Positions 1 through 32,000 of a DNA stretch of 32,000 nt are shown piece after piece (position 1 is the stretch's first letter; each line of letters begins with the position of its first letter). The DNA lies in NCBI RefSeq assembly GCF_000179635.2, contig NC_014833.1:1530001-1562000 (forward strand). The letters run 5' to 3'. This DNA comes from Ruminococcus albus 7 = DSM 20455. Lineage in GTDB: Bacteria > Bacillota > Clostridia > Oscillospirales > Ruminococcaceae. A model generated the notes under the pieces. That model did no database searches and was not told where the DNA came from. It saw only the letters and a program-made list of their open reading frames with translations. The translations under genes were made by a program, and so were the position numbers.

Positions 1-40
1 TTTCAAGCTGCTTTCTGCTGATGATCTGGCAAAGTTCTGA
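1..40 (+). CDS. 3' end of an upstream gene (partial, product unknown)
   Basis: Frame 2 is open from the window edge to TGA at 38..40. A hairpin plus T-run follows at 55..100. Too short to identify. Confidence 0.25.
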   Translation, partial: FKLLSADDLAKF

Positions 41-54
41 TAAATAGACGATAT

Positions 55-100
55 GCGCTGCTGATACTGCTTATAATAGCAGCTTTGGCAGCGCTGTTTT
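55..100 (+). terminator. Rho-independent terminator of the upstream gene
   Basis: GCGCTGC (55..61) pairs with GCAGCGC (88..94). An inner CTGCT/AGCAG helix sits inside, and TGTTTT follows. Confidence 0.5.
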
Positions 101-119
101 CATATAACGGAGACAAAAA

Positions 120-1085
120 ATGAGAGACAGAAAACTTGATAAAGCCTGCGCCATAAGTGCACTGGCTGTAATGCCGTTTGTTATGTTGCTGTTTATCGCA
201 GAGTCCGTTGTTAAGGACAAATTTGCACCCAAAACACTGATAGGTGCAGATGGTCTTTTACAGATGAAAAAGTACTGCGTAACGCTGATAGAATATCATG
301 CAGCAGGCGCGGTGTTTATCTTCATACTTACTATGCTTGCGGCATGGTTATTTCGCAAGTTAAGCGGCAGCAAGAACAATTCGCGGCGCAAAAGTATTAT
401 CGCAGCAGTTCTGCTTGCGGTGGGTTGGCTGCTTTTATTCCCGATTTATACGGGCTGTGATGTTCAGGCAGAATCCGCAGGCTGCAAGGGCGTTCCTATA
501 TTTCGTGTGGCAGATCTGCTTACGAAGCTGAACGCAGATATAGATTCTGAGGAAGTTGAAATCGGGTATACGGGTAAGCCCATGTTCGCAAATTATTCCT
601 ATAGATACTCAAGAAACCAATGGCCCGAAAACGAATACGCCTTTGTTACCCTATCCAAGAAGACCATTGGTCAGATATCACATGAGGACATGAAAAAACT
701 CAACAATGGTATCTACCGCTATGCCGATCACGAATTCAAGGTCTACAGTAATTCCAGAATTATCGCAAATATTGACGGTGTCGGAAATGTGGATGATATA
801 TCGCAGGAGGTCATAACTCTGGAGTTCGATCCCGAAACACGTATGATATACCGTGATCTCATCTGTGATGACGAATCCGAATTGCCTATGATGTACTATA
901 TTTTCAGAAAAAACGGCAGGTTTGTAGCGGAATGTCCTGCTAATAACGATACCGATTGTTATGTATCGGGTGCATACAATAGCAATTTGGAGATATGGAT
1001 AGAAGCACGCGACCTTGTACGCGACAAGACGGTCCGTGTCAGTAATGTCATCACCTGTGAACATACCGAACACATTGAGGAATAA
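120..1085 (+). CDS. hypothetical membrane protein
   Basis: 321-aa ORF. GGAGA lies 7 nt upstream of the ATG. The N-terminal third has several hydrophobic segments. No family motif recognised. Confidence 0.6.
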   Translation: MRDRKLDKACAISALAVMPFVMLLFIAESVVKDKFAPKTLIGADGLLQMKKYCVTLIEYHAAGAVFIFILTMLAAWLFRKLSGSKNNSRRKSIIAAVLLAVGWLLLFPIYTGCDVQAESAGCKGVPIFRVADLLTKLNADIDSEEVEIGYTGKPMFANYSYRYSRNQWPENEYAFVTLSKKTIGQISHEDMKKLNNGIYRYADHEFKVYSNSRIIANIDGVGNVDDISQEVITLEFDPETRMIYRDLICDDESELPMMYYIFRKNGRFVAECPANNDTDCYVSGAYNSNLEIWIEARDLVRDKTVRVSNVITCEHTEHIEE

Positions 1086-1347
1086 TAGTACTCGGAAGTC
1101 TGTGAATAAAATGTTAACCAAGGCTAACAACAAAGCTTGCCATATACCCTATATCCGACAGGATATATAGGTCAATGAAAAATATACATCAAATCGGAAT
1201 AAGTAAAAAACAACGTATTTACTGACTATTTCTTACATTCACAGGTGAAATGCGGAAGAGGGAAAACAATTAGTGAAGACTAACTGTTGAATTAGTTAGT
1301 TGTAACTAATCGTTTATTAATATTTCATTAAATTTTCATAAAAGCCC

Positions 1348-1375
1348 TTGACTATTTGTGAAAATGTGCTATTAT
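1348..1375 (+). promoter_or_regulatory. sigma-A type promoter for the ferredoxin gene
   Basis: TTGACT (1348..1353), 16-nt spacer, TGcTATTAT extended -10 (TATTAT 1370..1375). Confidence 0.5.
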
Positions 1376-1445
1376 AGAATACGGAGAGAACGAACCGCAT
1401 CAGCGGTCAGTATCTCTTTCAAGGACTATAAGGAGGTATTTTACT

Positions 1446-1616
1446 ATGGCTTATAAGATTAGTGACGATTGCATCGGTTGCGGCGCTTGCGCTGCTGAGT
1501 GCCCTGTAGGTGCTATTTCCGAGGGTGACGGCAAGTACGTTATCGACGCTTCTGCTTGTCTGGATTGCGGTGCTTGTGCAGGTACATGTCCTGTTGGCGC
1601 TCCTCAGGCTGAATAA
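1446..1616 (+). CDS. fdx: 2x[4Fe-4S] clostridial-type ferredoxin (56 aa, below the ORF-track cutoff)
   Basis: Translation is MAYKISDDCIGCGACAAECPVGAISEGDGKYVIDASACLDCGACAGTCPVGAPQAE, with two CxxCxxCxxxCP cluster motifs. AAGGAGG lies upstream of the ATG. Confidence 0.92.
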   Translation: MAYKISDDCIGCGACAAECPVGAISEGDGKYVIDASACLDCGACAGTCPVGAPQAE

Positions 1617-1631
1617 TTTTTAGCAGACACG

Positions 1632-1666
1632 ATATCCGTTCCTTTATGGGGACGGATATTTTTTTG
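1632..1666 (+). terminator. Rho-independent terminator of fdx
   Basis: ATATCCGTcc / ggACGGATAT hairpin followed by TTTTTTT. Confidence 0.8.
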
Positions 1667-1800
1667 CCTTCGTACTGAATGCTATGTTTTGTATATCAAT
1701 AAAAGTACCGGCTTATACAGTCGCATCAAGTGATATGCTGAAGGAACTGCCATGTAATAAAATATACTAATTTCAGAAATAAAATATATAAAAAACAATA

Positions 1801-1829
1801 TTGACAAAGCTGCTGCTATGAGGTATAAT
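1801..1829 (+). promoter_or_regulatory. consensus promoter for the THF riboswitch-folC transcript
   Basis: TTGACA (1801..1806), 17-nt spacer, TATAAT (1824..1829). Confidence 0.75.
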
Positions 1830-1888
1830 ATTAAGCATATTAAGCTGTATAATTATGGTAAAATAAACCAGTATACAGTTTACTAAAC

Positions 1889-1987
1889 TGAAGAGTAAAA
1901 ATACGTTCGTTAAGTGTTGGCTGAACGGGGAGTTGTCAGTCAGATGAAAAGCATGAGCTTGCGCTTCGTATTTTGCATCCCGCTTCA
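1889..1987 (+). promoter_or_regulatory. THF (tetrahydrofolate, folT-motif) riboswitch aptamer
   Basis: The sequence UGAAGAGUAAAAAUACGUUCGUUAAGUGU...GAACGGGGAGUUG...CUUCGUAUUUUGCAUCCCGCUUCA aligns block by block with the Eubacterium siraeum THF aptamer as I remember it (GGAGAGUAGAUGAUUCGCGUUAAGUGUGUGUGAAUGGGAUGU...GAAUCAUUGCAUCCGCUCC). P1 is UGAAG/CUUCA and P2 is AAAAUACG/CGUAUUUU. It sits upstream of a folate gene. Confidence 0.85.
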
Positions 1988-2008
1988 TAGGACAAAATAA
2001 AGCACTGT

Positions 2009-2052
2009 GCCTTCTTTTCTGTCGTATGAGTGAGGAAAAGGAGGCCTTTTTA
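2009..2052 (+). terminator. riboswitch expression-platform terminator (transcriptional OFF switch)
   Basis: GCCTTCTTTTC (2009..2019) pairs with GAAAAGGAGGC (2035..2045), including one G-U pair. CTTTTTAT follows. It lies between the aptamer and the folC start. Confidence 0.7.
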
Positions 2053-2121
2053 TGCACGCAAACGATCCGATAACTGCATTAAAGGCTTATAAAGTCTGTT
2101 ACGGAGGATAAGGGTGAGAAA

Positions 2122-3393
2122 ATGACTTACGAAGAATCACTGGAATATCTGAAGCTTGCCTCGGGAAAAGGCAGCGTGTTCGGACTTGAACGGGTAAAGG
2201 AACTGCTCAGGCGGCTGGGTGATCCACAGGAAAATGTGGCGATAATACACGTATCGGGAACTAACGGCAAAGGTTCATTCGGGGCTATGCTGACATCTGT
2301 GCTTTCCGAACAGGGCTATATCACAGGCGGATTTTCTTCACCTGCCATAACCTCGGTGACCGACAGCTACCGTATAAACTGCACCGAGATAAGCGAGGAG
2401 GTATTTGCCGATATCATCGGTATAATTGCTCCCATGGCAGATGCTATGGAGGATAAGCCCACTGAGTTTGAGATGCTTGCTGCAGCGGCATTCGTTCTGT
2501 TTGCCAAGGAAAACTGCGATATCGCCGTTGTTGAATGCGGCATGGGCGGAGATACGGATGCTACTAATGTTATGACCTCACCTTTGCTGTCTGTAATAAC
2601 CAATGTACAGTCCGATCACTGCCGTTTCCTGGGAAATACCCTGGCAGAGATAGCATCTCACAAGGCAGGTATAATCAAGCGCTGCCGTCCTGTGTATTTC
2701 GGCGGTGAAAGCAGTGAAGCCCTTGATGTCATCAGGCGCAGGGCTGAGGAATATGATGCACCCCTTTCGTTAAAAGACCCTGACTGTATATCGGATGTAA
2801 GCTGCAGTCTTGAGGGTATCAGTTTGGTATGGAAGGATCATCGGCTGAAAACTTCCTTGTGCGGAAGTTACCAGACTGATAATATCCTGAATGTACTTCA
2901 CTGCGTGGATATACTCAGGGATATGGGGCTGGAGATAAGCGATACAGCCCTTGAAAACGGTCTTGCAAAAACTGAATGGCACGGCAGGTTTGAAATACTC
3001 CGCCGTGACCCTTATGTTATATTCGACGGTGCACATAACCCCGACGGCATACGTTTCGCGGCTGATACCATATCACGCTTTTTCACTGAAAAGGCAGCGA
3101 TACTCATAGGTGTAATGGCTGATAAGGAATACGGGCTGTATGCCGATATGCTTGGCAGATATATAGATAAGGCATTCACTGTAAGACCCGATAATCCCCG
3201 TGCCCTCCACAGCAGTAAGCTTGCTGAGGTATTCACCGCTAATGGTATAAAAGCTGAAAGCTTTGAAGTCCTCTCAGACGGTGTAGAAGCGGCATATTCC
3301 TACGCAAAGGAAAAGGATATCCCACTTATCGCACTGGGCTCGCTATATATGTACCGCGAGTTCACAGTATGCCTTGACAGGATATCCCAATAA
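2122..3393 (+). CDS. folC: folylpolyglutamate synthase / dihydrofolate synthase
   Basis: 423 aa. Mur-ligase P-loop VSGTNGKGS, a FolC-typical N-terminus (YEESLEYL...GLERVKELLRRLGDPQ) and a C-terminal DGAHNPDG motif. Confidence 0.92.
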   Translation: MTYEESLEYLKLASGKGSVFGLERVKELLRRLGDPQENVAIIHVSGTNGKGSFGAMLTSVLSEQGYITGGFSSPAITSVTDSYRINCTEISEEVFADIIGIIAPMADAMEDKPTEFEMLAAAAFVLFAKENCDIAVVECGMGGDTDATNVMTSPLLSVITNVQSDHCRFLGNTLAEIASHKAGIIKRCRPVYFGGESSEALDVIRRRAEEYDAPLSLKDPDCISDVSCSLEGISLVWKDHRLKTSLCGSYQTDNILNVLHCVDILRDMGLEISDTALENGLAKTEWHGRFEILRRDPYVIFDGAHNPDGIRFAADTISRFFTEKAAILIGVMADKEYGLYADMLGRYIDKAFTVRPDNPRALHSSKLAEVFTANGIKAESFEVLSDGVEAAYSYAKEKDIPLIALGSLYMYREFTVCLDRISQ

Positions 3394-3410
3394 TAAATAT
3401 ACTGAAAACC

Positions 3411-3438
3411 ATGCCCGGCTTTAAAGCCGGGCATTTTT
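3411..3438 (+). terminator. Rho-independent terminator of folC
   Basis: ATGCCCGGCT ttaa AGCCGGGCAT followed by TTTTT. Confidence 0.85.
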
Positions 3439-3445
3439 GTCAGCC

Positions 3446-3482
3446 ATAAAAAAGCTGTGTGACAGCGGGTCACACAGCTTTT
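3446..3482 (-). terminator. Rho-independent terminator of the EF-G-like gene
   Basis: AGCTGTGTGAC agcg GTCACACAGCT hairpin. The A-run on the plus strand (T-run on the minus strand) lies on the 3' side for the minus strand. Confidence 0.8.
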
Positions 3483-3489
3483 GGTATCA

Positions 3490-5571
3490 TCAATCGGTCA
3501 CTGCATTCTTAGCGATTACATCAGCCACCAGGTTTGCGGGGAGGGGTTCGTATCTTACCTTCTCAAATGTGAAGCTTCCTCTGCCCTGTGTCATCTGTCT
3601 GAGGGTCAGGGTGAAGTCCTGCATCTCTGCCATGGGAACTTCTGCTACTATCTCGGTCAGACCGTGTTTATCGGTGGGGTTCATGCCGAGGACTCTGCCG
3701 CGGCGCTTATTCAGCTCGCCCATCATGTCGCCTGTATTGTCATCGGGTACAATTAAGTTCAGCGCACCTATTGGTTCAAGGAGTATAGGTTCAGCCTGTC
3801 TCAGACCCTCCTTGTAAGCTATGGAAGCTGCCATTTTGAATGCCATTTCGGAAGAGTCAACAGGGTGGTAAGAACCGTCAACCAGTATAGCTTTAAGTCC
3901 CACAACAGGGAAACCTGCCAGCACGCCCTTCTTTACGCTCTCCTGAAGTCCCTTTTCAACTGCGGGGAAGAAGTTCTTGGGCACAGCACCGCCGAATACC
4001 TTCTCCTCGAATATCAGATCGTCAGATACACAAGGCTCGAACTCTATCCATACATCGCCGTACTGTCCGTGACCGCCCGACTGTTTCTTGTGTCTGCCCT
4101 GTACCTTGACCTTCTTGCGGATAGTCTCGCGGTAGCTTATCTTAGGCGATACCACGTCCATATCCACACCGAAATCACTCTTTAGTCTGCCCTGTACGGA
4201 ATCAAGATGCAGACCGCCCAGTGTTGAGAGTATCATCTCATTAGTAGAGGGATCAAGCTCATATTTAAGAGTAAGATCCTCCTCCAGCAGCCTTGCTATA
4301 GCTGCGGATATCTTGCTTTCATCACCCTGCTTTGTAGCCTTTACAGCCATTTTGTAGCAAGGCTTCGGGAATTCGATAGCCTCGAATTTTACAACTCTCG
4401 ATGCATCGCAGATAGTGTCATTGGTGTTGACGTTCATCTTGCTTGCAACAACGATGTCGCCTGCGCCTGCTTCGGTTATATCTATCTGCTTCTTGCCAAC
4501 CAGGGTCATCAGCTTGCCGACTTTTTCGGTGCTGCCGGTGGTAGCGTTTACTATCTCCATATTGGGCTTCAGTACACCTGCAAATACCTTGATGAACGAC
4601 ATCTTGCCAACGAATGGATCCGCAACTGTCTTGAATACGAATGCTGCCAGAGGATCCGATTCCTTGCACTCTACTTCGATCGTATCACCGCTTGCAGTTT
4701 CGCCTACCATAGCATCCTTCTCCGAGGGAGGAGGCAGCAGCAGGTCGATCTCTTTCAGCAGCATATCAACACCCGAAAGATCGGTGGAGGATACACAGGT
4801 AACAGGAGTGATGACACCGGAGTTCATACCTCTGTGTATACCGTCAATGAGTTCCTTTTGTGTGAAGGATTCGCCCGAGAAGAACTTGTCCATAAGTTCC
4901 TCATCGGTCTCGGCAACAGCCTCGGATACAGCCTCAATCAGACCGTCGATACGGTATTCCATTTTCTCGGATACCTCAGCTGTGGGCATATCTGTTTCAA
5001 CAGCCTTGCCGTCCACGTATTTGTATGCCTTCATCTCGATGAGATTGATGTAGCTTACTATCTTTCTGTCAGCGATGACGGGTACGACAACAGGGCAAAC
5101 GGTAGGACCGAATTCGCTCTTTAACTGTGTAAGCACGTTGTTGAAGTTAGCGTTCTCGTCATCTATCTTTGTTACAACGAACATGGTGGGCTTGCCGAAT
5201 TTCTTAGCGCACTCGTAAGCCTTGTGAGTGCCGACCTTTACGCCCGACTTTGCCGATACGGTTATCAGCACACATCCGCTTGCGTATATGCCCTCTACCA
5301 TGCCGCTCTCGTAGTCAAACAGACCGGGAGTATCAAGCAGATTAACTTTCAGATCACTTGTTTCCATAACGGAAAGGGAAGTGTATACCGAGCATTTTCT
5401 CTTTATCTCGTCTGCAGTGTAGTCCGAAACGGTGGTACCGTCGAGTACCTTGCCAAGTCTGTCAACTGTTCCGCTCTTATATAACAAAGCCTCTGTCAGT
5501 GAGGTCTTACCTGACCCTGCGTGACCTGCAACGGCAATATTCTTGATCTTTGTACTGTCAAACTTTTTCAA
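3490..5571 (-). CDS. elongation factor G family GTPase (EF-G paralogue)
   Basis: 693 aa. G1 motif AGHAGSGKTS, DTPG, TKID (NKxD-type), and EF-G domain IV/V-like C-terminus. TTG start with AGGAG 9 nt upstream. Confidence 0.9.
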   Translation of the reverse strand: MKKFDSTKIKNIAVAGHAGSGKTSLTEALLYKSGTVDRLGKVLDGTTVSDYTADEIKRKCSVYTSLSVMETSDLKVNLLDTPGLFDYESGMVEGIYASGCVLITVSAKSGVKVGTHKAYECAKKFGKPTMFVVTKIDDENANFNNVLTQLKSEFGPTVCPVVVPVIADRKIVSYINLIEMKAYKYVDGKAVETDMPTAEVSEKMEYRIDGLIEAVSEAVAETDEELMDKFFSGESFTQKELIDGIHRGMNSGVITPVTCVSSTDLSGVDMLLKEIDLLLPPPSEKDAMVGETASGDTIEVECKESDPLAAFVFKTVADPFVGKMSFIKVFAGVLKPNMEIVNATTGSTEKVGKLMTLVGKKQIDITEAGAGDIVVASKMNVNTNDTICDASRVVKFEAIEFPKPCYKMAVKATKQGDESKISAAIARLLEEDLTLKYELDPSTNEMILSTLGGLHLDSVQGRLKSDFGVDMDVVSPKISYRETIRKKVKVQGRHKKQSGGHGQYGDVWIEFEPCVSDDLIFEEKVFGGAVPKNFFPAVEKGLQESVKKGVLAGFPVVGLKAILVDGSYHPVDSSEMAFKMAASIAYKEGLRQAEPILLEPIGALNLIVPDDNTGDMMGELNKRRGRVLGMNPTDKHGLTEIVAEVPMAEMQDFTLTLRQMTQGRGSFTFEKVRYEPLPANLVADVIAKNAVTD

Positions 5572-5917
5572 TGTGATTCGCTCCTATCTGTGACTTTACG
5601 TCTTTATATTTTCAGTGTGAGTTTTGCGATGGTGAATATACACAAAAACCTCAACTGCATAACATAATTATATATTATTTTAGTCAAAATAGCAATAGCA
5701 TTATCGAAAAAAGTTTTCGTGATTATGAACAAAATTTAAAACAGATATTTTACATTTGGGTCAGAAACGTGTCTTTTTGACATATTTTCAGGAATTTCAC
5801 TCTCCCGAAAGCAGTTTTTAATATGTCCCTCCGAACCATGTTCAGTCCTTATGGAGATGTCATTATAATGCATAATACCGCTGACATCGCCGTACTGTTT
5901 GTCAGTTCCGACATATC

Positions 5918-7123
5918 TCAGGATCTTCGGTCATCGGAAAGCAGCCTGTCACAAGTCATATCTATACCTATCGCACCCAGGGGCGCAGTCAGTATTATAC
6001 CCATTACCGCCACCGAAAGTATGGTCTTTCCGCAGGACAGCCCCGCAGCCATAGGTACTGAACCTATAGCTGCCTGTACTGTAGCTTTCGGAAGGTAGGC
6101 TATAACGCAGAAAAGCCTTTCCCTGATATCAAGCTTAGTTCCTGCTGTGCATATCACAACGCCCACGGCGCGGAATATCAGGGCTATGAATATCATAGCC
6201 GCCGCAGAAGCCCCTGCCGAAAGGGTGTACCTTATATCCACAGCAGCCCCAACCATCACAAAGAGTATAACTTCTGCTGCTATCCATATTTTACCAAACT
6301 TTTCCGAAAGCCCTTTCGTAACAGATACCTCGCTTTTCAGCTTCAGCACGCAAGCCATAGCCACCACAGCTAAAAGTCCCGAAACTGCTGCGTAAGGCTT
6401 GGCTGCACTCTCAGCGGTCATCAGCAGAAAAGCTGCCGAAAGCAGTACTATCGCTTTAATGCTGCCGCGGATCTTCATGCCGCGCCTGAAAGAATATTCA
6501 AACAGCATATACACCATGATGCCCGCACAAGCCCCCAGCAGAAGTCCCAGTGCTATCGAAACAGGAATGTCCAGCAGCCCCGAAAGTTTCGCACCACCCC
6601 CCTGCGCCATTGTCAGGAAGGTCGAGAACAGCACTATCACAAATACATCATCGCATGATGCCCCTGCAAGTATCATCTGCGGTATGCCCTTTTCGGTGCC
6701 GCGCTTTTTCTCGATAAGAGATACCATGCGCGGAACTACCACCGCAGGGGATACAGCGCTTAGTACAGCACCCATCAAAGCCGAATCAGTCAGCGAAGTC
6801 CCGAGAAGAAAGGGCGCGAATATAAGATACCCCGTCATCTCAAAACAGGCAGGAAGAAAACTCATCAGCACCGCCGACCGTCCGACTTTTTTCAGGTCTG
6901 AAAGATCAAGTGCCAGTCCTGCCTTTATAAGGATTATGATGAGCGCCGTCTGACGGAGTTCACCTGATACCGACAGCACCTTGTCATCGAGAAGCCCCAG
7001 TACAAAAGGTCCCACGACTATCCCCGCAGCCAGCATACCTATGACCCTCGGTAGTTTCATCATCTGAAAAAGCGCCCCTGCGCCAAGTCCTGCAAGAAAT
7101 ATCACAGCAAAAGAAAACAGCAT
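5918..7123 (-). CDS. cation:proton antiporter (Na+/H+ exchanger family)
   Basis: Polytopic membrane protein with an N-terminus typical of the family (MLFSFAVIFLAGLGAGALFQMMKLPRVIGMLAAGIVVGP). I chose the ATG at 7123 because GGAGG lies 8 nt upstream. The track ORF extends to 7180 with no SD. Confidence 0.85.
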   Translation of the reverse strand: MLFSFAVIFLAGLGAGALFQMMKLPRVIGMLAAGIVVGPFVLGLLDDKVLSVSGELRQTALIIILIKAGLALDLSDLKKVGRSAVLMSFLPACFEMTGYLIFAPFLLGTSLTDSALMGAVLSAVSPAVVVPRMVSLIEKKRGTEKGIPQMILAGASCDDVFVIVLFSTFLTMAQGGGAKLSGLLDIPVSIALGLLLGACAGIMVYMLFEYSFRRGMKIRGSIKAIVLLSAAFLLMTAESAAKPYAAVSGLLAVVAMACVLKLKSEVSVTKGLSEKFGKIWIAAEVILFVMVGAAVDIRYTLSAGASAAAMIFIALIFRAVGVVICTAGTKLDIRERLFCVIAYLPKATVQAAIGSVPMAAGLSCGKTILSVAVMGIILTAPLGAIGIDMTCDRLLSDDRRS

Positions 7124-7136
7124 AAATACACCTCCG

Positions 7137-7184
7137 AAAAAATAAAAAAGCCGACAGCATCCGCGTATTGCAGATGTCATCAGC
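7137..7184 (-). terminator. intrinsic terminator inside the antiporter leader (candidate attenuator or riboswitch expression platform)
   Basis: On the minus strand, GCUGAUGACAUCUGC aauac GCGGAUGCUGUCGGC forms a 15-bp stem with 1 mismatch and several G-U pairs. UUUUUUAUUUUUU follows, immediately before the SD. Confidence 0.55.
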
Positions 7185-7244
7185 TCAGAATAAGCAGTTC
7201 AGGTAAAACCTCGGGAGACTATCATTCCCATACGATATATTATC

Positions 7245-7273
7245 AATATACCACAGTTCACCGGCTTTGTCAA
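7245..7273 (-). promoter_or_regulatory. promoter of the antiporter gene
   Basis: On the minus strand: TTGACA (7273..7268), 17 nt, TGgTATATT (-10 at 7250..7245). Confidence 0.65.
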
Positions 7274-7367
7274 TATGTTTTTGTTATCCCTTCGGGACAC
7301 TGCCGCATAAACCAATATAAATTCGTACACTCGGGGTGTGATGTATGAACGTGATGATTTTTCCGAA

Positions 7368-7396
7368 TTGACAATGTTGACAGAATGTGATATCAT
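7368..7396 (+). promoter_or_regulatory. promoter of the small-ORF/phosphonate operon
   Basis: TTGACA (7368..7373), 17 nt, TGaTATCAT (-10 at 7391..7396). Confidence 0.5.
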
Positions 7397-7439
7397 AATC
7401 AGTAAGTTATTAACATATCAAAACGGAGGTATGGATATT

Positions 7440-7634
7440 ATGAAACATATCATTAAAGATCTCATTGAACCTGATAACGGATGTGAGGGCTTTGCCGAGG
7501 GCGAGGAACCTATGGTGACACTTATACTCGATAACGGCAGGAGTGTAAAGGTGCCTGATATGACCGCATACCGCCGCGGCTGGGATACGGGTGCGGAGAT
7601 ATCCGATGAGGATATAGCTGAGTTTGCAAAATAA
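7440..7634 (+). CDS. small acidic hypothetical protein (64 aa)
   Basis: MKHIIKDLIEPDNGCEGFAEGEEP... GGAGG (7425..7429) lies 10 nt upstream of the ATG at 7440. The longer track ORF from 7338 has no SD. Confidence 0.55.
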   Translation: MKHIIKDLIEPDNGCEGFAEGEEPMVTLILDNGRSVKVPDMTAYRRGWDTGAEISDEDIAEFAK

Positions 7635-7648
7635 GACGGAGAGAATAT

Positions 7649-9688
7649 ATGACACTGCTTATACTTGATTCGGGCAGGGGTTCCCGAATGGGTGGAATGA
7701 CTGATACTCACCCTAAATGCATGACAGAGATATCGGATAAAGAGACTATCCTCAGCCGACAGCTGTCCCTTGCGGCTTCTGAAGGGCTGAAAAAAGTGGT
7801 CATCACTACGGGCTATCTTGCCGATGTGCTGGAGGACTATGTAAGAAGCCTTGATATGCCCCTTGATATTACGTTTGTACACAATGATGAGTTTGATAGA
7901 ACAAACTATATGTGGTCAATATACTTAGCACGTCATATTCTCGATGACGATATCATACTCATGCACGGCGACCTTGTTTTTGACAGCCTTGTTCTCCATG
8001 AAGTCATAGCCCATGAGGGCAGCTGCATGGCTGTATCCTCATCTGTACCTCTGCCTGAAAAGGACTTCAAGGCAGTTATTGAAGACGGTAAGATAGTCAG
8101 GGTGGGTGTGGAGTTTTTTGATAACGCAGAAGCTGCACAGCCCCTTTATAAGCTGACGAAGCAAGACTTCCGCACATGGCTTGATAATATCACAGCCTAC
8201 TGCGAAAGCGGTATTGACGAAAAGCGCACCTGCTATGCGGAGAAAGCACTGAACGAAGTTTCGGGTGAATGTGATATACGTCCCCTTGATGTGGATGAAC
8301 TGCTTTGCAGTGAGATAGACAATGCTGATGATCTTGAAAAAGTGTCCCGAAAACTGGATAGCATAAAGCACAGAAACGTGTATATGTGCTTTTCGACCGA
8401 TATAATACATAACGGTCATATATCTATAATAAAGAAAGCTGCAGAGCTTGGCAGGCTCACGGTAGGTGTGCTTTCAGATGAAGCAGTAGCAGGCTACAAG
8501 CGGTTTCCGCTGCTGCCCTTTGAGGAGCGCAGGACCATGTTTGAGAATATAAGCGGAGTAGACTGTGTGGTGGGTCAGCAGGAACTTTCGTACCGTGAGA
8601 ATATAATGCGGCTGCGCCCCGATATAGTTGTACACGGTGATGACTGGCGCACAGGTGTTCAGAAGCCCATACGTGAGGAAACGATCTCCCTTCTTGCGGA
8701 GTACGGCGGCAGGCTGGTGGAGTATCCCTATTCTTATGATGAAAAATACATCGGGCTGGAGCGCCGTTCTCTGGCAGAACTTTCCACTCCCGGTATAAGG
8801 CGCAGCAGGCTGAAAAAGATGCTGGGCATAAAAGGTCTTATAACCGCTATGGAAGCCCACAGCGGTCTTACGGGGCTTATAGTTGAAAACACTTCCGTAT
8901 GCGAGAACGGCGGAATAAAGCAGTTCGATGCCATGTGGATAAGCTCCCTGTGTGATTCCACCGCGAGGGGCAAGCCCGATATCGAGCTGGTGGACATGAC
9001 CAGCCGTTACAGGACAGTTGATGAGATAATGGAGGTCACTGCCAAGCCTATAATATTCGACGGTGATACAGGCGGTATCGCGGAGCATTTTGTATATACC
9101 GTCCGCACCCTTGAACGCATGGGCGTATCAATGGTGATAATAGAGGACAAGACCGGGCTTAAAAAGAACAGTCTTTTCGGAAATGAAGTCGTGCAGACGC
9201 AGGCTGATATAAAGGACTTCTGTGCCAAGATAAGCGCCGGCAAGCGTGCGCAGAAGACCTCCGATTTTATGATATGTGCAAGGATAGAAAGTCTTATACT
9301 GGAAAAAGGTGTTGAGGACGCGCTTGAAAGGGCTTTTGCCTATACCGAAGCAGGTGCTGATGCAATAATGATACACAGCAGAAAGAAAGACCCTGCTGAA
9401 GTTTTTGAGTTTGTTGAAAGATTCAGGGCGCAGGACGCTGACACACCTATCGTTGTAGTGCCTACGGCTTTTGATTCTGTTACGGAGGAAGAATTCAAGG
9501 CGCGTGGCGTGAACATTGTGATATATGCAAATCAGCTTACGCGAAGCGGTTTTCCTGCCATGAAAAAGGCGGCGGAGATGATACTGAAAAATCACCGCGC
9601 ACAGGAATGTGATGAAATATGTATGCCCTTCGGTGAGATAATAAGACTGATACCGGATGATATAAAGGAAGATAATTATGGACGTTAA
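7649..9688 (+). CDS. pepM: three-domain fusion: LicC/PntC-like nucleotidyltransferase + HxGH cytidylyltransferase + phosphoenolpyruvate mutase
   Basis: About aa 1-235 is an NTP-transferase fold (LILDSGRGSRMG loop). About aa 243-375 is a cytidylyltransferase (DIIHNGHISIIKKA, an HxGH motif). About aa 385-679 belongs to the PEP mutase/isocitrate lyase superfamily and carries the PepM signature EDKx5NS (IIEDKTGLKKNSLFG). Confidence 0.88.
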   Translation: MTLLILDSGRGSRMGGMTDTHPKCMTEISDKETILSRQLSLAASEGLKKVVITTGYLADVLEDYVRSLDMPLDITFVHNDEFDRTNYMWSIYLARHILDDDIILMHGDLVFDSLVLHEVIAHEGSCMAVSSSVPLPEKDFKAVIEDGKIVRVGVEFFDNAEAAQPLYKLTKQDFRTWLDNITAYCESGIDEKRTCYAEKALNEVSGECDIRPLDVDELLCSEIDNADDLEKVSRKLDSIKHRNVYMCFSTDIIHNGHISIIKKAAELGRLTVGVLSDEAVAGYKRFPLLPFEERRTMFENISGVDCVVGQQELSYRENIMRLRPDIVVHGDDWRTGVQKPIREETISLLAEYGGRLVEYPYSYDEKYIGLERRSLAELSTPGIRRSRLKKMLGIKGLITAMEAHSGLTGLIVENTSVCENGGIKQFDAMWISSLCDSTARGKPDIELVDMTSRYRTVDEIMEVTAKPIIFDGDTGGIAEHFVYTVRTLERMGVSMVIIEDKTGLKKNSLFGNEVVQTQADIKDFCAKISAGKRAQKTSDFMICARIESLILEKGVEDALERAFAYTEAGADAIMIHSRKKDPAEVFEFVERFRAQDADTPIVVVPTAFDSVTEEEFKARGVNIVIYANQLTRSGFPAMKKAAEMILKNHRAQECDEICMPFGEIIRLIPDDIKEDNYGR

Positions 9689-10799
9689 ATTACTTGAACA
9701 TATGATAGGGGCTGACTTCTATACAGGAGTACCCGACAGCCTTTTAAGACCGCTTTGCGACTATATTATGGATACTTATTCCACTGACCCCTCACATCAT
9801 ATAATAGCGGCAAACGAGGGCAACTGCACAGCCATAGCCGCAGGGTATCATCTGGCAACTGGGAAAGTGCCTGTGGTTTATATGCAGAATTCGGGGGAGG
9901 GGAATATCATCAACCCTGCCGCAAGTTTGCTGAACAGAAAGGTATATGCCATACCCATGCTTTTCATAATAGGCTGGCGCGGTGAACCCGGAGTACATGA
10001 TGAACCCCAGCACATCTATCAGGGAGAGGTGACTTTGAAACTCCTTGATGATATGGATATTGAAAGCTTCGTTATAAGCAGTGATACCGCCGAAAGTGAT
10101 ATACGCACTGCACTGGAAAGATTTAGGAAAGCCTTTGCTGAGGGCAGACAGGCGGCTTTCGTTGTGCGCAAGGGCGCACTGACTTATGATAAGAAGATAT
10201 CCTATAAAAACGACTATACAATGTCACGCGAGGAGGTCATCAGACATATAGTATCATTTACAGGGGATGACCCTGTGGTATCTACCACGGGAAAAGCAAG
10301 CCGCGAACTTTTCGAGATAAGAGAACAGAATGGTCAGGGTCACGGCAGAGATCTTCTCACTGTGGGTTCAATGGGACATACTTCATCTATCGCACTGGGG
10401 ATAGCACTTCAGAAGAAAGATAAAACGGTATGGTGTATAGACGGTGACGGTTCAATGCTTATGCACATGGGAAGCCTTGCTGTAACAGGGCAGATATGTC
10501 CCGAGAACCTTGTACATATCGTGATAAATAATTCTGCCCACGAAACTGTGGGCGGTATGCCGACAGCTGCGGGGCAGACGGATATAACAGGTATAGCCCG
10601 TGCCTGCGGATACCTCAGGGTATACACAGCGGACAGTTTTGAAGCCCTTGACAAAGTTCTTGCCGAAGTGCGTAACGGCAGGGGGCTTGCTTTTGTTGAA
10701 GTGAAATGCGCACTGGGTTCACGCGCAGACCTTGGCAGACCCACCACCACTGCCATAGAAAACAAGGAGCATTTTATGGCACATCTTGCAAAGGACTGA
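9678..10799 (+). CDS. ppd: phosphonopyruvate decarboxylase (TPP-dependent)
   Basis: 373 aa. The N-terminal FYTGVPDSLLRPLCDYI motif and the TPP-binding block DGDGSMLMHMGS...INNSAHE are typical of Ppd/AepY. The start overlaps the pepM stop by 11 nt. Confidence 0.88.
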   Translation: MDVKLLEHMIGADFYTGVPDSLLRPLCDYIMDTYSTDPSHHIIAANEGNCTAIAAGYHLATGKVPVVYMQNSGEGNIINPAASLLNRKVYAIPMLFIIGWRGEPGVHDEPQHIYQGEVTLKLLDDMDIESFVISSDTAESDIRTALERFRKAFAEGRQAAFVVRKGALTYDKKISYKNDYTMSREEVIRHIVSFTGDDPVVSTTGKASRELFEIREQNGQGHGRDLLTVGSMGHTSSIALGIALQKKDKTVWCIDGDGSMLMHMGSLAVTGQICPENLVHIVINNSAHETVGGMPTAAGQTDITGIARACGYLRVYTADSFEALDKVLAEVRNGRGLAFVEVKCALGSRADLGRPTTTAIENKEHFMAHLAKD

Positions 10800-10801
10800 T
10801 A

Positions 10802-11344
10802 TCAGAGTAAATCAGCTATTTTTTCGGTAACATCGAGGAGTGTACGGATATCGGTGAAAGTATCGCCTGTTTCAAGGGAATGGTTTGCGTTTTCATACTC
10901 ATGGAGCGGCACAAGATGCTTTATGCAAAGCTTGCGGATAGCTTCGGTGTCAGCCCATTGGTCGGCTGTGCCGTGGAAAGCTGTACAGCGGTGAGATAGG
11001 CTTTCAAAAGTCATGGCAAGGGGTGTCAGAAGTATGCAGGAGGCATTTGTACCGTATCGCTCCCTGTAAGCAAGGCAGGCTATCGTGCCTATGCTTTTGC
11101 CGATGAATACTATTTTTTCGTATTTTGAGAAATCGGTGTCAGTCAGCTGTGCTTCTGCCTGTTCAAGGGCGTGTGCGGCAGCGGCTGACATTTTTTCTTC
11201 GTTGCCCTTTGTTGAATTATCGAATCCCGAAAATTTCAGAGGTATCACATCATAGCCCTTGCTTTTGGCGAGTTTTGCCGAATAGTACAGCAGGGGCTTT
11301 TCGCAGTGGTAGCCTATGCCGGGAAAAATCACACATAGCTTCAT
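10802..11344 (-). CDS. alpha/beta hydrolase fold protein
   Basis: 180 aa. GKSIG nucleophile elbow (GxSxG). AAGGAG SD. Convergent with ppd, with the stop codons 2 nt apart. Confidence 0.7.
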   Translation of the reverse strand: MKLCVIFPGIGYHCEKPLLYYSAKLAKSKGYDVIPLKFSGFDNSTKGNEEKMSAAAAHALEQAEAQLTDTDFSKYEKIVFIGKSIGTIACLAYRERYGTNASCILLTPLAMTFESLSHRCTAFHGTADQWADTEAIRKLCIKHLVPLHEYENANHSLETGDTFTDIRTLLDVTEKIADLL

Positions 11345-11436
11345 ATAAGTTATCTCCTTTCGCTGATATATTGATTATAGCACAAGCATTATGGCAAGTC
11401 AATCTTAATATTTGGTGACAATAAGCAAAAACTGAG

Positions 11437-11465
11437 TTGACAAACCCTGTCAGTGGTAGTACAAT
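11437..11465 (+). promoter_or_regulatory. promoter of the add-ABC operon
   Basis: TTGACA (11437..11442), 17 nt, TACAAT (11460..11465). Confidence 0.6.
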
Positions 11466-11511
11466 ATAATAAATGACATTTGTTTTAACCAATGAAAGGG
11501 AGTCATTTATT

Positions 11512-12522
11512 ATGGATAGAACAGGAAGATATTTTCCGGACAGATATATAGATCTGCATCTGCATCTTGACGGGGCTGTGACAGCGGATATAGCAAAACG
11601 TCTTGCGGATATGCAGGGCATGATACTGCCTGCTGAGGGCGAAGCGCTTGAAAAGCTGCTTTCGGTGGGGGAGGACTGCAGGGATCTCAATGAGTTCCTT
11701 GAATGTTTTGAACTGCCCCTGAAGCTTTTGCAGACGGCTGAAGCCCTAAGCGAGTGCGCATACCTTGTGGCTGAAAATATGCGTGAACAGGGAGTTATCT
11801 ATGCTGAGATAAGGTTTGCGCCGCAGCTGCACTGTGAGAATGGGCTTAGTCAGCGTGATGCTGTTGAGGCTGTAATGGAAGGACTTTCGCGCAGTGAACT
11901 TAAAACAGGGCTGATACTATGCTGTATGAGGGGAAAGGATATTGAGGACAAGAATCTTGAAACGGCTGAACTGGCGGAGGAATATCTCGGCAAAGGGGTA
12001 TGCGCTCTTGACCTTGCAGGTGCGGAGGGGCTTTTTCCCACGGCGGATTTTGCGGAGCTTTTTGAAAAAGTCCGTGAGAGCGGTGTACCTTTCACCATAC
12101 ACGCAGGAGAAGCAGACGGCGCAGAGAGTGTCAGAAAAGCGATAGAATTCGGGGCGGCACGTATCGGTCACGGGGTACGGATATACGAAGACCCTGAACT
12201 GGTATCTGTGATAGCCGAACGCGGCATACCTCTTGAGATGTGCCCTACGAGCAACAGGCTTACTCATGCGGTGGAGGATATGGAAAATTATCCCTTTACG
12301 GAATATCTCAGACGAGGGATAAAAGTGATGATAAACACTGATGATCCTGCTATCGAGCGTACCGATATCGCGGCGGAGTTCAGGTATATGGAGCGACGTT
12401 TCGGGCTTACTGCGGAACAGGAGAGAGAAGTTCTGCTTAACGCGGCAGATGCGGCTTTTGCGTCCGATGAGGTCAAGGAATGGATGAGGGCTCAGCTTAT
12501 CCGGGGGGTGAATGAACCATGA
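11512..12522 (+). CDS. add: adenosine deaminase
   Basis: Motifs DLHLHLDGA, TIHAGEADG and MINTDDP. The start was moved to the ATG at 11512, which follows AGGGAG. The track ORF start at 11473 has no SD. Confidence 0.9.
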   Translation: MDRTGRYFPDRYIDLHLHLDGAVTADIAKRLADMQGMILPAEGEALEKLLSVGEDCRDLNEFLECFELPLKLLQTAEALSECAYLVAENMREQGVIYAEIRFAPQLHCENGLSQRDAVEAVMEGLSRSELKTGLILCCMRGKDIEDKNLETAELAEEYLGKGVCALDLAGAEGLFPTADFAELFEKVRESGVPFTIHAGEADGAESVRKAIEFGAARIGHGVRIYEDPELVSVIAERGIPLEMCPTSNRLTHAVEDMENYPFTEYLRRGIKVMINTDDPAIERTDIAAEFRYMERRFGLTAEQEREVLLNAADAAFASDEVKEWMRAQLIRGVNEP

Positions 12523-13841
12523 TGGAGTACAGGGATACGATACTTGCCGTATTGGCGGTATCAGAAATACTGGAGATAATCGGTGCTTACGGCATATTCA
12601 AAAAATGCGGCATAAGACCGTGGCTGGCATTCATACCCTTTTTAAGGCATGGCAGGATGGGTAAATGCGCCTGCAGAGAGCAGGAAGGCAGTTCGATGAT
12701 GCTGCTGAGCTTCGGCATAGTGCTGACCACGGTGACATGGTGTGTATACAAGACCAATTCACTGCAAAGCATGATATCAGTATTCTTGCTGATGCTGCTG
12801 ATGATACCATTTACCATATACAGCATACGTGTATATTTCGGACTTGCTGCAGCCTTCGGGCGCAACAGGCTGTGGGTAATACCGTGGGTACTGCTGAGGG
12901 GTCCCATAGCTATTTTGTGGGGATATGGCAGACATTTTGATACTGTAGATGAATACCCCTTCGATGCAGAGGAAGCGGCACCTGAGGTCAGCGGTATAGA
13001 AGCTGAATCCTCGGGCGGCGGACTTTCGATAAACATAAACAAGCGTACAGCTATGAACTTTCTGCAGAGAAAGGTACTGCTCAGGGATATACACCTGAGT
13101 GTACCGAAAGGTCATATGGTTCTGCTGCTTGGGGGCTCGGGTTCGGGCAAGACTACTTTTCTGAATGCTGTTACGGGCTATGAAAAGGCAAAGGCTGTTA
13201 TCAAGCTGGGCGGAAACAATATCTACAAGGACTACAAGAGCATGAAGTACGATATAGGTTTCGTGCCCCAGCAGGACCTTGTACGCGGAAGTGATACGGT
13301 ATACAGGACACTTTCGGATGCGGCGCTGCTGAGGCTGCCTTCGGATATGAAATACGACGAAAGAAGAAAACGCATAAACAGCGTACTTGACACATTCGGT
13401 CTTACACCTGTAAAGGGAAGCCTTGTGGACAAGCTTTCGGGAGGACAGCGCAAAAGGCTTTCGATAGCGATAGAGTATATCTCAGACCCCACACTTTTCA
13501 TACTGGATGAGCCCGATTCGGGACTCGACGGAGTAATGGCGAGAGCGCTTTTCGAGAAGCTTCGCGCTATTGCGGACAGCGGCAAGATAGTTATTGTGAT
13601 AACACACACACCTGACCGTGTGGCTGATCTGTTCGATGATGTTATAGTAGTGGCAAAGGACGCAAACCGTACAGGCAGACTTGCTTACTATGGTGCGAGA
13701 GAGAAGTCTTACGGATTTTTCGGGAAGAAGTCAATGGAAGAGATACTTATGTCAGTAAACCGCCGCGAAGAAGGCGGCGAGGGCAAGGCTGACGAATTTG
13801 TAAGGAAGTACGCAGCTGCTGCGGCAGGAGGTGAGCTTTGA
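12519..13841 (+). CDS. ABC transporter ATP-binding protein with an N-terminal membrane domain
   Basis: Walker A GGSGSGKTT, signature LSGGQRKR, Walker B LFILDEPDSGLD. The first ~150 aa are hydrophobic and contain GIFKKCGIRPWLAFIPF, which resembles the DUF5684 small-membrane-protein family as I recall it. ATGA overlap with the add stop. Confidence 0.85.
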   Translation: MMEYRDTILAVLAVSEILEIIGAYGIFKKCGIRPWLAFIPFLRHGRMGKCACREQEGSSMMLLSFGIVLTTVTWCVYKTNSLQSMISVFLLMLLMIPFTIYSIRVYFGLAAAFGRNRLWVIPWVLLRGPIAILWGYGRHFDTVDEYPFDAEEAAPEVSGIEAESSGGGLSININKRTAMNFLQRKVLLRDIHLSVPKGHMVLLLGGSGSGKTTFLNAVTGYEKAKAVIKLGGNNIYKDYKSMKYDIGFVPQQDLVRGSDTVYRTLSDAALLRLPSDMKYDERRKRINSVLDTFGLTPVKGSLVDKLSGGQRKRLSIAIEYISDPTLFILDEPDSGLDGVMARALFEKLRAIADSGKIVIVITHTPDRVADLFDDVIVVAKDANRTGRLAYYGAREKSYGFFGKKSMEEILMSVNRREEGGEGKADEFVRKYAAAAAGGEL

Positions 13842-14779
13842 TGGATACTGCTGTAAAGCACACAGGCAGGATGGGACAGACCTTTGTATATCTGGGAAAG
13901 CTGTTCCGTATGTTCATATTCAGGAACGACTGGAAGGTACTGCCAATGGCTGCTGTTATATCGGGGCTTGTATCCTTTGTTGTGGGCAAGAAGATGAACG
14001 TATCCATGGAGGGTACTCTCAGGGGTGCGTTCGCATTCTCCTGTATATGTATCTGGAACGGATTTTTCAATTCGATACAGGTGGTATGCCGTGAAAGAGC
14101 CATAATAAAGCGTGAGCACCGTTCGGGACTGCACATGACATCATACGTATTCGCACATATGATATATCAGGCTTTCCTATGCGGAAGTCAGGCGCTGATA
14201 ACCATATTCGTCATGATGGTGGCAAAGGTTCGTATGCCGTCGGAGGGATTCGTATTCGGGGCAGGATCTGATCTTTTTGTGACCATGTTCCTTATAACCT
14301 ACGCGGCGGATATGATATCGCTTTTCATATCCTCGGTGGTGAAGAACACCACTACTGCCATGACCTTTGTACCGTTCCTGCTGATATTCCAGCTGATATT
14401 CTCGGGAGGATTCTTCTCGCTGACGGGAAAGGCTTACAAGATGTCATACTTTACGGTATCAAAATGGGGGCTGACCTCACTTTGTGCGCAGGGCAATTAC
14501 AACAATCTGCCCATGACCTCACTGTGGACTTCAATGAGTAAGATGAGAAGTCTGGAGGTGGAGGGTGAAAAGCCTGTAGATGAAATGCTGGACTATATAA
14601 CAGCTTCAAACCGCAAAGACGAACTGATGCTGAAATGCGGAAGCAACAATCAGGAAAAGAAGTACGAATCATCGACTAAGAACGTGTTGAAGTGCTGGGG
14701 AAATCTCGGTATATTCATAATCGGGTTTGCATTTCTTTCCATTGTGTCACTGGAGTTTATAGATCAGGACAGGCGATAG
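13838..14779 (+). CDS. ABC-2 type transporter permease
   Basis: 313 aa, multi-pass membrane protein. ATGA overlap with the preceding ATPase gene. Confidence 0.75.
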   Translation: MMDTAVKHTGRMGQTFVYLGKLFRMFIFRNDWKVLPMAAVISGLVSFVVGKKMNVSMEGTLRGAFAFSCICIWNGFFNSIQVVCRERAIIKREHRSGLHMTSYVFAHMIYQAFLCGSQALITIFVMMVAKVRMPSEGFVFGAGSDLFVTMFLITYAADMISLFISSVVKNTTTAMTFVPFLLIFQLIFSGGFFSLTGKAYKMSYFTVSKWGLTSLCAQGNYNNLPMTSLWTSMSKMRSLEVEGEKPVDEMLDYITASNRKDELMLKCGSNNQEKKYESSTKNVLKCWGNLGIFIIGFAFLSIVSLEFIDQDRR

Positions 14780-14793
14780 CTACATAGTGTATG

Positions 14794-14827
14794 AGCGGAG
14801 AACGGCAGCTGTCGTTCTCCGCTTTTT
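14794..14827 (+). terminator. Rho-independent terminator of the add-ABC operon
   Basis: GCGGAGAACG gcagctgt CGTTCTCCGC followed by TTTTT. Confidence 0.85.
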
Positions 14828-15048
14828 AGTATGCGGATATTTTTCGCGTATGCCTTTGGAAAAAATATGAACTCGCATAAAATGGCGAGGATTGTCAAGA
14901 TGCTGTCCTCTGTACAGTATAGCACGTCGCTTCGTATCCCGTAGTCATAGTCAGCGTCAGCCTGCCATCGTGCGTACAGAGTCGGATATATATAAACGAC
15001 ACTTTTGGTGCCGGGATCTTTGGTTCAATAAAAGGAGGTCGATTTAAG

Positions 15049-15213
15049 ATGTTTCTACATTTGTCAAAAGATGATGGATCGGTCTGCATGAATGACCCCT
15101 TCTATATACAGCGAAAAACTGCCAAAAGTTGTACGTTTTTGTACAACTTTTGCAGAAATATGTCCGAGTTAAAAGAAAAAACGTATATTTGTACAGAGCG
15201 TGTAGATCGGTAA
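15049..15213 (+). CDS. possible small Cys-containing protein (54 aa, below the track cutoff)
   Basis: A perfect SD, AAAGGAGGT, lies 10 nt upstream of the ATG. Translation is MFLHLSKDDGSVCMNDPFYIQRKTAKSCTFLYNFCRNMSELKEKTYICTERVDR. No homology recognised, and a perfect 12-bp palindrome lies inside it. Confidence 0.25.
   Translation: MFLHLSKDDGSVCMNDPFYIQRKTAKSCTFLYNFCRNMSELKEKTYICTERVDR
15123..15152. repeat. perfect 12-bp inverted repeat (candidate operator or hairpin)
   Basis: CAAAAGTTGTAC gttttt GTACAACTTTTG. Related GTACAGAG words occur at about 14975 and 15191. Confidence 0.6.
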
Positions 15214-15317
15214 TGTGGGATATGCACAAAGGATCGACATGACTTTTCAGCGGCGGTGGGTGACGGCGGAAGACAGAAAAATCTGTGGGGATCAATGTAT
15301 TTTTTCGTATTTTTTTA

Positions 15318-15346
15318 TTGACAATATCTGAGCAAAGTGGTATAAT
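15318..15346 (+). promoter_or_regulatory. promoter of the DUF1846 gene
   Basis: TTGACA (15318..15323), 17 nt, TGgTATAAT (TATAAT 15341..15346). Confidence 0.7.
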
Positions 15347-15436
15347 TACAGGGTATGAAAGAACGATAAGGAATGAATAATACAGTTCCTGCGGCTGCAG
15401 CTGCAGCCAAAGCTGTATAAGGAAAAGGGTTGTTTT

Positions 15437-16903
15437 ATGAGTAATAAGATAGGGTTCGATAATGACAAATATTTGAAGATGCAGTCTGAACGCATACGCG
15501 AGAGGATAGCGGATTTCGGCAGCAAGCTGTACCTGGAGTTCGGCGGTAAGCTTTATGACGATTTCCACGCTTCGAGAGTTCTCCCGGGATTCAAGCCCGA
15601 CAGCAAGCTGCAGATGCTTTTGCAGCTGAAGGATGAGGCTGAGATAGTCATCGTTATAAACGCTGGTGACATCGAGAAGAACAAGATAAGAGGCGATCTG
15701 GGCATCACCTATGATGTGGACGTATTAAGACTTTACAATGTATTTACGAAGATCGGGCTTTATGTAAGCTCGGTAGTGCTGACGAGGTATGAGGGTCAGC
15801 GTTCGGCGGTGGCATTCCAGAAAAGGCTGGAGGCACTGGGTGTAAAGGTATATCATCATTACGCTATCGAGGGCTATCCTGCTAATCTTCAGCTTATAAT
15901 GAGTGATGAAGGCTACGGCAAGAACGACTATATAGAAACTACACGCAAGCTGGTAGTAATTACTGCTCCAGGTCCCGGAAGCGGAAAGATGGCTACCTGC
16001 CTTTCACAGCTCTACCATGAGCACAAGAGGGGCGTAAATGCGGGCTACGCGAAGTTCGAGACTTTCCCGATATGGAACATACCACTGAAACACCCTGTCA
16101 ATCTGGCATATGAGGCTGCGACCTCAGACCTGAATGACGTTAATATGATAGACCCGTTCCATCTTGAAGCATACGGGCAGACCACAGTCAACTACAACCG
16201 TGATGTGGAGATATTCCCTGTGCTGAATGCGATGTTCGAGAATATCCTGGGTTCATCGCCCTATAAATCACCTACAGATATGGGCGTAAATATGGCAGGC
16301 AACTGCATAGTAGATGATGAAGCAGTACGTGAGGCTGCAAAGCAGGAGATAATCCGCCGTTATTATACAGCCCTTTGCGACAGAAAGAAGGGCATGGCTT
16401 CGGAGGAGGATACCTACAAGCTGGAAATGCTGATGAATCAGGCGAAGGTGAGCACTGCTGACAGAAAGGTTGTGGCTGCTGCACTGGCTAAGGAGGAAGA
16501 AACAGGTTCTCCTGCGGCTGCTATGGAGCTTCCTGACGGTACTATTATCACCGGTAAGACTTCAAATCTGCTGGGTGCTTGTTCGGCACTTATACTCAAC
16601 GCGCTGAAATACTTCGGGGAGATAGACGATGATACTCTGCTGATGTCGCCCCATGTTATCGAGCCTATACAGAATCTGAAGATAAATCATCTCGGCAATA
16701 ACAACCCAAGGATACATACGGATGAGACCCTGATAGCCCTTTCTATCTGTGCTGCTACTGATGAGAATGCAAAGCGTGCCATGGATCAGCTTGAAAAGCT
16801 GCGCGGCTGCGAGGTGCATTCGACGGTAATACTCAGTGCTGTGGATGAAAGGATATTCAAGCGTCTGGGAATAAATCTCACCTGCGAACCCAAATTCAAT
16901 TGA
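15437..16903 (+). CDS. DUF1846 / UPF0371 family protein
   Basis: 488 aa. The N-terminus (FDNDKYLKMQSERIRERI...LYLEFGGKLYDDFHASRVLPGFKPDSKL) matches the conserved UPF0371 N-terminus known from Firmicutes. Confidence 0.85.
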   Translation: MSNKIGFDNDKYLKMQSERIRERIADFGSKLYLEFGGKLYDDFHASRVLPGFKPDSKLQMLLQLKDEAEIVIVINAGDIEKNKIRGDLGITYDVDVLRLYNVFTKIGLYVSSVVLTRYEGQRSAVAFQKRLEALGVKVYHHYAIEGYPANLQLIMSDEGYGKNDYIETTRKLVVITAPGPGSGKMATCLSQLYHEHKRGVNAGYAKFETFPIWNIPLKHPVNLAYEAATSDLNDVNMIDPFHLEAYGQTTVNYNRDVEIFPVLNAMFENILGSSPYKSPTDMGVNMAGNCIVDDEAVREAAKQEIIRRYYTALCDRKKGMASEEDTYKLEMLMNQAKVSTADRKVVAAALAKEEETGSPAAAMELPDGTIITGKTSNLLGACSALILNALKYFGEIDDDTLLMSPHVIEPIQNLKINHLGNNNPRIHTDETLIALSICAATDENAKRAMDQLEKLRGCEVHSTVILSAVDERIFKRLGINLTCEPKFN

Positions 16904-16911
16904 TGAGCTTT

Positions 16912-16940
16912 GAGAGGACTGTGATACAGTCCTCTTTTTT
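16912..16940 (+). terminator. Rho-independent terminator
   Basis: GAGAGGACTG tgata CAGTCCTCT followed by TTTTTT. Confidence 0.85.
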
Positions 16941-16967
16941 GTACTATAGAACGCCTTAGGAGGAATT

Positions 16968-17642
16968 ATGATATATATAACGGGAGATACTCATGGTGAA
17001 TATAATGATACGGTGAACAGATTCGCACAAATGGGGCTGAAGAAAGGTGATACAGTAATAGTGTGCGGTGATTTTGGATTCGTCGGACGCATAGGGGGAA
17101 AGCATCAGTACTATCTGAAAAAACTGGCTGCGGAGGAATACGCGATACTGTTTGTTGACGGAAATCACGAGAATTTCGATATGCTGGAAACATACCCCAT
17201 AGTAGAATACTGCGGAGGCAAGGCGCACAAGATAGCTGAGAATATATATCATCTCATGCGCGGACAGATATTCGACATTGAAGGGAAGAGGTACTTTACC
17301 TTTGGCGGTGCATATTCAATAGATAAATATATGAGAAAAGAAGGAAGAAGCTGGTGGAAGCAGGAGATCCCGACTTCGGAGGATTATAATGAGGCGGCGG
17401 ATAATCTTGAAAAGGCGGGGTATAAGGTAGATTTTGTGGTGACACATACGATACCTGATTCGATGATATACCGTATAGGTAAGAATACAGATGTACATGA
17501 TGCTGAATTGACAGGTTATTTTGAATGGCTTTACAGAAAACTGGATTTTGAAAAATGGTTCGCAGGACATTGGCATATAAACAGATGCTTTGATGATAGG
17601 TTCTATATATTATACGATGATATGATAGAGGTGGGTGGATAG
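16968..17642 (+). CDS. metallophosphoesterase (calcineurin-like phosphoesterase family)
   Basis: Motifs GDTHG, GDFGF, DGNHEN and GHWH in canonical order. AGGAGG SD. Confidence 0.85.
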   Translation: MIYITGDTHGEYNDTVNRFAQMGLKKGDTVIVCGDFGFVGRIGGKHQYYLKKLAAEEYAILFVDGNHENFDMLETYPIVEYCGGKAHKIAENIYHLMRGQIFDIEGKRYFTFGGAYSIDKYMRKEGRSWWKQEIPTSEDYNEAADNLEKAGYKVDFVVTHTIPDSMIYRIGKNTDVHDAELTGYFEWLYRKLDFEKWFAGHWHINRCFDDRFYILYDDMIEVGG

Positions 17643-17706
17643 AAGTAAAGATACAGCGCTCGTCAAAATACACATAAATTCGACAAATAGTGGAAAATGA
17701 TTTTAC

Positions 17707-17735
17707 TTGACAAAACGTGAAAATGATGCTATAAT
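17707..17735 (+). promoter_or_regulatory. rrn promoter P1
   Basis: TTGACA, 17 nt, TGcTATAAT (17730..17735). Confidence 0.75.
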
Positions 17736-17869
17736 AATTAAGCTGTCAACGAGAGAGCGAGCGAAAAGAGCGAAAAACCGCAGGAAACTTAGGGATAAGA
17801 GAACGAGCGGGGGAGTAGTTCAGAAAAAGCGAACTTGAAAAAAGGCAGAAAAAAATATCACAAAAGGTC

Positions 17870-17898
17870 TTGACAAAAGCGAGAAAATGTGATATAAT
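17870..17898 (+). promoter_or_regulatory. rrn promoter P2
   Basis: TTGACA, 17 nt, TGaTATAAT (17893..17898). A-rich upstream region. Confidence 0.75.
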
Positions 17899-17976
17899 AA
17901 AAAGTACCGCACGAGAGAAAAGTTCAATAAAAAAAGAACTGCTCAGAAAAAGCTTCAAAAAAGTTCTGAAAAAGAC

Positions 17977-18005
17977 TTGACAAACGAAGAAAAATGTGGT
18001 ATAAT
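17977..18005 (+). promoter_or_regulatory. rrn promoter P3
   Basis: TTGACA, 17 nt, TGgTATAAT (18000..18005). A-rich upstream region. Confidence 0.75.
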
Positions 18006-18078
18006 AGAAAAGCTTATAACACACAAAAATCTCTAAAAAAGAGATGAAAAAAATCTTCAAAAAACTTCTGAAAAGGGG

Positions 18079-18107
18079 TTGACAAATGAAGAAAAGTGTG
18101 GTATAAT
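18079..18107 (+). promoter_or_regulatory. rrn promoter P4
   Basis: TTGACA, 17 nt, TGgTATAAT (18102..18107). Confidence 0.75.
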
Positions 18108-18321
18108 AAATGAGTTGTCTGACAAAAGACAGACAACGAAAAGGCATCTTGAAAATTGAACAACCAAGAATACGAAAACCCTTGAAAATACTTTGAGTGA
18201 TTGAGGTATTAACGATGAATGAATTCATCGAAGTCAAGTACAAGACTAAGAAAATGTACAAACGTTCAGTGAAACGAAACTGAGATCATAATTACTCTGA
18301 GAAGAGTATTAGGATACAACT

Positions 18322-19834
<1,513 letters not shown>

Positions 19835-19957
19835 TGGAGAACCGAAGTTTAAAAAACTTCAAAAAAATCTCCGGTCAGCAAGTGGTGGAAACAGCTGGTT
19901 GTTCAATTTTGAGGATGCCGCAAGGTATCTTTAAAAGAGCATAAGAGTCCCTTAAAC

Positions 19958-20033
19958 GGGGGTGTAGCTCAGCTGGGAGAGCACCTGCTTTGCAAGCAGG
20001 GGGTCAGGAGTTCGATCCTCCTCATCTCCACCA
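19958..20033 (+). tRNA. tRNA-Ala (anticodon UGC)
   Basis: GGGGGTGTAGCTCAG...CTTTGCAAG...TTCGATC...CTCCACCA. G3-U70 identity pair present. CCA encoded. Confidence 0.95.
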
Positions 20034-20112
20034 TGGGACGAGGACGCAATCACACAGCTGAACTGAGACGAGAACTAAAACTCGTTGCCAAAACATCGCT
20101 TTAGCGATTTTT

Positions 20113-20186
<74 letters not shown>

Positions 20187-20328
20187 CTGAGGACAAAAGT
20201 CCTCTGACAGTAACTTGAAAATTGAATAATGAAGCAATATTAAAAGTAATGCAAATGAGGAAAACGACTAAAAGAAATTAGTCGGGAAAACTACAATCAG
20301 CATAACATTAAGGATAACATAATTCTAA

Positions 20329-23166
<2,838 letters not shown>

Positions 23167-23231
23167 ATTATGTTAATCCTTAAATTACCCTTCATTATTC
23201 AATTTTGAGGTTACTGTTACCTCTAATTTAT

Positions 23232-23349
23232 AGTCGGTGATCATTGAGATGAGGTCACACCTGTTCCCATGCCGAACACAGAAGTTAAGCTCATCTTCGC
23301 TGAAAATACTCGGCGGGCGACCGCCCGGGAAAATAAGTTGTCGCCGGCT
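23232..23349 (+). rRNA. rrf: 5S ribosomal RNA
   Basis: AGTCGGTGA...CACCTGTTCCCATGCCGAACACAGAAGTTAAGC...TCGCCGGCT, with the terminal helix pairing the 5' and 3' ends. Confidence 0.93.
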
Positions 23350-23383
23350 CTCCCAAAACACTCTTCGGAGTGTTTTGGTCTAT

Positions 23384-23456
23384 GCACCATTAGCTCAGAT
23401 GGTAGAGCAACTGACTCTTAATCAGTGGGTCCTGGGTTCGAGTCCCCGATGGTGCA
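23384..23456 (+). tRNA. tRNA-Lys (anticodon CUU)
   Basis: GCACCATTAGCTCAGATGGTAGAGC, anticodon loop CTCTTAA, TTCGAGT T-loop. One U-C mismatch in the T-stem. Confidence 0.85.
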
Positions 23457-23483
23457 CTTTATAACGCTGAAAACCAGCGTCAA

Positions 23484-23555
23484 GGCCCGTTGGTCAAGCG
23501 GTTAAGACTCCGGCCTCTCACGCCGGCGACGGGAGTTCGATTCTCCCACGGGTCA
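23484..23555 (+). tRNA. tRNA-Glu (anticodon CUC)
   Basis: GGCCCGTTGGTCAAGCGGTTAAGAC, anticodon loop CTCTCAC, GGGAG TTCGATT CTCCC T-arm. Confidence 0.9.
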
Positions 23556-23568
23556 TATTTCCCAAGAC

Positions 23569-23599
23569 CGCAAGCTGTTTCTTCAGTTTGCGTTTTTTT
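23569..23599 (+). terminator. terminator-like hairpin between tRNA-Glu and tRNA-Met
   Basis: CGCAAGCTG tttctt CAGTTTGCG (9 bp, one G-U pair) followed by TTTTTTT. Confidence 0.55.
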
Positions 23600-23605
23600 G
23601 TACAT

Positions 23606-23679
23606 GGACCATTAGCTCAGTTGGTCAGAGCAACCGGCTCATAACCGGTGGGTCCGGGGTTCGAGTCCCTGATGGTCCA
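23606..23679 (+). tRNA. tRNA with CAU anticodon (elongator Met; lysidine-type Ile2 not excluded)
   Basis: GGACCATTAGCTCAGTTGGTCAGAGC, anticodon loop CTCATAA. No initiator features: no three G-C pairs in the anticodon stem and no C1-A72 mismatch. Confidence 0.88.
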
Positions 23680-23689
23680 TTTCTTTTTT

Positions 23690-23762
23690 AGGGGTATAGC
23701 TCAGCTGGTAGAGCAGCGGTCTCCAAAACCGCGTGTCCCGAGTTCGATCCTTGGTGCCCCTG
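23690..23762 (+). tRNA. tRNA-Trp (anticodon CCA)
   Basis: AGGGGTATAGCTCAGCTGGTAGAGC, anticodon loop CTCCAAA, TTCGATC T-loop. Confidence 0.9.
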
Positions 23763-23768
23763 CTATCT

Positions 23769-23803
23769 CCGTGAGGGAAGAAATTCCCTTGCGGGGGCTT
23801 TTC
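23769..23803 (+). terminator. terminator of the rrn-tRNA operon
   Basis: CCGTGAGGGAA gaaa TTCCCTTGCGG. The two G-U pairs are only valid on the plus strand. GGGCTTTTC follows. Confidence 0.6.
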
Positions 23804-23805
23804 AT

Positions 23806-24544
23806 ATATAAAGTGTGTCTATAGACACAGTGTATGCAATTCACTTGCTGGCACAAGTCCATTGATCTCAGTGAATTTGTGCCAACAAGCGGTACTTGCT
23901 ATACCAGCCTGTTGGTTTATTTATAACCGCTGTAGGATAGCGGAAATAATTTTGTGGATTGCCTTGAAAGTTTTCCTTTTGACGCAGATCAGTTAGATCA
24001 CCTAGTCATCAGTGTATTCTGAGGAGTGACAAACTCTTTTAGCAAATACACCTTGCTGTCGGCTGCGCCCTTTGCATAGTCGATACAGACCATGACTTCC
24101 CGATTACCTCCCCGGTAGCTCACACCACAGTGTTTATACTCGCTGCACTTACTGTCACTAAGTGGTCACGGCGCACATTGAGGTAGCTGCCATAAGGCAG
24201 GTTTGCAAATGCAAACTGTTACAATGCAGCTGAAATCTTTCAGCAGTTATTGAGGTCTCGTCGTGGTTGCTTTCTCTCTCTGGCTATTCAGTTCAACTGG
24301 AGTCAGCCGTAGGATCCGTAAGTCTTACGGGAAAAAAGAAAAGAGTTCTCAGCACTACTCACAAAAGCATACTGAAAACTCCTTGACAAATATATCAAAA
24401 CCATGCTATAATATACAACATGGACATTGATGCACTCATCTGTAAAAGTCTCACATCTGCTTTCTGAGAGCATTTGTGCTGATGGCTTACTTGAATTGGC
24501 GTTCATTTAAGCCACAGGTGGGTGTTTTGTTGTTCGCACTCACT
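23806..24544 (-). ncRNA. candidate large structured non-coding RNA (unassigned; strand inferred only from the promoter)
   Basis: The six-frame track has no ORF of 60 aa or more on either strand from 23465 to 24302. A consensus minus-strand promoter at 24551..24579 fires into the region. There are many local helices; see findings. Confidence 0.3.
24383..24412 (+). promoter_or_regulatory. consensus promoter facing the minus-strand promoter at 24551..24579
   Basis: TTGACA (24383..24388), 18 nt, TGcTATAAT (TATAAT 24407..24412). Confidence 0.6.
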
Positions 24545-24550
24545 GTATGT

Positions 24551-24579
24551 ATTATAGCACATCGTTTTTTATTTGTCAA
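24551..24579 (-). promoter_or_regulatory. consensus promoter directed into the ORF-free region
   Basis: On the minus strand: TTGACA (24579..24574), 17 nt, TGcTATAAT (24559..24551). Confidence 0.65.
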
Positions 24580-24676
24580 GCCTTTTTTAAAAATAATTTT
24601 GAATAAATTTTAATTTGTTTATTCTTTTTCTCACGGATATATATTGATATATCGTATATATTTTGAATATTATAGA

Positions 24677-24705
24677 TTGACGAATTATCCTCTTTTTGGT
24701 ATTAT
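24677..24705 (+). promoter_or_regulatory. promoter of the integrase gene
   Basis: TTGACG (24677..24682), 17 nt, TGgTATTAT (24700..24705). Confidence 0.55.
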
Positions 24706-24755
24706 AGTTCTTGTGCTTTTGCATACAGGAATATATACTTTGGAGGATATTTTTA

Positions 24756-25632
24756 ATGTTATTCGAGAAACAGAACAACAACACAGTCGAGGAGTACATG
24801 ACAAAATGGCTTATTAATACTAAACGCCCATCATTAAAGCGTTCTTCGTATGATAGGGTAGAACAAAGTCTAAATTATCAGATCTTCCCGGCTATAGGCA
24901 AAATAAAGTTAAAGAAACTGACTGCTGATGATATTCAAATGATGTTGAACAATCTTTCAGAACGTTCTTCTTATAGTACAACTAAAAAAGCATACGTTAA
25001 TCTGAAGAGTTGTCTTGATCTTGCGGTTTTAAAAGGGGATATAAAGAAGAATCCTATACTTTCGGTTGTTCTTCCCAAAAATAATAAATCTGATGAAACG
25101 GTAGTATATTACTCTCCCGAACAGGCGAGGGCGATTGCTGCCGAAGCTATTTCAACTTATAATAATGGCAGTTTTAAGTATAGGTACGGTTATTTCATCG
25201 TGTTTATGCTAAATACCGGTCTGCGTGTTGGGGAGGCTCTTGCACTTAGTTGGTCTGATGTAGATTTTACAAATAAAATAGTTTACGTACATAACAGCGT
25301 TTCGTCGGTAAAAACAAGAGGGGACAGCAGCATGAAGTATGAAAAGATAGTAAATTCTCCCAAATCACGAAATTCTGTTCGTTATGTTCCACTCAATAAA
25401 ACAGCACTTGATGCTTTAGTAAAGATACACGCTATAATGGGTGATAATGATAGGATAGTTGCCACGGAGAATGGTCTGTTAGTTGATCCAAGCGCTATTC
25501 ATCGCACTATGTCGCGAGTCCTTAAAAACTGCGGAATCAACGGTAAGAAAGACATTGTTCACGCTCTACGCCATACATTCGCAACGCTATTGCTCAGACA
25601 AGGGACTGATATTAAGGTCGTTTCCGAATCCT
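24756..25632 (+). pseudogene. int: tyrosine recombinase / phage-type integrase, 5' part (interrupted by IS256-family element)
   Basis: GGAGG SD and ATG at 24756. Contains an N-terminal SAM-like domain, the Arg box GLRVGEALAL and the HALRHTFAT box. The reading frame is cut at 25632 by the IS end. Confidence 0.88.
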
Positions 25633-27081
25633 GAGTCTATCCTAAAATTTGTGTAAACCTCTGAAGTAGTGTATAATAGAAGAGACACTACTTTGGAGGT
25701 TTTAATTATGAGCAGAAGACGAAGAAATGAAACAGAAGAGCAGCGAGCAAGAAGAGAGCTAATAAGTGATTTTCTTTCGGCAGCGAATATTCAGAGCATG
25801 GACGATATTCAGGAACTTTTCAAGGAGGCACTTGCCGGATTTATGGAAGGTAGCCTTGAATCAGAGCTTGATTCCGAGCTTGGATACGAGCCGTATGACG
25901 TTAAGAACAAGGCTACCGACAACAGTCGTAACGGTCACAGCAAGAAAACTCTTCGTACCAGTATGGGTAAGGTTGATATTGAAGTTCCTCGTGACAGAAA
26001 CGGCGAATTCGAGCCTAAGATACTGCCCAAGAATCAGACAAGCATATCTCAGGATATGGAGAACAAGATCATCTCAATGTATGCCAAAGGTATGTCAACG
26101 TCTGATATTGAGGATCATATTCGTGACATTTACGGTCTTGAGATATCCGATACTACTGTCAGCCGCATAACCGATAAAGTGCTTCCCGCAGCCAAGGAAT
26201 GGCAGCAAAGACCACTTGAAAGCATCTATGCAGTCGTATTTCTTGATGCTATCCACTACCACGTTCGCAGCGAGGGACAGATCATCAAAAAGGCTGTCTA
26301 CATAGCGATAGGCGTTAATATGGACGGCAGGAAGGACGTTCTCGGTATGTGGGTAGGCGAAAATGAAAGTGCCAAATTCTGGGCAGGCGTTCTGAATAGT
26401 CTGCGTAACAGAGGCGTTGATGATATTCTTATCGCCTGCACTGATAACCTGACAGGTTTTTCTCAGGCGATAGAGGCTGTATTTCCGAAAACTGATATCC
26501 AGAACTGTATCATTCATCAGCTCAGGAATTCAAGCAAATATGTCTCCTACAAGGATATCAAGGCGCTTATGACCGACCTGAAAAAGGTCTATACTGCCGC
26601 CACTGAAGAAGCTGCTCTGGACGCTCTGGACGAATTTGCCGCTGTCTGGGACAGCAAATATCCCAAGATCTCAAAGTCATGGTACGAAAACTGGCCTAAT
26701 CTCAGCACATATTTCAAGTTCCCGCAGGAGCTTCGGAAGCTGATCTATACCACCAATGCAATCGAAGGATTCAACCGTCAGCTTAGGAAAGTGACCAAAA
26801 CAAAATCCGTATTTCCTACAGATGACAGCCTTTTCAAGATGCTGTATCTGGCTATGAAGGACATCACGAAAAAGTGGACTGGGCGTCGTCAGGACTGGAG
26901 CAGTATCTATGCTCAGCTTGTGATCTATTACGGAGACAGAATACCCGAATAATACTTTTATCTTGACAATCATATAATCATGTGCTAATATGCTGATAAG
27001 ACCGACTGCTTTCACAATCGGTCTCATCATACACTTTTCTATTGCACTATTTTGCGTTTACACAGAATTTGGGATTGACTC
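25633..27081 (+). mobile_element. IS256-family insertion sequence (1449 bp)
   Basis: Imperfect 26-bp terminal inverted repeats match at 21/26 positions: GAGTCTATCCTAAAATTTGTGTAAAC (left) and GAGTCAATCCCAAATTCTGTGTAAAC (right, reverse complement). The flanks are GAATCCT and GAAATCCT, a near-identical target duplication. One transposase gene inside. Confidence 0.9.
25708..26952 (+). CDS. IS256-family (Mutator-like) transposase
   Basis: 414 aa from the ATG after GGAGG. Contains the family-typical block NSRNGHSKKTLRTSMGKVDIEVPRDRNGEFEPKILPK and DDE-region blocks. Confidence 0.92.
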   Translation: MSRRRRNETEEQRARRELISDFLSAANIQSMDDIQELFKEALAGFMEGSLESELDSELGYEPYDVKNKATDNSRNGHSKKTLRTSMGKVDIEVPRDRNGEFEPKILPKNQTSISQDMENKIISMYAKGMSTSDIEDHIRDIYGLEISDTTVSRITDKVLPAAKEWQQRPLESIYAVVFLDAIHYHVRSEGQIIKKAVYIAIGVNMDGRKDVLGMWVGENESAKFWAGVLNSLRNRGVDDILIACTDNLTGFSQAIEAVFPKTDIQNCIIHQLRNSSKYVSYKDIKALMTDLKKVYTAATEEAALDALDEFAAVWDSKYPKISKSWYENWPNLSTYFKFPQELRKLIYTTNAIEGFNRQLRKVTKTKSVFPTDDSLFKMLYLAMKDITKKWTGRRQDWSSIYAQLVIYYGDRIPE

Positions 27082-27186
27082 GAAATCCTAGGGCATTCTG
27101 ACATTTCGATAACGATGAAGTTCTATTATCATGTTATAGAGGAACAGAAAAAGACTGCTATGACAAAGCTTGATGAGATTTATTAA
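27082..27186 (+). pseudogene. int: integrase 3' fragment (catalytic Tyr region)
   Basis: Translates to EILGHSDISITMKFYYHVIEEQKKTAMTKLDEIY*. It continues ...DIKVVSE from 25632 and carries the LGHS...Y motif of tyrosine recombinases. Confidence 0.85.
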
Positions 27187-27215
27187 AGTGTGTTGTCTTT
27201 AGACATAGTTTGATT

Positions 27216-27254
27216 TTCCCCTTCTCGATTTATTCTAGTGGGGAATTTTATTTG
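27216..27254 (+). terminator. weak terminator-like hairpin after int
   Basis: TTCCCC / GGGGAA stem with an 18-nt loop, followed by TTTTATTT. Confidence 0.3.
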
Positions 27255-27364
27255 TATTCTTTATAAAAAGCTTAAAACCTTTTATTGTTTTGTTAATTCT
27301 ATACCTTATCTTTTGTGAAAATGGTAGAAATTATTCGTCTGATTTTCTAATATAGTTAATAATA

Positions 27365-27393
27365 TTGACAATGAATCAATAAAAAGGTATAAT
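27365..27393 (+). promoter_or_regulatory. consensus promoter for the c-di-GMP riboswitch transcript
   Basis: TTGACA (27365..27370), 17 nt, TATAAT (27388..27393). Confidence 0.7.
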
Positions 27394-27407
27394 ATAATTA
27401 ATAGTAA

Positions 27408-27480
27408 AAAAGCAAAACTACTGAAAAGCAGTGACGCAAAGCCAAGGGTCTAAGCCGAAAGGTATGACAGCCGGTTGCCA
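27408..27480 (+). promoter_or_regulatory. c-di-GMP-I (GEMM-I) riboswitch aptamer
   Basis: Sequence is GCAAAAC-CUACU GAAA AGCAG-UG-ACGCAAAGCC-AAGGGUCUAAGCC GAAA GGUAUGAC-AGCCGGUUGCC. The conserved GCAAA and ACGCAAAGCC blocks are present. There is a GAAA tetraloop hairpin (27418..27431), an 11-nt-type tetraloop receptor (CUAAG 27450..27454 / UAUG 27463..27466) and the 3' AGCCGGUUGCC block. Confidence 0.85.
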
Positions 27481-27511
27481 TGCAGTTGTGCATGAAAAAT
27501 GGTTGACAGTT

Positions 27512-27540
27512 AAGCAATGCGTTGTCGCATTGCTTTTTTG
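27512..27540 (+). terminator. riboswitch expression-platform terminator
   Basis: AAGCAATGCG ttgt CGCATTGCTT followed by TTTT. Confidence 0.85.
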
Positions 27541-27692
27541 TTTATGTAAAAAAGGAGGTCGGTCTTATTATGTTGAAGAAAAGGTTTTTTTCATTTGTTT
27601 TGACTTCTGCTTTTACTTCTATATACAGCGTCTTCTAAGAAATCAAAGACAGAATAAAAAGACAAGTAAATACAAAGGACGGAGGAATGACT

Positions 27693-28808
27693 ATGAAAAA
27701 CATCGCAAGATTTATCGCTTTTACAGCAGCTGTTTACCTGACATTTACTGCCTGCGGAACAACAGAAGGTAATCAGACCAAGGAAAAACCGACTAGTGCC
27801 GAAACATCGGCTGTTATTACAGAAGCAGCTGAAACTTCTGAAAAGGAAGAAATCGAGACTGAAGCCCCAAAAGAAACGACGTCTGCCAAAATATCCGAAA
27901 CAGAACCGACACAGGACAGAGTTCACCTTGACTACGGTGATGAGGAAGCATTTGAAGCTGCTCTTAATTCGGGCGATGATCTTAACGGAAAAACTGTAAG
28001 TATTATAGCTCAGGAACTTCATCCGGAATCAATATACGGTTACAATATCTGGGCTGGTATTCATCTTAATTTTGTTTCACCGGATGACCCGAATGTTCAA
28101 GTCGGTGATGTTCTGACAGTCAGGATAACAAACGCTGAACTTGTCGATCAATCGTGGATAATCAGGTACGATATGGTTGAAAATGCAGTTGAGGACGAAT
28201 ATACAATCACAGCGGAAAATCTTCCCGAAACTAATGAAGAACCCGAAGAAGACACGCCTAATGCTTATGAGAGCAATAAGTATTACGAAATAATCGATGC
28301 AGCAAGCTGGATAAATTCTATCGTGAACACGGTGATAGTTCACAAGATACAGGCAAAACAGGATGTTTCGATCTCAGCTTCTCTGATCGCATATTAGGAA
28401 GACGGAAGCGTTGTCGGCAAAGGCAGTGATGATATCACGCTGACAAAGGGGCAGGTGAACTATTTTGAATATCACTTTAGCGGAGATATTTCCGGCACGA
28501 AGCTTCGTGCTAATGCTACTGCAAAGAGTGACGGGCTTTTCACAGGGGCACGTAATGTGGTAGAACTTGTACAATGTGACACTGCCGGCGAAGAAGTTTT
28601 TCTTACTTTCAAACAGACGGCAGACGAGTTGGGCGGTTTTGCAAAATTCAAGCTGCTTCTCTATAAAGACGATCAGATCGTCGGAACTAAAGATGGGCAT
28701 TTCGATGTTTATGCAAAAAATCTTAATGGCAAAGGAGCTACTGATGTGGCTGATATAACGGTTTATGAAACAGATTTCGACAGGGTCGAAGTTATCATTG
28801 AACCATAA
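27693..28808 (+). pseudogene. putative secreted lipoprotein interrupted by an in-frame TAG (28395..28397)
   Basis: The signal peptide plus lipobox is MKNIARFIAFTAAVYLTFTAC. GGAGG lies 7 nt upstream of the ATG at 27693. The track ORFs 27687..28397 and 28455..28808 are in the same frame and are separated only by one TAG. The frame stays open from 28398. Confidence 0.7.
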
Positions 28809-28814
28809 ATATGG

Positions 28815-28850
28815 AAAAACAGCACTCGGGATAATTCCGGGTGCTGTTTT
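28815..28850. terminator. bidirectional Rho-independent terminator
   Basis: CAGCACTCGG / CCGGGTGCTG 10-bp stem, flanked by AAAAA on the 5' side and TTTT on the 3' side. Confidence 0.8.
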
Positions 28851-28960
28851 ATATATCCGTTGGTTGTCAGCTTGGTGTGACGGTTAACGATACTGTAAAG
28901 GCGGCAGGCTACCATTAGTTCGTTACGGGACAGCTCCAGCAGTTTATTTGGTATTTTCAT
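28851..28960 (-). pseudogene. truncated gene: N-terminal ~36 aa of a helix-turn-helix type protein
   Basis: GAGGTG SD and ATG at 28960. MKIPNKLLELSRNELMVACRLYSIVNR resembles the N-termini of phage/plasmid winged-helix proteins. The frame then runs straight into the terminator hairpin at 28815..28850. Confidence 0.35.
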
Positions 28961-28987
28961 TTTACACCTCGATTAATTATTTTTGCA

Positions 28988-29024
28988 AATAAAAAACGGT
29001 AGACAGGTGGTATCTGTCTACCGT
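28988..29024 (-). terminator. Rho-independent terminator of the RHH gene
   Basis: ACGGTAGACAG gtggtat CTGTCTACCGT, with a T-run on the minus strand (AATAAAAAA on the plus strand). Confidence 0.8.
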
Positions 29025-29027
29025 TTA

Positions 29028-29237
29028 TTATACAGTATTAAATACTGTATGCCAAGAGTTTTCCTCAATATATTTATCTACAAATTCTTTGAATAGAGCA
29101 TTGGGAGTTGTATTATTTTTATACGCAAGTTCTTTAAACTTAGCAGCCTTTTCTTTCCGAAGTCTGACTGCTAGATTAGTTAAGTTCTCTTTGCCACATT
29201 TGATGTCGGCTTTCTGATGAGCTTCTGAAACAGCCAT
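29028..29237 (-). CDS. ribbon-helix-helix (CopG/Arc-like) DNA-binding protein
   Basis: 69 aa. NLAVRLRKEKAAKFKELAYKNNTTPNALFKEFVDKYI fits a beta-strand/helix/helix RHH layout. GGAGGTG SD. Confidence 0.6.
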   Translation of the reverse strand: MAVSEAHQKADIKCGKENLTNLAVRLRKEKAAKFKELAYKNNTTPNALFKEFVDKYIEENSWHTVFNTV

Positions 29238-29259
29238 TGTGTCACCTCCGGTTTAAATA

Positions 29260-30868
29260 GTCTCTCCTCAACAAGCCTCTAAAATCCACGGCATACCGGC
29301 TGGCGATATGAGAAGCGAATATTTATCACTATTTTCCAGAAGCGTAAAAGCATCGCCGCCAGGCGGTCGATGTTCATTGCGATGACGCTGAGAACTATCG
29401 ATGCTCTTGTTGTGTCTTCTCTTTTTGTGAGCAGCAGACCAAGACCGAATTTGCGCTTTGCAAGACTGAACTTACGCTCCACTTCGATCCTGTCGGTATT
29501 ATCTTTATATGCTGCCTTCTTTTCAGCCTTGCTGTCGGCGTCATTCTTCGGTCTTCCGAGTTTTTTGCCTGAAATACGTATGCCGTGACCGCTGCAAAAC
29601 GAGATGTTTTCACGGTTGCGATATATCTGATCAACAAGAACTCGCTCCGGATAATGACCTGTGCGCTGCTTGTAGTTTTCAATTGCTGTTTTCAGAACTG
29701 CACTTTCGTTGTAAGCATTAAAGGATAGCTTCTCGATCCTGCACATCCCGGTCTCATCAACTGACAGATCGAGCTTAGCTCCAAACTCAACAGGAGATTT
29801 TGCTTTACCTCTTACGATCGGTCGGATGTACGGCTGGCTGATGCTGACAATACGGTCTTCAACAGAATGAGTGTTGCTTTCAAACATATACCGCTGCTGA
29901 TCGTAAACGGTCATGAGAATATCAAGAAGCTCCTTATCGGAAACGGACAGCACAACGCCGTTGTTTTCGATAAGATTATCGATATATCCAAGGTCACGGC
30001 GAATATATTGAAGCTGCTTTTTGATCGCTTTTCTGATCTTTTTCGCACCGCGCTTTCTGCATTTGGCAAGTGCAAGATAGTCTTTTCTTGCCTTTTGATG
30101 GTACATTCTCGGTCTGTAAAATCCGTATTTATCGGAGACTCTGCACAGCATATCTTCAAGCTTTTCACGAACTTCATTCAGCAGCTCAATGTCCTGAGGA
30201 TACTTGATATTCTGCGGCGCACAGGTCGCATCAAGGATCAGTGTGCCAGAGTTTTCAGTTTTTTCTTCGGAATCATTTGCTGGATCTTGCTGATCGGGCT
30301 GACCTCCGTTTCCACTCACGTCATCAGAATCGTCATTGTCTTGCTGCGAGTTGTACTCGATGATCATTTCATTGATCTCGTTGAGAACATCCTCCGATAG
30401 TCTTTTGCGGAATTCCACGAGAAGCGAAGGTACGAACGGAATCTTATCCTCATATCCGGGCAGCCCGATGAAATACTGGTAGTACGGGTTCTCTCTGATC
30501 TGTTCGACGAGTTCTTCGTCCGGATAATGATATTGCTTCTGTATCAACAGCGAACCGAGTGCCATGCGGAGAGGCTTTGCGGGCATACCGGTATGGCTCG
30601 GGAACAGCCTGGCATATTCAGCTTCAATTGTTTCCCAAGGGATCATTTCTGCTTTCTTTACCCAGCGGTTATCCGGGTTCATTTGCAAACCAAGCGGTTG
30701 ATTGAAATCTGTGAATGAAATCTGTTTTTCTTTCTTGAACTTATACATGGCATCCTCCGAAGTGCAAGCTTTTTTCTCGTTTTGATTACTTTTTCTTGCA
30801 CTTCTATTATACCATATTGGGTTGGATTTGTCGATATTTCGTCGCTTTATTGCTGTGTGAGGAGAGAC
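29260..30868 (-). mobile_element. IS1182/IS5-like insertion sequence (1609 bp)
   Basis: Perfect 11-bp terminal inverted repeats: GTCTCTCCTCA (29260..29270) and TGAGGAGAGAC (30858..30868). A 6-bp direct repeat, TAAATA, flanks both sides (29254..29259 and 30869..30874). One transposase gene inside. Confidence 0.85.
29279..30748 (-). CDS. IS1182/IS5-family DDE transposase
   Basis: 489 aa. The N-terminal InsH-like domain is ISFTDFNQPLGLQMNPDNRWVKKAEMIPWETIEAEYARLF. There is an acidic linker and a C-terminal DDE region. Confidence 0.88.
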   Translation of the reverse strand: MYKFKKEKQISFTDFNQPLGLQMNPDNRWVKKAEMIPWETIEAEYARLFPSHTGMPAKPLRMALGSLLIQKQYHYPDEELVEQIRENPYYQYFIGLPGYEDKIPFVPSLLVEFRKRLSEDVLNEINEMIIEYNSQQDNDDSDDVSGNGGQPDQQDPANDSEEKTENSGTLILDATCAPQNIKYPQDIELLNEVREKLEDMLCRVSDKYGFYRPRMYHQKARKDYLALAKCRKRGAKKIRKAIKKQLQYIRRDLGYIDNLIENNGVVLSVSDKELLDILMTVYDQQRYMFESNTHSVEDRIVSISQPYIRPIVRGKAKSPVEFGAKLDLSVDETGMCRIEKLSFNAYNESAVLKTAIENYKQRTGHYPERVLVDQIYRNRENISFCSGHGIRISGKKLGRPKNDADSKAEKKAAYKDNTDRIEVERKFSLAKRKFGLGLLLTKREDTTRASIVLSVIAMNIDRLAAMLLRFWKIVINIRFSYRQPVCRGF

Positions 30869-30893
30869 TAAATAGATTGTTATACGGTGATAG

Positions 30894-31499
30894 TCACCTC
30901 AGATCGTTGATGTCAAATGCTGTGTAGCCCTCATAGTAATAGCTGGTGTCAATGCCTTTCATGAATACTTCACGATCTTCTGTTTTATCTGTAAGGGCAT
31001 TTTTGAGCAGTATATTTATCTCTGTAGAGCGAATAGGACTTCTCTCCATAGCAAGTAGATAGTCCTCCTTATCTATTAAGCTCCAGTCAACGACTTTTTT
31101 CAGTTCGTTCTTGAAAATGTGGTCGAGCCATATCCTTGTTGCTCTTCCGTTTCCCTCACGGAATGGGTGACAGATATTCATCTCAACGTATTTTGCAACG
31201 ATATCATCAAAAGTTGTTTGCGGCATCTGTTCTACTGTTTTCAATGACTGATCCAGATACATAACAGGTGCAAAACGAAAACTGCCTTTTGCGATATTCA
31301 CGGTGCGGATCTTTCCTGCAAAGTAGTAAATATCCTCAAAAAGTGTTTTATTGATGAACATGAGTGTATCAATTGTACCTGCCTTTTTTGTGGCAAGCAT
31401 ATTCTGTTCAAATAGTGTAATTGCTTTCTGTTTTGAAATGCGTTCTTCTTCTCTTGCCAGCTCCGCCGAGCTTTGTGCATTTATCTTATTTTCAAGCAT
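30894..31499 (-). CDS. fic: Fic family protein (AMPylase-type, class III architecture)
   Basis: 201 aa. Fic active-site motif HPFREGNGRATR. The C-terminal SYYYEG matches the auto-inhibitory (S/T)xxxE(G/N) motif. Confidence 0.9.
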   Translation of the reverse strand: MLENKINAQSSAELAREEERISKQKAITLFEQNMLATKKAGTIDTLMFINKTLFEDIYYFAGKIRTVNIAKGSFRFAPVMYLDQSLKTVEQMPQTTFDDIVAKYVEMNICHPFREGNGRATRIWLDHIFKNELKKVVDWSLIDKEDYLLAMERSPIRSTEINILLKNALTDKTEDREVFMKGIDTSYYYEGYTAFDINDLR

Positions 31500-31549
31500 T
31501 ATTGCACCTCTTCGTGATCCGTGAGCAAGGTATTTCCTATTTCTATTAT

Positions 31550-31578
31550 AGTATATCCGAAACAGGAGTGTTTGTCAA
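31550..31578 (-). promoter_or_regulatory. promoter of fic
   Basis: On the minus strand: TTGACA (31578..31573), 17 nt, TATACT (31555..31550). Confidence 0.55.
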
Positions 31579-31921
31579 CCCATTACACATTGTGAGCGTT
31601 ATCTATGTGCTTACGTATTTCTTCACGCTCTGTCATATCCAGCTTGCCGCGCCTGATAGTCATTTTTATTATTTTTTCGACTTCGCTCAGATTATTGTTT
31701 TTATACTCGTTAGTGAACTGTCCTCCCGACAGATATCCTCTGTTTTTATATATTCACGGAGATACTCTGAATAAGCTTCTGATAGGGCAGATAATAATAT
31801 ATGGTGGTATATGATGTGTTGAATGGATATACGTATATTGTATATAGAGCTCATATACAATTTTGTTAAGATACTACAACAACGAAAGATATATTTTGGT
31901 AATATTTCGTGAATGGCGGGG

Positions 31922-31950
31922 TTGACAAGCATGTATATGTCTGATATAAT
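31922..31950 (+). promoter_or_regulatory. consensus promoter for the gene starting at the window edge
   Basis: TTGACA (31922..31927), 17 nt, TGaTATAAT (31945..31950). Confidence 0.6.
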
Positions 31951-31990
31951 GTATATATCAAATATATACGCATGAAGGTGAGTACTCATT

Positions 31991-32000
31991 ATGGATATAA
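31991..32000 (+). CDS. 5' end of an unidentified gene (partial)
   Basis: The ATG at 31991 lies 8 nt after GAAGGTGAG and about 35 nt after the predicted transcription start. Only 3 codons are visible. Confidence 0.3.

Follow-up and report, generated by a model that had tools for sequence, protein, structure and literature searches.

An antisense RNA module and a hairpin-rich, apparently insulated element in a gene-free region beside tRNA-Trp of Ruminococcus albus 7

Organization and coding potential of the region

The 740-bp gene-free region at positions 23806-24544 of the 32,000-nt stretch of Ruminococcus albus 7 DNA analysed here (hereafter the window) appears, on balance, to be a composite and not a single giant RNA. 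We lean towards reading it as the non-coding arm, on the tRNA-Trp side, of integrative elements that form a small family in rumen Ruminococcus; in this arm an antisense module (module B, 24332-24579) stands beside an insulated and probably cis-acting element (module A, 23836-24330). Module B constitutes a well-supported small-RNA family, absent from Rfam 15, made of a three-way-junction sRNA and a fully overlapping antisense partner. All RNA ends given below are those predicted from promoters and terminators. An earlier note on this sequence had proposed a large non-coding RNA here: structured RNA is indeed present, but the strong evidence concerns a ~115-nt + strand sRNA with its ~210-nt antisense RNA, not a 740-nt molecule.

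The absence of ORFs reported in that note was confirmed, the longest ORF within 23465-24302 being 58 aa. The 67-aa minus-strand ORF that it placed at 24303-24506 also exists; its ATG is lost in the homologous locus L001 (R. albus AR67), where it reads ACG. Inspection of the ORF list and six-frame segments and comparison of relatives revealed no conserved ORF in 23806-24544. A 41-aa minus-strand ORF (23998-24123) is broken in relatives by a 1-nt indel, and short + strand peptides shift frame among L011, L005 and L006. Coding decay, an alternative raised in the note, was rejected, as the six-frame segments contain no protein-like sequence and ORFs are not retained in relatives.

The region is conserved in relatives and folds better than shuffled sequences. 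Folding-energy z-scores were -4.7 (+ strand) and -7.0 (minus strand) for the whole region, from 20 shuffles only; with 200 shuffles each, they were -4.2 and -3.9 for 23836-24100, and -2.8 (+) and -1.2 (minus) for 24080-24345. The region has 8 promoter-like sites where shuffles have 3.7 +/- 1.9, and 6 terminator-like sites where shuffles have 1.7 +/- 1.4. The family appears limited to R. albus and rumen relatives, with matches in one of 185,579 species genomes and in four metagenome contigs (one pattern scan per collection). Its general impact is limited because the family looks this narrow.

Facing promoters and predicted overlapping RNAs in module B

The features of module B are as follows:

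24383..24412, + strand: consensus promoter TTGACA-18-TGcTATAAT, a 12/12 match, conserved in every homolog
24551..24579, minus strand: consensus promoter TTGACA-17-TGcTATAAT, conserved in all homologs, predicted to drive the antisense RNA
24422..24535, + strand: predicted ~115-nt sRNA, in which a U tract follows a three-way junction of P1, P2 and P3
24332..24544, minus strand: predicted antisense RNA of ~210 nt (5' hairpin, P3 and P2 complements, T1, T2), its ends placed from promoter and terminator
24401..24423, minus strand: T1, stem-loop of the minus RNA, spanning the -10 box and start site of the + promoter
24332..24381, minus strand: T2, intrinsic terminator with stem GAGUUUUCAG/CUGAGAACUC followed by UUUUCUUUUUU, predicted to end the minus RNA
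24476-24613, + strand: hydrophobic ORF of 45 aa

The two sigma-70 promoters are perfect, face each other and are both conserved in all nine distinct homologs. The minus promoter, which the earlier note had found, is likewise a 12/12 match; it is retained in L003/L004, which have neither module A nor module B. The + promoter had been mentioned there only in passing.

Model R1 scored 70-121 bits on 11 sequences. In these, 99.7% of the cells of the + sRNA are paired and 9 pairs (33 cells) show compensatory change, a level reached by 0 of 500 shuffles, while slid controls pair at 33-48%. The G·U pairs of the sRNA work on the + strand only, and four to five positions of P1 are G·U. The note had left the strand uncertain: the G·U pairs assign this sRNA to the + strand, and module A pairs equally on both strands.

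A five-hairpin fold of the antisense RNA is predicted alike in 7 of the 8 homologs folded (the L030 segment is shortened). The arms of T1 covary (CCATG/CATGG, TCTGTG/CACAGA, CTTGTG/CGCAAG, TCGTG/CACGA, GTCGTG/TACGAC); T1 is not part of the + sRNA because its + strand 5' arm lies upstream of the + start. T2 was found in all eight lineages, with a variable stem sequence always followed by a U tract, and has G·U pairs on the minus strand in the window, L011, L006 and L030. The minus promoter thus does point into the region, as had been claimed, but its RNA would reach the conserved T1 hairpin and then the strong, conserved terminator T2, and so does not obviously feed the rest of the region.

Module B may act as an antisense-RNA control unit, its consensus promoters firing toward each other. 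The + promoter would produce a ~115-nt sRNA ending at its own P1 helix and U tract; the minus promoter would produce a ~210-nt RNA, exactly complementary to the sRNA over its first ~120 nt and ending at T1 and T2. Pairing between sRNA and antisense, together with interference of the converging polymerases, would set the level of each RNA. T1 and T2 could also block the strong outward promoter from entering module A and, in antisense, the host tRNA/rRNA operon.

This organization resembles the plasmid antisense modules pIP501 RNAIII/RNAII, pT181 RNAI/RNAII and ColE1 RNA I/RNA II, which share with module B strong facing promoters, highly structured and fully complementary RNAs of 100-200 nt with intrinsic terminators, a hairpin or terminator past the complementary stretch in the longer RNA, and a location in mobile DNA, within a non-coding control region. 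As in plasmid ctRNA systems, the convergent promoters would yield a short structured RNA whose complement lies in the 5' part of a longer one. In contrast to those systems, module B lacks a downstream rep gene or leader-gene fusion, is unrelated in sequence and lies in a tRNA-adjacent integrative element, not in a plasmid. No ORF follows it that the longer RNA could lead. The only ctRNA match in Rfam, ctRNA_p42d, is at chance level (17.2 bits and E = 1.5, against a gathering score of 50).

Replication control of the ColE1 or pIP501 type, with the minus RNA as a pre-primer or leader entering an origin in module A and the + sRNA as its antisense inhibitor, would explain the RNA I/RNA II geometry of facing promoters and of a short RNA complementary to the 5' ~120 nt of a long one, as well as the structured non-coding region downstream. 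We consider it very unlikely: in every lineage the conserved, strong T2 lies between the overlap and module A and would end the RNA before module A, no rep gene is present, module A exists as two unrelated types, and no plasmid homolog was found by BLAST. A type I toxin-antitoxin locus would also show two small RNAs that converge and overlap within a mobile element, and the 45-aa hydrophobic ORF and the 67-aa minus-strand ORF of the window are possible toxin peptides. Neither RNA has a short toxin ORF conserved among homologs, however; start, frame and length differ between them, and the 45-aa ORF ends early in L001, which makes this the least credible of the explanations.

Conserved local hairpins in module A

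Besides the antisense module, the region contains a hairpin-rich part with the following features:

23836..24330, either strand: module A, type 1, hairpin-rich, ORF-free and conserved
23845..23888, either strand: H1, long hairpin just past the tRNA
23882..23915, either strand: H2, three-segment hairpin followed by TTTATTTAT, with one compensatory pair
23927..23943, + strand: H3, hairpin whose loop varies and whose tail is A/U-rich; it resembles a weak terminator for transcription coming from the tRNA side
24113..24144, either strand: invariant 32-nt block CGGTAGCTCACACCACAGTGTTTATACTCGCT, inside module A
24229..24244, either strand: H10, hairpin GCTGAA/TTCAGC, with the most compensatory change of all
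24307..24330, either strand: H12, hairpin CCGTAGGA/TCTTACGG, with three compensatory pairs

Module A is 70-96% identical in L009, L001, L007, L018 and L011. Its ten local hairpins have 95.7% of their cells paired and 15 compensatory pairs, which 0 of 500 shuffles equal. The idea of the earlier note is supported in so far as the DNA is non-coding and conserved, with hairpins that compensatory substitutions maintain.

All the helices listed in that note are present in the window at the coordinates given there. One of them, CCGTAAG/CTTACGG, is there in letters but leaves a loop of only 1 nt, and relatives keep CCGT(A/C/T).../...ACGG at 24307-24330 (H12), with arms CCGTCA/TGACGG in L001 and CCGTTGAG/CTCAACGG in L011. 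The A-B-A'-B' pseudoknot proposed near the tRNA was not upheld: the loop forms a nested hairpin in L011 and L006, where AATTCACT/AGTGAATT has no counterpart. The arms of H1 are GGCACAA/TTGTGCC in the window, GCTCGG/CCGAGC in L006 and CGGATAAG/CTTGTCC in L011. H1 and H2 are mutually exclusive because 23882-23915 and 23845-23888 share CCAACAAG, where the 3' arm of H1 overlaps the 5' arm of H2; in L011, H2 has two A·C cells on the + strand. The loops of H3 vary among L009, L001 and L007, and its place is taken in L011 and L006 by a different hairpin with a U-rich tail. At H10, 4 of the 6 pairs are changed on both sides across the six sequences. The 32-nt block is identical in the window, L009, L001, L007 and L011, with one change in L018; the integrase of L011 is only 57% identical, yet its block is unchanged. 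A DnaA box at 23950-23960 was discarded, not being conserved in L009.

A new structured RNA of 500-700 nt, formed by module A alone or with module B, would arise either on the + strand, through read-through of the tRNA operon and release by tRNA 3' processing, or on the minus strand, if transcription passed T1 and T2. The 15 pairs with compensatory change would suit such a molecule, and long invariant linkers of 18-32 nt between hairpins with variable loops also fit a folded RNA. The + strand of the core gives the better fold (z = -2.8 against -1.2), and module A adjoins the 3' end of tRNA-Trp in L011 and a 53-nt 3' half of tRNA-Trp in L006. In these two loci, co-transcription with the tRNA is possible because no terminator separates it from module A, as one does in R. 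albus. The location recalls that of ROOL and GOLLD, which are reported to occur beside tRNAs in phage-like DNA.

Several observations argue against it. Module A shows no strand asymmetry: canonical pairing amounts to 314 and 315 of 328 cells on the two strands, and on the + strand 9 G·U cells stand against 10 A·C cells (roughly 6 against 7 independent events, read by eye). The + sRNA of module B, by contrast, is almost completely paired with many G·U pairs. Predicted long-range helices are either invariant or broken, and none has compensatory support on either strand. The type-1 set holds six sequences from about four independent lineages, so that both the strand test and the long-range search are of low power. 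The promoter scan detected no promoter-like site inside module A, and hairpin-plus-U sites bracket it, facing inward at both flanks. Its core is replaced in L005, L006 and L030 by sequence without detectable homology, and nhmmer gave no link between types 1 and 2. Finally, module A is dispensable beside a 98%-identical integrase. A large RNA of this kind therefore seems rather unlikely to us.

Database searches agree. With Rfam cmscan, no large-RNA match was obtained for the whole window at gathering threshold, for 23700-24800 at E <= 10 or for seven homologous loci at E <= 1. The ROOL/GOLLD-like identity considered in the earlier note thus found no support: neither the window nor the seven loci matched the covariance models of ROOL, GOLLD, HEARO, raiA, OLE, tmRNA or group II introns, and ARAGORN detected no tmRNA. 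With ROOL, GOLLD, HEARO, OLE and raiA the region does share a large, ORF-free, hairpin-rich sequence beside a tRNA in mobile DNA of a rumen Firmicute, here directly downstream of tRNA-Trp and beside an integrase. It differs from them in having support for local hairpins only, without strand bias or, among six sequences at low power, the long-range helices of the multi-domain ROOL and GOLLD folds, and in being split by an internal promoter pair. BLASTN of the region, core and module B against phages and plasmids gave nothing or chance-level matches, scanning IMG/VR for the sRNA pattern and for the invariant core yielded no match, and a literature search on motif strings returned unrelated primers only.

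Our preferred reading, held with modest confidence, is that module A is not a free-standing giant RNA. It is probably cis-acting within the mobile DNA and shielded from transcription, perhaps as an origin-like or recombination-accessory site; it may also be an RNA that arises only upon excision or through read-through.

A more specific proposal is a DNA-level origin, either an origin of transfer employed in trans (an 'iOriT'-type hitcher) or an origin of the single-strand or rolling-circle type, with the hairpins forming in DNA. The strand-symmetric, mostly Watson-Crick pairing (93% of cells) is consistent with this, and the sites on both flanks would block incoming transcription. Relatives are found in conjugative-element settings, with a T4SS coupling protein or topoisomerase, or, around L006, with ParA/ParB, Fic, toxin-antitoxin and integrase DNA. 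In R. albus, a copy seems to comprise nothing beyond an integrase and non-coding DNA. Islands that lack a relaxase and carry an oriT alone are reported to be frequent (bioRxiv 10.64898/2026.01.13.699239). With such iOriT elements and the oriT of pMV158 (PMC5863519), module A shares an integrase with conserved non-coding DNA, overlapping and mutually exclusive inverted repeats, and a short invariant block.

The marks taken for a MOBV oriT were GTGTG/TTATAC, an inverted repeat ending at the nick, and a relaxase-linked oriT. The MOBV nick region in the pMV158 oriT reads ...ATAGTGTG/TTATACTT (PMC5863519), and the invariant block resembles it weakly: CAGTGTTTATACTC differs from TAGTGTGTTATACTT by 3 edits, which is at chance level, as the loci contain an equally good match every several kb or so. 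Equivalent sequences did not turn up beside any relaxase, and neither a helper relaxase nor a corresponding oriT could be identified. BLAST searches of plasmids and phages were negative, and 500 bp is long for an oriT. We regard this proposal, too, as improbable. A pC194-type nick (CTTGATA) compared with the conserved CCTTTTGA(C/T)(G/A) was unconvincing because the window has TTGACG.

Mobile-element context

The surroundings of the two modules comprise:

23690-23763: tRNA-Trp, directly upstream of the region
23766..23797, + strand: intrinsic terminator of the rRNA-tRNA operon, a 14-bp stem then CTTTTC, directly after tRNA-Trp
23811..23830, either strand: palindromic site AAGTGTG-TCTATAGA-CACA(G)
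24756..27187, + strand: gene for a tyrosine recombinase of 324 aa when rejoined, interrupted at 25633-27081 by an IS256-family element
27190..27212, either strand: degenerate palindromic site just past the integrase stop, aligning to the perfect L001 site at 2266-2287

The location between tRNA-Trp and a tyrosine recombinase, in DNA resembling a mobile element, had been recognized in the earlier note and is confirmed. The recombinase carries the Pfam domains Phage_int_SAM_3, Phage_int_M and Phage_integrase; inverted repeats of the IS256-family element were found and the integrase frame could be rejoined across the insertion. A promoter diverging from the integrase gene brought to mind an integron attC cassette array, which would call for an IntI-type integrase with its extra domain and for attC sites bounding the cassettes; the architecture here is Phage_int_SAM_3 plus Phage_int_M. 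An intact homolog, P0001, is 98% identical, and beside a 98%-identical integrase all 735 bp are missing. No downstream attR copy of tRNA-Trp was found in the window. The operon terminator is identical in L001 and L009, and L003 has another terminator at this place.

The palindromic site at 23811..23830 is likely to be the core recombination site of the neighbouring Xer-sized recombinase. An exact 14-mer, GTGTCTATAGACAC, directly follows the integrase stop in L001, L002, L007, L008 and L018, flanks the integrase on both sides in L011-L013 and L015, and is found at module A's left edge in both the window and L009. A second palindromic site suspected at 24541-24560 is probably just a resemblance of the -10 box, the real L011 site lying ~100 bp further right, and three palindrome matches in IMG/VR, all inside a 1264-aa ORF, were set aside as chance. 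With a guide RNA in mind, we saw by eye no complementarity of the sRNA to the palindromic site or to tRNA-Trp. Modules A and B could conceivably form a protein-free, RNA-only mobile cassette of ~735 bp, moved by the Xer-sized recombinase at palindromic AAGTGTG-TCTATAGA-CACACTT sites. Module A would then represent a large structured RNA of a new class, transcribed from the host tRNA operon or once excised, and not otherwise; we hold this to be a long shot.

The end of Tn916 provides a precedent in layout, with an insulator terminator and a cis-acting RNA element, canT (PMC11658703). In both cases non-coding elements lie at the end of an integrative element beside host transcription, and terminators shield element and host from the promoters of one another. 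The likeness is one of layout, and here the shielding faces both ways and is accompanied by an antisense RNA pair. The site is the junction of a mobile element with one of the most heavily transcribed host operons and, because of this position, offers a clean system for studying element insulation and state-setting by antisense RNA in gut and rumen Firmicutes. Whether module A acts as an RNA or as a DNA-level origin or site bears on what a ~2-kb 'integrase plus non-coding DNA' element needs to persist or move.

More distant integrases (P0007, P0008, P0050, P0014, P0009, P0006) have MmeI-type restriction-modification, HipA or T4SS surroundings and lack both modules. The integrase of the window has its own promoter; in L006 and L030 the integrase is in the opposite orientation.

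Genomic setting of the ORF-free region

The region between the tRNA genes and the integrase, at the end of an integrative element that adjoins tRNA-Trp, combines a conserved hairpin-rich segment with a new pair of antisense sRNAs whose distribution appears narrow. It comprises module A (23836-24330), hairpin-rich and ORF-free, and module B (24332-24579), a convergent promoter pair.

Features flanking the ORF-free stretch
18321-19831, 16S rRNA of the rRNA operon
20329-23165, 23S rRNA of the rRNA operon
23233-23349, 5S rRNA of the rRNA operon
last ending at 23763, tRNA-Lys, -Glu, -Met and -Trp, 3' of the rRNA operon
23766-23797, terminator directly after tRNA-Trp
24756-27187, tyrosine recombinase gene, interrupted by an insertion sequence, frame resuming at 27082
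25633-27081, IS256-family element with 26-nt inverted repeats and a Transposase_mut ORF (25669-26952)

The recombinase start is preceded by a GGAGG ribosome-binding site, and its domains are Phage_int_SAM_3, Phage_int_M and Phage_integrase, a set from which an arm-binding domain is absent. The IS256-family element sits just 5' of the catalytic tyrosine, flanked by a near-identical short duplication (GAATCCT / AAATCCT). Taking it out restores a 324-aa frame whose product shares 98% identity with P0001, an intact metagenomic protein, and 82% with P0002 from Ruminococcus albus. A palindromic octamer, GATATATC, is present as a single copy (24658-24665) shortly before the integrase promoter (24677-24705), and GATATATA nearly repeats it at 24646-24653 (region 24638-24665); the homologous locus L003 has two exact copies. 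The octamer looks like an operator.

Directly after the integrase comes a c-di-GMP-I riboswitch (27401-27482, 70.7 bits), followed by a 236-aa ORF (27687-28397) with no Pfam match; further on, the minus strand carries a DDE transposase (DUF772 + DDE_Tnp_1_2) and a Fic/DOC gene (29279-31499). Since Fic genes are also found near related integrases in L006 and L020, the island may extend past the integrase. Elsewhere in the window, a THF riboswitch (1889-1987, 80.9 bits) lies upstream of ORF 2122-3393.

The earlier note had read 23806-24544 as a candidate large structured RNA, ROOL/GOLLD-like or new. Its helices were found where it had placed them, and its minus-strand promoter matches the consensus at 12/12 positions. 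ORFs of at least 60 aa are indeed absent from 23465-24302, and a 67-aa minus-strand ORF is present. Folding is better than in shuffles, with z = -4.7 (+) and -7.0 (-) for the whole region and -4.2/-3.9 and -2.8/-1.2 for its two halves. The finding holds and the earlier reading was right in part, but the region is no giant RNA of the ROOL/GOLLD sort: it matches no Rfam family even at E <= 10, and module A has neither strand bias nor compensated long-range helices.

Module B encodes a structured sRNA and a probable convergent antisense RNA

Module B is real, and the strand and structure of its + sRNA (24422-24535) are defined. Every homolog has the same layout: a + promoter (TTGACA-17/18-TGnTATAAT), about 115 nt, and a convergent minus promoter (TTGACA...TGnTATAAT). 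In the window the + promoter (24383-24412), to which the earlier note had given too little weight, is a second 12/12 match facing the minus promoter. The + RNA folds as a three-way junction whose stem P1 (GCACUCAUCUGU/ACAGGUGGGUG) is followed by a U tract. The P2 and P3 hairpins differ wholly in sequence from lineage to lineage, P3 variants being GGCTTA/TAAGCC, GATTTAA/TTAAATC, GCTGATA/TATCAGC and GTCAAGTTACA/TGTAACTTGAC. Pairing holds in 99.7% of the 304 cells in the alignment to the model, against 33-48% in slid controls, and nine pairs (33 cells) have changed on both sides; none of 500 shuffles matched the observed pairing or covariation. A covariance model made from the + RNA sequences scored 70-121 bits on the + strand versus 14-21 bits on the minus strand. 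P1 has four to five G·U positions and alternates between G·U and A-U or G-C, so this stem is confined to RNA of the + strand. Among the homologs, neither RNA contains a conserved ORF.

A stem-loop, T1 (24401-24423), extends across the + promoter's -10 box and transcription start; its arms covary (CCATG/CATGG, TCTGTG/CACAGA, CTTGTG/CGCAAG, TCGTG/CACGA, GTCGTG/TACGAC). As one of these arms is located 5' of the + start, T1 must be part of the minus transcript. It is directly followed by a terminator, T2 (24332-24381), whose stem differs by lineage, with minus-strand G·U pairs in the window, L011, L006 and L030, and then by an invariant U tract, CUCUUUUCUUUUU. Foldings of the minus RNA gave the same hairpin series in 7 of 8 homologs (the L030 segment is incomplete). 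Because T1, T2 and this shared series follow the minus promoter, it most likely makes an antisense RNA of about 210 nt (24332-24544) that ends before the bulk of the region. We infer the ends of both RNAs, their pairing with each other and a shielding role for T1 and T2. In its geometry, module B matches plasmid countertranscript systems and ColE1 RNA I/II; it has neither a rep gene nor homology to them, and a terminator separates its overlap from module A.

Module A is a conserved array of hairpins

Selection maintains the hairpins of module A. We aligned the six sequences of its type 1 class (window, L009, L001, L007, L018, L011). The ten local hairpins have 95.7% of cells paired (25-48% in slid controls) and fifteen pairs changed on both sides, which none of 500 shuffles attained; H10 (24229-24244) has four compensatory positions, H12 and H7 three each. 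The linkers between hairpins are strongly conserved, and a 32-nt block (24113-24144) is identical across lineages whose integrases are 57% identical.

Such invariant linkers would suit a large structured RNA, a reading that we nevertheless consider unlikely. Canonical pairing is equal on the two strands (314 of 328 cells on + versus 315 on minus, with 9 and 10 G·U and A·C cells); the + sRNA, by contrast, has G·U at many positions and a single unpaired cell. The long-range helices predicted by RNAalifold in the six sequences, on both strands, are invariant or broken, none being compensated. Module A has no internal promoter-like site and is flanked by inward-facing hairpin-plus-U sites (+ side, H2/H3; minus side, T2). 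Nor is it constant: in L005, L006 and L030, module B, T2 and the first post-tRNA hairpins are kept, but no similarity to type 1 could be detected in the core. In L003 and L004, with a 98%-identical integrase, the whole 735 bp is missing and the tRNA-Trp trailer meets the minus promoter directly at its -10 box. The strand-symmetric pairing, the lack of a promoter, the inward-facing terminator-like sites and the modular replacement make a cis-acting element of the mobile DNA seem likelier to us than a free-standing RNA.

An origin of transfer is an attractive form of such an element, as the relatives are conjugative and relaxase-less oriT islands have recently been described (bioRxiv 10.64898/2026.01.13.699239). 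However, the invariant block differs from the nick region of pMV158 (PMC5863519) by three edits, a resemblance no better than chance.

Just after the tRNA, CTTGCTGG, CCAACAAG and CCTGTTGG (23845-23915) pair into two helices, H1 and H2, that exclude each other and could be an attenuator-like switch or repeated protein-binding sites; their CTTG(C/T)TG motif recurs at 24054. The hairpin equivalent to H3 in L011 (120-146) has a loop, GTAGTGTGTTAATTG, that resembles the MOBV nick motif TAGTGTG/TTATA; the H3 loop of the window lacks this resemblance.

Distribution and mobile-element setting

Homologous loci were gathered via the integrase, plus one pattern scan each of metagenome and genome collections. 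The whole region is present in L009 (96% identity), in R. albus AR67 (L001/L002/L010, ~81%) and in L007 (77%), and partly in L018; the L011/L013 copy is far more diverged (~70%, integrase only 57% identical). The scans matched 1 of 185,579 species representatives and four metagenome contigs, and the family appears narrowly distributed.

Module A begins two bases past the CCA end of tRNA-Trp in L011, whereas in L006 it comes after a 3' half of tRNA-Trp, 53 nt long. ParA/ParB genes are found to one side of this half; to the other are Fic, a toxin-antitoxin pair (Gp49/HTH) and an integrase of 326 aa, an attP-like arrangement. Further downstream, the window does not repeat the 3' end of tRNA-Trp. 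Related integrases adjoin a T4SS coupling protein, or a topoisomerase and a GntR regulator, and in L030 and L006 the integrase is reversed relative to modules A and B.

An exact palindrome, GTGTCTATAGACAC (AAGTGTG-TCTATAGA-CACACTT), recurs in these loci. In five of them it closely follows the stop codon of the integrase; L011-L013 and L015 have it to either side of this gene, and in the window and L009 it is found where module A has its left edge. Its form and conservation suggest that it is the core site of the recombinase, in which case segments between copies could be deleted or inverted. Extra exact copies occur several kb from the integrase in L001 (6592-6605) and L008 (2279-2292). In L001, a dockerin/LRR gene and one other gene lie between this copy and the post-integrase one, a hint of additional recombinase-bounded segments.

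The same integrase module is joined to different left-hand DNA in L012 (1-60) and L014 (1-115) compared with L011 (~820). The breakpoint falls within the minus-promoter spacer and the -35 box stays on the integrase side, so that the module end carries an outward-facing -35. Finally, in L019-L028 more distant members of the integrase family (P0007, P0008, P0050) have MmeI-type methyltransferase/TRD genes to one side and HipA-like genes to the other, a layout reminiscent of phase-variable restriction-modification shufflons.
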